Source: an uncultured Gemmatimonadales bacterium (GTDB taxonomy: Bacteria; Gemmatimonadota; Gemmatimonadetes; Longimicrobiales; RSA9). Taken from it: DNA of 64,000 bases. This document shows, piece by piece, positions 1 through 64,000 of this stretch (position 1 is its first letter; each line of letters opens with the position of its first letter). The DNA lies in NCBI GenBank assembly GCA_963783305.1, contig CAWAMW010000017.1:288001-352000 (forward strand), in the 5' to 3' direction. The notes beneath the pieces are model-generated. The model was not told the origin of the DNA. It saw only the letters and a list, made by a program, of their open reading frames with translations, and did not search any database. A program made the translations under genes and the position numbers.

Positions 1-2
1 GG

Positions 3-323
3 CGCCTGATCGCGCTGGACACCCCCGCCCGTCTCCGAGAGGCGCTGGACCAGCCGATCTTCGAAGTGAAGCTGGGGTCGCCCGCGCGGGCGGTCGAAGC
101 GCTCACGGGCGCCGCCGGGGTGATGGAGGCGGCCATGTTCGGGAGAGCGGTACACGTAATGACCGCGGCCGCGGAGGGCGGTGTAGCGGGTGGTGATGAG
201 GTCGTCCGCACGCTCCTGGCAGAAGCGGGGCTGGAGCCTGAGTCGGTGGAAGCGGTCCCTCCATCCCTCGAGGATGTCTTCGTGGCGCTGGTGCGCCGCG
301 AGGGCGGGGCACGGGAGGGGTGA
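3..323 (+). CDS. ABC transporter ATP-binding protein, C-terminal part (truncated by window start)
   Basis: Open frame from the window edge, RLIALDTP...PSLEDVFVALV, typical of ABC-2 ATPase C-termini; overlaps the next permease start. Confidence 0.85.
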   Translation, partial: RLIALDTPARLREALDQPIFEVKLGSPARAVEALTGAAGVMEAAMFGRAVHVMTAAAEGGVAGGDEVVRTLLAEAGLEPESVEAVPPSLEDVFVALVRREGGAREG

Positions 324-1438
324 TGAGCTGGATGCGGCTGCGCGCCATGGCGCGGAAGGAGTGGATCCAGCTGCGGCGGGATCCCCGGAGCATGACCATG
401 GCGTTCATCCTTCCGGTCCTGATGCTCCTCTTCTTCGGCTACGCCATCACGTGGGACGTCCGTGACCTGGAGCTGCGGGTGCTGGATCAGGACCGGACGG
501 CCCGGAGCCGCGGGCTGGTGGAGGCGTTCCAGGGGAGCGGCTACTTCACGATCGAAGAGCGCCTGGACGGGTACGACGCGGTGGACGCGGCGGTGGGCCG
601 TGGGAACGCGGCATCGGTGCTGGTGATTCCGCCGGGGTTCGCGCGGGACCTGGCCGCCGGCCGCCGCGCCGCTGTCCAGCTGCTGCTCGACGGCGCTGAC
701 GCCAACAGCGCGACGATCGCGTACGGCTATGCGACCTCCATCGTCGACCGCTGGTCGCGCGACGTGGTGCTGTCCGGAAGGTCGATCCAGGTACCGCTGG
801 AAGCGGACGTCCGCACGTGGTACAACCCCTCGCTGGAGAGCCGCAACATGATCGTCCCGGGTCTCATCGCGGTGATCATGATGACCATCGCCGCCATGCT
901 CACGGCGCTCACCATCGCCCGCGAGTGGGAACGGGGGACCATGGAGCAGCTGGCGTCCACTCCCGCCACCCGGCTCGAGATCCTGCTGGGGAAGCTGATC
1001 CCCTACGTGCTGATCGGGGTGGTGGACGTGGGGCTGATCGTGGCCGCGGGGATCCTCGTGTTCCACGTCCCGTTCCGCGGGCCGGTGGTGGTCTTCTTCC
1101 TCCAGACGGTGCTCTTCCTCGTGGGCGCGCTCGGACTCGGAATGGTGATCTCGGCGGTGGCCAAGACGCAGTTCCTGGCCACACAGATCGCGCTCCTCGC
1201 CACGCTGCTCCCGGCCATGCTGCTGAGCGGGTTCCTGTTCGAGATCGCCGCCATGCCTCCGATCCTGCAGGCGGTGACCTACGCGGTACCCGCGCGGTAT
1301 TACGTCGTCGTGGCGCGGGGAATCATGCTGAAGGGCGTGGGCCCGGACGTGCTCTGGGTCCAGTCAGCCTTCATGGTGGCCTTCGCGGTGATCGGCTTCG
1401 GCCTCGCCATGCGGGTCTTCAGGAAGGAGATCGCGTGA
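320..1438 (+). CDS. ABC-2 type transporter permease (YbhS-like)
   Basis: ARKEWIQLRRD, WYNPSLES..IVPG and AREWERGTMEQL motifs; multiple TM segments. Confidence 0.92.
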   Translation: MMSWMRLRAMARKEWIQLRRDPRSMTMAFILPVLMLLFFGYAITWDVRDLELRVLDQDRTARSRGLVEAFQGSGYFTIEERLDGYDAVDAAVGRGNAASVLVIPPGFARDLAAGRRAAVQLLLDGADANSATIAYGYATSIVDRWSRDVVLSGRSIQVPLEADVRTWYNPSLESRNMIVPGLIAVIMMTIAAMLTALTIAREWERGTMEQLASTPATRLEILLGKLIPYVLIGVVDVGLIVAAGILVFHVPFRGPVVVFFLQTVLFLVGALGLGMVISAVAKTQFLATQIALLATLLPAMLLSGFLFEIAAMPPILQAVTYAVPARYYVVVARGIMLKGVGPDVLWVQSAFMVAFAVIGFGLAMRVFRKEIA

Positions 1439-2559
1439 CCGGCCTGAGCCGCACCCGGGTACTGCGGCTGATCCGCAAAGAGCTGCGGCAGATCTTCCGG
1501 GATCCGCGCATGAAGCGCATCATCTTCGTGGCGCCGATGTTCCAGCTCGTGGTCTTCGGCTATGCGGTGAACACGGATATCCGGGAGACACCTCTCTTTG
1601 TCGTGAGCCAAGACCGGTCTGCGGACTCACGTGACCTGGTGGACGCCCTTACCGCCTCCGGGTACTTCCGGGTCGCGGGGCGCTCACAGTCTTCGTCGGA
1701 TCTCACGCGCGCACTGGACACCGGCCGCGCCATCGTGGGGCTGGAGATCCCGCCGGACTTCGCCCGCCGGCTCCGCAGCGGGGAGGGCGCATCGGTGCAG
1801 CTGCTGGTGGACGGCAGCAACTCGAACACGGCCACGGTGGCGCAGGGAAACGCGCTTCGGATCATTCGCGACTTCACCGAGCGGCGGATGGCCCGGGCGG
1901 CCGGCGGGCGGCCGGCGGGCGTGGACCTTCGGATGCGGGCGTGGTTCAATCCCGACCTGGCGAGCCGCGTCTACAACGTGCCGGGGGTGCTGGGGGTCAT
2001 CGTGCTCCTGATGACGCTGCTGCTCACCGCCCTCACGGTGGTGCGGGAGCGGGAAATGGGCACGCTGGAGCAGCTCCAGGTGACGCCGCTGCAGCCGGCC
2101 GAGCTGATCCTGGGGAAGACGATCCCCGTGGCGCTCATCGCCCTCGTGCAGTTCGCGCTGATCATGGTCGTGGCGATTTTCTGGTTCCACATCCCGTTCC
2201 GCGGGAACCTGCTGGCGCTGACCGCCGCCGCGCTGATCTACATCGTGTCGGGCCTCTCGTTCGGGCTCCTCATCTCCACCGTGGCCCGCACGCTCCAGGA
2301 AGCGCTCATGGTGATGTTCCTCTTCTTCATGCCCGCCATCATCCTCAGCGGGTTCATGTTCCCGATCTTCACCATGCCCCCGCTCTTCCAGTGGCTCACG
2401 CTGCTGAATCCCGTCCGCCATTTCCTGGAGATCGTTCGGGCGGTGTTCCTCAAGGGCTATGGCCCGGCGGAGCTGTGGCCGCAGTACGCCGCCCTGCTCG
2501 CCATGGCGGGGATCGGGCTCACGGCCGCGCGTTGGCGGCTGGGGCGCCGCGGGATATAG
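1435..2559 (+). CDS. ABC-2 type transporter permease (YbhR-like)
   Basis: GTG start overlapping the upstream TGA; RKELRQIFRD, WFNPDL, VREREMGTLEQL. Confidence 0.92.
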   Translation: MTGLSRTRVLRLIRKELRQIFRDPRMKRIIFVAPMFQLVVFGYAVNTDIRETPLFVVSQDRSADSRDLVDALTASGYFRVAGRSQSSSDLTRALDTGRAIVGLEIPPDFARRLRSGEGASVQLLVDGSNSNTATVAQGNALRIIRDFTERRMARAAGGRPAGVDLRMRAWFNPDLASRVYNVPGVLGVIVLLMTLLLTALTVVREREMGTLEQLQVTPLQPAELILGKTIPVALIALVQFALIMVVAIFWFHIPFRGNLLALTAAALIYIVSGLSFGLLISTVARTLQEALMVMFLFFMPAIILSGFMFPIFTMPPLFQWLTLLNPVRHFLEIVRAVFLKGYGPAELWPQYAALLAMAGIGLTAARWRLGRRGI

Positions 2560-2594
2560 CGCCCGGAGCGGCCCGGCTCATCCGCCGCGCCCTG

Positions 2595-3509
2595 CTAGAG
2601 CCGGAATCCCCGCAGGAGCCGCTTCTCCTTCTCGCCTTCGATGCGCGCCTCCAGATCGATGTACGGCTCGAGGCCGCTCCCCTTCAGCTTGTCGCGAAAG
2701 AGCTGGTCGAGCTGGAACACACCGGCGGAGTTGGTCATCTCGATGACCAGCCGGATGGGCTTGCTCTCGCCGCGCTCGATGTGGACCTGGTCGATGGCGG
2801 CGGCGGAGACGCTGTGAATGCTGACGGAGCTCTCTCGCTCGAAGGGAATCCGTGAGCGGCCCTTGGCCATGTCGAGCGCATCGGCGATCCGGACGATCCC
2901 GGCCTCGATCGTGAGCGGCTTCCCGCCGGAGCGGTGGGCGATGATGGCGTGGAGCACCTCGCTGCGGACGACGGCCGCGCGAGCGGGGTCGTAGATCTCC
3001 GTGAGCATCTCCCGCAGCTTCATCTGGGCGACGAAGAGCGAGTAGTTCTCGTGGTCGGCGCGGTGGATCGACATTCCCAGGTCGTGGAAGAGGGCGGCCA
3101 GCGCCACGACCACCTCCGCGTCCTCCCGCTCCAGCCCGTGGTCGCGGACGATTCCGAACGGCACTTCCGCGTCGGCCAGGAGCCGGAACAGGCGGACGGC
3201 GATGTTCATGACGATCTTGACGTGGACCGGTCCGTGGTCGGTCATCCCGAGCCGGCTGATGGCGGTGACGTTGGCGGCGGTCCAGAGGGCGTAGAGGTCG
3301 TCGTCGTCGTTTACGAGCTCGATGATCCGGGCGAGGCGGCGGTTGTCGCGGTCGGGGACGTTCATGACCACGCGTTGCGCCATGCGCTCGGCCAGGGTGC
3401 GCGGATACTCGCGCTCGATGGCCTGCTCGGACGGCGGGTCCTCGGCCCCGCGACTCGCGTCCCCGTCGCCCTCGGGGCCCCCGGCGTCCGGTCGGTTCAG
3501 GTCGTTCAC
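2595..3509 (-). CDS. HD-domain phosphohydrolase
   Basis: DHGPVH...LFHDLG...H...ADALD HD-superfamily motifs; start overlaps the purK stop. Confidence 0.85.
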
Positions 3510-4606
3510 AGCCGCATCCCCTGGAGCTCGCGGAGCATCGGCACCGTGTCGCGCACGAGGATGGGGTCATCGTGCCGTACGGTGACGTGGCCCACCTTGC
3601 GCCCCGGCCGCGGTTCCTTGCCGTAGAGGTGCAGGTGGACGTGGGGGTGGCGAAGCACGTCGGCGGTATCGGGCAGCGCGCCGATGAGGTTGATCATGGC
3701 GGAGTGGCCGCAGAGCGCGGTAGAGCCGAGGGGCAGCCCGAGCACGGCGCGGACGTGGTTCTCGAACTGGCTGGTCTCCGCCCCTTCGATGGTCCAGTGC
3801 CCGGAGTTGTGCACACGTGGCGCCATCTCGTTGGCCAGGAGCCGGTCGCCCACCTGGAAGAGCTCGATGGCGAGCACGCCCACGTAGTCGAGGTCCTCGA
3901 GCACCCGGCGGGCATAGCCCTCCGCCCGGGCCTGAAGCTCCGGCCGGAGGTGGGGTGCGGGCGCGAAGGAGAGCCTGAGAATCCCCTCCTCGTGATGGTT
4001 CTCGACCAGCGGGTAGGACGCGATGCGGCCGCTGGGGTCGCGCACCGCGATGATGGAAAGCTCACGATCGAACTCCACCAGCCCCTCGAGCAACATGGGG
4101 ACGCCCCCGACCTGGTCCCACGCCGCCTGCATATCAGCCGCGTCCCGGATGACCGCCTGCCCCTTGCCATCATAGCCGAAGCGACGGGTTTTCAGGACTG
4201 CCGGCATCCCGACCTCCTCCACCGCCGCCCGCAGCTCCTCCAGGGTGTCGGCCGCCGCAAACGGCGCGGTGTCGATCCCGTGGTCGCGAAAGAACGACTT
4301 CTCGATGAGCCGATCCTGCGCCACTTCCAGCGCACGGCGCCCCGGCCGGACCGGTACACGGTCGTCGAGATGGTCGAGGGCGAACGCGTCCACATTCTCG
4401 AACTCGTACGTGACCGCGTCCAGGTTGGTCACGAAGCGGTCCAGAGCGTCCGGATCGTCATAGCGCGCGGCGAGGACTTCGGCCACGTCCCCGGACGCGT
4501 CCGGCTCCTTGGGGTCGAGAAGGCGCGTGTGAACGCCCAGCGGGTACGCCGCCAGCGCCATCATCCGGCCGAGCTGGCCACCGCCCAGGATCCCGAGTCG
4601 CATCAC
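3506..4606 (-). CDS. purK: N5-carboxyaminoimidazole ribonucleotide synthase
   Basis: [38 protein letters not shown]. Confidence 0.97.
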
Positions 4607-5100
4607 GCCTCCGATGGGTCGGGGTGGCTCAGGACACGCTCCGTCTGCGCTTCCCTGTACGCATCCAGAGCGTCGCGGATCTCGGCGTGCTTGTTCGACA
4701 GGATCGAGGCCGCCAGGAGCGCTGCGTTGACCGCACCGCTACGCCCGATCGCCAGCGTCCCTACCGGAACGCCCCGGGGCATCTGCACCATGGAAAGGAG
4801 CGAGTCCATGCCGTTCAGCGCCCGGCTCTTCACGGGAACGCCAAGGACGGGCAGCGTGGTCTTGGCGGCCGTCATCCCCGGAAGGTGCGCCGCGCCACCC
4901 GCCCCGGCGATGATCACCTCGAGCCCCCGGTCCCGGGCGGAGCCGGCATATTCGTAGAGCAGGTCGGGAGTGCGGTGGGCGCTCACCACCCGCTTCTCGT
5001 ACCACACGCCGAGCTCATCGAGCGTCTCGGCGGCATGGCGCATGGTCTCCCAGTCGGACGTCGAGCCCATGATCAGGCCGACGAGAGGGGTCTTGGACAT
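4603..5100 (-). CDS. purE: N5-CAIR mutase
   Basis: [36 protein letters not shown]. Confidence 0.98.
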
Positions 5101-5191
5101 TGGATCTTCCTTTTGGAGGCCGGTGCTGACGGTAACCTACGGGAGATGGAGCGGTCGGCAAGGCGGCGCGGGCCGGGATAACGGGGACGGC

Positions 5192-5267
5192 TCACGGTTC
5201 ACGGTTCACGGTTCACGGTTCACAGTTCACAGTTCACAGTTCACAGTTCACGGTTCACAGTTCACGG
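5192..5267. repeat. Tandem heptamer array (TCACRGT)n, about 10 units
   Basis: tcacggt/tcacagt units read directly in the sequence. Confidence 0.95.
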
Positions 5268-5311
5268 GGAACCAAGTCCGGCAGCGGTCCGTTGATCGAG
5301 GATCCTCGACC

Positions 5312-5390
5312 GTTCCGTGGTTCGCGGTTCGTGGTTCGTGGTTCGTGGTCCGTGTTCTGTGTTCTGTGTTCTGTGTTCTGTGTTCTGCGG
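5312..5390. repeat. Tandem heptamer array (TTCGTGG/TTCTGTG)n
   Basis: ttcgtgg units followed by ttctgtg units, read directly. Confidence 0.9.
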
Positions 5391-5557
5391 CCATGGTGAG
5401 CTCGGTGCCGGACAGTTCGGGTCGGGCGCTGACGCGCGGGTCTCCCCTATATTCACTGGTGATCAGTACCGCCATCTGTTCCCCCTCGTATTGCGTGGGT
5501 GGGACGTGGGGGTTCTAATCCAGTCATCGCACGCGCACCCGCAGAGCGCATTCCCGA

Positions 5558-8500
5558 TTGTCCATACTAGACCGGCTCCTTCCCGAGTTCCCGGAGGACC
5601 AGAAGGCCGACCGCGGTCGACTGCTGGGCCTCATGGGCATGTTCTTCCTGGTGGTCACCGCCGTCGGGGTGCTGAAGCCCGTGCGCAACGCCCTGGCGCT
5701 CTCCGGTCTCGGGGATCGCGCCTTCTACCGCGTATACCTGGTCAGCGCGGTCGTGGTGTTGATCGTGCCGATCTACAACCGGCTGGCCGATCGAGTGGGG
5801 TGGCGGGCGCTGGTGCCCGCTGTGGCGATCTTCTTCGGGCTGAACCTCCTTATCTTCCGCGTGCTCTATTCCGAGGGGAGCACCGTGCTCGGCGTGGTCT
5901 TCTACGGCTGGTACGACCTCTTCGCGGCGGCGCTGGTGACGCAGTTCTTCGTGGCCACCCACGCCATCCTGAACGCCCGCACCGCGCGGAGCGCGTACCC
6001 CCTCGTCATCGGGGGTGGCGCGGTGGGGGCCATGCTGGGCGGCGGCATCGCGGGCTTCATGGTCGACATCATCGGGACCCCGAACCTGCTGCTGGTGGGC
6101 GCATTCTTCATCCTGGCCTTCGGCGTGGGGATCCGGTTCGTATGGCCGGTGGACGCGCTGGAGGCGGTGGAGCGGGAGCGCTCGAAGCGGATCCGTCGTA
6201 GGGACGCCGTTTCCATGAGCGAGGTGCGGCGGGTGTTCTCGAACAGCCATGTGCGACTGATCGCGGTGAGCGTGTTGCTGATCGTCATGGCGAAGCAGCT
6301 GGTGGACTACCAGTACAACACCCTCACGGAGGAGATCTTCCTGACCCAGGACGCCATCACGGCGTTCCAGGGCAAGGTGAGCCTGGCCACCCAGTGGCTG
6401 CCCCTCGTGGCCGTAGTGACCCTCAGGCCGCTGCTGAAGCGCTGGGGCATCGGCGCCGTGGTGTTCCTCCTGCCCGGTCTGATGTTCATCACGAGCCTCG
6501 GCATGGCGGCGTTCTTCACCATCTGGGCGGTGATCGTGGTCCGGACCGTGGACACGACGTTCCGCTACTCCGCTGAGCGCGCGGGCCGGGAGATCCTGTA
6601 CGTCCCTGTCCCGGAATCGATCAAGCTGAAGGCCAAGACGTACATCGACGTGGGAGTGGAGAAGGGGCTGGGGAAGGCGCTGTCCGCGGGAGTGGTGGCG
6701 GTGCTGGTGGAGGTGCTGGGGCTCGGGCTCGGACAGATCGCGTGGGTCGTGGTGGCGCTTACGGCGGCCTGGGTCGTGGTCACGCTGCTCCTGCGCCGGA
6801 AGTACGTGGACACGCTCGCGCAGTCCATCCGCGGCCGCTTCGCGAGCTTCCAGGGGCTGTCCGCCTTCTCGGACGCGAGCACGCAGCGGCTCGTGCAGCA
6901 GGCGCTCGGCAGCCCCGATCCCGTCCAGGTCTCGTTCGGCCTCGACCTGGTGGAGCAGAGCGCCGGCACCGATACGCGACCCATCGCCGACGCCCTCCAC
7001 GACCTCCTGGAGCACAGCTCCCAGGCCATCCGACTGAAAGCGCTCCGGATCCTGACCGACGACCCGGACTCCATCGACCCCGTCCGGGCCCGCCAGCGAC
7101 TTCAGGACCCGGCGCGACCCGTACGCGAGCAGGCGGTGCTCGCGCTGGCCGCGCAGGCACCTGAGCAGAAGAGCGAGTTGATCCATGCCCTGCTCGCCTC
7201 CGTGCACGCGGACGTGCGCACGGCGGCGCTCGCGTGTCTCACTCGCGACCAGATCGCCGTGGACGTGGCGGAGGTGGTGGGCGGCGGCTATCTGGAAGAG
7301 CGCATGCGGCAGGCGGAAGAAGGGGAACGGGAGGCGCGCGTGGAGCTGGCACTGGCCGCGGGCGCCCTCCGCTCGCACCCCGGGGCGCGGGACCTCCTGG
7401 ACGACCTGCTGGGGGACCCTGATCCCGTGGTGGCCTCCGCGGCACTCCGCAGCGCGGCTCTCCTCGACCGTCCCGACCTCCACCCGGTCATGATCGCGGC
7501 GCTCCAGCGCCCCGGAACGCGGCAGGCGGCGCGGGAGGCATTGACGGAGCGCGGGGGCCGCGCTCTGGATGCCCTCGCCCGCCACCTCCTGGACGAAAGG
7601 GTGCCGAGTACGGTGCGACGACAGATTCCGGCCGTGCTCGCCCGTGTAGCCGACCGGCGATCGGCCGATGTGATGCTGCACAGTGTGGTGGCGCCCGAAA
7701 CCGACCAGCTGCTGGACTACAGGACGCTCAAGGCGCTCAGCCAGCTCCGGTTGAAGGCGCCCCACCTCCACTTCGACCGCGTGATGGTACGATCCGCGAT
7801 CCGGCGGGAGGTGGGTGCCGCGGCGGGCTACGATCGCGCCCGGCACTGTCTCGAGCGCGTCGGGGCCCGCGGCCCATCGGCCCACCTTCTCCGGCGCGCG
7901 CTCCAGGAGGCCTGGAACGAGCGGCAGGAGGGAGTCTTCCGCCTCCTCGGGCTCATGTACGAGCCGGAACCCATGTACCGCTGCTATCTGGCCGTGAGTG
8001 GCGGCGAGGCCAGAGCGCGGGCGAACGCGCTCGAGTGGCTCGAGGAGACCGTGGACCGTGAGCAGCTCGCCGAAATCGGACCTGTCGTGGGTCAGGCGCC
8101 CTCCCGCTCGGCCCTGCCGGACCTCCGGGGCGATCTCGGGCCCCTGCTCCGGGACGGCGATCCCTGGATCGCCCGGATGGCCGTGGCCGCCACGGGGGAG
8201 ATGGACGCGCGCTGGAGCCGGGCGGCGCTGCGTGATATCATCGACACCGGAACGAGCGACGAGCTCTGCGCCCTGGCGGAACGACTCCTCGCCCCACCAC
8301 GATCGGGACGGATGCCCATGGACCTCATAGAAAAGGTGTTCCTGCTCCAGAAGATCGATCTCCTCCAGGACGCCCGCAGCGCGCACCTTGCCCTCCTCGC
8401 CTCCATCGCCGAGGACGTGGACGTGGATGGCGGCACCGTGCTGCTCCGGCAGGGCGAGCCGACGGACGCGCTGTACGTGGTGGTCGAGGGCGCGGTGGAC

Positions 8501-8728
8501 CTGACCGGCGTCGCGGACCACCGGATGGAGGCGCTCGAAGGCAGCGCGTTCGGCACCTGGGCGCTCATCGACGAGGCCCCCAGCCTCGTCACCGCCACCA
8601 CACGAGGCCCCGCGCGACTGCTGCGGATCGCCCGCGGGGACTTCTACGACCTGCTGGCCGATCACTCGGAGCTCGCCCTCGGCCTGCTCCAGGGACTTGC
8701 CCGGCGGGTGCGTACCCTCGTAGCGTAA
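5558..8728 (+). CDS. Npt1/Npt2 (TLC/NTT-like MFS) transporter fused to HEAT repeats and a C-terminal cNMP-binding domain
   Basis: About 12 TM N-terminal region (LKPVRNAL, REILYVPVP..IKLKAKTYID), helical HEAT-like middle, C-terminal IEKVFLLQKIDL...LRQGEPTDALYVVVEG...FG..ALID. Confidence 0.88.
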   Translation: MSILDRLLPEFPEDQKADRGRLLGLMGMFFLVVTAVGVLKPVRNALALSGLGDRAFYRVYLVSAVVVLIVPIYNRLADRVGWRALVPAVAIFFGLNLLIFRVLYSEGSTVLGVVFYGWYDLFAAALVTQFFVATHAILNARTARSAYPLVIGGGAVGAMLGGGIAGFMVDIIGTPNLLLVGAFFILAFGVGIRFVWPVDALEAVERERSKRIRRRDAVSMSEVRRVFSNSHVRLIAVSVLLIVMAKQLVDYQYNTLTEEIFLTQDAITAFQGKVSLATQWLPLVAVVTLRPLLKRWGIGAVVFLLPGLMFITSLGMAAFFTIWAVIVVRTVDTTFRYSAERAGREILYVPVPESIKLKAKTYIDVGVEKGLGKALSAGVVAVLVEVLGLGLGQIAWVVVALTAAWVVVTLLLRRKYVDTLAQSIRGRFASFQGLSAFSDASTQRLVQQALGSPDPVQVSFGLDLVEQSAGTDTRPIADALHDLLEHSSQAIRLKALRILTDDPDSIDPVRARQRLQDPARPVREQAVLALAAQAPEQKSELIHALLASVHADVRTAALACLTRDQIAVDVAEVVGGGYLEERMRQAEEGEREARVELALAAGALRSHPGARDLLDDLLGDPDPVVASAALRSAALLDRPDLHPVMIAALQRPGTRQAAREALTERGGRALDALARHLLDERVPSTVRRQIPAVLARVADRRSADVMLHSVVAPETDQLLDYRTLKALSQLRLKAPHLHFDRVMVRSAIRREVGAAAGYDRARHCLERVGARGPSAHLLRRALQEAWNERQEGVFRLLGLMYEPEPMYRCYLAVSGGEARARANALEWLEETVDREQLAEIGPVVGQAPSRSALPDLRGDLGPLLRDGDPWIARMAVAATGEMDARWSRAALRDIIDTGTSDELCALAERLLAPPRSGRMPMDLIEKVFLLQKIDLLQDARSAHLALLASIAEDVDVDGGTVLLRQGEPTDALYVVVEGAVDLTGVADHRMEALEGSAFGTWALIDEAPSLVTATTRGPARLLRIARGDFYDLLADHSELALGLLQGLARRVRTLVA

Positions 8729-8766
8729 CGTGGCCGTACCCTCCCTTCCTGCCAGCAGCGCGGACC

Positions 8767-9246
8767 ATGGCTGAACAGCACACCCCCACCGTCCTGATCG
8801 TGGATGACGAGGAGATGGTCGCGACGGCGCTCCGTAGCTTCCTGGAACTCGAGACGTCCTATGACATCCTCACGTTCACCTCACCTACGGAAGCGATCCA
8901 GGCACCCCGGCTGCGCGATGTGAACGTGGTCATCGCCGACTTCATGATGCCGGGGATGGATGGCATTACTTTCCTGCGCCAGGTCCGGGAGTCGAACCCC
9001 GAGGCGACACGGATCCTTTTGACCGGGTACGCGGACAAGGAAAATGCCATCCGGGCGATCAACGAGGCGGGGCTGTATTACTACCTCGAGAAGCCCTGGA
9101 GCAACGAGCACCTCAAACTGGTGATCCGGAACGGTGTGGAGCGGTCCACCCTCTTCACGGAGCTGAACCAGCGTATCGAGGCGCTGGAGGGCGCGAACCA
9201 GGAGCTCTACGATATCCGGAGACGCCTGGTCCAGGCGTTCCTGTGA
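8767..9246 (+). CDS. Response regulator (receiver domain plus short coiled coil)
   Basis: LIVDDE, IADFMMPGMDG, ILLTGY, EKPW. Confidence 0.95.
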   Translation: MAEQHTPTVLIVDDEEMVATALRSFLELETSYDILTFTSPTEAIQAPRLRDVNVVIADFMMPGMDGITFLRQVRESNPEATRILLTGYADKENAIRAINEAGLYYYLEKPWSNEHLKLVIRNGVERSTLFTELNQRIEALEGANQELYDIRRRLVQAFL

Positions 9247-10799
9247 GACGGAAAGAGCTGCCCGAGGCGCCGGCCTGGACCTCGGTGGAGCGCGCTCTTT
9301 ATCGCCCGGTCCGCGCGCGGATCGCGGTGGCGGCGTGGGGGATCATACTCGGCGCCCTGATCCTTTTCGTCCTGCAGCTCCCCCTGTCCGGCCGCTTCTT
9401 CGGCCTGATCGTGGGTTGGGCCATGATCACCTCCGCTACGCTGCACTGGCTCGGCGGGCACCACCACACCGCTGTCTTCTTCCCCGCCCGATTCGTGCTC
9501 TTCGCGTTCGAGGTGGTGGCGGCAGCGTGGCTGGCGCACTACATCGGCGCCAGCAGCTGGCTCGCCACTCTTTTCCTGCTCTTCCCGGCGATCGAGTGGA
9601 ATATGCTCTACCCCGGGGGCTGGGGGATCATGGGCTCGCTCCTGGCCGTGGTCGCGTCGGGGACGCTGATCGTGGGCGAGGCAGTGGGCTTCGTGCCCGC
9701 GGGTGCCGTCTACCCCACCATCGACCCGGAGTACGGCGACCCGCGTTACGCGCTGGGTGCGTTCTTCGTCTCCGCATCGGTGATCGTCGGGCTCTCGACC
9801 GTGGTCAGCCGGTATGCCGAAGCCGGCCGTCGCCAGAGCCGTGAGCTGGTGGCGGCGAACGAGCGGCTCAGGGAGATGTCGGAGGATGTGCGACGGTCGC
9901 ATGCGGAGCTGGCAGAAGCGTACGATCAGCTGGGCAAAACACAGGCGGAGCTGGTAGGATCGGCGAAGCTGGCGTCGCTGGGCCACCTGATCGCGGGCGT
10001 GGCGCACGAGATCAACACACCGCTCGGGGCGCTCTACAGCAACCACGACACGATGCGCCGCGCGCTGGCGCGGCTGCAGGAGATCCTCGAGGACGAGGTG
10101 GTGGACGAGGACGAGCTCGAAGACGTCCGCAAGATCGTCCGGGCCATCGAGGGAGTGACGTCCACGAACAACATGGCCGTGGACCGGATGGTCAAGATCG
10201 TGGACAGCCTGCGCACCTTCGGCCGGGTCGATCGCTCCGAGCTGGACTTCGCGGACCTGCACGAGGGCCTTGAGAGCACGCTGGCGATCCTGGGCCACGA
10301 GCTTCGGAGCCGGCAGGTCTCGGTGGTGAAGGAGTATGGCGAGCTCCCCCGCGTAGAGTGCTATCCGAATCAGGTCCACCAGGTGTTCATGAACCTCATC
10401 CTGAATGGCGCGCAGGCCATGACCGGCCCGGGGACCATCACGATACGCACCCGCCGGGACGGGGAACACGCGGAGATCCAGATCCAGGACACGGGCGCCG
10501 GGATCCCTGCGGACAACCTCTCCCGCATCTTCGATCCCGGCTTCACCACGAAGGGGAAGCGAATGGGGATGGGAATGGGCCTGCTCATCACCAGCCAGAT
10601 CGTGGACCGGCACGGCGGCCGGCTCGTGGTATCGAGCGAGGTCGGCGCGGGTACAACGTTCACGGTGCGGCTGCCGGTCCGGCTGGAGAAGGGGACGGAA
10701 CCGGGCGCGCAGGGCGGCCGGGGTACGGCGGTGCGGGCTGACCCGGCCCCCGATACCAGCCTCAACGCTGGAGAAGAGATTCGTGCGACGGATATTTGA
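9243..10799 (+). CDS. Membrane sensor histidine kinase
   Basis: TM N-terminus; GVAHEINTP H-box, QVFMNLILN, DTGAGI, FTTK, GMGMGL. Confidence 0.95.
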   Translation: MRRKELPEAPAWTSVERALYRPVRARIAVAAWGIILGALILFVLQLPLSGRFFGLIVGWAMITSATLHWLGGHHHTAVFFPARFVLFAFEVVAAAWLAHYIGASSWLATLFLLFPAIEWNMLYPGGWGIMGSLLAVVASGTLIVGEAVGFVPAGAVYPTIDPEYGDPRYALGAFFVSASVIVGLSTVVSRYAEAGRRQSRELVAANERLREMSEDVRRSHAELAEAYDQLGKTQAELVGSAKLASLGHLIAGVAHEINTPLGALYSNHDTMRRALARLQEILEDEVVDEDELEDVRKIVRAIEGVTSTNNMAVDRMVKIVDSLRTFGRVDRSELDFADLHEGLESTLAILGHELRSRQVSVVKEYGELPRVECYPNQVHQVFMNLILNGAQAMTGPGTITIRTRRDGEHAEIQIQDTGAGIPADNLSRIFDPGFTTKGKRMGMGMGLLITSQIVDRHGGRLVVSSEVGAGTTFTVRLPVRLEKGTEPGAQGGRGTAVRADPAPDTSLNAGEEIRATDI

Positions 10800-11754
10800 A
10801 GCTGCGCTGGTGGTCCTGCTGTTCGCGGCGCCCTCGGCCCGGGCCGAGGCGCAGGGAGCGAACGTCCTGTTCCCGGTGGACTCGATCGAGCAGCGGCTCT
10901 CGGAGGGATCGTTCCGCGTCATCGACCGGCGCGAGTCCCGGGGGATCAGTGGTGAGCGCACCAGCCGCACCGCTCTCTCCTTCAGCGACGGCTTGCTGCT
11001 CGTGGTCAAGTGGGCCCGGGCCCCGCGCGGCGGTGAGGAGTTCAACAACAGCCCGCAGTACGAGCTGGCGGCCTACGAGGTCCAGAAGCTGTTCCTGGGC
11101 GAGGATGATTACGTGGTCCCGCCCACGGTGGTCCGGGCGTTCCCCATCGAGGAGTACAAGGCACTGGACGCCGGCGATCCGGACGTCCACCCCACCTTCC
11201 GCGGCACCCGGTCGATCCTGGCGGTCCTCCAGTACTGGCTCCTCAGCGTGACCCCGGAGAACATCTGGGACTCGGAGCGGTACCGGACCGACGGCGAGTA
11301 CGCCCGGCACCTGGGCGACTTCAACGTGCTCACGTACCTGATCCGTCATTCCGACTCGAACACCGGCAACTACCTCATCTCGACGAACCCCGATGCCCCC
11401 CGCGTGTTCTCCGTGGACAACGGGATCGCCTTCTCCAGCCGGGAGAGCAACCGCGGGATGGAGTGGCGCCGGATCCGGGTGGACAGTGTGCCGGCCGAGA
11501 CGGTGCAGCGGCTGCGGTCGTTGACGCGGGAGGACGTGACGCGGGCACTGGAGACGGTCGCGGAGTTCCGGGTCCTCCCGGACAGCACTCTGGAGCGGGT
11601 AGCGCCCACCCCCAGCTTCGACGGGGGCCGGGGCGTCCGGCGCTCCGGCGATCGGATCCAGCTCGGTCTCACCCACTCCGAGATCGGCGCTCTTTGGCGC
11701 CGGATCGGTCAGCTCCTCCGGCTCGTGGACACCGGACGGATCGGGGTGATCTGA
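10783..11754 (+). CDS. Secreted protein with atypical kinase-like (PI3K/PI4K-like) motifs
   Basis: Signal peptide (..ARA-EA); VKW, ELAAY, VPPTVVR, YLIRHSDSNTGNYL, VDNGIAF. Confidence 0.65.
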   Translation: MRRIFEAALVVLLFAAPSARAEAQGANVLFPVDSIEQRLSEGSFRVIDRRESRGISGERTSRTALSFSDGLLLVVKWARAPRGGEEFNNSPQYELAAYEVQKLFLGEDDYVVPPTVVRAFPIEEYKALDAGDPDVHPTFRGTRSILAVLQYWLLSVTPENIWDSERYRTDGEYARHLGDFNVLTYLIRHSDSNTGNYLISTNPDAPRVFSVDNGIAFSSRESNRGMEWRRIRVDSVPAETVQRLRSLTREDVTRALETVAEFRVLPDSTLERVAPTPSFDGGRGVRRSGDRIQLGLTHSEIGALWRRIGQLLRLVDTGRIGVI

Positions 11755-12197
11755 TGGACGTGACCTTCGCGGTCCTGGCCGACTACGCCAATGTCACCCG
11801 GGAGGGGAAGCTGAATGTGATGGGCATCTTCGACCGCGTGGTCGCGCGCCAGCTCCCGTCGCGCTTCCCGCCCATGCAGCTGGTGGTCCGGCTCGAGGCC
11901 CAACCGGAGGAGCTGGGGAAGGAGCACGCCATCCGCATCCAGCTGGCCGACCCGGAGGACGCGAGCCTCTTCGATCTGAACGGCTCGTTCACCCCGCGTG
12001 GGGCCGAGCCGCACCAGTCCGTATCGGTGAACCACGTGGTGGGGCTGGCCGACCTGCCTCTTCAGACCACCGGTGTGCATACCTTCAGCGTATGGATCGA
12101 CGGCGTGCGCAAGCGCGAGATCCAGCTCCGCGTGGACGAGCCGCCCCGCCACCGCCCGCCGCTGCCCGACACCGGGTCGGACCCCACCTTCCACTGA
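11754..12197 (+). CDS. Small beta-sandwich hypothetical protein (DUF6941-like)
   Basis: ATG overlapping the upstream TGA; FAVLADYA...GKLNVMGIFD N-terminal pattern. Confidence 0.7.
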   Translation: MDVTFAVLADYANVTREGKLNVMGIFDRVVARQLPSRFPPMQLVVRLEAQPEELGKEHAIRIQLADPEDASLFDLNGSFTPRGAEPHQSVSVNHVVGLADLPLQTTGVHTFSVWIDGVRKREIQLRVDEPPRHRPPLPDTGSDPTFH

Positions 12198-12240
12198 GGA
12201 AGAAGCCCCCGCCGGCCTGTTGCCGGCGGGGGCTTCTTCC
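12198..12240. terminator. Probable bidirectional terminator hairpin between convergent genes
   Basis: Perfect 19-bp stem ggaagaagcccccgccggc / gccggcgggggcttcttcc with a 5-nt loop. Confidence 0.8.
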
Positions 12241-12260
12241 ATGCCATGGTGGCCGCTCTT

Positions 12261-15200
12261 CTATCGACCGCCCGGCAGCCGCGGCGCGCCCCGCTCCTCG
12301 AGCCGCGCCTCCAGCGAGTCCAGCCGGCGGACCATCTCGTCGATCCGCGGCGTGACCGTCTCCAGCGACTCCTCCGCCAGCCGCAGCTGCTGTCGCTGCT
12401 GGTCGCTCGGCGCCGCCGTTGAGCCGTACGACGACCACATCACCATGCCGATCCGGTCCTGGATCGATGGCGGGGTCTCGAACTCGCGGCCCGCCACGCT
12501 GCGGTCACCCTCCAGCGTCTGACGCAGGACGTCCAGCCCGTCCTTGATCGCGCGCGCGTCAGTCATGATCTCCAGCCCGGTGTCCGACACGCGCCGGATC
12601 GCGAGCCGCGCCCGCTCCAGCCGCGTGTCCAGCTCGTCCAGGCGGTCGGACGCCACGCGGGCCCGGGCCATGAGCGCGTCGGCCTCGCGCTGGAACGACT
12701 CCAGCGACGCGCGGTCCTCCGTGGCCAGTGTCGCGTTGTGCAGAGGCACGACCTCGAAAGAGATCGGCCCCGCGAGCTCTGTCGGCACACCGTCCACCAC
12801 GCGGGCCATGGACACCGCGTAGGTCCCCGGAGCCGCGGGCGGCCCCGTCGGGTCGTCGTCGAACGGGTCGAACTCGCTTCTGGAGCTCACCGGGGCCCGG
12901 GAAGCCCAGCGAAGGTCCCAGTCGATCCGGTGGATCCCCTCGCTCGGCCGCGCGGTGAGACGCCGCACGACCGCCCCATCGGGGCGCGTGATGGTGAACA
13001 GGAGGTAAGGCGCCTCCTCGCGGTCTTCCCCCCTCATGGCCTCGAACGACGGGTACGCCACGGGCTCGCCCGCCTCCCGCGCACTGCTCTCCGCCTCCTG
13101 TCGCACCTCCTCGCGGGTCTTGATCCCATCCTTCAGGTAGTACGTGATCACCGCACCGAACGGCGGGTTCTCCGCCCACCAGTAGGCGCCGCCCTGGTAC
13201 TCCCTACCGCGCTCCTGCTCCACGTAGATCTGCGCGTCACGGACCGGGAAGATATGGGCATCCTGCGCCAGCACATCCTTGGTGGCCTCGCGGATCGGGG
13301 AGTAGTCGTCCAGGACCCAGAAGCCGCGGCCGAACGTCGCCAGGACGAGGTCGTTATCCCGTTCCTGAATCGCCAGGTCCCGCACCGCGATGGTGGGGAT
13401 CCCGCCCGTCAGGGGAGTCCAGTTCTCGCCGCCATCCCGCGTGAAGAAGACGCCGAACTCCGTGCCGGCGAACAGCAGCCCCGGGTCCGTCGGGTCCTCG
13501 GCAATCGCGTACACGCTCCCACGCTCCGGCAGGTCACCGGCAATGGAGCGCCAGCGGCGTCCGCCGTCGGTGCTCCGGAGGAGGTACGGCGTGAAATCGC
13601 CCATCTTGTGGTTGTTGAACGCCGCGTACACGGTGCCCTCGTCGTGGGCGGAGGCCAGCACCATGTTGACGTAGGTGCGGTCGGGGACGCCGGGGAAGTC
13701 CTCGTGGCGAGTCCAGGATTCGCCACCGTTCCCGGTGACCTGGATCAGCCCGTCATCGGTGCCGATGTAGATCAGCCCCTCGCGGACCGGGCTCTCCGAC
13801 AGCGCCACGATGTTCCCGTAGATGGACGTGGAGGAATTCTTCCCCACCGCGTCCATCCCCCACACCCGGCCCATGACCGGGAGCTCGTTGCGGTCGATCT
13901 GGCGAGTCAGGTCGCCGCTGACCGCCGTCCAGTTGTTCCCGCGGTCATCGCTGCGGAAGAGCTTGTTCGCCGCGAAATAGAGGCGGGTGTGGGAGTGCGG
14001 GCTGATGAGCAGCGGCGCGTCCCAGTTCCACCGGAGCGCCTCACTCGCGCCGGTTGGCTGTGGCTGTATGAACGTGGACTCGCCGCTCGCCCGATCGTAG
14101 CGCACCAGGAAGCCGTGCTGGCTCTGGGCGTAAACGATGTTCGGGTCCACCGGATCGACGGCGCTCTCGAAGCCGTCCCCGCCATTGGTGATGATCCAGT
14201 CGTCATTGCTGATCCCGGCCTCCGCCAGCGTGCGGGCCGGGCCACCCAGCGACCAGTTGTCCTGGGTCCCGCCGTAGACGTTGTAGAACGGCTCGGCGTT
14301 GTCCACGACCACCTTGTAGAACTGGGTCACCGGCAGGTTCGGCTTGAACTGCCACGTGGAGCCGTCATCCCAGCTCTCGTAGATGCCGCCATCCCCGCCA
14401 ATGAGCATGTGCTCCGTGTCGGACGGGTCGATCCACAGGGCGTGGTCGTCCACATGCCGGTTCGAGTTCGACAGCCGTTCGAAGGTCCGGCCGCCGTCCG
14501 TCGTCACGCGCGTATACGTATCCATGGCGAACACACGCTCGGCGTCCACCGGGTCGCAGATCAGCTCCTGGTAGTAGTTCCCACGACTCGTCCAGTCATT
14601 GACCTTGCTCCAGCTGGCCCCCCGGTCCGTGGACCTGAAGAAACCGCCCGCATCGCCCGCAGCCTCCACCACCGCGTACACATTGTCGGGACGGGCCGGC
14701 GACTGGCAGAGGCCGTAGCGGCCCACATCGCCAGAGGGCAGTCCGCGAGAGATCTTGTCCCACGTTGCGCCCCCGTCCAGCGACCGGTACAGGGCGGACT
14801 CGGGGCCGCCCGAGATCAGCGTCCACACGTGCCGGCGGCGCTGCCATGCAGCGGCGATGAGAACGTCCGGATCGCGCGGGTCCATGACCACATCGGTGAC
14901 GCCGGTGTGCTCGCTGATGTCCAGCACGCGGTTCCACGTGGCACCGCCGTCCGTCGTCTTGTAGAGACCGCGATCACCACCCGCGCTCCAGAGCGGGCCC
15001 TGGGCGGCGACGTACACCACGTCGGAGTCCCGAGGATCCACGACGATGGCGCCGATGTGCTCGCTGTTCTCCAGCCCCATGCGCGCCCAGCTCTTGCCGC
15101 CATCCAGCGATTTGTACACACCGTCCCCGTACGCCACGCTGCGCTGCGCGTTGTTCTCGCCCGTGCCGACCCACACGATGTGCGGGTTGCCCGGGTCGAG

Positions 15201-15485
15201 CGTCACGACCCCGATCGAATACGACCCCTCGCCGTCGAAGATCGGCCGGTAGGTCACACCCCCGTTCGTCGTCTTCCAGACCCCGCCGCTCGACACGGCG
15301 ACGTAGTACTCCGAGGGGTTCTGCGGATTCACGGCGAAATCGCTGATACGACCCGACGTGAGGGCCGGTCCGATCTCGCGCAGGCTCATCCCGCGGAAGG
15401 TGGAAGCGCTGTACTCCTGGGCGCCGGCCGGAACGGCCGCCACGGCCAGGAGGGCGAGCGCGAATAGCGCACGGATCCATCGCAT
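12261..15485 (-). CDS. Secreted BNR/Asp-box (VPS10/sortilin-like) beta-propeller protein, glycosyl hydrolase-like
   Basis: Signal peptide MRWIRALF..AGAQ; many SxDGGxTW Asp-box repeats; GGTQDN motif. Confidence 0.9.
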   Translation of the reverse strand: MRWIRALFALALLAVAAVPAGAQEYSASTFRGMSLREIGPALTSGRISDFAVNPQNPSEYYVAVSSGGVWKTTNGGVTYRPIFDGEGSYSIGVVTLDPGNPHIVWVGTGENNAQRSVAYGDGVYKSLDGGKSWARMGLENSEHIGAIVVDPRDSDVVYVAAQGPLWSAGGDRGLYKTTDGGATWNRVLDISEHTGVTDVVMDPRDPDVLIAAAWQRRRHVWTLISGGPESALYRSLDGGATWDKISRGLPSGDVGRYGLCQSPARPDNVYAVVEAAGDAGGFFRSTDRGASWSKVNDWTSRGNYYQELICDPVDAERVFAMDTYTRVTTDGGRTFERLSNSNRHVDDHALWIDPSDTEHMLIGGDGGIYESWDDGSTWQFKPNLPVTQFYKVVVDNAEPFYNVYGGTQDNWSLGGPARTLAEAGISNDDWIITNGGDGFESAVDPVDPNIVYAQSQHGFLVRYDRASGESTFIQPQPTGASEALRWNWDAPLLISPHSHTRLYFAANKLFRSDDRGNNWTAVSGDLTRQIDRNELPVMGRVWGMDAVGKNSSTSIYGNIVALSESPVREGLIYIGTDDGLIQVTGNGGESWTRHEDFPGVPDRTYVNMVLASAHDEGTVYAAFNNHKMGDFTPYLLRSTDGGRRWRSIAGDLPERGSVYAIAEDPTDPGLLFAGTEFGVFFTRDGGENWTPLTGGIPTIAVRDLAIQERDNDLVLATFGRGFWVLDDYSPIREATKDVLAQDAHIFPVRDAQIYVEQERGREYQGGAYWWAENPPFGAVITYYLKDGIKTREEVRQEAESSAREAGEPVAYPSFEAMRGEDREEAPYLLFTITRPDGAVVRRLTARPSEGIHRIDWDLRWASRAPVSSRSEFDPFDDDPTGPPAAPGTYAVSMARVVDGVPTELAGPISFEVVPLHNATLATEDRASLESFQREADALMARARVASDRLDELDTRLERARLAIRRVSDTGLEIMTDARAIKDGLDVLRQTLEGDRSVAGREFETPPSIQDRIGMVMWSSYGSTAAPSDQQRQQLRLAEESLETVTPRIDEMVRRLDSLEARLEERGAPRLPGGR

Positions 15486-15727
15486 GGTCTGTCTATCCCG
15501 TCTTCGGGTTTCTGTATAGGGCAGGCGGGGCAGACCGGAAGGTGGCGGGTGGTGCCGTACGGCGCCAGAGGAGAGATCGGCGTCGCGGCCGACCGCTCCG
15601 ACGCCAGGCCCCGGTCGGCGATCGCGGCTGGAGCGCCTCCCCCGGGGGCCCAGGGCGTTCGGATCACTCGTGCCCACCGCGGTCCCCCGATTCCTCTCGG
15701 AAGGCCGCCCCGCTACCTTGCAGGGCT

Positions 15728-17104
15728 ATGGCCCTTTTCACCCCTCCGCCCCGGCGCGAGCTCGGCTCGTTGATCCAGCTGGCACTGCCCATCGTGGCCG
15801 TTCAGGTGGGCCTCATGTTCATGGGGGTGGTGGACACGCTCATGGTGGGACGGGTCAGCGCCGCCGCCCTGGCCGCCGTCGCGCTCGGCAACCTCTACTT
15901 CTTCTTCATCGCCATCTTCGGCATGGGGACCCTCTTCGGCCTCGACGCCATCGTGTCGCAGGCGGTAGGGGCGGGCGACGATCGTGCGATCGCGCGCGCC
16001 ATGCAGCGAGGCCTCATCGTCGCGCTGGTCCTGTCCATCGCCTCACTTGTCCCCCTCCTGCTGGTGGAACCGGTCATCCGACTCCTCAGGCAGCCACCGG
16101 ACGTGATCCCCCTTGCCGCCGGCTACGTTCACGCCGCCACTCCGGGTATGCTGGCGTTCTTCGCGTTCGTCGTGCTTCGGCAGACACTCCAGGCCATGGA
16201 CCGGGTTCGCCCCATCGTGGTGGCCATCGTGGTGGCGAACCTGGTGAACGCCGCCCTGAACTGGCTCCTCGTGTTCGGACACTGGGGGTTCCCCACCATG
16301 GGACCCATCGGTACCGGCTGGGCGTCGACGATCAGCCGCTGGACCATGCTGATCCTCCTCGCCGCAATGACGCTCCCTCGACTCCACCCATACCTGCGGC
16401 CGGCAGGTCGGGTGGTGCTGCAGCCCCGGCCGCTCTGGCGCATGTTGCGCCTGGGCGCCCCCATCGGGGCGCAATTTCAGCTGGAAATGGGCGCGTTCGC
16501 CGCCGTGGCGCTCATCATGGGCTGGCTCGGTACCGCACAGATGGCCGGGCACCAGGTTGCCATCAATCTCGCCTCGCTCACGTTCATGGTCCCCGTGGGC
16601 ATCGCCCAGGCGGGCGCCGTGCGCGTGGGGCAGGCCGTGGGCCGGGGCGACCCCGCTGGCGCGCGGGTCGCCGTGAAGAGCGCGCTGCTCAGTGGCACCG
16701 TCTTCATGAGCTTCACGGCCATCCTGTTCCTGACGCTGCCAGGACCCCTGACGGCCCTCTACACGGACGAGCCGGAAGTGGTGGCCGTGGCGGTGACGCT
16801 GATCCCTATCGCCGGCGTGTTCCAGGTCTTCGATGGCCTCCAGGCGGTCGCCGCGGGCGTGCTGCGCGGCATAGCCGACACGACGGCTCCGTTCATCGCG
16901 AACCTGCTGGCCTTCTGGGCGGTAGGGATCCCGCTGGGGCTCTGGCTCGGGTTCGGGACGGGCGCCGGTCCCGTCGGCCTCTGGTGGGGGCTGGTCGCGG
17001 GTCTCGGGCTCGTGGCGCTGTTCCTCGTGGCACGCGTGCGTGTCCGCATGCGCCGGGACCTCAGCCGCATCGTCATCGACGACGACGGGCACGCGCCGCA
17101 CTGA
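15728..17104 (+). CDS. MATE family efflux transporter (NorM-like)
   Basis: VDTLMVG, SQAVGA, AGHQVAINL, FQVFDGLQ..G.LRG..DT; about 12 TMs. Confidence 0.93.
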   Translation: MALFTPPPRRELGSLIQLALPIVAVQVGLMFMGVVDTLMVGRVSAAALAAVALGNLYFFFIAIFGMGTLFGLDAIVSQAVGAGDDRAIARAMQRGLIVALVLSIASLVPLLLVEPVIRLLRQPPDVIPLAAGYVHAATPGMLAFFAFVVLRQTLQAMDRVRPIVVAIVVANLVNAALNWLLVFGHWGFPTMGPIGTGWASTISRWTMLILLAAMTLPRLHPYLRPAGRVVLQPRPLWRMLRLGAPIGAQFQLEMGAFAAVALIMGWLGTAQMAGHQVAINLASLTFMVPVGIAQAGAVRVGQAVGRGDPAGARVAVKSALLSGTVFMSFTAILFLTLPGPLTALYTDEPEVVAVAVTLIPIAGVFQVFDGLQAVAAGVLRGIADTTAPFIANLLAFWAVGIPLGLWLGFGTGAGPVGLWWGLVAGLGLVALFLVARVRVRMRRDLSRIVIDDDGHAPH

Positions 17105-17234
17105 CTCCCTCGACCTCCCGGCCGGCGGCGCCGGCCCCTGTCCCGTGTGATCGCACCGAGGGCGTGGTTCTTGTGTCGCTCTGGGCCCTGCCACACGTTT
17201 CTCACCAGTCTCCCCCCGAACCCGGATTGCTGCC

Positions 17235-18146
17235 ATGATGACGTTTCGCACGCTCCTGCCCGGACCTCGCCCCCTCCCCGCCGCCGCCGCGCTCCTGCTC
17301 ACCCTCGCGGCATGGACGTCGATGCCCGCCGTCGCGCAGGAGGAGACGGTGGCTTCCGCGGATCGCTGGCTGCCGCCCACCGCCGAGGGTGCGCTGGAGG
17401 CCCTGAACGCATCTCCGCGTCACGGCGAGTGGAGTATGGTCCGGCTGGCCGACGGCGACAGCGTCCGGAGCTGGATCGTATACCCGGAGCGTTCGGACGC
17501 GGCGCCGGTCCTGGTGGTGATCCACGAGATCTACGGCCTCACGAACTGGGTGCGCGCCGTGGCGGATCAGGCGGCCGCCGCGGGGTATATCGCCGTCGCG
17601 CCCGACCTGCTCACCATGCATGACGTCCCGGTGGATGCCGCCGGCGATCCGGAGCGTCAGGCGGCGGTGGCGGCCATCCGCGACCTCGACACCGACAGGG
17701 TACACCGCCAGATCCGGGCGGTGGCGGAGCACGCCATGGCGCTGCCATCGGCGCGGCCGGAGTACGCCATCACCGGCTTCTGCTGGGGTGGCAGCACCAC
17801 CTTCGAGCACGCCACGCGATACGATGACCTCGCAGCCGCAGTGGTCTTCTACGGCAGCTCACCCTCCGAGGAGGCGCTGGCCCGGGTGAGCGTGCCCGTC
17901 ACCGGGCACTACGGCGGCGATGACGAGCGTGTGAATGCCACCATCCCGCGCGCCCGCCAAGTGCTCGGTGATGCCTTCATCGCCAACATCCATCCGGGCG
18001 CCGGCCACGGCTTCATGCGCCAGCAGGACGGGCGGGACGGCGCCAACCTCCGCGCGGCGCGCCTGGGCTGGGGGATGCTCCTGGGCTTCCTGGACGGCGC
18101 GCGCCTGGAGGCCGCGACTCCCGCGGCGGCCGGCGGCGTTCAGTGA
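17235..18146 (+). CDS. Dienelactone hydrolase family protein (secreted)
   Basis: IHEIYGL, GFCWGG nucleophile elbow, AGHGF. Confidence 0.9.
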   Translation: MMTFRTLLPGPRPLPAAAALLLTLAAWTSMPAVAQEETVASADRWLPPTAEGALEALNASPRHGEWSMVRLADGDSVRSWIVYPERSDAAPVLVVIHEIYGLTNWVRAVADQAAAAGYIAVAPDLLTMHDVPVDAAGDPERQAAVAAIRDLDTDRVHRQIRAVAEHAMALPSARPEYAITGFCWGGSTTFEHATRYDDLAAAVVFYGSSPSEEALARVSVPVTGHYGGDDERVNATIPRARQVLGDAFIANIHPGAGHGFMRQQDGRDGANLRAARLGWGMLLGFLDGARLEAATPAAAGGVQ

Positions 18147-19921
18147 CCGACCGCTCCGGCGTCCTCGTCCCGCGGGTCGGGCGCGCCGTGGCGGAGGTCA
18201 GACGGCCCGACCACGATGACGTGGGCGTGCCCCTGGGTCCCTCGCATCTCCAGCGTGTGACCCCGGTCGCGTAGCCCCTGCAACACGGGTTCGGACCAGC
18301 GCCCGCCCTCCATGCGCAGCTCGTCCGGCAGCCACTGGTGGTGCACACGGGCCGCTTTCACGGCCTCCAGCGCGTCCATCCGGAAGTCCATCAGGTTCAG
18401 GCTCACCTGGAGGACGGTGTTGATGATGGTGCGGCCGCCCGGCGATCCGACCACCGCCAGCAGCTCCCCGGCAGGCGTCGTGAGGATGGTGGGAGTCATG
18501 CTCGACAGCATCCGCTGCTCCGGCCGGGCCAGGTTGGGGGTGGTGCCGATGAGTCCCGACGCAGTGGTGAGGCCGGGCCCGGGGTTGAAGTCGCCCATTT
18601 CGTTGTTGAGCAGGAACCCCGCGCCCGCCACCGTGATAGCGCTGCCGTAGCTGTTTTCCAGCGTATACGTGGTGGACACCGCCAGCCCGGCACCATCCAC
18701 TACCGAGTAGTGCGTGGTCTCGGTGCTCTCCGCCCCCGCCAGCGCGGTGTCCTCCACGACCGACGGCGTCGCGCGCCCGGCGACGATCCCGCTCCGGAGC
18801 TCGGCCGCATAGGCCTTGCTCGTCAGCCGGTCCAGCGGCACGTCGATGAAATCGGTGTCGGCCACGTACCGCGCGCGGTCCCGGTACGCCAGGCGCATGG
18901 CCTCCGCCAGATGATGGAGGTAGGCCGGTGAGTTGTGTCCCATCGCCGCCAGGTCGAAGCCCTCCAGGATATTGAGCATTTCCACCACGGCCGTTCCACC
19001 ACTCGATGGCGGCGGCATCCCGATGATCCCATAGCCGCGGTAGCTTCCCCGGATCGGCGCACGCTCCACCGGCTCGTATCGGGCCAGGTCCTCCCGCGTG
19101 ATCAGTCCGCCGCCCCTCTCCATCTCCTCTACCAGCAGCCGCGCGGTCTCGCCGGAGTAGAACCCATCCGCCCCATCATCGCGGATCCGCTCGAGCGTCC
19201 GCGCCAGGTCCGGCTGCCGGAGCACCTCGCCCACCTGGTAGGGTTCGCCATTGCGGTAGAAGGCCTCCAGCGTGGCCGGATACCGCCTCGCTCGCGACAG
19301 GAAGGACTCCAGCGACGATGCCGCGCCCGGCGTCATCTCGAACCCCTCCGCCGCCAGCCGGATCGCAGGCTGCACCAGCTGCTCCCACGGCAGGCTGCCA
19401 TACTTCGAGTGGGCGTACGCGAACCCCGCCACCGTCCCGGGAACCCCCACGGCCATGTGACTGTAGTGGTGCCGGTCCGGGTCGTACTCGCCATTCTCGT
19501 CCAGCCACATCCGGGGGTGCGCCGCCAGCGGGGCCTTTTCACGGAAGTCGAGGGTCGTGGCCGAGTCGTTCGGGAATCGGATCACCATGAAGCCGCCCCC
19601 GCCGATGTTCCCGGCCCTCGGATATACGACAGCGAGGGCAAACCCCGTCGCCACCGCCGCGTCCACGGCATTGCCGCCGCTCCTGAGGATCTCGTCGCCG
19701 ATTCGGCTCGCCAGGATGTGCGCTGAAACCACCATCCCGTCGTCCGCCACCGCGGCCCGGTCGGCCGGGACGGTCGCCTCCACGACGACGGCGTGCGCGG
19801 GAGCGGGGCGCTCAGAAGGCGTTGGCTCCGCGGCGGGCGCGGCGCAAGCGCCCAACGCGATCAGGAGCAGCGCCGGAAGATGGTGGTGGAGTCGTCTTGA
19901 ACCGATGGAGCGTAGAGTCAT
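18140..19921 (-). CDS. ggt: Gamma-glutamyltransferase
   Basis: GGNAVDAAVA, DFRE.AP, ETTHYSV, LNNEMGDF, SSMTPT, GSPGG. Confidence 0.96.
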   Translation of the reverse strand: MTLRSIGSRRLHHHLPALLLIALGACAAPAAEPTPSERPAPAHAVVVEATVPADRAAVADDGMVVSAHILASRIGDEILRSGGNAVDAAVATGFALAVVYPRAGNIGGGGFMVIRFPNDSATTLDFREKAPLAAHPRMWLDENGEYDPDRHHYSHMAVGVPGTVAGFAYAHSKYGSLPWEQLVQPAIRLAAEGFEMTPGAASSLESFLSRARRYPATLEAFYRNGEPYQVGEVLRQPDLARTLERIRDDGADGFYSGETARLLVEEMERGGGLITREDLARYEPVERAPIRGSYRGYGIIGMPPPSSGGTAVVEMLNILEGFDLAAMGHNSPAYLHHLAEAMRLAYRDRARYVADTDFIDVPLDRLTSKAYAAELRSGIVAGRATPSVVEDTALAGAESTETTHYSVVDGAGLAVSTTYTLENSYGSAITVAGAGFLLNNEMGDFNPGPGLTTASGLIGTTPNLARPEQRMLSSMTPTILTTPAGELLAVVGSPGGRTIINTVLQVSLNLMDFRMDALEAVKAARVHHQWLPDELRMEGGRWSEPVLQGLRDRGHTLEMRGTQGHAHVIVVGPSDLRHGAPDPRDEDAGAVGH

Positions 19922-20098
19922 TGCGTGGCCTGCAGGTCTGATGATCGTGGAAGCTCGTCCGGGAACCTACGGGACCCTCCGCCTCCCGGTCCAGTCCGCA
20001 ACCCGCAATCCGAGCTCGAGCCCGCTCTCACCGTGGCTCCAGGAAGCAGCGTGAGCAGAACGCGGGGCGCCTGCATCGGCTGAGATCGGCCCGGGCCG

Positions 20099-20869
20099 CT
20101 AGCGGCGATCCACGACGTACGCGTTGCGCTGCGCGGTCGGGAGGAGGACCATCCGGAGGGCGTTCACGTGGGGCGGAAGGTTCGCGATGTACGCCACCGC
20201 GTCCGCCACGTCGTCCGCCGTGAGCGGATCGAACCCCTCGTAGACGCTGTCCGCCCGCTCCCGGTCTCCGTGGAAGCGCACGACGCTGAACTCCGTCTCG
20301 ACAAACCCCGGATCCACGCTCGAGACCTTCAGTCGCGTGCCCGCCACGTCCAGGTTGATCGCCTCCGTCAGCGCCGTGACGGCAAACTTCGTGGCGTTGT
20401 AGACGTTCCCCTTCGGGTACACCTGGTGCCCGGCGGTACTGCCGATGTTGATGATGTGGCCCCGGTCGGCTTCGATCATGGACGGGAGGAGGAGCCGCGT
20501 CACGTTCAGCAGCCCCTTCAGGTTCGTGTCGATCATCCGGTCCCAGTCGTCGAAATCGCCCTCCTGGACCGGGCTCAGACCGGAGGCGAGGCCCGCGTTG
20601 TTCAGCAGGATGTGGGGCGCGCCCGTCTCCGTAAGCAGCGTGTCCACCGCTTCGCGCACGGCCGCGCGGTCCCGCACATCCACCGCGCAGGTGTGCACGG
20701 CCACCCCGTGCTCCCTGGTCAGGTCGTCCGCCAACCGCTGGAGCCGATCTTCGCGCCGAGCCCAGAGGGCCACGTCCGCGCCTTCCGCCGCGAGCCTGCG
20801 TGCGCAGGCCTCACCGATGCCGGCGCTCGCGCCCGTGACGAGCGCGAGCTTTCCCTGGATTCTGTTCAT
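20099..20869 (-). CDS. SDR family oxidoreductase (YdfG-like)
   Basis: TGASAGIG, NNAG, YNATK, VDPGFVETEF. Confidence 0.93.
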   Translation of the reverse strand: MNRIQGKLALVTGASAGIGEACARRLAAEGADVALWARREDRLQRLADDLTREHGVAVHTCAVDVRDRAAVREAVDTLLTETGAPHILLNNAGLASGLSPVQEGDFDDWDRMIDTNLKGLLNVTRLLLPSMIEADRGHIINIGSTAGHQVYPKGNVYNATKFAVTALTEAINLDVAGTRLKVSSVDPGFVETEFSVVRFHGDRERADSVYEGFDPLTADDVADAVAYIANLPPHVNALRMVLLPTAQRNAYVVDRR

Positions 20870-20909
20870 GGCGTCAAAGTCCGGTGTCGCGACGCGGGTG
20901 TCAACCGCC

Positions 20910-21785
20910 TCACAGATCCGGTTGACAGTCCTCGTGCGGGAGAGTACGGGTGGGACTCTCGGTGCGCTGCTCGATCCGTTCGACGACGCGGGGTCGCATG
21001 CTCAGGAACTCTGTCACCAGGTGGGGATCGAGCTTCCCTAACGCGTCGACGAGCGAGTCGTCCGGCAGCGAGCGCGCTCGCCGGAACGGCGTCCCCAGCG
21101 CACCGGGCAGGTAGATCGAGTCGATCTCCGTCTCCCAGCACGTCTTGGGCTTGCTCGCCAGGTGGTACTCGAACGCACGATTGTGGTCGATGGCCACGGT
21201 CCGTCCGTCCACCACGAGCCAGTTCGACTGGTGACGATCGCTGTTGCCGATGAGCGCGTCTAAAAAGCGCAGCCGGTCCGGCTTGAGCGCACCCACATCC
21301 CGCGGCGACGAGGCGTCCCGCACGAAGTACATGGCCGATCCCACGAGGGTGTCGCCGTGACTGTCCAGGATCCGGGCTGGCACCGTCATGGGCGTGAGGT
21401 CCAGCCGCAGGAGCCGGTCCAGCCGGTAGGTGGCGATTTCGCGATCGGCACCGCAAGACCGGCAGAAGATGTCGGACCCATCCACCTTGAAGATCGCGGC
21501 CACCCCGTCGCCATACTCCAGCCGGTAGGTGAAGCTGACACCCTGGCTGTCCAGCGACAACGGCTCCGCGGAGCGCGGCTGCGAGCGCAGGATCGAGTCG
21601 AGGCGATCCAGGATGCGATCGCCGGCCGCCGTATCTCCAGCCGCTCGCGCCGCCCACACGGCTTCCTGCAGACGGCCGAGGGCGACGAGCGAGTCCACAC
21701 GTTCCAGAGCGGCGTTCTGGGCACCGGCGGGAACGGCCAGCACGGCGGCCAGCCCAACGACCAACGCTGCCATCGAGTGGTTCAT
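20910..21785 (-). CDS. Secreted atypical kinase-like protein
   Basis: Signal peptide (..AGAQ); AIFK, REIATYRLDRLL, DALIGNSDRHQSNWL, AIDHNRAF. Confidence 0.7.
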   Translation of the reverse strand: MNHSMAALVVGLAAVLAVPAGAQNAALERVDSLVALGRLQEAVWAARAAGDTAAGDRILDRLDSILRSQPRSAEPLSLDSQGVSFTYRLEYGDGVAAIFKVDGSDIFCRSCGADREIATYRLDRLLRLDLTPMTVPARILDSHGDTLVGSAMYFVRDASSPRDVGALKPDRLRFLDALIGNSDRHQSNWLVVDGRTVAIDHNRAFEYHLASKPKTCWETEIDSIYLPGALGTPFRRARSLPDDSLVDALGKLDPHLVTEFLSMRPRVVERIEQRTESPTRTLPHEDCQPDL

Positions 21786-21817
21786 GCTGGAAAATACGGC
21801 CACGGCAGAGCGCGACG

Positions 21818-22264
21818 CTACCGGTAGCAGACAGGCGGCTCGACGACCAGCCGTTCTCCAGCCCAGCGGCCCTTCTGCACACAGCTCAGACCTACGTCAT
21901 CGTCCTCCACCATGGCCTCCCACGACCAGTCGGTGGCGTGTACGAGCCTGAACCGCACGTCCCCGGGGATCTCGATGCTCAGCGTCCGCTCCCATGCTGC
22001 AAACGTGCCCGTCTCACGATGGTATCGCTCCTGCGCCTCCGCCACCTGCCCCAGCGTTCCCAGCAGGCGCCCGTGCGGCGTAGCGTCGCTGAATCCGCGC
22101 CCCAGGATCGCCGTGGCCGCGGCCGTCACCAGCAGCACCGCCGACACCGTGAGCACCACCATGCTGCCGGGGCTCGACCTGGGCTGCGTCCTGAAGTCAC
22201 CAGTTCCGCTCCGCCGGTCCCCGCGCCCGCTGCGTGCCATCCCAACGCTCCTGTTAAACCGCAC
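21818..22264 (-). CDS. Hypothetical single-TM protein, weakly pilin-like; start uncertain
   Basis: Hydrophobic helix followed by L..VAEAQERY...G.F and a C-terminal Cys pair. Confidence 0.5.
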   Translation of the reverse strand: MRFNRSVGMARSGRGDRRSGTGDFRTQPRSSPGSMVVLTVSAVLLVTAAATAILGRGFSDATPHGRLLGTLGQVAEAQERYHRETGTFAAWERTLSIEIPGDVRFRLVHATDWSWEAMVEDDDVGLSCVQKGRWAGERLVVEPPVCYR

Positions 22265-22320
22265 CCTCGTACGGCCACTACTTCAAGAGCCGGGCCGCCG
22301 CGCGCGTGCCCGGGGACGGA

Positions 22321-22456
22321 GCCGGGAGCGGGAGCGGGAGCGGGAGCGGGAGCGGCCGCGGCAATCGGCAGCGGCAGCGGCAATCGGCAAGCGGCAGCGG
22401 CAAGCGGCAAGCGGCAGCGGCAAGCGGCAAGCGGCAAGCGGCAAGCGGCAGCGGCG
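22321..22456. repeat. Tandem GGGAGC hexamers followed by a mixed GGCAAGC/GGCAGC/GGCAATC array
   Basis: Units read directly in the sequence. Confidence 0.92.
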
Positions 22457-22461
22457 GATGG

Positions 22462-22501
22462 AGAAGCGTCCCGCGGCCTCGTAAGGCCGCGGGACGCTTC
22501 T
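22462..22501 (-). terminator. Hairpin, probable terminator of the DEAD-CSD gene
   Basis: Perfect 18-bp stem; the loop reads UACG on the minus strand. Confidence 0.75.
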
Positions 22502-22556
22502 TCAGGGCGCCGCCATCACACGCGTGCGGCGGCGGCTCCGGGCTGGCCGCGTTCGG

Positions 22557-23588
22557 TCAGAGCGGCTGGACTTCGCGCGCCTCGGGGCTCTTCTCTGTCG
22601 GTACCCGCCGGAAGCGGACGCGCTGGCCGTCGTCCAGCGACTTGAAGCCGTCACCCACGATATTGGAGTGGTGGACGAACACGTCCTCGTCGCCGTCGTC
22701 GGGCTCGATGAAACCGAAGCCCTTGCTGTTGCTGAACCAGCGGACGACACCGGTGATGGTATCGCTGGACCCGCCCTCGGCCGAAGCCGCGGCGACTACA
22801 CGATCGGGCTGCTCGAAAGACGACTTTCTCCTGGGGGCCGGCACCGCTTCGGCAGCCCCCACATCCACGCGCATTGGATCGTTGAGAACCGTCCGTGCCA
22901 GCTCCTGCGCCTCGCCCGAGAGCGTCCGGCCCACGAAGACGACCTGCCGCTTCTGCGGCGTGAGCTCCAGGATTCGCTCGACTTCCGCGTGCTTCCCGCG
23001 CTGCAGGAGCGTATCGATGGGATCGAAAACCAGCACCTCGACCTGCCCGAGCCGCACGTTGCCCGCGTCCAGATGCTCCAGCAGTCGGTCCGGGGTCGCC
23101 ACGAGCACGTCGAAGCCCGCGTTCAGGTCTCTGACCTGATCCACGGCGGGCACGCCGCCGTGGATCTCACCCACCCACAGATCCGCCTCTTTCGCCAGCG
23201 TCCGGGCCTGCTCGGCGATGTCCTCGACCATGTCCACGGCCGGAGTCACCACCAGCGTGTGCAGACCCTCCCGGTGCAGTTGGCGCTCCAGCGCCGGCAC
23301 CATGTACGCCCCGGTCTTACCAGTGCCTTCGGGGGCGCTCATGATGATGTCCCGGCCGCTCCGGAGCGCGTCGATGGTACGCTCCTGGACGGGGCGGGGT
23401 CGACTCCAGCCGAGTTGTCGCAGGCCTCTTCGCAGCTCGTCGTGCTCCACCACGTCGTCGAACGTGCTCGGTCGCGCCTCCTGGTCGGGGGCTCGTGTCG
23501 TCGTAGAAGTCGTGGACCCTCCGCGTCGGAAGAACGCGAACAGTGCCCACACGATAAGCGCCGCGATCGCCACGACGAGGACGATCAT
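22557..23588 (-). CDS. N-terminal TM + single degenerate DEAD-box RecA-like domain + cold-shock domain
   Basis: Q-motif [20 protein letters not shown], motif II DPID; C-terminal GVVRWF...KGFGFI...DVFVHHS. Confidence 0.85.
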
Positions 23589-23691
23589 CCGAGATGTTCG
23601 TTTGTCCGTTCATGCCACCATTGTCCGGCGTTGCGCCCCCTTCTGTCAAGCGACGGGGGTGTCTGCACCTCCCTCGATCAGCACAGGGAGA

Positions 23692-25296
23692 TCAGCGGAT
23701 TGCGGCGCTGGCGGACGCCGGTCCCCGCAGGATCGGGTACGAGCCAGCGTCCGCCTCCAGCGCCTCGTCCACCAGGTTCCAGTTGACGACCCCGTCGGGG
23801 GCCCGCGGCTCCAGCAGGTGAAACACCAACCGGGCCAGAGGCTGTGTCATGGGAACTTCGAGGGTGCCCGCCGGGAGGTCCAGAACCGCCGGAACCCACT
23901 GTCCGTAGACCTCGCGCTCGCGGTGACCCTGGAACTCGCGTTCGGCCACGTGCATCGAGTCCACGACGAATTGCTCCCCCTCCACCCGCAGGGGCTCCGG
24001 CAACGCCCGCGTCCGCACGCCGTGGAGCGCGAGCAGGTCGACCACCGAGTCGAGGCCGCTCGGCACAAAGTACGACTCCGGAACACGCTCCGTCTCCGTG
24101 GCAGCGAAGGCGCCATACTCCGCCATCCGCTCGGGCCGAACGCTGTCCAGGCGCGCCAGGTAGCGCAGCCCTGAGTACCGGCTCAGTCGCTCCTCGGTCG
24201 CGCCCATGAGGATCTCGGCCTCGGCGCCCCTCTCGAACACCGCCCGCAGCGGGAGCCGCTCCCCCCGGAGGTCCCGGGCATCCGCCGCCGCCACCGCGTC
24301 CTTGATCCGCCGGGCGTTCCCGTGGGCGTAATCGAGGATCGCCTCGACGAACGCGAGCGTCGCTTCCACCCGGTCCCGGAAGCTGGCGTAGGAGTACGCC
24401 TCGCTCAGCACGGCGATACGGTTTCTGAGCCCCACGTAGTTGTTGTTGAAGCGAGGGCGGTAGTCGAAGGTGTACCAGCCGAGCTCGCCATCGTCGGGGG
24501 CGTAGGCGTTGCCGTAGTAGTAGGCGCGCCAGCCACCGACATCACGAATCCGCTCCGTGGCGTAGGGCAGCAGATCCCGGCGTACGAGTTCCACGAGCGC
24601 CGCGTCGGTGTCCGGGTGCAGAGGCGGAGAATAGGTGAGATGGTAGGCGTGCTGGGTGCCATTGGTGGTGTGCAGATCCACCACGATATGGGGATCGTAG
24701 CGATCGATCAGGCCCACCAGCGAGCGCGCCTCCGGTGACCGCAGCTTCATGTGGTCCCGGTTCAGGTCGAGCCCCTGCGCGTTCGTGCGCACTCCAACAC
24801 CCCCCGCAGGGCCGTTCTGGCGGTACCGATTCAGCACGCTGAACCGCTCGTTCCCGTCGGCATTGTAGATCGGCGCCACCAGCACCACCAGCGAGTCCAG
24901 CCATTCGCCGTGCTCACCGGCCGCAAAGGCCCGGAGGAGCATCTGTGCCGCCTCTTTTCCCTCCACCTCGCCCCCGTGGATGTTGGCGAGCACCAGGACT
25001 CGGGTGCGACCCGTGGCCCTCACGGTCTCCGGGTCCGCGTTCCTCAGCCCGCGGCCGACCACCACCAGCGGGAGCGGACGCCCCTCCAGCGAGTAGCCGA
25101 ACGTCCGCTGGTGCAGAACCCCGGGGGCGCGTGCGTCCTCGAGCGCCAGCGCTTCCAGCAACTCGAGTACATCGCCGTAGCGACTCGTCTCCGCCCAGTC
25201 GGTCCGCTCCGCCCGTGTCAGCGGCTCCTGGGCGAGCGCCGATGCCGCGCATCCGAGCCACAGCCCCAGCGCCACCACTAGCGCCACCCTCGTCAT
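23692..25296 (-). CDS. M14 family zinc carboxypeptidase (secreted)
   Basis: Signal peptide; NIHGGEVEG, NADG, DLNRD, VDLH. Confidence 0.9.
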   Translation of the reverse strand: MTRVALVVALGLWLGCAASALAQEPLTRAERTDWAETSRYGDVLELLEALALEDARAPGVLHQRTFGYSLEGRPLPLVVVGRGLRNADPETVRATGRTRVLVLANIHGGEVEGKEAAQMLLRAFAAGEHGEWLDSLVVLVAPIYNADGNERFSVLNRYRQNGPAGGVGVRTNAQGLDLNRDHMKLRSPEARSLVGLIDRYDPHIVVDLHTTNGTQHAYHLTYSPPLHPDTDAALVELVRRDLLPYATERIRDVGGWRAYYYGNAYAPDDGELGWYTFDYRPRFNNNYVGLRNRIAVLSEAYSYASFRDRVEATLAFVEAILDYAHGNARRIKDAVAAADARDLRGERLPLRAVFERGAEAEILMGATEERLSRYSGLRYLARLDSVRPERMAEYGAFAATETERVPESYFVPSGLDSVVDLLALHGVRTRALPEPLRVEGEQFVVDSMHVAEREFQGHREREVYGQWVPAVLDLPAGTLEVPMTQPLARLVFHLLEPRAPDGVVNWNLVDEALEADAGSYPILRGPASASAAIR

Positions 25297-25387
25297 CCTC
25301 GCCCCTCGCTTGGCTTGTCTCATGCGCCCATCATGCGGGGTGCGGTCGCGTGGCCGCAACGGCACATGAGGTTGGCCGGGAGGAAAG

Positions 25388-26509
25388 ATGCCGATGGGTG
25401 GGGAATTGGACTGGAAGCGCCTGGCGGAGCGAATCGCCATGCGTGCGGAGAAGCAGTTCGACCGGGGTCGGGCCCGGCTTCGACGTGCAGGCGACGGTGA
25501 CCGGCCCGCCCGGGTGGTCGGCTATCGCAGCTACGGGACGGGGAATATGGCCTACGTCCGTGGGCGGGTCCTCCTGGGAAGAGCGCCCGCGCCCGCCGCC
25601 GCCGAAGACTCCTGGTGGCTCAACCTGTCGAACGCGTTTCGGCGAATTCGATCGGAGGAAGTACCGGGCGCACGCGTGCGAGCACACCTCAACGGCGTCA
25701 GCGCAGAAGCGATCGCGGACGAGGAGGGGTACTTCACGGCGGAGATTCACGCAGCCACGCCTCTGGACAAGGGAGATTTCTGGCACGACGCCCGGGTGGA
25801 GTTGCTCGATCCACAGGGATCGGCGACGACCGTTCCCGTGAGCATCCCCCGCGACCCCGCGTTCGGCGTTATCAGCGACCTGGACGACACCGTGCTCCAG
25901 ACGGACGTCCGCAAAATCCTGCGCATGGGGAGGGAGGTCCTCTTCGGCAATGCCCACACGCGCATCCCGTTCCCCGGCGTGGGCGCCTTCTACCGGGCGC
26001 TGCACGACGGCGGCAACCCGCTTTTCTACGTGTCGAGCAGCCCCTGGAACCTCTACGACGTGCTCAGCCAGTTCCTCCACCTGCACCGTATCCCCGCCGG
26101 ACCCATGGACCTCCGGGACTGGGGCGTGGGACCCTCTCGCGGCATCGGCGGCCATCACGGGCACAAGCGCGCCGCCATCGACCGCATTCTCGCCACCTAT
26201 CCGCACCTGCCCTTCATTCTGGTGGGCGACAGCGGACAGGAGGACCCCGAAATCTATCGGAGCGTCGTTCACGACCACCCGGAGCGGGTGCTCGCCATCT
26301 ACATCAGGAGCGTAGTGCCCGATCGGGCACGGATCGAGGCGGTAGGGATGCTGGGCAAGGAACTCGCAGATCACGGGATCGACCTCGTCCTTGCTCAGGA
26401 TACCGTGGACGCCGCACGGCACGCTGCCGCCCGAGGCTGGATCCCCGCGGTCGCCGTCGAGAGCGTCGCCGTCGACCGGGCAAGGGAGCGGCACGAGTCC
26501 GAATCCTGA
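25388..26509 (+). CDS. App1 family phosphatidate phosphatase (DUF2183)
   Basis: ISDLDDT, YVSSSPWNLY, LVGDSGQEDPEIY. Confidence 0.9.
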   Translation: MPMGGELDWKRLAERIAMRAEKQFDRGRARLRRAGDGDRPARVVGYRSYGTGNMAYVRGRVLLGRAPAPAAAEDSWWLNLSNAFRRIRSEEVPGARVRAHLNGVSAEAIADEEGYFTAEIHAATPLDKGDFWHDARVELLDPQGSATTVPVSIPRDPAFGVISDLDDTVLQTDVRKILRMGREVLFGNAHTRIPFPGVGAFYRALHDGGNPLFYVSSSPWNLYDVLSQFLHLHRIPAGPMDLRDWGVGPSRGIGGHHGHKRAAIDRILATYPHLPFILVGDSGQEDPEIYRSVVHDHPERVLAIYIRSVVPDRARIEAVGMLGKELADHGIDLVLAQDTVDAARHAAARGWIPAVAVESVAVDRARERHESES

Positions 26510-26562
26510 GGCTGTGGCACCGGCCGGGATCGCGCTCGGGCCGGATCATCGGTCGAAAAGGG

Positions 26563-26823
26563 CTATCGCTCCGCCGCCGACCCCCCCCTTCCCTCCAGCC
26601 GCGCCCGCAGCTCCGCCGCCAGTCGCTCCAGCTCCTCCGACCGCTGCTCCGCCAGCGTCGCCAGCTTCTCCAGGTTCTGGCGCCCAGGACGGCGACGTCC
26701 CGTGGCCCAGGAGTACAGCGCGGAGTAAGATACCCCCGCTTCGCGCGCCACATCTTCCATTCGGCCGGCAATCCCCTGCAGCAGATCACCCACAACCTCG
26801 GCCACCGTATCGTTGTCCGCCAC
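26563..26823 (-). CDS. Small XRE-type HTH protein with coiled-coil tail
   Basis: GGAGG followed by a GTG start; MEDVAREAGVSYSALYSWATGRRRP. Confidence 0.7.
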   Translation of the reverse strand: MADNDTVAEVVGDLLQGIAGRMEDVAREAGVSYSALYSWATGRRRPGRQNLEKLATLAEQRSEELERLAAELRARLEGRGGSAAER

Positions 26824-27023
26824 TGGTTTCGCTCCTCCGGGCTCGCCGGCCTCCGTTCTCACGTGCCGCCGTATGATCAACTCTCGTATCGGGTCCATTC
26901 TCGTCATCAATCGCGGCCGCCTACCATCGGGTCGACAGACCGAACGAATCTTGAGAGCAAGTTCCGTTCGCAACGGTCGGGCGGGGGCGGTGGAGAGGCA
27001 TTCCTGCATAACGGACCGCATAA

Positions 27024-27165
27024 CGGACCAGGTTCCATATTCCACATTCCGGGGGCGTACAGCGCTCAAGGTCCAGCACGCGGTGGAGCTGACTCACGGA
27101 CAAGCAGCGGAGAGCCGGCTGGAGATAGTGGAATGGGTCCAAAGTGGAATATGGAACCTGGTCCG
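27024..27165. repeat. Perfect 22-bp inverted repeat pair enclosing about 98 bp (MITE/REP-like)
   Basis: cggaccaggttccatattccac (27024-27045) and gtggaatatggaacctggtccg (27144-27165). Confidence 0.85.
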
Positions 27166-27185
27166 GGGATGCTCGATGGCGACAT

Positions 27186-27614
27186 TCACTCGCGCTCCAC
27201 AGGGCCCCGGAGCTTCTTGGTCCTGCCACGCTGCTTCTTCTTGCGGAGCCGCTTCTCGTTGGAGGAGCGGGTGCGACGGGTCGCCTTCCGCTTCTTGCGA
27301 GGCCGAAGTGCGTCCCGTACGAGGTCGGCGAGCCGGTCGGCGGCCACGTTCCGGTTACGATGCTGACTCCGATGGGTGTCCACAGTGACCTGGAGCACGC
27401 CCTCCTGGTCGATTCGGCCGGAGAGTCGCTCCAGGAGGACCTCACGGCGACCCTCGGAGAGGGATGGCGAGTTCCGGACGTTCCAGCGGAGCTGGATGCG
27501 GCTGGAGGTGGTGTTCGCGTGCTGTCCGCCAGGGCCACCGGAGCGTGACGCCTGGAAGTCCAACTCGGCGGCGGGAATGGAGAAGCGGTTGCTGATGGAA
27601 ATCGAGTCAGCCAT
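27186..27614 (-). CDS. arfB: Alternative ribosome rescue peptidyl-tRNA hydrolase
   Basis: SRSGGPGGQHAN, RSQHRNR and a basic C-terminal tail. Confidence 0.94.
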   Translation of the reverse strand: MADSISISNRFSIPAAELDFQASRSGGPGGQHANTTSSRIQLRWNVRNSPSLSEGRREVLLERLSGRIDQEGVLQVTVDTHRSQHRNRNVAADRLADLVRDALRPRKKRKATRRTRSSNEKRLRKKKQRGRTKKLRGPVERE

Positions 27615-27810
27615 GACGGAGGGGTTCAGAGGAGCGTTCTGCGGGAATGTACGAAACGTGCATGGTGTGGGAAGATCCCTGACATGTAAGTTTCCACCGT
27701 TGCCCGACAGACACGCTGCCGGGAGAGGTTCATCATTATCGGGGCGCTGCCCCCGTGCGCGTTCTGAGCGACCCAACTGGGCTCGACGCTTTCCAGAGGA
27801 GGCGATACAC

Positions 27811-29151
27811 ATGCCGGACCAGCTAACGATCACCGATCACAGGACCGGGAAGGAATACACCTCCCCGATCATTTACGGGACTTACCCGGAGTACGGTTCG
27901 GCTACGCCGGCACCGCCGCTGCGGCAGATCAAGACGTCCGAGGAGGATTTCGGGCTCCTGACCTACGACCCGGCGTTCAAGAACACCGCATCGTGCAAGA
28001 GCTCGATCACCTTCATCGACGGCGACAAGGGCATCCTGCGGTACCGCGGCATCCCCATCGAAGAGCTGGCCGAGCACAGCAACTACCTGGAATCGGCCTA
28101 CCTGACGCTGTTCGGCGAGTTGCCGACCACGGAGCAGTACGAGGCGTGGGAGCACGAGATCACGCACCACACCTTCACGCACGAGAACCTCAAGACGCTC
28201 ATCGACGGGTTCCACCACGACGCCCATCCCATGGGGATGTTCGTCAGCATGGTGGCGGCCCTCTCCACGTTCTATCCCGAGGCCCGCAGCATCCAGGACC
28301 CGGAGAACCGACTGAGGCAGATCGTGCGGCTCATCGCGAAGGTACCCACCATCGCGGCGTTCGCGTACCGGCACAGCAAGGGGCTGCCGTACGTCTACCC
28401 GGACAACGACCTGGGCTTCGCGGCGAACTTCCTGAACATGATGTTCAAGATCTCGCCCAAGTACCGGCCGGACCCGGTTCTCGAGAAGGTGATGGACACG
28501 CTGTTCATCCTCCATATCGACCACGAGCAGAACTGCAGCACGACCACGATGCGGACGGTGGGCAGCTCGCACGCCGATCCCTACGTCGCCCTCTCGGCCG
28601 CCGCGGCGGCGCTCTACGGCCCGCTCCACGGCGGCGCGAATGAGCGCGTGCTCCGCATGCTGAGCGAGATCGGCACCAAGGACCGGGTGCCGGAGTTCGT
28701 GCAGCGGGCGAAGGATGGCGAGTTCCGTCTCATGGGCTTCGGGCACCGCGTCTACAAGAACTACGATCCGCGGGCGAAGATCCTCCGCGAGCTGGCGCCG
28801 CAGGTGTTCGAGATCACGGGCAAGGACCCGCTCCTCGACCTGGCGGTGGAGCTCGAGCGGATCGCCCTGGAGGACGATTACTTCGTCTCCCGGAACCTGT
28901 ACCCGAACGTGGACTTCTATTCAGGGATCATCTACAAGGCCCTGGGCTTCCCGACGGACATGTTCCCGGTGCTGTTCGCGATTCCACGGACCGTTGGCTG
29001 GCTGGCGCAGTGGCAGGAGATGCTGATGGACTCCGACCAGGCGATCGCCCGGCCGCGTCAGATCTATACCGGCTACGACACCCGTCCCTACACGTCCGTG
29101 GAGGATAGGGACCGGACCCCAAAAGCGGCTGAGGTCATGGCCGGCGTCTGA
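27811..29151 (+). CDS. gltA: Citrate synthase
   Basis: GAGGAGG RBS; DHEQNCST, GPLHGGAN, MGFGHRVYKNYDPR, YPNVDFYSG. Confidence 0.97.
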   Translation: MPDQLTITDHRTGKEYTSPIIYGTYPEYGSATPAPPLRQIKTSEEDFGLLTYDPAFKNTASCKSSITFIDGDKGILRYRGIPIEELAEHSNYLESAYLTLFGELPTTEQYEAWEHEITHHTFTHENLKTLIDGFHHDAHPMGMFVSMVAALSTFYPEARSIQDPENRLRQIVRLIAKVPTIAAFAYRHSKGLPYVYPDNDLGFAANFLNMMFKISPKYRPDPVLEKVMDTLFILHIDHEQNCSTTTMRTVGSSHADPYVALSAAAAALYGPLHGGANERVLRMLSEIGTKDRVPEFVQRAKDGEFRLMGFGHRVYKNYDPRAKILRELAPQVFEITGKDPLLDLAVELERIALEDDYFVSRNLYPNVDFYSGIIYKALGFPTDMFPVLFAIPRTVGWLAQWQEMLMDSDQAIARPRQIYTGYDTRPYTSVEDRDRTPKAAEVMAGV

Positions 29152-29182
29152 TTCGCCGGGCTGACCCCAGCCAAGATCCGGG

Positions 29183-29213
29183 AGGGGGCGCCGACTCGTC
29201 GGCGCCCCCTTTT
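29183..29213 (+). terminator. Rho-independent terminator after gltA
   Basis: agggggcgccga-ctcg-tcggcgccccct followed by a T run. Confidence 0.85.
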
Positions 29214-29246
29214 CTGTGCACACTCGGTGGGTCCGAGATTTCCTGC

Positions 29247-29447
29247 TCAGTTTCCCCGATGGCGGTTCAGCGCCATCAGCAGCCTGTCCGGCTCCAGCCC
29301 GTGCCGCTCCGCCGCCTCCCGGATGGGCAGCGGGCCACCACAGCACGCATCCAGACCGAACAGCTGGAAGATTCCAACCGTCTCCGGCCACGCCTTTATG
29401 GTCTCGTTGATCGTCATTTCCCCGAGAATCGCCTGTGTCGCTTCCAA
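29247..29447 (-). CDS. DUF542/ScdA-N-like small protein (stand-alone N-terminal domain of RIC Fe-S repair proteins)
   Basis: P.TV.IF..FGLD.CCGG....EAA..HGL pattern. Confidence 0.8.
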   Translation of the reverse strand: MEATQAILGEMTINETIKAWPETVGIFQLFGLDACCGGPLPIREAAERHGLEPDRLLMALNRHRGN

Positions 29448-29461
29448 TTCAGTTCCTCGCG

Positions 29462-29908
29462 TTACGCTGTGAATTCAGGACGGCCAGCCGCCCGGGCGCT
29501 CGCACGCACCGGGCCCAGGGTCGTCCAGATGTTGTAGATGAAAAGCGCCGCCCCGATCGCAGTGAGGCTCCCGCCCACCCCGAGCAGCGCGCCGCCAGCC
29601 GGTCGCACCCACACCCGCAGGATCCAGCCGGCCACCATGCCGGCCAGTCCGGCATTCGCGACCCACAGGTGCGCACCCGCCAGACGTCGGCTGGTGAGGG
29701 GCACCCCAGAGAACCGCGGAATTACGTGATACGCCACGCCGAAGATCATCATGCTGACGAATCCCAGCAGATGCGCGTGGGCGTGCGCCGGCCGGAATGC
29801 CAGCGTCTCCGCCGGCCACCACACCATGCTCAGTCCCAGCAGGATTCCGGTTCCGAACCAGACCAGACTGGACCGTATGAAGCCCCGGACGAACCACTCC
29901 ATCCCCAT
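29462..29908 (-). CDS. Small 4-TM protein resembling the C-terminal heme-binding helices of heme-copper subunit I
   Basis: PAHAHAHLLGFVSMMIFGVAY..IPRF. Confidence 0.7.
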   Translation of the reverse strand: MGMEWFVRGFIRSSLVWFGTGILLGLSMVWWPAETLAFRPAHAHAHLLGFVSMMIFGVAYHVIPRFSGVPLTSRRLAGAHLWVANAGLAGMVAGWILRVWVRPAGGALLGVGGSLTAIGAALFIYNIWTTLGPVRASARAAGRPEFTA

Positions 29909-29937
29909 TCAGCTACCACTTTCCGGGAGTCTACCCG

Positions 29938-30393
29938 TCAGAACCGCTCGCCCTTCGCTTCCCGCTTGTGGCTGCCCACCGGTCGGATCCGCGTCCACAT
30001 CATCCAGAAATAGAAGAGCAGCCCTACGATCTGCCCCAACCCGCCCAGGACCACCACCCACGCCAGGAGCCTCGAGTCCACCCACGCCCGACCCGCCTCC
30101 GCCAGGAACCGGCTCAGCGTGGCGATGAAGAGGATCCAGTACGCCGCCGCGGCGCGCCCGGGCGAGTACCGCGTGTCGTCCTTCGCCGCCCGCGGAAACA
30201 GCCAGAGCGCCACACCCAGAATCAGGAACATGACGAAGCCGATGAGCACGGCGTGGGCGTGCGCGGACACCAGGTTCGGGTGGGGATAGCGCCCCAGAAG
30301 CTCCCGCTGCACCACCAGCCAGAACCCGAGCACCAGACCGACGGCCAGGAACCCGATGCCCGTCTTGATAAACCTGCGGACCAGCGTGTACAT
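29938..30393 (-). CDS. Small 4-TM protein, paralog of the neighbour
   Basis: LVRRFIKT, SAHAHAVLIGFVMFLILGVALWLFPR. Confidence 0.7.
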   Translation of the reverse strand: MYTLVRRFIKTGIGFLAVGLVLGFWLVVQRELLGRYPHPNLVSAHAHAVLIGFVMFLILGVALWLFPRAAKDDTRYSPGRAAAAYWILFIATLSRFLAEAGRAWVDSRLLAWVVVLGGLGQIVGLLFYFWMMWTRIRPVGSHKREAKGERF

Positions 30394-30405
30394 GTCTCGC
30401 TCTCC

Positions 30406-30957
30406 TCATTCGCGCAGCACCAGCTCCCGCCGGGCCGGATCGTACGAGACCAGAACGACCTGCCCCGGCGAAACGTCAACGGTTCGCCGTAACAGTAGTC
30501 GTTCCGGCACCGTTTCCGCCCAATTTCCCGCATTCTGGGCGGCGGAGTCCGGCGCCTCACCCATCCGGGAGAACTCCACCACGACCTCGTGGCGGCCAAC
30601 CGGCAGAGCGATCGACTCGAACACGTAGAGAGGGCGATCCCCCCGCGCACCTGCGCCTGCTACGGTGGAACGGAGCCGGAGCTCGCCGTTTACCCTCACG
30701 ACGAGGGCGTAGCTCGCCACGCGACCCTCGCAGACCACGTCCCGCCGCATGTGGATCGGCAGCGCTTCCTTCTCCTCCTCGGTGAGCCGCAGACACTCCT
30801 CCACCAGCGGCACCCGGGCCCGCCAGGCCAACCGCAGCGAAGGGTCCACCGCGGATTCCCGCGCGTACTCGAAGCGCGTCCCGGCTCCCACCGCGGCAAG
30901 GACCGCCAGCGCGAACGCCGCCCCCACGACCCCACGCACCATCCGAGCGCTCACCAC
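30406..30957 (-). CDS. Membrane-anchored hypothetical protein with two Cys
   Basis: N-terminal TM; EECLRLTEEE..LPIHMRR..VC; coupled to the upstream gene. Confidence 0.65.
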   Translation of the reverse strand: MVSARMVRGVVGAAFALAVLAAVGAGTRFEYARESAVDPSLRLAWRARVPLVEECLRLTEEEKEALPIHMRRDVVCEGRVASYALVVRVNGELRLRSTVAGAGARGDRPLYVFESIALPVGRHEVVVEFSRMGEAPDSAAQNAGNWAETVPERLLLRRTVDVSPGQVVLVSYDPARRELVLRE

Positions 30958-32564
30958 CGCCGCTCCCTCACCGCGGTCGCCTCACCGGCACTCGGGTCCT
31001 CCCCGCCGGGTCCCGGCGTATCGCATTCCGCGATCAGGTCGATATCAAGCTCCGCCTCCGCCACACTCTCGATCCGCGCCACAGCCCGCCGGAACGCCTC
31101 AAGCTGCGCCCGCAACTGCACCTCCTCGCCCCAGGCGCGGTTCACCAGCCGCACTCGCCGCCGGTCCACGCGCTCCTGCAGCTCCGCCTCGCGGTCATGG
31201 AAAAGACGCTGCTCCAGCCACTTCGATCCCTCCCGATTCCAGCAGTCCCGCTCAGGGCACGCCACCACCAGGACCCCGCCCGCCCCCGACCTCACCAGGT
31301 ACTCCACCACCGACGTGTGGAGATTGCCAGCGCACGTCACCAGGTACACTGCCGCGCCGGCCACCGTCGCGGCAGAACCTGTGGCGCTTCGATCGCACCC
31401 GATCACCACCACATCCCCACGCGTCGGCGACTCGCGAGCCACGAACGCTTTCACCTCCGCCATCTGATCCCGACCGGTACGGCCAGCCGGACCGACACCC
31501 ATGGGGGCACAGGAGCCGGCGCAGATGCCGCAGCTGACGCACAGATCGGGGTCGACGCGCGCCACCAGCGCCGAACGGCCGTCGTCTCCACCTCGCTGCA
31601 CCATGGCTATGGCCTCGTAGGGACAGTCCTCGTAGCACTGCTCGCACCCAGTGCACAGCCGCTCGTCCACGAACGACGGCGCCGGCGCCGATTCCGCCTT
31701 CGGACGGACCAGCCACGGCAACCCCAGGAGCGGCAGCGCCAGCGCTATGCCCCCGACCCACACCGACCCTGCGGGCAGACCCTCCGTCAGCGGCAGCCAG
31801 AAAGCATAGAAGAGATCCAGCTGGGCGCGGAGCGGCTGGCTCAGCAGCTCCGCCTCCCCTGTGATGGCCACCGGCCAGACCACCGACGCCCCCACGAGCA
31901 GCGCCAGCAGACCGTACCTCAGCCCCTTCGGCGGAAGCAGCGTCGGCCGCGCCACGCGCGACACGTGCAGCCACAGGACCAGTCCCATCCCCACCGGCAG
32001 CGCGATGTGCAGGAACAGGTTGAGGAAGAAGAACGCCGCCGGCACCGGCCGGTCCCCCACGAATGTCCGACCGATCGGTTCGCTGAAGATCGGCAGCGCA
32101 TCCATCAGTCGCGCTCCCTCCACCGCCAGTAGCTGCGCCTGCGTGTCCCATACCATCACGTAGCCCGTCCACCCAGACACCAGCACCACCAACAGCAGCA
32201 CCAGGCCACTCACCCACGCCAGCGCTCGCGGACCCCAACTGCGACCCTGCGCGAACATCCGGAATGCATGCACCACGATCGCTATCACCGCCACGTCCGA
32301 CCCGTAGCGGTGGAGCGTTCGGATCCACCGCCCCAGCCACGCCTGCTCCGTGATCCTCGCCACCGACTCGTATGGCGCCCCGATCCGGTAAAACAACAGC
32401 AGGTATGCGCCCGTCAGAAGCAGCACCACCAACAGACCCGCCACGATGGCCCCGCTCGCGTACAGTGGGTTCCACCGAGACCCGTACACACGGTCCATCC
32501 ACCGGTCCACCCACCGGAGCGCCCGTAGCGCCGTCCGCTGGAGCGCCGCCGCGATGCCGCTCAT
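30951..32564 (-). CDS. Cytochrome b(N)-like + 2x[4Fe-4S] ferredoxin + MvhD/FlpD-like Fe-S fusion
   Basis: RTLHRY..H, TGY..VWD, LFLHIA..LHV; CTGCEQCYEDCP and CVSCGICAGSC; CAG...GGVLVVACPERDC. Confidence 0.85.
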   Translation of the reverse strand: MSGIAAALQRTALRALRWVDRWMDRVYGSRWNPLYASGAIVAGLLVVLLLTGAYLLLFYRIGAPYESVARITEQAWLGRWIRTLHRYGSDVAVIAIVVHAFRMFAQGRSWGPRALAWVSGLVLLLVVLVSGWTGYVMVWDTQAQLLAVEGARLMDALPIFSEPIGRTFVGDRPVPAAFFFLNLFLHIALPVGMGLVLWLHVSRVARPTLLPPKGLRYGLLALLVGASVVWPVAITGEAELLSQPLRAQLDLFYAFWLPLTEGLPAGSVWVGGIALALPLLGLPWLVRPKAESAPAPSFVDERLCTGCEQCYEDCPYEAIAMVQRGGDDGRSALVARVDPDLCVSCGICAGSCAPMGVGPAGRTGRDQMAEVKAFVARESPTRGDVVVIGCDRSATGSAATVAGAAVYLVTCAGNLHTSVVEYLVRSGAGGVLVVACPERDCWNREGSKWLEQRLFHDREAELQERVDRRRVRLVNRAWGEEVQLRAQLEAFRRAVARIESVAEAELDIDLIAECDTPGPGGEDPSAGEATAVRERRW

Positions 32565-32656
32565 GCCGCCCCTGGCCTGGTTTCCATTTCTGCCATCGTC
32601 TCCATGGCTTCTGCCTGCGAGGAGCCCGCTGCCCCCTACCTTCTTGCTTTTCGCAG

Positions 32657-32678
32657 TTTATCATAGCAATATGACAAA
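32657..32678. promoter_or_regulatory. Imperfect palindrome in the divergent promoter (candidate Rrf2 operator)
   Basis: TTTATCATA-gcaa-TATGACAAA, 8/9 symmetric, in an AT-rich intergenic patch. Confidence 0.5.
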
Positions 32679-32706
32679 TGCAACGTCACCCTGCCCCCCG
32701 ACACCC

Positions 32707-33132
32707 ATGCTCTCCGCCACCGCCGCCTACGCGCTCCGGGCCATGATCCACCTCGCCGCCCGCGAGGGAGAGGGTCCCGTGCGGGTGGACGATGTGGCCG
32801 AGGCGCTGGGCGTGCCCAGGAACTACCTGTCGAAGGTGCTGCACGCCCTGGTGAAGGACGGGACGCTGCGATCGCTCCGGGGGCCGAATGGGGGGTTCGA
32901 GCTGGCGGTCCCGTCGTCGTCGCTGACGCTGTTCGACGTGGTGCGTCCGTTCGAGGAGATGGAGTCACGGCGAATGTGCCTGCTGGGAGGCGCGTGCGAC
33001 GAGCGGAACCCGTGCGCTGTGCACGGTCGGTGGAGCGGAGTGGCGGCGGACGTCGCTTCGTTCTTCCGGGAGACGGGGCTGGACGACGTGGTGCGGGACA
33101 CGAGGCGAGTGGAGACGGTGCTGCGCGGGTGA
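32707..33132 (+). CDS. Rrf2 family transcriptional regulator (three Cys, likely Fe-S binding)
   Basis: YALRAM, YLSKVLH.L, SLRGPNGGF.L, CLLGGACDERNPCAVH. Confidence 0.92.
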   Translation: MLSATAAYALRAMIHLAAREGEGPVRVDDVAEALGVPRNYLSKVLHALVKDGTLRSLRGPNGGFELAVPSSSLTLFDVVRPFEEMESRRMCLLGGACDERNPCAVHGRWSGVAADVASFFRETGLDDVVRDTRRVETVLRG

Positions 33133-33146
33133 ACACAGGAGGAGAA

Positions 33147-33308
33147 ATGGACGGAGATAGTAGGGTGCAGGAGGAAGTGCCGCTGGGCCAGCGGCTATAC
33201 GACAACTGGGTCCTGCTGTTGATCGCGGGGGTCCTGGTGGTGTCGATCACGTACGTGGGCTGGGGCATGTACGAGATTCTGACGCTGCCTCAGGCGACGC
33301 TGCCGTAA
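33147..33308 (+). CDS. Small single-TM subunit of the heme-copper complex
   Basis: GGAGG RBS; PLGQRLYDNWVLLLIAG...GWG; directly upstream of subunit II. Confidence 0.7.
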   Translation: MDGDSRVQEEVPLGQRLYDNWVLLLIAGVLVVSITYVGWGMYEILTLPQATLP

Positions 33309-33319
33309 GGAGGCGCGAA

Positions 33320-33919
33320 ATGAGATGGAGAACGGGGCTGGAGTCCCCGACGGGGGTCTGGTGGATACCGGCCCATGGCGCGGAGAAGGTCTGGTTCGGA
33401 GTGGCGTTCGCGTGGTGCATGGTGCTGTTCGCGATGATGCCGCTCTGGCACTGGAAGGGAGGCCAGAACCCGGCGGGAATCCGGGCGAAGGTGGAGCCGG
33501 CCGCGTATGCCGAGCGCGTGGAGGAATTCATCTCGGAGTACCAGGTGGGGGAAGAGAACGGGTATCCCATCGTGGAGCCGCCGGTGGGCAGCGATGTGTA
33601 CCTGCAGGCGCGGATGTGGAGCTGGACACCGATCCTGAAGCTGCGGAAGGGAGCCGACTACGTGCTGCACCTGTCGAGTCTCGACGTGAACCACGGGTTC
33701 GCGCTGTACCCGATCAACGTGAACTTCCAGGTGGTCCCGGGCTACGACTACGGCCTCGAGGTCACGCCGTCGACGGCCGGAGAGTTCGAGATCATGTGCA
33801 ACGAGTTCTGCGGCATCAACCACCACAACATGGTGGGGAAGATCATCGTGGTGGACCCGGAAGCCGAAGCGTCGGCTGTGGTCGCGGCGGGCACGGGTGG
33901 GGAGGCCAGCCATGACTAG
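33320..33919 (+). CDS. Heme-copper oxidoreductase subunit II with CuA centre
   Basis: SLDVNHG and CNEFCGINHHNM CuA ligands; one TM. Confidence 0.93.
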   Translation: MRWRTGLESPTGVWWIPAHGAEKVWFGVAFAWCMVLFAMMPLWHWKGGQNPAGIRAKVEPAAYAERVEEFISEYQVGEENGYPIVEPPVGSDVYLQARMWSWTPILKLRKGADYVLHLSSLDVNHGFALYPINVNFQVVPGYDYGLEVTPSTAGEFEIMCNEFCGINHHNMVGKIIVVDPEAEASAVVAAGTGGEASHD

Positions 33920-35489
33920 CTTCATCCATCGGGTCTGTCCCACCACCGGCCTCAAGGTGGACCGGCAGGCGAACAACCTGATCAAGGCGAACGCGGTGGC
34001 CGCCACGGTGGCGCTGCTGGTGGGTGGAGTGGCGGCGATCCTGGTGCTGCTCACGCGCTGGCAGGCGGTGCACCTGCTGGGCGCGGCGATGTTCTACCGG
34101 GTCCTGACGATCCACGGGATGAACATGCTCATCTTCTTCATCCTGTTCTTCGAGATGGCGATCCTGTACTTCGCCGGGCCGGTGCTGCTGAACAGTCGGC
34201 TCCCGGCCCCGAAGGTGGGGTGGTCGGCGTTCGCGCTCATGGTGGTGGGCGCGCTGCTGGTGGAGTGGACGATGTTCACCGGTCGCGCGGACGTGCTGTT
34301 CACGTCATACGTGCCACTCCGCGCGCACCCGGCCTTCTATGGTGGCATCATCCTCTTCGCAGTGGGCGCTCTGATCGTGGTGGGGCACTTCTTCGCGTCG
34401 CTGGTGGTGGCGAAGCGGGAGAAGTCGTACGAGGGGTCGGTCCCGCTGGTCACGTTCGGCGGGATTACGGCGGCGATCATCGCCGTGATCACGCTGGCGC
34501 AGGGCGCGGCCATCTACATCCCGACGTTCTTCTGGTCGTTGGGGATCGGGGAGGTGGACCCGCAGGTATACCGGATGGTGTGGTGGGGGCTGGGGCACAG
34601 TTCGCAGCAGATCAATGTGGCCGCCATGGTCTCGGTGTGGTACCTGCTGGGCGGGCTCACGGTCGGGGCCGTGGTGCTGAACGAGAAGATCAGCCGCACC
34701 GCCTTCGTCCTGTACGTCCTGTTCATTTCCATGGCCGCCGCGCACCACCTGCTGGTGGACCCGGGGCTCGGGCCGGCATGGAAGATCGTCAACACCAGCT
34801 ACTTCATGTACATGGCGGTGCTGGCCAGCATGCTCCACGGCTTCACGGTACCGGCGGGAATCGAAGTGGGCCAGCGCCTGCGGGGGTACACGAAGGGCAC
34901 ATTCGAATGGCTGCGGCGCGCCCCGTGGAGCGACCCGGGGTTCAGCTCACTGGCGTTCTCCGTGGTGGTGTTCGGCTTCGTGGGCGGGATCACCGGCGTC
35001 ACGTTCGGGACCGAGCAGATCAACATCATCGCGCACAACACGCTCCGCATACCCGGCCACTTCCACGCCACCGTTGTGAGCGGGACGGCCATGGCGTTCA
35101 TGGGGCTCACCTACTACGTCATCCCGCTGATCTTCAGGAAGAAGGTGGCGTTCTGGCCGCTGGCGAAGATCCAGCCCTACCTGTTCGCCGGCGGGATGCT
35201 CGTGTTCAGCATGGCCATGACCTTCGCCGGCACGTTCGCGGTCCCGCGGAGGCACTGGGACATCACGTTCCAGAACGCGCCGTTCGACCTCCAGTTCAGC
35301 CCGACCGTGGACCTGCTGCTCGGCATCATGGCCATCGGCGGCCTGGTGGCAGCGGTGGGCGGAGGCATCTACATCCTGGTCACAGTCTGGTCGGTATTTT
35401 TCGGAGAACCCATTGAAGAAGGAGATGACGTCTATGTCGATGCACGGACTCCCACAGGGGATAGTGAACCCGCCCCGGCCGTTCACTGA
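33912..35489 (+). CDS. Heme-copper superfamily subunit I, eNOR-like; last TM apparently frameshifted into 35413-35637
   Basis: LTIHG, GHSSQQIN (no cross-linking Tyr), AHHLL, GHFHATV. Confidence 0.85.
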   Translation: MTSFIHRVCPTTGLKVDRQANNLIKANAVAATVALLVGGVAAILVLLTRWQAVHLLGAAMFYRVLTIHGMNMLIFFILFFEMAILYFAGPVLLNSRLPAPKVGWSAFALMVVGALLVEWTMFTGRADVLFTSYVPLRAHPAFYGGIILFAVGALIVVGHFFASLVVAKREKSYEGSVPLVTFGGITAAIIAVITLAQGAAIYIPTFFWSLGIGEVDPQVYRMVWWGLGHSSQQINVAAMVSVWYLLGGLTVGAVVLNEKISRTAFVLYVLFISMAAAHHLLVDPGLGPAWKIVNTSYFMYMAVLASMLHGFTVPAGIEVGQRLRGYTKGTFEWLRRAPWSDPGFSSLAFSVVVFGFVGGITGVTFGTEQINIIAHNTLRIPGHFHATVVSGTAMAFMGLTYYVIPLIFRKKVAFWPLAKIQPYLFAGGMLVFSMAMTFAGTFAVPRRHWDITFQNAPFDLQFSPTVDLLLGIMAIGGLVAAVGGGIYILVTVWSVFFGEPIEEGDDVYVDARTPTGDSEPAPAVH

Positions 35490-35637
35490 GGCCGACGAGG
35501 CGGCGGTGCTCGAGCGGCACGGGAAAATGGGGCCTACACCCGGGACGGTGATCCTGGTGGCCATCTTCCTCGTTGCCTTCGCAACCTACTACTTCACGAA
35601 CTGGAAGCTGCTGTCGTTCCTGTGGCAGATCGGCTGA
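35413..35637 (+). CDS. Probable out-of-frame C-terminal TM of subunit I (or a separate small subunit)
   Basis: PGTVILVAIFLVAFATYYFTNWKLLS helix in an alternative frame overlapping the subunit I end. Confidence 0.55.
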   Translation: MKKEMTSMSMHGLPQGIVNPPRPFTEADEAAVLERHGKMGPTPGTVILVAIFLVAFATYYFTNWKLLSFLWQIG

Positions 35638-36539
35638 TCCGGACCCGGCTGACCCGCAGGCACGGCCTCCTGATCTCGGCACTGGCCGCCATTGCGGGCA
35701 TAACTGCGGGGTGGTGGGCGCTGGCACTCTGGCCGGCGCCCGCCGACGCCCCCGCCTGGCTGGGTCGAACCCGCGCCGTCTGCTTCGGAGTGGGCGACTC
35801 CGGGCTTCCGGACGCCGCCGGCTGGGCCGTCCTGATCGGGCAGCCCGCCAGCATGCTGGCGGTGCTCCTCTTCGGCTGGTGGCGAACCACGACCGAAGCG
35901 CTGCGCATCGTCGGCCGATCCCGGGCCGGCCGTGCCGCCCTCGCCAGCGCCACTCTGCTCCTGGCCACGGGGGCCACGGCCGCATCCGTGCGCGTGGCCG
36001 GGGCGGCGGGAGGGGGGCGCTCCACGCTCGATGCGCCGACGCGCTCCGCGGCCGAGCTGCCACGCCTCCACCTGGCTGCGCCGGCGCTCGACCTCGTGGA
36101 CCAGCACGGTGAGCCGTTCACCCTCGAACGGCTCCGGGGGGAGCCCGCCCTCGTTACATTCGCCTTCGCTCACTGTGAGACGGTTTGCCCCGTGCTGGTT
36201 CGGGAGGTGCGGCGTGCGCGGCAACTCGCCCTGGATCGCGGCCTCGCGCCACCCGCCGTCGTGGTGGTCACGGTCGACCCGTGGCGCGACACGCCGCCGC
36301 GGCTTCCACACATCGCCAAGGGTTGGGAGCTGGCGGAAGACGAGTGGGTGCTCAGCGCCCAGCCGGACGCAGTACGGGCGACCCTCGAACGGTGGAATGT
36401 TCCCACCACGAGGGACGCCCGTACCGGAGAAATCACGCATCCGGCCATCGTCTATGTTCTGGACCGGGAAGGGCGGGTCGCGTTCGCCACCACCGGGGGC
36501 GGCGAGCACGCCCTCGCCCTCCTCGCGCGGATCAACTAG
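35622..36539 (+). CDS. SCO1/SenC family copper chaperone with N-terminal TMs
   Basis: LVDQHG, FAHCETVCP (CxxxC), VTVDP, ITH. Confidence 0.9.
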   Translation: MADRLIRTRLTRRHGLLISALAAIAGITAGWWALALWPAPADAPAWLGRTRAVCFGVGDSGLPDAAGWAVLIGQPASMLAVLLFGWWRTTTEALRIVGRSRAGRAALASATLLLATGATAASVRVAGAAGGGRSTLDAPTRSAAELPRLHLAAPALDLVDQHGEPFTLERLRGEPALVTFAFAHCETVCPVLVREVRRARQLALDRGLAPPAVVVVTVDPWRDTPPRLPHIAKGWELAEDEWVLSAQPDAVRATLERWNVPTTRDARTGEITHPAIVYVLDREGRVAFATTGGGEHALALLARIN

Positions 36540-37012
36540 CGCATCGGGTTCGCATCCCGAGAGGTCCGCTCGTACCCCTCACGGACGTGCGGGCGCATGG
36601 TGTCGTAGTCGTTTTCGTGGTCGGTGTCTTTCCAACCCGCACGAAGCTCCGGCTCCACCTCATCGAAGGAGCGGCCGCGATAGTCGGGGTTCCGACCCGC
36701 CGCGTGGCCCACGCCGTAGCCGACCCGCGCCTGGTCGTAGTCCAGGTCCGAGCCGACCTCGCGGTGATGGGCACGATAATGCTCTTCGTGGTCACCCATG
36801 TCCTCCAGCGCGCGACCCGCCTTCTCACCGGCCCACCAGCCACCGGCCGCACCGGCGATCCCGCCAATGATCGTGCCGATGGGACCCGCGGCCGAACCGA
36901 TCCCCGCGCCCGCCAGCACGCCGCCGATGCCACCAGCGGCCTCGCCTGCCTGTTCGCCCGCGCCCGGGTTCTCGTCGCGTACGTCGTCCGAAAGATGTTC
37001 TCGGTCCGTCAT
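36536..37012 (-). CDS. Glycine-zipper hypothetical protein
   Basis: GGIGGVLAGAGIGSAAGPIGTIIGGIAG; GGAG RBS upstream. Confidence 0.7.
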   Translation of the reverse strand: MTDREHLSDDVRDENPGAGEQAGEAAGGIGGVLAGAGIGSAAGPIGTIIGGIAGAAGGWWAGEKAGRALEDMGDHEEHYRAHHREVGSDLDYDQARVGYGVGHAAGRNPDYRGRSFDEVEPELRAGWKDTDHENDYDTMRPHVREGYERTSRDANPMR

Positions 37013-37177
37013 GGTTCACCTCTGTCTCAGGAGAAGAAAACTGCCTTCCGTGAACGGATGTTTGTGCAGGATGCACGCCACGAATCGCGCGCCGCGTTTC
37101 AAGGTTTTCCCCACAGACGACCCGCTCCCCCGACCGTATCGTGGTTCCAATCACCACGGTCACGAAGGAGACAGCCC

Positions 37178-37618
37178 ATGGACGAGAAGGAGTTCGACCT
37201 GACCCTGACGCTCGGGGAGGGGATGCAGTTCGACGCTGCGTTCGATGGCGAGAAGATGGCGAACCTGCTCTTCGACGAGCCGGAGCCGGTGGGAGAGGAT
37301 GAGGGCCCCAACGCCGCGCGCGTCCTGGGGGCCGCCATCGGCAACTGTCTGAGCGCCAGCCTGCTTTTCTGCCTCCGGAAGGCCCGCGTGGACGTGGTGG
37401 GAATGCGCACGGAGGTGAAGGGCACGATCACGCGGAACGAGAGTGGCCGGTTCCGGATCGGCAGGATTGCCGTGAAGGTGCTGACGGAGATCCCACCGGA
37501 AGATCAGAGCCGGGTGGACCGGTGTCTGAAGGTGTTCGAAGACTTCTGCATCGTGAGCGCGAGTGTGCGGCAGGGGATCGAGATCGACGTCGAGGTGGAT
37601 GTCCTGAACCCCGGCTGA
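37178..37618 (+). CDS. OsmC family protein
   Basis: GAAGGAG RBS; DEPEPVG..GPN, AIGNCLSAS, FEDFCIVSASVR. Confidence 0.88.
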   Translation: MDEKEFDLTLTLGEGMQFDAAFDGEKMANLLFDEPEPVGEDEGPNAARVLGAAIGNCLSASLLFCLRKARVDVVGMRTEVKGTITRNESGRFRIGRIAVKVLTEIPPEDQSRVDRCLKVFEDFCIVSASVRQGIEIDVEVDVLNPG

Positions 37619-37623
37619 CGGCC

Positions 37624-38160
37624 TCAGACCGCCTGACCGTTCTCCTCATCATAGCGGCGGATCGCGTCCTCGATGGCTTCGATGGCGCGGCCGCGGCCCG
37701 CCCAGCCGCCGGTGACGGTCTCCTTGCCCTCCAGCTCCTTGTACACGGCGAAGAAGTGGTCGATCTCGCGGAGCGTGTGAGGCGGAACGTCCTCCAGCTG
37801 GTGGTACTCGTCCATGTAGGGATCGGAGGTGGGCACAGCCAGGATCTTGTGGTCGATGCCCTTCTCGTCCCGCATCTGGAACATCCCCACCGGGCGGACC
37901 TCGATGAGACAGCCCGGCACCGTCGGCACCGTAATCAGGATGAGCACGTCGAGCGCGTCGCCGTCCTCCGCCAGCGTCCGGGGTACGAAGCCGTAGTCGC
38001 CGGGGTAGTGGACGGCGCTGTAGAGCAGCCGATCGAACTTCAGGACGCCGGAGTCCTTGTCCACCTCGTACTTGTTCCGACTCCCGCCCGGGATTTCGAC
38101 ATAGGCGTTGAGGAGGTCGGGCGGCGCGGGTCCAGCCTTGAGGTCGTGGAGCGGATGCAT
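37624..38160 (-). CDS. ppa: Inorganic pyrophosphatase
   Basis: EIPGGSRNKYE, YPGDYG..P.TL.EDGD.LDV, DEKG.D.KI. Confidence 0.96.
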   Translation of the reverse strand: MHPLHDLKAGPAPPDLLNAYVEIPGGSRNKYEVDKDSGVLKFDRLLYSAVHYPGDYGFVPRTLAEDGDALDVLILITVPTVPGCLIEVRPVGMFQMRDEKGIDHKILAVPTSDPYMDEYHQLEDVPPHTLREIDHFFAVYKELEGKETVTGGWAGRGRAIEAIEDAIRRYDEENGQAV

Positions 38161-38167
38161 CAGCGGC

Positions 38168-38728
38168 TCACATCACCCGGCGGAGCGCCTGCGTGGCGGT
38201 GGCCGTCGCCGCGCCGAACGCGAGGTGGGCCCCCAGCGCCTTGGCGTGGTCGGGGATCGAATGGGCCGTGGGCCCTGCGGACAGGCCCAGCAGCGGCACC
38301 ATGATCTCGTCGCCGAGCACCCATAGCGCGGTGCCATAGCCCAGCCCGGCCACCAGGTCGGGCACATCCGCGGCGGGGCGGAGCGCGCCGTAGAGGCCAC
38401 CGACGAGGACTCCGTAGCCCCAGTGGACCGCCTGGCCCAACTTCTCCTTCGCTTTCTCGTCCGGCTCGTCCCCCGTGGCCGTGTGGTACGCGATTCGGCC
38501 GAGCGCGGCCGTCGCCGCCTCGTCCTCACGGGCCTGACGACCGGAGACCGCGATGTCGTCGAGGGCGTCCTGCCGCTCCACGATGTCCTCCTCGTCGGAA
38601 CCCTGTCCCTCTCCGTTGGAGAGCGCCTGCGACGCGCGGAAGAAAAGTCCCATGACTGCGAGCCCCGCCAGGCTGCCCAGCGCTCCGCGGAGCATTCCGT
38701 TCATGTGGTCACTGTCGATGCGGGCCAT
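38168..38728 (-). CDS. DUF1440-like membrane protein
   Basis: VHWGYG, G.ALW..GDE..VP.LGLS, AHLAFG. Confidence 0.7.
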   Translation of the reverse strand: MARIDSDHMNGMLRGALGSLAGLAVMGLFFRASQALSNGEGQGSDEEDIVERQDALDDIAVSGRQAREDEAATAALGRIAYHTATGDEPDEKAKEKLGQAVHWGYGVLVGGLYGALRPAADVPDLVAGLGYGTALWVLGDEIMVPLLGLSAGPTAHSIPDHAKALGAHLAFGAATATATQALRRVM

Positions 38729-38871
38729 GGGGCGAGTCCTCCTGCGCGGGACGTGACGAAGCGAGCACTCCCTGCACTGAAGGAACCATGCCAGCATCGA
38801 ACATCGCCCATCGGCTTCTGCACCGAGCCTCAGGGGATCGAAGATCCAGAGTCGCTAGGCGCTGATCGATC

Positions 38872-41109
38872 TCAGGCCACGAGCCTCCACACCTGCGCGA
38901 CCATGAAGGTGACGACGATCCCCATGACCAGCGGCATGAGCGCCGCGACGGTCGTCCATTTCACGCTCCCCGTCTCCTTGTAGATCGTGTAGATCGTGGT
39001 GGAGCAGGGGTTGTGGAGCAGGCTGAAGAGCATCAGCGACACGCCGGTCAGCAGCGTCCAGCCGCCCGCCTGAAGGACCTGCGCCATGGCCATGGTGCTG
39101 TCCAGCTCGAACAGGACTCCGGCGCCCTCCCCCAGGGCCAACCCGGCGCTGAGGACGGTGAGCATGAGGATCGTGGGGATGACGATCTCGTTGGCGGGGA
39201 TCGCCACCACGTAGGCCAGGAGGATCACGCCGTTCATGCCCAGGAGCACGCCCATCGGGTTCAGCCAGTCGATGAGGTATTCGGCGACGCTCGCATCGCC
39301 GATAACGACGTTGGCCGACAGCCAGATCACCCCCCCGGCCGGCACCGCGAACATGACGGCCCTCCAGAGCACGATGAGGGTGCGGTCGACCACGGACGTG
39401 TAGAGGGTCTGGAGCACGCGCGGCGGGCGGTACGGCGGTAGCTCCAGACTGAAGGTGGTCGCTTCACCGCGCAGGACCGTACTCGACAGCATCCAGGATG
39501 CGAGAAACATGAAGAGGATGCCGAGCACCGCGATCCCCACGACGGCCGAGGCGGCCACCAGACCGGCGAGGTGCGGCGGCGCGAGCGCTCCGATGAAAAT
39601 AGTGGCGATGAGGATCTGCGTCGGCCACCGCCCGTTGCAGAGTGAGAAATTGTTCGTGATGATGGCGATCAACCGCTCCCGCGGGCTGTCGATGATGCGC
39701 GTCGCCACCACGCCGGCCGCGTTGCAACCGAACCCCATGGCCATGGTCAGCGCCTGTTTCCCGTGGGCTCCGACCCGCTGGAACATGGAATCCATGTTGA
39801 ACGCGACACGGGGCAGGTACCCGAAGTCCTCCAGCAGTGTGAACAGCGGGAAGAAGATGGCCATGGGGGGCAGCATGACGGCCACGACCCACGCCGTCGC
39901 CAGGTAGACCCCGTCGAAGAGGAACCCGCTCAGCCACCAGGGCATGCCGATGGCATTCCCCGCCGCGGTGAGCAGGCTGTGGCCATGGTCGACGAGCAGC
40001 GTCCCCAGCATCTGCGACGGCACGTTCGCGCCCGCGATGGTGATCCAGAAGACCGCGGCGAGGACCCCGAGCATGATGGGGAGGCCGAGCCAGCGGCTGG
40101 TGAGGAGCTGGTCGAGCTTGCGGTCGAAGCGCTGACCGATCGCCCGGAGCCCCCGCTCCTGCGATTCGTCCGCGATCCGCTGCGCGGCGCCGTACAGCCG
40201 CTCCATGAGTGCGTCGTGGAAGTCCGGCCGGAGGTTCCAGCGCAGCCGGGACGCGGTCTCCAGGACCTCGTTGATAGCCTCCGGCTCCGGCTCGGGCGGA
40301 TCCCCGGTGAGCTGGGCGACGCCCGTGGCGACGACCCCTTCCTCCAGAAACCCGAGCTCGCCTTCCCGCACCGCTTCCTCCACGGCGCCATCGCCATTCA
40401 ACAGACGGAGCGCGACCCAGCGCGGGTTCGCGACCCCCGGGTACGCGCGCTCGATGGCCGGCATGAGCTCACCTACCGCCCCCTCCACCTCCGGCGCGTG
40501 GGCCTCGAGACGGTACGGCGTCGTGGGCCGCTCGCCCATGGCCACCGCCTGCACCGTGTCGAGCAGCAGGTTCACCCCTTCCCCGCTCCGGGCCACCGTG
40601 GCGACGACGGGTACTCCGAGCGTCCGTTCCAGCCGCTCCACATCGATAGAAACGCCATGACGACGCGCCTCGTCCACCAGGTTCAGGCAGACCACCACCC
40701 GATCCGTGATCTCCAGCACCTGCAGGACCAGGTTCAGGTTCCGCTCCAGCCGGCTCGCGTCCACCACTACCACCGTGACGTCGGGGCGCCCGAAGACCAG
40801 GAAGTCCCGGGCGACCTCCTCGTCGGTGCTGCCCGCCTGCAGCGAGTACGTCCCCGGCAGGTCCACCACCTTCACCCGCTGCCCCCGGTGCGCGAACGCG
40901 CCCTCGGCGCGGACTACGGTCTTGCCCGGCCAGTTCCCCGTGTGCTGCCGCAGCCCCGTCAGCGCGTTGAAAACCGTGCTCTTCCCCACGTTCGGGTTGC
41001 CGGCCAGCGCCACCAGGTAGTCCCACCGGTCCGGGCTCAGACCCAGCCGCACCAGGTTCTGCTGCCGGTGCTCGCTCGACGACCGCCGCTCCCTCGTGCG
41101 CGTCGCCAT
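38872..41109 (-). CDS. feoB: Ferrous iron transport protein B
   Basis: [40 protein letters not shown]. Confidence 0.95.
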
Positions 41110-42170
41110 CAGCCCGCCCTCTCCGACGGCTGCTCCTCGACTTCGATCCACGACGCCTGCTCACGACGCAGCGCGATCAGCGCGCCCCGGATCCGGTACG
41201 CCACCGGGTCGCCCGCCGCGCTCACCAGCTCCGCCACCACCGTCGTGCCGGGCACCACGCCCAGGTCCAGCAGACGACGGCGCTGCGGACCCTGGCACGC
41301 CGGCGCGATCCCCACCACCCGCACCGGCTCGCCCCGCGCGGCGTCGGCCAGCGTGCGCACCCTGCCCATCGCCGCCTCACCCTCCGGCAGCCGCTCCACG
41401 GTGACATTGGCCGCGTCCACGGGCCTGAGCACGTGCTCCGCGCCCCGCACCTGGATCCGCACCCGGCCCGCGTCGCCCGCGCCCCGCTCCCGGCGCTCCA
41501 CGACCTCGAGCGTCTGACCCGGCGCCAGCCCCATCTCCAGCAGACGATCGAACACCTCGCGCGGCTCGTCCTCCAGGTGCCGCACCACCGCGCTCTCCCC
41601 CGCCCCCAGCGCGCCCAACGTGGTCCCCACACGGTCGGGGATCTCGCCGCCCGCCGTGGGGATCGGGTCGCCGTGCGGGTCGTAGCGGGGATCACCGAGC
41701 CGCGACGCCAGCGCCTCCGCCTCCGCCGCGCTCAACTGGTGCTCCACCCGCTCCGCCTTCGTATGCCACTCCGCCGCCGGCACCCCCGTGCGGTCCGCCA
41801 GGTACCGCTCCCACAGACGATGCGTGCGCAGGATCCGCAGCGCGTACTCACGACCCGCCTCCGTCAGCCCGTAGCCGTCTCCGTTCGCCTCCGCCAGCCC
41901 CTGGTCCGTCAGCCGCGTCAGGACGTCCGATGCCGCGCCGCGCGACGTCTCCAGCCGCCCCGCCAGCCGCTCCAGCGAGCACAGCCGGCCGGACCGCTCG
42001 CTGTCCAGCAGGTGCTTCAGCGCGTCCTCCAGACGCACCCGCTCGGCCTCCTTGCGGAGGCGATCCATGCGCGCGAGCAGACCGGCCCGCGGCCAGAACG
42101 CGGCGGCCGCGGCGAGGGCGATTGCGACGGCGAGCAGCGCCATCGGGCTGAAGAGGGACTCGGGTATCAT
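41109..42170 (-). CDS. DtxR/MntR family metal-dependent regulator with N-terminal TM and two FeoA-like domains
   Basis: [40 protein letters not shown] and RRLLDLG..PG..GDP..Y.IRG. Confidence 0.88.
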
Positions 42171-42180
42171 CCTGATCCTA

Positions 42181-42204
42181 ATGTTTTAGTGTGGCCTAAA
42201 ACAT
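42181..42204. promoter_or_regulatory. DtxR/MntR-type operator palindrome
   Basis: ATGTTTTAG-N6-CTAAAACAT, perfect 9-bp arms 10 bp upstream of the regulator start. Confidence 0.75.
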
Positions 42205-42409
42205 GATTTAGGACGGGGGAGGTGTCAAGGCGGTGTCGTGCGGAAATGCGCCAGACGCCTCAGCTACTGAGGAGGACTACGGCGGCTGAAGCTCCTGCTG
42301 ACACCAACGCGGTCCCGGACCTGGTCCTGGCGCGGGAGCCAGGCCCGCCGATTCAGCCTGCCGGCGGCGGTCGAGCGCGGGCAGCGCCACGACGCCGCGG
42401 CGCGAGCGT

Positions 42410-43333
42410 TCATGTGGCCCTGGGCGGGGCGTCCGTGCCGGGTCTGGCCTGCCCGTGAAGCGCCTCTACGAAAGCAACCACCGTCCGGTCTGCCCCATCC
42501 CTGCGCAGGACATGGAACTCCAGAACCGCCTCCAGTCCCCGGACTCTGCGGACAGCGGTGCCGGCGGGGGGCGAGGCGCTGACCATGTCCAGAACCGCCG
42601 CCCACCCCGCGCCGCTCGCCACGAGCTGGGCCAGGCCGGCGAACGCACCCGGGGAGCGGACCACCTCGGGGGCCACGTCCTGGCGCCGGAGCGCCTCGAG
42701 GATCGTGTCGTGGAGGGAGGGTATGGTCTCACGGTCCGAGAGCAACATGGGCAGATCCGCCAGGTCGTCCAGGGAAAGTGACCGGCGGCGGGCGAGGGGA
42801 TGCTTCGCAGGGAGCAGGGCGGAGCGGAGGGGCTCGGCGGCAAGGGCGTCGGCGACGAGCCCGGGAGGGTAATCCTGGGGGTTCGCGGCCAGTCCGAACC
42901 CTACATCGACGATGTCATCGAGGAGTGCGCCCGGGTGCTCCACCCAGGGGATGGCCACCCGCTCCACCACCACGCCGGGGTGGCCCTCCCGAAATCGTCC
43001 CAGAGCCCCGGCCACCCGCTCAGTCCAGGGACCCACGTCTGGCGGAGCGACGCGCAGGCGGCCCTCGTCGGTCCGGGCGGCGGCCCGGGCGGCGACCAGG
43101 GCCTCGGCCGCCTCGGCGAGGGTGCGCCGGGCCCGGGGCAGGAAGGCTTCTCCCACCGCGGTCAGAGTCACACCCCGGGCCGTACGGATGAAGAGGTCCC
43201 CACCGATCTCCCGCTCCAGCTTCCGGACCTGACGGGAGAGGGCGGACTGGACCACGAAGAGGCGTCTGGCCGCCCGGCCCATGTTCCCCTCCTCGGCGGA
43301 GGCAATGAAGTAGCGGAGCTGCCGCAGGTCCAT
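42410..43333 (-). CDS. LysR family transcriptional regulator
   Basis: MDLRQLRYF, AARRLFVVQSALSRQVRKLE, LF.RT.RGV.LT. Confidence 0.93.
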   Translation of the reverse strand: MDLRQLRYFIASAEEGNMGRAARRLFVVQSALSRQVRKLEREIGGDLFIRTARGVTLTAVGEAFLPRARRTLAEAAEALVAARAAARTDEGRLRVAPPDVGPWTERVAGALGRFREGHPGVVVERVAIPWVEHPGALLDDIVDVGFGLAANPQDYPPGLVADALAAEPLRSALLPAKHPLARRRSLSLDDLADLPMLLSDRETIPSLHDTILEALRRQDVAPEVVRSPGAFAGLAQLVASGAGWAAVLDMVSASPPAGTAVRRVRGLEAVLEFHVLRRDGADRTVVAFVEALHGQARPGTDAPPRAT

Positions 43334-43485
43334 GGCGCGGGAAACTAGCGGGCCTTCTCGATGCGGCAAGGGAGGCTGCGGAAAAGAGCGTTGGACGCTC
43401 CCGTGGCGGCGCCGGTAGCTTACGGTCGTAGCCGCTCCGGTCCGGGAGCGGCGCCTGCTTCCACCCATCGCCCGAGGTTACGCCC

Positions 43486-43995
43486 ATGCCCATGCCCACG
43501 CCCGAATCTGCCGTTGTTCCGACCGGCGTAGCCCCCCGTCCCCTCGCCCCTTTCGTCCGGGGTCCCGGCACCCCCGGGCACCTCGGTCCCCTGGACGTGA
43601 CGATCCACGTGCTGGTGCGGGGTGCGGACACCGGGGGCGGATGGGCTCTGGTGGATTACACCATGCCCCCGGGTTTCGCCGGGCCTCCAACCCACGCCCA
43701 CGACCTGGCCACCGAGGCCTTCTACGGCATCGAGGGAGAGACGCGGCTGGAGGTGAACGGTCGCGAGGTCGCGCTCCTGCCGGGGGCGGTTGCCGTGGTC
43801 CCCCCGGGTGTAATGCACCGCTTCCGCAACGCCACCGATCGGCCGGCACGCCACCTGGTCGTCCTCACGCCCGCGGGGTTCGAAGGGTACTTCGACGACC
43901 TCGCGGCGCTGGCGGCAGAGCACGGCGCCTGGCCCCCGGCGGAGCCCGCTGCCCTCACCGCACTCATGACGCGTCACGACCTGCGGCTGCGGTGA
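43486..43995 (+). CDS. Cupin domain protein
   Basis: PPTHAH...E.FY..EG and PPG..HRF.N motifs; divergent from the LysR gene. Confidence 0.85.
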   Translation: MPMPTPESAVVPTGVAPRPLAPFVRGPGTPGHLGPLDVTIHVLVRGADTGGGWALVDYTMPPGFAGPPTHAHDLATEAFYGIEGETRLEVNGREVALLPGAVAVVPPGVMHRFRNATDRPARHLVVLTPAGFEGYFDDLAALAAEHGAWPPAEPAALTALMTRHDLRLR

Positions 43996-44017
43996 CGCCT
44001 GGCCAGGCGTCACCGCA
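43988..44017. repeat. Perfect 30-bp palindrome spanning both stop codons of convergent genes
   Basis: tgcggtgacgcctgg|ccaggcgtcaccgca. Confidence 0.9.
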
Positions 44018-45137
44018 ACGGAGGCTGGTCCGCCCTGGCGACCCAGGCTGCGAGGAAAGGATCAGAGATGCGGACGGGCCTGCCGGGGGCGAGAATCCCG
44101 TCGGAGCGTAGCTCGGTGGTGGCCCAGGAGGCGGCAGCCGAGCTGCCGATGCCGTAGCGGTCGAGCACGGCGCGCGACGTCAGCTGCTCCTCACCGGCGG
44201 CGATGGCGCGCATGATCCGGCGCTTGTCGGGCGAAAGCTTCTCCCAGATCAGCTCGTAGGCGCTCGCCTGGTCGGCGACGATGTCGGCGAACGCCGCGTC
44301 CACCGTTTCCAGGCTCGCCTCCGCCGCTTCCAGCCCGAGCCGGTGCACGACCTTGGCGAGGCGGAGGATGGGCTCGGTCACGGGGCCGGCGCGGTCGTGG
44401 ATCGCCTCGACCACGTCCCGGCCGCAGCGGACGCCGTGCGGCTCCAGCCGGTGGTGCAGCCACGGCACCAGGTGGTCCCGGCCGATCCCGCCGATCTCCA
44501 TGCGGTCGATCCCGGCCAGCGGCCCCTTCGGCCCGATCAGCGACTGCACGACGCCCTCGATGGACCCGGAAAGGACATAGCCGATGCCCGGCGTGTCCTG
44601 CATCACCCCCCGGAGCAGCGCGCCGCCGGACCCGTGCAGCGTCTCCAGCTTCTGGAACTCGTCGATCACCACCACGATCGGCGACTCCGTCCCCTCCGCG
44701 GCCCCGTCAAGAGCCCGGAGGATTCGCTCCAAGGTCTCTTCCGGCCGGTCGTCCAGCCGCGCCGACCCGCCCAGGCCGAGCCGCGGGCGGCCCGATTCGT
44801 CCACGGACAGCGAGACCAGCCCGGACAGCGAGCGCAGCAGCGCCTGGGCGCGCTCCCCCACCAGCCACCACCCCGGCACCGCGCCCAGGAGCGAGCGGTT
44901 GAGCGCGGTCAGGCTCTCCGCCAGCCACGCGTCCACCGTCACCGCAACGCCGCCCTCCGCCCGCAGCCGCTCCGCCGCCCGCCGGATCACCGACGTCTTC
45001 CCCTGTCGGCGCTCGCCGTACAGCACCAGGCGGTCGCGCGCACGCATGGCCGCCAGCACCCGCGCCACCTCCGTCTCCCGGTCGGTGAAGTAGGCGCCCT
45101 CGGCGATCTGATGCGTCCGAAAAGGTGGCTCCGTCAT
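44010..45137 (-). CDS. AAA/archaeal-type ATPase with C-terminal wHTH
   Basis: FTDRE.E, GERRQGKT Walker A, VVIDEFQ Walker B, DPFL..W. Confidence 0.85.
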   Translation of the reverse strand: MTEPPFRTHQIAEGAYFTDRETEVARVLAAMRARDRLVLYGERRQGKTSVIRRAAERLRAEGGVAVTVDAWLAESLTALNRSLLGAVPGWWLVGERAQALLRSLSGLVSLSVDESGRPRLGLGGSARLDDRPEETLERILRALDGAAEGTESPIVVVIDEFQKLETLHGSGGALLRGVMQDTPGIGYVLSGSIEGVVQSLIGPKGPLAGIDRMEIGGIGRDHLVPWLHHRLEPHGVRCGRDVVEAIHDRAGPVTEPILRLAKVVHRLGLEAAEASLETVDAAFADIVADQASAYELIWEKLSPDKRRIMRAIAAGEEQLTSRAVLDRYGIGSSAAASWATTELRSDGILAPGRPVRISDPFLAAWVARADQPPLR

Positions 45138-45174
45138 GGATACGCCCCTGCTACAAAGAAACGCCTTACCCGAT

Positions 45175-45196
45175 TTACTAAGGCATCGCTTAGTAA
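45175..45196. promoter_or_regulatory. Palindrome upstream of the ATPase gene (candidate operator)
   Basis: TTACTAAG-N6-CTTAGTAA. Confidence 0.5.
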
Positions 45197-45786
45197 GTAT
45201 TTACTTTGTCGGGCTGCGTGTCAAGCAGGCCGGGCCGTTCGCGCTCACTCACATCCCGCGCGCTCGCGTTCGCTACATGGGTTTCAGGTTCTGGTTGAGC
45301 CTTCCTCTTTGCATAGGTGCGGCGAACGGACGGGGACATGTTGTTGTAGTTCTCGCGGGCCGGTGATATCCCGGTCAGCTTTGCCGCGAACCGCTGGATT
45401 TCTTCGTCGGCAATGGGGCCACTTTCCGGGGCGTCCCACATGCCGTTTCGTTTTGCGGCCTCCACCGCTCTCTCGCCCGGATCGGTCATCAACCCTCTCT
45501 GCCGCAGCGATTCCACCTTTCCCTTGTTTCTTTCAGACCAGGGACTCCTGGGGCGTCGACGGGTGAAGTATTTCGCATAGAGTGTCTCATCGATGCTCCG
45601 TACCTTCCCATCGATCCAGCCAGAGCAAAGGGCTTCTTCCAGTGCGTCATCCGCTGACAACGTGACGACCGCGGGTGTCTTGCCGATCAGAAGCCACACT
45701 CCGTCGCTCGTCTCCGCGTTCTCACGCAGCCACGTACGGAAGTCGTCTCGCGAAGCAAACAACAGCTCACGCACATCAGCATTCAT
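45190..45786 (-). CDS. YdeI/OmpD-associated family protein; C-terminus possibly degenerate
   Basis: FR.WL..N, ALEEALC.GWIDG, FT.RRP.S.WS..NK, GLMT. Confidence 0.8.
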   Translation of the reverse strand: MNADVRELLFASRDDFRTWLRENAETSDGVWLLIGKTPAVVTLSADDALEEALCSGWIDGKVRSIDETLYAKYFTRRRPRSPWSERNKGKVESLRQRGLMTDPGERAVEAAKRNGMWDAPESGPIADEEIQRFAAKLTGISPARENYNNMSPSVRRTYAKRKAQPEPETHVANASARDVSERERPGLLDTQPDKVNTY

Positions 45787-45980
45787 TGCGAACCCCCCGG
45801 GGCCGGCGCTGGTTGGGCGGGCGCGGTGCGACGCCGGCGATCCATAGTGCGGTGCCGGCCCGGCGCTGTCAGTACGGAAAAACCCTGAACCTCGTCCTGT
45901 GGGGCGATCGCTTACAGCCAGGGATGACCGCGGGATCCGTCGACCTCGACGCCGCGACGCGGCCGCCCTCGCCGTGGTCG

Positions 45981-48422
45981 TCAGCCCTCCGCCTTCAGCG
46001 CGTCCGCCGGCTCCACCGCGAGCGCACGGCGGGTGGGCGGGATGCACGCCAGCATGCAGCTGGCCCCGATGAGCAGGACGTAGCCGAGGATCATGAGGAC
46101 GTCCTGGAGGTCGTGCGCCTTCTCCCCGAGGGCGAGGGGGAGGAGGAGCAGCAGGGCGGCGCCGGTGGTGAGGCCGAGCCCGACCTGGATGAGCGGCTTG
46201 CGGAAGACGGCGGCGACCACACGGGTGGAGCTGGCGCCGAGCGCGACGCGGATGCCGATCTCGCGGGTGCGTCGGGCCATGGTGAAGGACATGACCGCGA
46301 AGATCCCGCCCATGGAGAGGAGGATGGCGAGACCGCTCACGGCGCCGAGCACGGTGGACCAGAAGGCGTAGAACTCCCGCTGGGCGCGGGTCAGCTCGGC
46401 GAGGTCCTGGATGTCCTCGACGATGAGGGTGGGCTCGACCTCCATGGCGATGCCGCGGAGTGTGGGTCCGAAGGCGCGTGCGTCGCCGGCCATGTGGATC
46501 ACGGCACGCGCCGGATGGATGTCGCCGGGCTCGGCGGGGTGGTACATGCCCTGGTGGCCGTAGCCGGAGACGGTGCCCAGGTCCTCCACCACGCCCACGA
46601 TCTCGTGCCACGGCCCGGGCTCCTGCGTCGGGTCCCGGTACTCCTCGCTGGCCAGGTACCGGACGCGCAGCCCGACGGGGTTGCGGCCGCCCATGACGCG
46701 CTCGACGAACGACTCGTTCACGACCACCGCCCGGTGCCCCTCCTCCAGGTCGGCGAGGCGGAACCCGCGCCCGGCGGTGACCGTGGCGCCCATGACGTCG
46801 AAGTAGTCGATGGCCACGCGGGCGGAGCCGAGACGGTGGCCGCGCTCGTCCGGCGGCTCCGCCGTGGGCCCGTCGACCTCCACCTGGCGCCAGGGGTGGT
46901 ACTCCCGGGGCAGCCGCTCGGTGAAGGCCACCCCGCGGACACCGGGCTCGGAGCGGATCCGCTGCGCGAGCCGATCGAGCGTCGGGCCCATGCGACGACG
47001 CGTCCACGCCGCGGCGGAGTCCGCGGGAACCTCGAGCGGCGCCGGCCGCTGCATCTCGAGGCGGGCCGAAAGGTACTCGCGGACGGGGAGATCGAGGTCC
47101 TCGTTGACCTCACGGTTCCCCTCTGCCCGGACCGCCAGCGTGACCAGCGGGAAGATCATCGTCACGGCGATCTGGAGGACGATCACCCCCGTCCACACGC
47201 CGCCGAACTGGAAGCCGCCCCCGCCGGCCGACGCCTGCTGGAGCCCGGGCCGCAGGTCGCGCGTGACCTTGAGCCCCGGGAGCACTCCGGCCACGGCGGC
47301 CGCAAGCACGGTGAGGAGCACGGTGTAGAGCAGCGTCGTCGGGGACAGGCTGGCGTCGAACCAGAACGGGAGGCTCTCGTCGAAGAGGGATAGCTCGGTG
47401 ATCCGGAAGAGCCAGGCAATGGCGTAGCGCGCGGCCACCAGCCCGATCACGGCCGCGAGCGCGGCGAGGACCAGCGCCTCCACGAAGAGCTGGAGGATGA
47501 TCCGGCGACGGCTCGCGCCCAGCGCGCTCCGGACCACGAGCTCGCCCTCCCGGGACGTCGCGCGGGCGAAGAGCAGCAGCGCGACGTTGCCGCAGACGAG
47601 CATCAGGAAGAGCGCCAGCGGCAGGTTGGTGGCCGCGCCGATGGCCATGAGCGCGAGGGTGGACAGCGCCGTCGGGTCGGCCCCGCCGATGTTCGCCCCG
47701 AGCCAGCTCGTGGCCCACCGCGAGACCTGCGGCCGGAGGTGCTCGTGGGTCCCGGGGAAGTCGGCCGCCACGCGGCCGCCGAGGACGCTCAGCTCCGCCC
47801 GGGCGTCCTCCAGCGACGCGCCGGGGGCCAGTCGCCCGAACACCACCACGCGGGGCCCCGCCAGCGGAGCGAACGCCTCCCCGGGGTCACCGAACGGGAC
47901 CCAGAATGTCGTGCGCCAGCGGGAAGGCGAACCCCTCCGGCATGACGCCCACCACCGTGGTCGTCCCGGCCGCGTCCCAGAGCTCGATGGCCACCACCCG
48001 GTCCCCGGCGGGGAGCGGGAGGTCCGGGCTCACCACCTGCGAGATGACCTCGAACGCCGTCGCCCCCGCGAAGATGGCGAATGCCATTGAGAGGCTGCCC
48101 AGGACGGTGAGCGCCGGGTACTTCACCAGCATCCGCAGCCCCAGCTTCACGTCCAGCCACCAGCCCGTGAGCCAGCCCAGACCCCTGGCCTCCCGGACCT
48201 CCTCCTTCGTCCGCTCCAATCCGCCGAACGACACCGCCGCACGACGCGCCGCCTCGCCCGGCTCCAGCCCCTTCTCCCGGATCAGACGCTGCGTCTCCAT
48301 CTCCAGGTGGAACCGCAGCTCCTCGTCGAGATCCGCCGCCTCGCGGTTCTGGAAGAGGAGGCCGGTGATCCGCTCCCGCAGCGCGGCGAGGGGCGCCGCA
48401 TCCGGGCCGCGAGCCGCGTCAC
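45981..48422 (-). pseudogene. ADOP-type (MacB/FtsX duplicated) ABC permease, frameshifted and internally deleted
   Basis: DLDEELRFHLEM..., NVALLLFARA..REGEL..R.ALGASR.RI, RRTREIGIRVALGA; frame breaks near 48390 and 47900; first periplasmic domain very short. Confidence 0.8.
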
Positions 48423-48509
48423 GACACCGGCGCGCGGATCTTCACCGGGGCCGGCTCCAGACCACCTCACGAGAACGCCCCGCTCGAATTCGAGGACCCA
48501 GTTCACCGC

Positions 48510-48812
48510 CTACGACGACCGCTTCCACTGCTCGCGCTCCCGCGCCAGCTCCGCCTCCCCCGCCGCCGTCAGCATGTAGTACTTCGCCCGGCGGTTGTTC
48601 TCGCTCCTGCGCCACTCCGACTTCAGCCACCCCTTCGACTTCAGCCGCTGGAGCGCCGGGTAGAGCGACCCCTGGTTCACCTGGAAGACATCGCGCGACA
48701 TCTGCTGGATCCGCTGGCTGATCCCCCAGCCGTGCATCGGCTCGAAGGAGAGCGTCTTGAGGACCAGGAGCTCGAGGGTCCCCTGGAGCAGATCGGACTG
48801 GTCGTGTGCCAT
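48510..48812 (-). CDS. PadR family regulator (ADOP-associated), possibly truncated by an in-frame TAG
   Basis: LQGTLELLVL, HG..I, QGSLYPAL.RL, SENNRRAKYY.LT..G; the frame continues AVNWVL after the TAG. Confidence 0.9.
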   Translation of the reverse strand: MAHDQSDLLQGTLELLVLKTLSFEPMHGWGISQRIQQMSRDVFQVNQGSLYPALQRLKSKGWLKSEWRRSENNRRAKYYMLTAAGEAELAREREQWKRSS

Positions 48813-48823
48813 GGGGGCGCGCT

Positions 48824-48880
48824 TCCTGTAGAAGGTCTAAAGATCAAAGTAGCGCGGACTCCTGTAGGCGGTCAATAGGA
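48824..48880. promoter_or_regulatory. Two related boxes upstream of padR (candidate autoregulatory sites)
   Basis: tcctgtagaaggtctaaaga and tcctgtaggcggtcaatagga. Confidence 0.5.
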
Positions 48881-49000
48881 ACGACGGAGCGGCTGCGTGG
48901 AGGACCCGACCAGTAGGTGCGGCCGACGGGAACAGCTTAACTTCTTGACACGAAGGGCTCGAAGGGACGAAGGATACGAAAACCGCGCATCGGGCTTGTC

Positions 49001-49798
49001 ATGTCAGACCGCACCGACTTCACCAACACCTACGCCGACCCGGAGCGGGCCGCTTCGTACGCCGGCGTCGACTTCACCGGCACCTACCACCTCGCCGTGC
49101 GCGACCTGCCGGACCTGATCGAGCGGCACGTGGGCGGGCGGGCGGCGCTGGACTTCGGGTGCGGGGCGGGTCGCTCGACGCGGCTGCTGAAGGCGCTCAG
49201 GTTCGAGGCGGTGGGGGTGGACGTGTCGCGGAGCATGCTGGAGCGGGCGCGGGCGCGGGATCCGGAGGGGCGCTACGTCCTCATCGCCGAGGAGGATCCC
49301 GACTCACTGGCGGGCGTGGTCCCGGCGGGCTCGCGGGACCTTGTCTTCTGCGCGTACCCGTTCGACAACATCCCGGGTCGGGCGAACCGGGCGCGGATCC
49401 TGGGGGCGCTGGGTCGTACGCTGAAGGAGGACGGCCGGGTGATCATCGTGGCGTCGTCCCCCGAGCTGTACCAGCACGAGTGGCTGTCGTTCACGACCGC
49501 GGCGTTCGAGGAGAACCGGCGGGCCGCGAGTGGCGACCCGGTGCGGATCGTCATGAAGGACGTCCCCGACGCGCGGCCCGTGCCCGACTTCCTCTGGACC
49601 GACGACGACTACCGGGTCATGGCCGAGGCCGCGGGGCTGCGGGTGCTGGAGACCGCGCGGCCGCTGGGTCGGCCGGACGACGGGTACGCGTGGGTCAGCG
49701 AGACGGCGGTGGCGCCGTGGGCGATCCACGTGCTGGGACGGCCTCACACCGCCGGTGTCGGCAGCCGACCGTCCACCAGGAAGTCCTCCCTCGGGTAG
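49001..49798 (+). CDS. Class I SAM-dependent methyltransferase
   Basis: ALDFGCGAGRSTR, GVDVS..ML. Confidence 0.88.
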   Translation: MSDRTDFTNTYADPERAASYAGVDFTGTYHLAVRDLPDLIERHVGGRAALDFGCGAGRSTRLLKALRFEAVGVDVSRSMLERARARDPEGRYVLIAEEDPDSLAGVVPAGSRDLVFCAYPFDNIPGRANRARILGALGRTLKEDGRVIIVASSPELYQHEWLSFTTAAFEENRRAASGDPVRIVMKDVPDARPVPDFLWTDDDYRVMAEAAGLRVLETARPLGRPDDGYAWVSETAVAPWAIHVLGRPHTAGVGSRPSTRKSSLG

Positions 49799-50523
49799 GC
49801 GTACGTCTCCCGCCGTCCATAGCCCCTGGAGGAGACCTCGACCCGCTCCCTCGTCGCGGCGCAGTGCCAGGTCTCGAACGACCGCGGGGCACGCCGCCCG
49901 AACGACGCCGGGTCCAGCACCGCGACGTTGACCCCGCCCTCCACGTCGCGGGCCGACCGGTAGCGGAACGCCTGCACCGCAGCGTCCCGCATGGCACCGC
50001 CCAGCGCCTGCGTGGCCGAGTAGCTCACGGGCGAGGCCAGCTCGCTGTCGTGCGCCGCGAACGGAGGCGCCGTGAGGTCGATCCCGCGCTCCGTGCGCAC
50101 GCGTGCGCGGAACGCCGTCAGGTCGACTTCCAGAACACCCAGCTCCGCCGCCGTGCCCTCCAGGAATACCAGCCGGTAGTACGCCACCTCGGCGAACACC
50201 GTCCGCAGCGCCTCGCCGCCGTACCAGATGCCGCGCTCCGTACGCGGTCCGAACCGGGAGCCGTGGCGGAGCGGCGGGTACCGGAAGGGGGTGAACAGCA
50301 GGTAGTGCATCCCGGGCGCGGCGCCCGGTCGATGGGCCGGAGCGGCCGGCGCGGGCGGCTTCGCGTCGTCGATCAGCCGCTCCAGCACCTCGTGCTCCGC
50401 GGCCGTGTCCACCAGCCGACGCGTCGCGACCTGGTGCTGGCTCTCCACCGCGCGCCACGGCTCCAGCCGCAGCGGCCGGAGCTCAGAGTCGCCCGCGCAG
50501 CGCGTCCAGATATCCGACGACAT
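49744..50523 (-). CDS. RES domain toxin (NAD+ phosphorylase family)
   Basis: WR.VE.QH, LL.TPFRYPP...GSRF, AEVAYYR, Y.SARD..GG.N. Confidence 0.9.
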   Translation of the reverse strand: MSSDIWTRCAGDSELRPLRLEPWRAVESQHQVATRRLVDTAAEHEVLERLIDDAKPPAPAAPAHRPGAAPGMHYLLFTPFRYPPLRHGSRFGPRTERGIWYGGEALRTVFAEVAYYRLVFLEGTAAELGVLEVDLTAFRARVRTERGIDLTAPPFAAHDSELASPVSYSATQALGGAMRDAAVQAFRYRSARDVEGGVNVAVLDPASFGRRAPRSFETWHCAATRERVEVSSRGYGRRETYAYPREDFLVDGRLPTPAV

Positions 50524-50857
50524 CCACCAGCCCCTCCACACGACGGATCCGCTCCCGCGGCACGCCCGCCACGTGCGCGTTCTCCGCGTTCAGCCACGCC
50601 CGCGCCTTCGACTCCTCTCCCCCAACCATGGCGTCCAGGCTCCGGAACAGCCGCAGGAAGAGCAGCGCCAGCTCGCCCTCCTTGCTCCCCGGGTCGATGG
50701 TCCGGGCCCCGCTCAGCCGCGAGATCGACGCCTCGCTCGTCCCCAGCACCGCCGACAGCTCGCGGTTGCGCATACCCAGCCGCCCGGCCGCCGAGAGGAC
50801 GGCCTTCGTCAGGACCTGGCCGGGCGCGGGCTGGGCCGCGTGAAGGGAGCGGTGCAT
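50483..50857 (-). CDS. Xre/MbcA/ParS-type antitoxin
   Basis: VLTKAV..AA..LG, LG.SEA..SR, LF.RL.RSLDA..GG, W...N. Confidence 0.88.
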   Translation of the reverse strand: MHRSLHAAQPAPGQVLTKAVLSAAGRLGMRNRELSAVLGTSEASISRLSGARTIDPGSKEGELALLFLRLFRSLDAMVGGEESKARAWLNAENAHVAGVPRERIRRVEGLVDVVGYLDALRGRL

Positions 50858-50922
50858 TGTACCTGAAAGATACCGACGGAATATTTCATGTGCAAGCCAA
50901 GGTCACCCGTATGGCTTCCCGT

Positions 50923-51162
50923 ATGGCCAAGATGATCCAGGTTCGGAACGTCCCTGACCCGCTCCACCGGCAGCTGGTGCGGCGAGCGAGGGCGCGAGGG
51001 CAGACGCTCACCGACTACGTGCAGGGGATCCTCGAGCGGGAGGTCGCCCGTCCGCTGGCGGAGGAGGTGTTCGAGCGGGTGGCTTCGCGCAGCTCCGTGC
51101 GCCTGGACCGGCCGGCGGCGGAGCTGCTGGCGGAGGAGCGCGGCTCGCGCCAGGCGTCGTGA
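50923..51162 (+). CDS. Ribbon-helix-helix antitoxin (FitA/VapB-like)
   Basis: MIQVRNVPD.LHR.L..RA...GQ.L.DY; overlaps the vapC start. Confidence 0.85.
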   Translation: MAKMIQVRNVPDPLHRQLVRRARARGQTLTDYVQGILEREVARPLAEEVFERVASRSSVRLDRPAAELLAEERGSRQAS

Positions 51163-51563
51163 AGCCGGTGGTGGTGGACGCGTCCGCCGTCGCCGAGTAC
51201 CTGCTGCGGACGGAGCGGGCCGGACCGATCGAAGCAGTCCTCCGCGACCCGGCGCACGACCTCTCCGTGCCCGCCCTGTGCGACGTGGAGGTCGCGTCCG
51301 TGCTCCGGCGCGCGATTCTCAGCGGGGCGATGGGACCCGAACGGGCGGGCCAGGCGACGGAGGACTACCGCGACCTCCCCCTGACCCGCCACGGCCACCT
51401 CGCCCTCATGGAGCGGATCCTGGAGCTCCGCGACGACTTCTCACCCTACGACGCCGCCTACGTCGCCCTCGCCGAGCGGCTGGGCGCGACGCTGCTGACC
51501 GGGGACCGGGCGCTCGGACGGGCGGTGGACCGGCACCTGGCACTGGAAGTCATGACGGCGTAG
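51159..51563 (+). CDS. vapC: PIN domain toxin
   Basis: VVDASAV, EV.S.LRR, YDAAYVALAE, LLT.D..L. Confidence 0.92.
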   Translation: MKPVVVDASAVAEYLLRTERAGPIEAVLRDPAHDLSVPALCDVEVASVLRRAILSGAMGPERAGQATEDYRDLPLTRHGHLALMERILELRDDFSPYDAAYVALAERLGATLLTGDRALGRAVDRHLALEVMTA

Positions 51564-52773
51564 CGACGACGACCTCGTCGCCGGGGCGCTCGCCGGCCTC
51601 CAGACCCTCCAGAAGCGACAGCAGTCCGGCGGCTTCCCAGGCCTGATTCCGGCGTTTTCGGGTGACCGGCAGAAGAACTCCGGCCTGCTGGAGGCTCTCC
51701 AGTCCCTGGTAAACCCGCGGCTTGGCTCGACCCGTTGCGGCCGCCGCCACCGGAGCCGTGATGATCGGGTGCGCGGGAAGGACGTCGATGATCGCCCAGG
51801 CGGCCGCATCGGACCGGGGCGCGCTCGGCAGCTTCCCCAGCGCCGACTTCCACTGGCTTGTGAGGTCAGCCACGGCCCGCAGGTATTGAGAGGCGAGGTT
51901 CGCGCTCGTGGCCGTCGCGGCGGCGAAATGATCGATCCAGCGGGCGACGTCATCCTCACGGTACGCCGTCAGGCCGGCGATGTAGCGATCCCTGTTGTTG
52001 GCCAGCACGACGCTGATCGGTGGCACGTACTCGGGTGCAATGCCGCGCCGGTTCAGCACGACGTGGATCAGCGCGCGGCCGGTTCGGCCGTTTCCGTCGT
52101 GAAAGGGGTGGATGGTCTCGAACTGCGCGTGGACAAGCGCCGCCTGTACCAGCGGTGGCAGGCGGTCGTCCTGCATGGCGCCGAAGAGGTCGTCCAGCAG
52201 ATCGGGCACGTGCTCCGGAGGCGGGGGCACGAAGTCGGCCCCGCACGGGGTGTAGTCGTTCCCGCCGATCCAGTTCTGCTCCTCCCTGATCCTGCCCGCG
52301 AGCCGCGGGTTGGTGCTGCCCTCCATCACACGACAATGAATCGCCTCGAGCTCCGTACGGCCGAACCGCGCCGCACCGGCCGCTTCGTCGATCGCCAGCC
52401 GCATCGCGTCGATGTTGGCGAGGATCTCTTCCGCCGTGGCGCCCGCCTTGCCACCGGTTTCCAGCTTCGCCTCCGCGCGCGCGAGCTTCCGCACGCCCAT
52501 CTGCATGCCCTCCACCTTCGAAGAGGCAATGGACTCGGTACGCAGAAGCAGCCGCGCGAGCGGTGCCAGCGCCGGGCGAGCACTCGCGTTGAGATCCCGC
52601 ACCGCCGCCTCGGCCTCCGATACCACTCCCGCCAGCTCGCCACCGAGCGTGAGATCCACCGCTGACAAGGGATCGGGGATGTACGCCTGGTATCGGCACG
52701 CACGCCGATACTTCCGCGGGGCCGGACTCCGCGGATCGTGCTCCCACGTCATTTCTACCCAGCGCCCGCCCAT
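51550..52773 (-). CDS. Fic family protein
   Basis: ES..SS..EG and HPFHDGNGRTGR Fic motif. Confidence 0.93.
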   Translation of the reverse strand: MGGRWVEMTWEHDPRSPAPRKYRRACRYQAYIPDPLSAVDLTLGGELAGVVSEAEAAVRDLNASARPALAPLARLLLRTESIASSKVEGMQMGVRKLARAEAKLETGGKAGATAEEILANIDAMRLAIDEAAGAARFGRTELEAIHCRVMEGSTNPRLAGRIREEQNWIGGNDYTPCGADFVPPPPEHVPDLLDDLFGAMQDDRLPPLVQAALVHAQFETIHPFHDGNGRTGRALIHVVLNRRGIAPEYVPPISVVLANNRDRYIAGLTAYREDDVARWIDHFAAATATSANLASQYLRAVADLTSQWKSALGKLPSAPRSDAAAWAIIDVLPAHPIITAPVAAAATGRAKPRVYQGLESLQQAGVLLPVTRKRRNQAWEAAGLLSLLEGLEAGERPGDEVVVATPS

Positions 52774-52810
52774 GTCTCGGCCCTTCTAAACGAAACTGCC
52801 CGGATCGCGC

Positions 52811-52860
52811 TAGTTACACTTGTGATATATGTGTAACTAACCACGATCCAAAGTTACACT
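52811..52860. promoter_or_regulatory. Inverted repeat plus extra half-site upstream of fic
   Basis: TAGTTACAC-N11-GTGTAACTA and AGTTACACT at 52852. Confidence 0.55.
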
Positions 52861-52912
52861 TCCATGGGGCAGAAGAACAGAACGGCGGAATCGAGGGTCC
52901 GAGCCGGCGCGC

Positions 52913-53963
52913 TTACCTGCCGTCCGACGGCGCCACCACCGCCTCGCAGTGCGCCGGCATCTCCAGCCGCAGCCACGCGCGCACGCGTCCGCCGCACAGG
53001 TATGGCCGGATCGTGATGGGCTCGGCGGACGTGGTGTCCAGGACGACGTGGACCCAGCCGACGTCCGGCTCGCCGAACGTCTGGAGCCGCCGCACGTTCT
53101 CGAGCGTCCGCCCCGTGGCCGGGTCCCGTAGCGGCCGGTCCCAGGTCAGCTCGTGCCAGTCGCCGTGGACGAGGAGCACGCGGCCGCCCCAGCCGGCGGC
53201 GGACGCGGCCCCGCGGGCGAGGGCGGCGATGAAGGGGGCGAACGGGTCGTCGTCGAAGGGCGCGCCGTGGAACGCGATCACCACCACCGGCGACGCCAGC
53301 TCCCGCGCCCGCTCGAACGCCGACCCGACCCACGCCACCGCCGCCGCCGTCCGCGCCTCCACCGCGCTGTCGTGCCCCGCCGTCCGGCCCCGGAACCGGT
53401 CCATGCCGTTGCCCGACCCGACGATGTGCGCCGTCGCGACCACCACCGACCCCAGCTCGAAGCGCGCGTGCTCCGGGTACGGCAGCCCGGCGGCCGAGTC
53501 CTGCGTCACGAACCCCGGCAGGCGACGGTTCCCGGCCGCCCACTCCCCGGCGTAGAACACCCGCCGCAGCGACGCCAGCCGCTCCAGCGGGTCCACGCCC
53601 CGGCGGTGGCAGTCCGTCCACTCGTTGTCGCCCGGCGTGTAGACGACCGGCACCGACGCCGGCAGCCGCTCCAGCTGGCGACGCCGCTCCTCGTAGCTCC
53701 CGTCCGTGCAGCTGTCCGTGTCGATGTCGCCCACGTGCAGCAGGAAGTCCGGCGCCACCCGGGCGATGTCGTCCAGGAGCACGTCGACCTGCCGCTCGGC
53801 GGGGGCGGTGTAGGGGCCGTCGCCGAAGACGGCAAAGGAGATGGCGTTGGGCGGCGATGGATCGGGCGAGAACCTCGCCGGTGTCGGCGCACGCCGAGAG
53901 GGGCAGGAGAAGTGCGCCCACGGCCAGGAAGCCGTGAGGGGGGTGTGCAATACGTGATGCCAT
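52913..53963 (-). CDS. Calcineurin-like metallophosphoesterase lipoprotein; frameshift near the 5' end
   Basis: FGDGPY, HVGDI, TPGDNEWTDC, VHGD.H; the LSAC lipobox signal lies in a different frame. Confidence 0.75.
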
Positions 53964-53970
53964 GATTGCA

Positions 53971-54981
53971 CTACTCCGGTTTCTTCTTCCGCTCGTGCGC
54001 CTCATGAACTCGTCCCGCGAAGTATGCGAGCGCCATCTGGATGACTTCTTTCGTCCTGGGAGTTTCCTTGTAGCGGTTTCGCTCGAACACCACGTTGGCG
54101 ATGTCTTCGCCTTCCACGACCAGGAGCCGCGAGTCATCGTTTGCATCGCGATTCCCGGAGACGGTTGTCATGCCTATCGGTCGTTCGTCGATGGAGACGG
54201 CGGATTTCTGCTCCAGGAGTCGCAGATACCCGCGCTGCGGGCCGGTCAGCACCACGTACGAGAACCGGCCGTCCCGCGCCAACGCAAAGTCCCGTAGGAC
54301 GCCACGGTACAGGAGAACCCGATCCTCGGCGCGAACATGCGTAAGCAGGTACGCGAACGTGAAGGCGTCTCCGGACTGCTCTGGTTTGATGGCGAGTCGG
54401 TACACCCAGGGATGCTGCGCGAGGAAGCGAAGTCGGCCGTGTAAGACCTGCGTCCCAGCGAACCATCCCACCAGGAGCCCGGCCGCGCTGGACACGCCGA
54501 GATACAGGAGGATGCGGGAAGAGTTGACCGTGAGGTTCTGGGCGAGCGCGTGCAGGGAAACGTGGTCCTCTGCACCCTGGAGCTGGAACGCGGCCAGCAA
54601 AATCAGGGTGTCGACGCAAAACGCCGACCCGCCGGCGACCCAGAGATACAGGGCCACGCCGCCACCGAGGGCGGCAGCTATCGTCAGCCACCAGCGCGCC
54701 GTTCCCGCCTGACGGAAGAGCCAGGCGCCCCCGGCCAGGGATATCGCGGCAAACGCCAGCAGCGCGACCAAAGTCCCATCGGCCAGGCACAAGTTCCTGA
54801 GCGCGACGAAGAGAGCTCCGTGGATGGCGACGGAGATCAGGATGGTCCCCGCCAGCTGTCCGAGTACCGAACGCGGGGCCGCATCCCGCGTGAACTTCTC
54901 GGGCATGTAGATGCCCACGAAGAACAGGAAGCCCGGGAGGAGGAAGGCGAGCAGGGCAACAGTGCCCCAGGCTAAGGACAT
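53971..54981 (-). CDS. Hypothetical multi-TM protein
   Basis: 336-aa ORF; LLPGFLF N-terminal pattern, several TMs, soluble LYRG.L..F C-terminal domain. Confidence 0.7.
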   Translation of the reverse strand: MSLAWGTVALLAFLLPGFLFFVGIYMPEKFTRDAAPRSVLGQLAGTILISVAIHGALFVALRNLCLADGTLVALLAFAAISLAGGAWLFRQAGTARWWLTIAAALGGGVALYLWVAGGSAFCVDTLILLAAFQLQGAEDHVSLHALAQNLTVNSSRILLYLGVSSAAGLLVGWFAGTQVLHGRLRFLAQHPWVYRLAIKPEQSGDAFTFAYLLTHVRAEDRVLLYRGVLRDFALARDGRFSYVVLTGPQRGYLRLLEQKSAVSIDERPIGMTTVSGNRDANDDSRLLVVEGEDIANVVFERNRYKETPRTKEVIQMALAYFAGRVHEAHERKKKPE

Positions 54982-55040
54982 GGCCGGCGATCAGTTGGGG
55001 GGGGGGCGGTCCGCAAACCGCAGAAGAACGGAGGGTCCAG

Positions 55041-55268
55041 CTAAACGGCTGCGGCCTCGCCAGAACCAACTTCCTGACGGACCCGGGCCGCCACAGCGCC
55101 CAGACCGCGGCTCTCGAGGATCTCGTAAATGACATCCTCGATGGCCGGCGGCTCACCCGCCTCGCGAGGGGCGTTCTTGAAGGCCTCTTCGACCAGACCG
55201 ACGTCCCCGCCCGCGATCTTGAGCAACTGGTCCATCAGCCGCTCCTGCTGGCCACTCATGACTGTCAT
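55041..55268 (-). CDS. Small hypothetical protein
   Basis: GAGGAGG RBS; compact helical 75-aa ORF co-oriented with the downstream gene. Confidence 0.6.
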   Translation of the reverse strand: MTVMSGQQERLMDQLLKIAGGDVGLVEEAFKNAPREAGEPPAIEDVIYEILESRGLGAVAARVRQEVGSGEAAAV

Positions 55269-55516
55269 GCCGGCCTCCTCTTCGTTCGTGGTTCCGGGTG
55301 ATATTCTACCCGACCAGACACAACGTGTTGCAACTCTCTGGCCGCAGTGGCACCGACCCGATCACCGCCGCTTTCGAGTATGGTCCGGGGCACCGCGGAA
55401 GGCAATGGTACGATGAGCCATTGCCGCCGCTGACTTCTGGACCGTCACCACCCGCGCGGTCTTGCGGATCGCCTCCTGACCCTTGGCGCTCCGGAAGATG
55501 TCGGCCGGGGACACGC

Positions 55517-55762
55517 TCACGCCGGAGCGCCGCGCAGCAGGCCCTCCGTGCTCAGATCCTCGTCCAGGTCCGGCCAGTGGATTCCGAAGCCGGCACCCGC
55601 GATCCGCCAGTTTGCGCGCGCGGCCGGCGGGGCGTGCAGCAGGCGGGGATACCAGGAGAGCGGGACGGTAATGGTGCGGCCGTCGGCGAGGTCGACGCTC
55701 ATGGTGTCGTCGTCGAACCGCACGTCCTTGACCCGTGCGCCCTCAGATCCCGAAGTAGTCAT
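55517..55762 (-). CDS. DUF2442 family protein
   Basis: V.L.DGR.I.VPL.WYPRL..A...R.NW...G.G.GIHWPDLDEDLS. Confidence 0.9.
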   Translation of the reverse strand: MTTSGSEGARVKDVRFDDDTMSVDLADGRTITVPLSWYPRLLHAPPAARANWRIAGAGFGIHWPDLDEDLSTEGLLRGAPA

Positions 55763-55810
55763 GCCACCAAAACTTGGCCAAGCACGCGTCACGGTCAATG
55801 TGCACGTGTG
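55743..55810 (-). pseudogene. Remnant of the DUF4160 partner gene
   Basis: The minus frame reads PHVHIDRDACLAKFW-WHDYFGI*, overlapping the DUF2442 start. Confidence 0.7.
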
Positions 55811-55873
55811 GCGTACGTCCGGATCGACGTGTTCCCATTGCTTTTCACTCACCGCGACCCGATTCATCCCCTC

Positions 55874-58222
55874 ATGACACGACTCCCCCCTGGTCCGGCC
55901 CGCGCCACAGTTGTCTCCCTCGTGCTGGCGACCGCCCTCGCCCTGTCCGCATGCACTCCCGCCGCTCCCGCAGCGACGGCGGCCGCCGCCAGCCCTACGA
56001 CCCCCGAACACGGCCTCGCACGCCCCGAACCCCGAGCCGTCATCCACCGCGACGCCTGGGGTGTCCCGCACGTGCTGGCGGACACCGACGAGGGCGCGGT
56101 CTTCGGGATGGCGTGGGCGCTGGCGGAGGACGACTGGCGGCTGATCGAGGAGAACTACCTGCACGCGCTGGGTCGCTCAGCGGAGCTGGCGGGGGACGAC
56201 GGGGTGCGGGACGACTGGATGGCGCGCACGCTGGAGATCGTGCCGCTGTCGGTGGCGGAATACGACGCCGCGTCGCCCCGGCTCCGCGGGCTCCTGGACG
56301 CCTTCGCCGACGGGCTGAACTCGTGGCTCGAATCGCGTCCGCGGGAGGAGCTGCGCATCCTCACCCGGGTGGAGCCGTGGTACCCGCTCGCGCTGATCCG
56401 CTACAAGTACTACCAGAACGAGTTCCTGGGCTACGCGGGCCTCCGCGGCGCGTGGGCCGAGCGGCTGTTCGACCGGGGGCTGGGCGACACGCCGTCGAAG
56501 GTGGCGTCGTCGAGCGGGTGGTCGGACGGCGGGCCACCGTCGAAGGCGTATTACGAGGCGCAGTTCGACGAGCTCGGGTTCCGCCCCCGGGGGTCGAACC
56601 AGTGGGCGCTGGCGCCGTCGCGTACGGCGAGCGGCCACGCCATGCTGCTGATCAACCCGCACCAGTCGTTCGTGGGCGTGCAGCGGTACGCCGAGATCCA
56701 CCTGGACAGCCGGGAGGGGCTGCGCTTCTCGGGGCTCACCGTGTTCGGGTTCCTGCTCCCGTACATGGGCCACAATCCAGCGCTGGGCTGGGCCTACACC
56801 GACAACTACGCCGACCACAGCGACCTCTGGGCCACCGCCTTCGACGACCCGGGCGACGCGCTCCGCTACCGGTACGACGACGGCTGGCGCACCGCCAGCA
56901 CCTGGATCGATACCCTCCGCGTCCGCACCGGCTCGGGGATGGAGACCCGCGTGTTCCGGCACTGGAAGACGCACCACGGCTCCATCGTCGGGATCGACGA
57001 CGACGGGCGGCCGCTGGCGGTGCGGATGGCCCGGTACGAGGAGGGCGGCTGGTACGACCAGTGGGACGCCATGATCCGGGCCGGGTCGCTGGACGAATGG
57101 CGCGCGGCCGTCGCCATGCTCCGGGTCGCCTACATGAACACCATGTACGCCGACCGCGAGGGCAACATCGGCTACATCTACAACTCCGCCGTGCCGCGCC
57201 GCGCCCCGGGCGTGGACCCGGGCGAGGTCCTGGACGGCAGCGACCCGGCGACCGAGTGGCGGGGCTTCCACGACCTGGACGAGCTGCCCCAGGTCTGGAA
57301 CCCCGACACCGGCTGGCTCCTCAACACCAACTCCACCCCCTACACCGTCACCACCGGCCTCGCCATGGGGCGGGGCGACTTCCCCCACTACATGGTCGGA
57401 TTCGAGCACGACAACGTCCGGGCCGTCAGCTCCCGGCGCGTCCTCCGCGACCTCGAGGGGGTGACGCTCGACGACTTCGCCTCGCGCGTCTGGGACAGCT
57501 GGCTGAGCGTGGCCGACGAGGACATCATCCCCGCGCTGATGGAGGAGTGGGCCGCCACCTCGTTCCCGGCCGACGACCCCGCCGGCGCCGAGCTCGCCCG
57601 CGCCATCGACCGGCTGGCCCGCTGGGACCGCGTCGCCGACACCGCGTCGGTGGAGACCACCTGGCTCACGCTCACGATGGAGCGATGGGGGGCGCTCGGG
57701 GTCGATCCACCCCTGACGGTGGCCATGCTGGCCGACGTGCTGAGCTCATTGCGCGAGGAGTGGGGCACCACCGAAGTCGCCTGGGGCCGGATCAACCGAC
57801 ACCAGCGCCCGCTACCCGGCGAGCCCGCCCGCGCCCTCGACCCCGACCGGCCGAGCCTCCCGGTGGGCGGCGCCAGCGGCGGGTTCGGCTCGGTGTTCAG
57901 CTACTGGAGCGTCCCCGTCGACGGCCCCGCCGGCCTGCGGATCGGCGTGGGCGGCAACTCGTTCGTCAAGGTCATCGAGTTCGGCCCGACGCCCACCGCC
58001 CGGTCCGTGCTGAACTACGGCCAGAGCGGGGACCCCGGCTCGAGACACTTCTTCGACCAGGCGGAGCTGTACGTCCGGCGGGCGTTCAAGCCGGCGTGGT
58101 TCACGCGGGCGGAGGTGGAAGGGAATGCGGTGCGGTCGTACGGGGTGGGAGGGGCGAAGCGGCGTCGACGAGACGGGCGCGGCACATCCGCTCGACGAAA
58201 GCCGGCCGCCGAGTCTGCGTAG
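55874..58222 (+). CDS. Penicillin acylase / AHL acylase family Ntn hydrolase (lipoprotein); 3' end uncertain
   Basis: LSAC lipobox, RD.WGVPH, GSNQWA (catalytic Ser), LL.NPH, N..YAD..GNI, YGQSG.P.S.HF.DQ. Confidence 0.92.
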   Translation: MTRLPPGPARATVVSLVLATALALSACTPAAPAATAAAASPTTPEHGLARPEPRAVIHRDAWGVPHVLADTDEGAVFGMAWALAEDDWRLIEENYLHALGRSAELAGDDGVRDDWMARTLEIVPLSVAEYDAASPRLRGLLDAFADGLNSWLESRPREELRILTRVEPWYPLALIRYKYYQNEFLGYAGLRGAWAERLFDRGLGDTPSKVASSSGWSDGGPPSKAYYEAQFDELGFRPRGSNQWALAPSRTASGHAMLLINPHQSFVGVQRYAEIHLDSREGLRFSGLTVFGFLLPYMGHNPALGWAYTDNYADHSDLWATAFDDPGDALRYRYDDGWRTASTWIDTLRVRTGSGMETRVFRHWKTHHGSIVGIDDDGRPLAVRMARYEEGGWYDQWDAMIRAGSLDEWRAAVAMLRVAYMNTMYADREGNIGYIYNSAVPRRAPGVDPGEVLDGSDPATEWRGFHDLDELPQVWNPDTGWLLNTNSTPYTVTTGLAMGRGDFPHYMVGFEHDNVRAVSSRRVLRDLEGVTLDDFASRVWDSWLSVADEDIIPALMEEWAATSFPADDPAGAELARAIDRLARWDRVADTASVETTWLTLTMERWGALGVDPPLTVAMLADVLSSLREEWGTTEVAWGRINRHQRPLPGEPARALDPDRPSLPVGGASGGFGSVFSYWSVPVDGPAGLRIGVGGNSFVKVIEFGPTPTARSVLNYGQSGDPGSRHFFDQAELYVRRAFKPAWFTRAEVEGNAVRSYGVGGAKRRRRDGRGTSARRKPAAESA

Positions 58223-58537
58223 GAGCCGGCAACGACGGTTGCCGCTCCCACCCCGGTGAAGAACACGCGCAGCGACGGCAGCCGAGCTGGCGACAACGCT
58301 CCGCGTTGCTCCGTCGTGCAGCGGCTCGGTGTAATGTCGCGCGCGTGAGAGAGGGATTCCGGTCTTCGACTTGTGTAGGGGTAAGTCGCCTGCCGCTCGG
58401 ACGTTGGGTGGTTGTAGGGGCCGACGCAAAGACGGCGAGGATATGGCGTTGGTGGGGAGCGGGGCGTGGCCGGCATCGGCGCACGCGGCGAAGACAATGA
58501 GGATTGGCCAGGCGCCGGGCTTCAGCATTCTGCTCAT
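58190..58537 (-). pseudogene. Degenerate partial copy of the 52913-53963 metallophosphoesterase
   Basis: AACAD...NAIS..GPY...ERQ plus nucleotide-level similarity with many small deletions. Confidence 0.7.
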
Positions 58538-59865
58538 TCGGCTCCTGACGATACGTGGGACGGGACGCTAGTTACATATATGATGCGTCCGTAACTTTCC
58601 CCAAAGAAGACCTGCCTGTGAAAACGCACATCCGGAGGCAGTAAGCGTAGGCTCAAGGTCGATAAGAAAAAGATGAACGGACTACTGTCAATCATCGTGC
58701 TTATTAAAGGGCGGAGGTCCAGGCCGAAGTCTACCAGCCAATGGAAAGAGAACGCCGACGCTCCTGTATCACTTAGATATACAAGGTCGAGTAGATCCAA
58801 CATGAACTCGACTGTCTCCCGGCTCAGTTGTCATGCACGACAGGACTTAGTGCTTGCAATCCACTACAACATCACGCTCTTCCCGCAGCGTGTAGAGACC
58901 GACCGCCTGAACTCGACGCAATTGACCTACCCACAGCGACCTGAACTGAAGAAGATTGGCACTATACCAGAAGTAGAAGTATAGAACTACAGCTAGCTCA
59001 GAACGACAATACAGTGTAACAGATCGATCCGTACAAAGACCAACGAATTGTATTTTAGCAAGGATCAGCGGCGAAATCGACTGGTGTTAGGAACACCTCA
59101 CAGGTGATACTCAGACTCTTCACTCTAACATCAATCGGCTGAGAATTGAATTTTCGCGGAGCCGCAAACCTCCGGTACTGGTGCTTCACAACAGGGAAAG
59201 CAGCAAGAAAAAAGAAAGAAAAAGAAGAAAAAGGAAGCAAAGAAAGAAAGACGAAGAACAGCACGGAAGTGGAAAAGGGCAGCGAGGACTCAAGGTCGAT
59301 AGCTGCAAAAGGAGCTCAGTTCTGAATTGCCGCTTGTTAAGATCATGGCTTGCTTGTAGTTCTGATGTGAGCGGTTAAAAAGCTGCTGAATAGACCGGTA
59401 TAGATTCTTGTAAGGATTACCATTGGGTCCACGGTTATAGCATTCTCGAACCTTCGACATTCCCGGTCCGTCTTTGCTAAGATCCTCCTTAACTGTCTAA
59501 CAACTCTTTCTTCTCGACTTCACTGAAAGACGCCGAGCTGACGAGCAAGATCTCAGTTCTGAAATTCAAACCTGATGTCGACGAAGACTTTGGGTGTCCG
59601 AAGAGTCCACTCCCAGTGGATCAGGTTGTCCGAGTCGTCACTGCGAAGAAAGTTCTGTATTACGTTGGGTGGGCTGAACCGAGCGAGATAGCAATAAGGT
59701 CTGCTGGCCTGATTTCATTCTCTATTATCCAGCGGTACTGTACTTTGACTGCGGGTTAGCGGTAAACAGCTCTGCGATCTCCTTCTGACTAATGTTTCCC
59801 AACTAGAGAGGTATTCTGAGTCCACCATACCGTTGAAACCAGTGAGTGGGAATTTCTGATTCCAT
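58534..59865 (-). pseudogene. Multiply frameshifted hypothetical protein gene (about 440 codons)
   Basis: Protein-like fragments in shifting frames (YCYLARFSPPNVIQNFLRSDDSDNLIHWEWTL; QPIDVRVKSLSITCE); ATG at 59865. Confidence 0.5.
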
Positions 59866-59869
59866 GGCC

Positions 59870-59982
59870 CGCTAACGCCACTTCGGAGGCTGCAGGCCAA
59901 CCAGCGCCGAACAGCTCGCTCGACTACTAATCAAACAGCGGCTTCGCGCCCGCTCGTTCTGCCTGGATTCCGTCCGTTATGC
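59870..59982 (-). other. attC-like recombination site
   Basis: Minus strand GCATAAC ... GTTAGCG, 113 bp, lying between a stop codon and the next ATG; L boxes imperfect. Confidence 0.4.
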
Positions 59983-59998
59983 CAGAGCATGACAGCTC

Positions 59999-61234
59999 TC
60001 AGTACCCCTGCGCCGCAAGCATCGAGCTACGAGTCCCGCAACTCGTCCCCGAAGGTAATGCGCCTGTTCCTTCGTTGCATTGCCATCTAGACGGTGCGTC
60101 TCACTGTTGAGCAAATCGAACAACTCAATGGCTGCCTCAGGTCGGCTTCAAAGAACTTTGCGATTTCGGGTCCCGCTTGGTCCGAAAGATGAAGCGAAGG
60201 CGCGCGCGGCGCGTGGGTTTCCGTTGTGCATGTCGTCAGGCGTTACAACGGGGAGGAGTTCCCTGTCCGGAGAGAGTTGGTGCATCAGGTGCGTGACGAG
60301 CTCACGAAACGATACCAGCGCGTGCTTTTGCCAATCCGTGCCGCCACGCGCGATTGCCTCCGACCCTCCTCGGTACATCACAGCAAGTTCGTTCGACAAA
60401 CCGCAAGGCGAGCCTCGAAGGAGTCGACGACAGCGGTAAGCTGCTCTTCCACCTCCTCGTCGGCATCGACGACTGACATATCGGCGAGCGACACGGACGC
60501 GCTGAGTCTCGTGGCAGCGTAAAGCTCGAGTCCGGGCGCACGGATTAGATCAATCGCCGTGTTTGCTACGAGGGAGTCACTCGCGCGGAACGATTCCATG
60601 ATACTTGTCGACGCCGATGATAGCCGTACCACGCCGCTGTGCAGTTCCGTTAGATACGACGCTGAAACGTTCGGGAGAAATGCCGCCGTATTCACTGACA
60701 GCGCCTGCGCAGTGGCCCCCAGCTGATATCGTGACTCGAGCCAGATAAGCGCGTTTGCAGACGCGAAATATGGCTCCGTGGCGAAGCTGATGCGCGAGAG
60801 CGAGTCAGACATACCCACTCGAAACGACGCATTGGCCAAAAAGGAGGCAATTGGCGGAGCCTCAAAGTCTCGAAGTGCGTTCACGGAGACACTGCCGAGG
60901 CGTTCGGCTAAGCCCGTCCCGGAGACCAAGGCGCTAACGGCTCCCGAGTACGGGGCAAGTGTCGCAAGAGCCGAAATAGACGACACATCCGTATGTAGGG
61001 CTGTAAGCGAACTGATTGCGGTGTTCGCATACTGCACTGACAGGGGTGTATGGGAGCCCAACACCGTGCCTGGCGTGAGCATCGTGTGCGCGAGGCTACC
61101 GGCGGAGATACGCGAGTTCGCGCCAGCATCGGATTAGTATGTGCGAGCGCTGCGGCAGGCGAGCTAAGTGCACCAAACAGTCCGGTGTCGACGAGCAAAG
61201 GGTTGCGAAGGATGTAGTCCCGAGGATCAGTCAT
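59999..61234 (-). pseudogene. pPIWI-associating nuclease-like (HEPN-like) C-terminal domain protein, frameshifted
   Basis: Low-complexity Ser/Ala N-terminus, then Y.G..EA....D..KH...S.REL..H....L.P ... G.PTRRARL ... LLNSETH across frames. Confidence 0.6.
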
Positions 61235-61391
61235 TTGTCAGATCGGTAAGAGGGGATATATGGCCGCCGTTATCCAGCATCACCACCTTGTACCGCGCTT
61301 ACCACTTCCCCCTATCGACCAGCGCCACGACCCCCGGCACCTCAAGCGCGGTCCAGCTCGTTGTGGACTTTCCTCCACCCGACGGTCTCCA

Positions 61392-62099
61392 CTAAACAAA
61401 TCCCCGATCACCTGTCCAGTCGGTCGACGGAATGCCGTCTGCAACGCCACGAGCCTCTAGGAGATAATGCGGAGACAGCACCGCGTACCGCCAAAAGACA
61501 AGATCCACGACCCGCACTAGATCTCCCGACGTTGCCGCAACATCGCCGCAGAGTTCCTGCACCCCTACACCGAACGCTTCGGCTAGTCGAGCCACGTGTC
61601 GGTCCGGCTTGGCCACATCAAGGCTCAAGTTCTTTGCGAAGTGGAAGGAGGTCGCTCGCCCCAAATAGGGAAAGGTCAATAGGAATTCGGGTCCCTCTGC
61701 ACCTAAACGACATTTGAATGCTGCGGCCCCCATTTCAGCGAGACGACTGGCAAAGACGGCGATGGCGTCAATTTTCCCAGCGTGGCCGAAATGATCGAGC
61801 GCCTGCCGTTTACACTCTTTGGACGACTGGGCAATACACTTAGCCGATCTCCAGTCACAAAACGCCCTGCTGATTTCCGGAAAAATTGAAGCAACGACCA
61901 CCTCCTTCATACCAGACCCCAGCACGACCCAAGCGTGCTCACGTAGGAGATCCGACTCAGTACAGTCCGATAGGTCCACGGTCCGAATCCATTCCATCTC
62001 GTCGCCGTATCCAGAAGCGACCACGACCCGCTTCGAACGGGTATATAGTTCTGTCACTGCCTCCAACATGAACGGATAGAGAGCCATGGATCGCGTCAA
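61392..62099 (-). CDS. HhH DNA glycosylase-like protein (Cap11/OGG-like)
   Basis: LRE.AWVVL.SG, F.H.GK..AI, L..FPYLG..T..H.AKNL..DVAKPDRH, VD.V.WRY; TTG start overlaps the upstream stop. Confidence 0.75.
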   Translation of the reverse strand: MTRSMALYPFMLEAVTELYTRSKRVVVASGYGDEMEWIRTVDLSDCTESDLLREHAWVVLGSGMKEVVVASIFPEISRAFCDWRSAKCIAQSSKECKRQALDHFGHAGKIDAIAVFASRLAEMGAAAFKCRLGAEGPEFLLTFPYLGRATSFHFAKNLSLDVAKPDRHVARLAEAFGVGVQELCGDVAATSGDLVRVVDLVFWRYAVLSPHYLLEARGVADGIPSTDWTGDRGFV

Positions 62100-62683
62100 G
62101 TCGACCTTTTCTGTGCGCCGGTGTTCAATTCCTGTCGAATGAAGCGGAGCCGTAAGATCCATTCGGGTGTCCACAAATACTCCTCGCGGATGCGGCTAAG
62201 AGCGACCTTACGGAGATGCCTCGCCTTCAATCTAGCAAAGAGATCCTCCGGTATGGCGGGCGTGCTACTTCCTACTTCACGATAAAGTGCCGCCAACTGA
62301 TTCCTCGATACAGCATCCCAACCCTTTTCCTGGTCACGGCGGGTCCGGTACTCGCTTGCCAACCCCGCCCAGCGGCGGCACGCCTCGCCATGACGCGCCT
62401 TTTTCCCAGGCCAATCGAACAGCAGAACTATGAGCGAGAAGGTGAAAGCGACCACTGACCCACCCGCCAGCACCGATCTTCCTTGCTGCACAGAAAGATC
62501 AAAGAGGCTGAATAGCTCGCCTCCACTGAAAGCCGTAACCGTGAAGAGAACGGAGACAACAATCAACGCACTCCCAGAGAGAACTTCAAGCCTTCGATAG
62601 CGATCTCGCAGAGCAGCGTGCATCGAAGCCATTTGCTTCGTAAGCCGGTATTGGCGCGCAGTTTCACCCTCGGGGACAGTCAT
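62096..62683 (-). CDS. 2TM (SLATT-like) CBASS effector
   Basis: H..LRDRY, two TM helices, DW......H, P.IPE..F..LK..HL.KV; ATGA overlap with the cyclase. Confidence 0.75.
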   Translation of the reverse strand: MTVPEGETARQYRLTKQMASMHAALRDRYRRLEVLSGSALIVVSVLFTVTAFSGGELFSLFDLSVQQGRSVLAGGSVVAFTFSLIVLLFDWPGKKARHGEACRRWAGLASEYRTRRDQEKGWDAVSRNQLAALYREVGSSTPAIPEDLFARLKARHLRKVALSRIREEYLWTPEWILRLRFIRQELNTGAQKRST

Positions 62684-63604
62684 GAGCGCTCCAATGAAAT
62701 CTTTGCCCTCCATTGGGCAATAGTTGCGGCTGTTGAAAGTTGAGTGTGGATAGATCGGAGCAGCGCGGCCACGCGCCTTCGTTCGTCGCTCCCAGGCCCT
62801 CTGAGCTCTGCGTCGACGACGGCCTACTGTCCGATAACGTCAGTGATTGGTCGGAGGACCCGCTCGCTGGAATGCTGAAGCACATGAAGGACTACGTCCC
62901 GCACGCTGCGATCACCCTTATAGCCCGCGGCCGAATCGACCGCTAGCGCCTCTATGTGATATCCCGACAGCCGCCTCTGCTTCGGGAGACCTTCATTTAT
63001 GGCCTTGATCACTTTCACGGCTGGCACGAGAACCCCGCCGGTCTGATTGTTGGCTGCAGTCAAGCGCTCGCGAAAGAGCCGAGGCTTCGATACACGCCAG
63101 CCCCCACTTTCTGCATCAGGAACAGCTACCGTGTCCCCCTGCCGTAATGCCGGCAGCAACTGCACTTCCGTGCCGTCCCGGTAGGTGACCGTAACTGCCA
63201 TATTTCCGCGCGAGATGGTGTCGACGTCTCCGAGGTTAAGATTGACGCGGACCTGCCGTTCCAAAGATTCCAGCATTCTCTTTCCCAGTGGCGGCACCGA
63301 CAGCCGAAGCATCGAGCACAACGAGTGCATTGATGTCGCTAATCCCGTCGACGGCTGTGTGCTTCGCCACCGACCCTCCGAGCAGTAGCGAATCGATCTC
63401 GAGGTCCCCTAGTGACTGCTTGATTTCCTCGAGCCGTTTCCTAACCCTGTCATGATCACGATCGTTGAACTTCGCTAATTCTTCTCCCAGGTATTGGTTC
63501 GTTTCCGCTTGGAGGCGACGCTGCTCGGCCTGCCGGGCCCGCTCCACCTTCAATCGGGTGCTTTCACTAGGTGTGCCACTGAACCTGCTGCCGCCGCCCC
63601 CCAT
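62680..63604 (-). CDS. CD-NTase (CBASS oligonucleotide cyclase); one frameshift near 63280 and an in-frame TAG at 62824 in this sequence
   Basis: MGGGGS start, GGSVAKHT.VDG.SD, EVQLLPA, VP.VK..K, LSGYHIE; the frame stays open after the TAG to a TGA overlapping the next ATG. Confidence 0.8.
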
Positions 63605-63605
63605 A

Positions 63606-64000
63606 TCATCCTCCTTCCTGCAGTTCAGGTATTTTTGTGGTCATATGCCTGTACGCAGCGGCCAAACGCTCCTTCACAAATGGCTGGAACATGTCGAACT
63701 GTTCGCCATCAGTGTCGACCCACTGTTCCAGTGAGGCGGCCAGATTCAGTAACGCCTGTACATTGTGTAAGTTGGCCAACATCTCGTTGACGGTCTTGCC
63801 CACAAGCCCGAACTCTTCCCGGAGAATCCCATGACATTCTCTGCTCACGGCCACCCCTTTGTGATACGAGTAGCGGAGCCAAGACACGCCATCAAAGATT
63901 TCGGCACCAGCGAAGAAATACAGTGGGGTCAATAGGGGGTCTAATCCTCCCCATATATGAATCGGAGAATCTATTCCCGCGTCGTCCAAACCCCTTCGGA
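63606..64000 (-). CDS. TGT (tRNA-guanine transglycosylase)-like protein, Cap10-like; 5' part outside the window
   Basis: PIHIWGGLDP...LYFFAGAEIFDG.SW.RY; stop immediately upstream of the cyclase start. Confidence 0.7.
   Translation of the reverse strand, partial: RRGLDDAGIDSPIHIWGGLDPLLTPLYFFAGAEIFDGVSWLRYSYHKGVAVSRECHGILREEFGLVGKTVNEMLANLHNVQALLNLAASLEQWVDTDGEQFDMFQPFVKERLAAAYRHMTTKIPELQEGG

Follow-up and report, generated by a model that had tools for sequence, protein, structure and literature searches.

Type IV CBASS defence, and the deazaguanylation chemistry carried out by its Cap9 and Cap10 proteins, have already been published (Wassarman 2025; 10.1101/2025.04.06.647259). In the Rhizobiales operon described there, Cap9 uses ATP to join CDG (7-carboxy-7-deazaguanine) to the freed N-terminal glycine (Gly2) of the cyclase, adding 176 Da, and Cap10 binds the tagged tail to give an inactive complex. 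Defence is reported to require Cap9, Cap10, the tail and the cyclase DxD motif; Cap11, which is optional and present in about a third of the systems of this type, is dispensable for defence, while toxicity increases when it is lost. That the tagged cyclase is passed on to a target is the proposal of the same authors (10.1101/2025.04.06.647259). CDG is made through FolE, QueD and QueE (PMC13329287), and membrane damage by 2TM effectors is given as a general feature of CBASS in a source that deals with type I systems (PMC10002423).

The same ancillary trio of cap9, cap10 and cap11 occurs in Thoeris operons, where models have it engage the signalling enzyme in the manner of type IV CBASS, but that enzyme is a TIR protein and not a CD-NTase (10.64898/2025.12.03.692087). 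QatABCD likewise uses a QueC-family enzyme (QatC) in anti-phage defence, while its gene set differs, comprising an ATPase, QatB, QatC and a TatD-like nuclease (PMC13279940, PMC13329287). No Qat model of PADLOC matched at the locus described here.

Gene content and protein identities

The window analysed is a stretch of 64,000 nucleotides (G000:C17:288001-352000) on a contig that continues for 192 kb further. At its end lies a five-gene operon, cap9-cap10-CD-NTase-2TM-cap11, which is almost certainly a type IV CBASS. It sits in a low-GC defence island in the canonical layout of type IV CBASS, and it agrees with the known class in gene set, gene order and effector type. The genes and their nearest neighbours are as follows.

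C17 353270-352675 (L001 8270-7675), minus strand: cap9, QueC-like N-terminal deazaguanylase, wholly outside the window (PADLOC QueC and PDB 9nto_B)
63606..64000, minus strand: 3' part of cap10, TGT-like, with the gene start outside the window at C17 352681 (PADLOC TGT and PDB 9ntn_A)
62680..63604, minus strand: CD-NTase, CdnD-like, with an N-terminal MGGGG tail (PADLOC PDLC00790, NF041117, PDB 9ntn_G)
62096..62683, minus strand: 2TM effector, SLATT-like, 195 aa, open frame (PADLOC 2TM effector model)
61392..62099, minus strand: cap11, OGG-like glycosylase, open frame, start TTG 62099 or ATG 62090 (PADLOC OGG)
61293..61349, minus strand: degenerate 57-nt copy of the 3' end of the type IIG RM gene (blastn, protein-level score)
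60002..61234, minus strand: neighbouring gene with a pPIWI-associated nuclease domain (PF18165), outside the system, with six single-base deletions as assembled

An earlier note, made from the letters of the window, had described four tightly coupled minus-strand genes in a lower-GC island between 61392 and 64000, and they lie where it placed them. The cap10 TGA (63608-63606) is separated from the cyclase ATG (63604) by 1 bp, the cyclase and 2TM genes overlap by ATGA (62683-62680), the 2TM and cap11 genes overlap by TTGA (62099-62096), and GC content is 0.56-0.58 at 61001-64000 as compared to 0.687 for the whole contig. Past the window edge follow the 5' part of cap10 and then cap9, 675-1270 bases beyond the edge and overlapping cap10 by 7 bp; a queC-like gene had been predicted past position 64000, and this is that gene. 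Beyond it are a type IIG restriction-modification (RM) gene and a truncated SoFic-like gene. The 57-nt copy of the RM gene end has 81% identity (blastn E 3.9e-6) and a protein-level score of 58, against 43 for the best of 200 shuffles; together with the end of the RM gene, it forms a direct repeat that brackets the operon. A promoter scan gave no sigma-70 site and terminators only at chance level, and neither a tRNA nor an Rfam match was found in the 20 kb around the island.

All five proteins match PADLOC models, and the matches to PDB entries 9NTO and 9NTN bear out the type IV reading that the earlier note had proposed. Cap9 matches the PADLOC QueC model at E 1.3e-41 and the Cap9 structure 9nto_B at E 2.2e-27, as compared to just 4.4e-7 for canonical QueC, and its piece after the break scores 65.9 bits with the QueC equivalog TIGR00364, below the cut-off of 150.3. 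For cap10, the PADLOC TGT match has E 6.5e-27 for the part in the window and E 5.4e-58 in the scan that also took in the DNA beyond it; the sole PDB sequence match of Cap10 is 9ntn_A (Cap10, E 2.9e-33), and in that alignment D73, S74, D122, K154, H226 and D248 all have identical counterparts. The two cyclase pieces, taken in the earlier note for a CD-NTase, do match such profiles: they cover positions 1-112 and 114-303 of the 310 in the PADLOC Cyclase model PDLC00790 (E 6.8e-22 and 5.2e-44), the cyclase matches NCBIfam NF041117, and the sole PDB match of the pieces is the type IV CdnD 9ntn_G (E 1.9e-9 and 1.8e-34), while Pfam gives SMODS matches below threshold only. The 2TM protein matches its PADLOC model at E 2.8e-26 and NCBIfam SLATT_4 at E 4.3e-7, under the cut-off, and has two hydrophobic segments that start near residues 31 and 71. 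Cap11 matches OGG at E 6.2e-69 and has no Pfam or NCBIfam match, HhH included. None of the outcomes that the earlier note had named as speaking against its reading occurred: the cyclase pieces match CD-NTase profiles, the flanking genes match Cap10 and OGG, and a Cap9 gene lies upstream. The earlier note took the system to be hidden from ORF callers; profile searches do find it, since each fragment matches PADLOC by itself, and two of its parts, the cyclase fragment of 122 aa and the 2TM gene, have already been called as proteins in public data.

The gene set is the same as that of the Rhizobiales system (CdnD, Cap9-Cap11; 9NTN, 9NTO), whose Cap9, Cap10 and CdnD are the best PDB matches of this copy. 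The base-reading and catalytic residues of Cap10 and the glycine tail of the cyclase are also present (10.1101/2025.04.06.647259). The tail, MGGGGS, retains Gly2 and fits the published M(G/S)G(G/S)GG at the first five of six positions (10.1101/2025.04.06.647259); homologues vary in similar fashion. What differs, and is known here from sequence alone, is that the operon as assembled carries three frameshifts, a stop and a DxN motif. Cap9 belongs with cluster 9 of PF06508, with which it shares a length of about 185-200 aa, the RN motif, the YxDCxxxF core, a four-cysteine zinc site and a CD-NTase in the operon (PMC13329287). The signature Gln, His and Phe of the cluster are replaced here by His, Arg and Leu: Y/FxQ(x)5E reads YxH(x)5E, a Gln-to-His change common to the second version of the locus described below, Arg stands for His in H(x)4YxDC, and Leu stands for Phe in PF(x)4K (PMC13329287).

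Distribution among other genomes

We fetched 80 loci from GTDB genomes with Cap11, of which 27 bear the cyclase. ORFs for cap9, cap10, cyclase and cap11 occur in the same order in 25 of these 27 loci, the 2TM family of this operon is found in 23, and the cyclase is a single open frame in all 27. Among cyclase protein matches, 40 of 42 are full-length, the exceptions being P0003 (see below) and a piece of 180 aa from a short contig. One locus has a split cap10 (L007) and another a short cap9 ORF (L004), so breaks also occur in other assemblies. In none of the loci L004-L083 did the nuclease-domain gene turn up next to the operon.

The system is sporadic in the host's own group. Cap10 was found in two of 401 phylum genomes, and the present locus is the sole example of Cap10 plus cyclase among those sampled; a search of 200 relatives of the host with the OGG (Cap11) model gave a single weak match over 39 positions and no strong match (both sets include at least some of the unpublished genomes G020, G021, G024 and G051). 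The other Cap10-bearing genome, G273, was considered as a second CBASS and rejected, as it appears to hold the TIR version known from Thoeris, judging from ORF translations and not from a profile scan. Among six genomes of the same genus, the operon DNA was found in none, while the flanking core genes were matched in all six. A metagenome scan with the 2TM protein returned 253 pattern matches and no relatives.

Breaks in the assembled operon and a second version of the locus

Breaks were mapped by frameshift-aware profile alignment, with partial or split rows left out (cap9 of L004, L009 and L021; cap10 of L007, L008, L012 and L030; cap11 of L009). A leave-one-out control on 122 homologous genes gave five events, every one at alignment ends. 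In cap9, one base is missing in the SGGxDS motif near C17 353188 (-1), and cap10 has a -1 frameshift near C17 352518. The cyclase has a +1 frameshift, with the extra base placed between about 63304 and 63274; the candidate site is a GGGAAAG run at 63287-63281, a run of 3+3 bases, and the catalytic motif and the conserved motif that follows it stand exactly one base too far apart. The cyclase also carries an in-frame TAG at 62826-62824, and its second catalytic Asp, which is Asp in 67 of 67 homologues, is Asn (63331-63329), giving DxN. No break was found in the 2TM and cap11 genes by the same alignment. The operon is thus non-functional as assembled; the cyclase is broken into pieces, as the earlier note had said, but cap9 and cap10 are broken as well.

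The three frameshifts fall in 3.85 kb of operon, a density of 0.78/kb, as compared to at most 0.04/kb in 126 core genes (at most five frameshifts in 138.5 kb), and the probability of three frameshifts in the operon at the core rate is 4e-4. This core baseline started from 241 candidate ORFs, of which 200 had matches and 126 were kept (at least 55% identity, at most 700 aa, one per site); events were seen in 19, and 11 events (5 frameshifts and 6 stops) survived a flank filter. It is a noisy baseline and an upper bound, as several of these events probably stem from antisense shadows or from starts called too far upstream. Low ORF cover in low-GC patches was also considered as a genome-wide gauge of error and rejected, because among 14 patches two low-cover ones are rRNA operons and others resemble arrays of small cassettes. 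Fragmentation is also seen in another accessory patch, C12:1-6.7 kb.

The neighbouring island genes hold 21 additional frameshifts. In the type IIG RM gene, all 15 frameshifts lie in a lower-GC middle of 1.13 kb and none in the remaining 2.25 kb, with no aligned stop; such clustering has a chance of 7e-8 if frameshifts are uniform, for a segment chosen after the fact. The nuclease-domain gene has six breaks, all of them single-base deletions without an in-frame stop, and is 86% identical to an intact relative, with 30 private changes as compared to 16 in its nearest relative. The type of break differs between the two genes, being mostly insertions in the RM gene and deletions in the nuclease gene. 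At conserved columns, Cap10, the cyclase, the 2TM protein and Cap11 stay inside the range of their homologues in leave-one-out comparison, whereas Cap9 deviates at 3 of 22 invariant columns and at 8 of 34 near-invariant ones (maximum 1 and 5 among 23 homologues left out in turn).

A second version of the locus was found in the protein fragments P0003, P0045, P0048 and P0051 (longest contig 7,474 nt), which probably come from one contig and are 91-99% identical to the locus over the aligned protein parts. Six lesions could be checked against it (the cap9 -1, the cyclase +1, DxN, TAG and two of the -1 breaks of the nuclease gene), the cap10 break lying outside this set, and five of the six are absent from the second version. 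In P0045 the reading frame continues across the cap9 break, with the SxGxDS loop in frame; P0048 has DxD, and P0051 reads through the two nuclease-gene breaks. P0003 lacks a stop where the TAG lies, yet its frame shifts at the same spot. The cyclase +1 is common to both versions, P0048 having the same off-frame tail as the 122-aa fragment of the window and P0003 starting just past the break. At least five frameshifts are found in the second version alone, and the residues that differ from an outgroup are split about equally between the two.

We lean, at somewhat better than even odds, towards an operon that is intact in vivo and whose breaks are mostly errors of the assembly consensus. Five of six lesions private to one version, with further lesions private to the other, are what two noisy readings of one largely intact sequence are expected to give, and the excess of frameshifts over the core rate, their confinement to the lower-GC middle of the RM gene and the stop-free deletions of the nuclease gene point the same way. 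Counting against an intact copy are the shared cyclase +1, the TAG spot, which is garbled in the second version and so not clean, the departures of Cap9 at conserved columns (among them the Gln-to-His change common to both versions), the private changes of the nuclease gene and the differing types of break. The two versions may share reads or chemistry and so need not be independent, and the shared +1 could be either a systematic miscall or a real lesion. It is possible, although rather unlikely, that this +1 is real and fixed in the short G/A run and switches a type IV CBASS off, the other breaks being read noise: it is the sole one of the six lesions seen in both versions, and it lengthens the spacing after the catalytic motif by exactly one base. 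In the model system toxicity rose when cap9 or cap11 was lost (10.1101/2025.04.06.647259), so that losing the cyclase would be a plausible escape. Against a real lesion, both versions look like a noisy long-read consensus, and the homologous cyclases of other genomes are unbroken in all 27 loci. Long-read chemistries err systematically at short homopolymer runs, which also counts against it.

Decay of the whole island, with the two versions as real sister alleles that each carry inactivating mutations of their own, is improbable. The excess substitutions at invariant Cap9 columns, the private changes of the nuclease gene, in twofold excess, the truncated Fic gene and relic RM gene end in the same island, and the second fragmented accessory patch (C12:1-6.7 kb) would fit it, but alleles as alike as these would have most old lesions in common, 15 indels without an aligned stop in one third of one gene are a poor fit to clock-like decay, and the 2TM and cap11 genes are unbroken, with Cap10, the cyclase, the 2TM protein and Cap11 unexceptional at conserved columns. 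It is very improbable that the shared +1 is a reversible switch, working by ribosomal +1 frameshifting or slipped-strand phase variation, that meters the cyclase and keeps this toxic enzyme off in most cells. It is the sole reproducible break, and its place is within or close to a short G/A run, just past the catalytic motif in the N-terminal half of the cyclase; however, the run is only 3+3 bases, no homologue is broken here (27 of 27 loci and 40 of 42 protein matches are full-length), and a literature search that combined CBASS and CD-NTase with frameshift and phase variation brought up no paper, so a switch is without support or precedent in that search. That the operon is no CBASS, but a cluster for queuosine or dpd-type modification of nucleic acids that has a nucleotidyltransferase next to it by chance, is essentially refuted. 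The genome has no other QueC, and Cap9 is its only full QueC-family gene, but Cap9 is far closer to 9NTO than to canonical QueC (E 2e-27 vs 4e-7; 66 bits vs the equivalog cut-off of 150), the housekeeping tgt and queA genes are on another contig, and the cyclase carries the glycine tail of type IV and is joined to its neighbours by coupled junctions.

Predicted mechanism and CDG supply

An intact operon, the state that we favour, would presumably work as the published system does. As in the Rhizobiales model, Cap9 with ATP would join CDG to the freed N-terminal glycine of the cyclase, and Cap10 would then hold the tagged cyclase inactive via its tail. On infection, by a scheme that is a proposal even for the model system, Cap10 would transfer the tagged cyclase to some target and the cyclase would then make a cyclic oligonucleotide, while Cap11, also by proposal, would reverse the link. 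The 2TM protein would damage the membrane and abort infection, as expected from CBASS generally.

The CDG substrate would be supplied by the host FolE, QueD-like and QueE-like genes: the genome has FolE, three genes of the PTPS/QueD family and a QueE-like gene that scores 292 bits against a cut-off of 300. The host also has tgt and queA, on a contig other than that of the operon. No canonical QueC and no QueF were found in the host genome, so Cap9 would be the only known consumer of CDG there.

This operon adds one type IV CBASS to a class whose chemistry is solved, and it gives no help in finding the target that would receive the tagged cyclase. It also advises caution: even in an assembly that is 96% complete, the indel rate of accessory islands can be at least 20 times that of core genes, an effect that mimics pseudogenes. 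In the host family, QueE was found in 70 of 73 genomes and canonical QueC in none of the 73 (tallies that include the four unpublished genomes G020, G021, G024 and G051), and this keeping of QueE without canonical QueC is the more curious side result.

QueE and QueC in the host family, QueF in the host

Queuosine-related gene content was surveyed in the whole genome of the host (G000) and in 73 genomes of its family; the counts take in four unpublished ones. A QueE-like gene occurs in 70 of the 73, and canonical QueC is absent from all 73.

C2:612565-613200, QueE-like gene of the host

FolE, PTPS-family genes, tgt and queA are all retained in the host, and QueF was not found anywhere in its genome. 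A literature search on the fate of the 7-carboxy-7-deazaguanine that the host would make returned only an unrelated drinking-water study.

In another genome of the phylum, G273, a set of genes named by reading their translations is apparently a Thoeris operon with cap9, cap10 and cap11; a patatin-like gene adjoins it.

G273:C14:136001-150000 (positions 4200-8200 of locus L139), TIR-TGT fusion, OGG-like, QueC-like and glycine-tailed TIR-like genes

Surroundings of the operon and low-GC patches elsewhere

Downstream of the pPIWI-associated-nuclease-domain gene, window 59870-59990 holds an imperfect hairpin with a fold of -21.8 kcal/mol (a value without a shuffle control), the ends of which we take to resemble an integron attC site; no integron integrase above the cut-off was found. 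A stretch of about 1.3 kb (window 58600-59900; GC 0.48-0.60), which contains short ORFs only, is probably one more broken island gene. By a reading of translations, not a scan, window 49744-52773 carries a Fic-family gene together with two pairs: a RES-domain-like gene with its antitoxin, and a PIN-like toxin with its antitoxin.

Elsewhere in the host, series of short ORFs also mark low-GC patches:

C15:291,000-304,000, patch L132
C15:291,714-292,523, tyrosine recombinase in L132, scoring under the IntI cut-off
C15:355-361 kb, patch L133
C12:1-6.7 kb, patch L130

A repeat recurs between the short ORFs of L132, and the layout of this patch is like a cassette array. L130 includes a fragmented LmuB/PDC-M68B-like gene.

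The type IIG gene and the repeat brackets

The type IIG restriction-modification gene has 15 frameshifts in its lower-GC middle and none in either end; this middle is likely the target-recognition region, and its frameshifted state is possibly a collapsed mixture of alleles. The operon is flanked by the 3' end of this gene on one side and by an 81% copy of the same 3' end on the other; a truncated Fic gene is flanked by a 73% repeat of its own upstream region. Positions at L001, the locus spanning the window edge, are as follows:

L001 8498-11865 (C17 353,498-356,865), type IIG gene
Window 61293-61349 and L001 8534-8590, repeat pair bracketing the operon
L001 12031-12089 and 13086-13144, repeat pair bracketing the truncated Fic gene

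Taken together, the two brackets suggest that the island was assembled through recombination between conserved gene ends.
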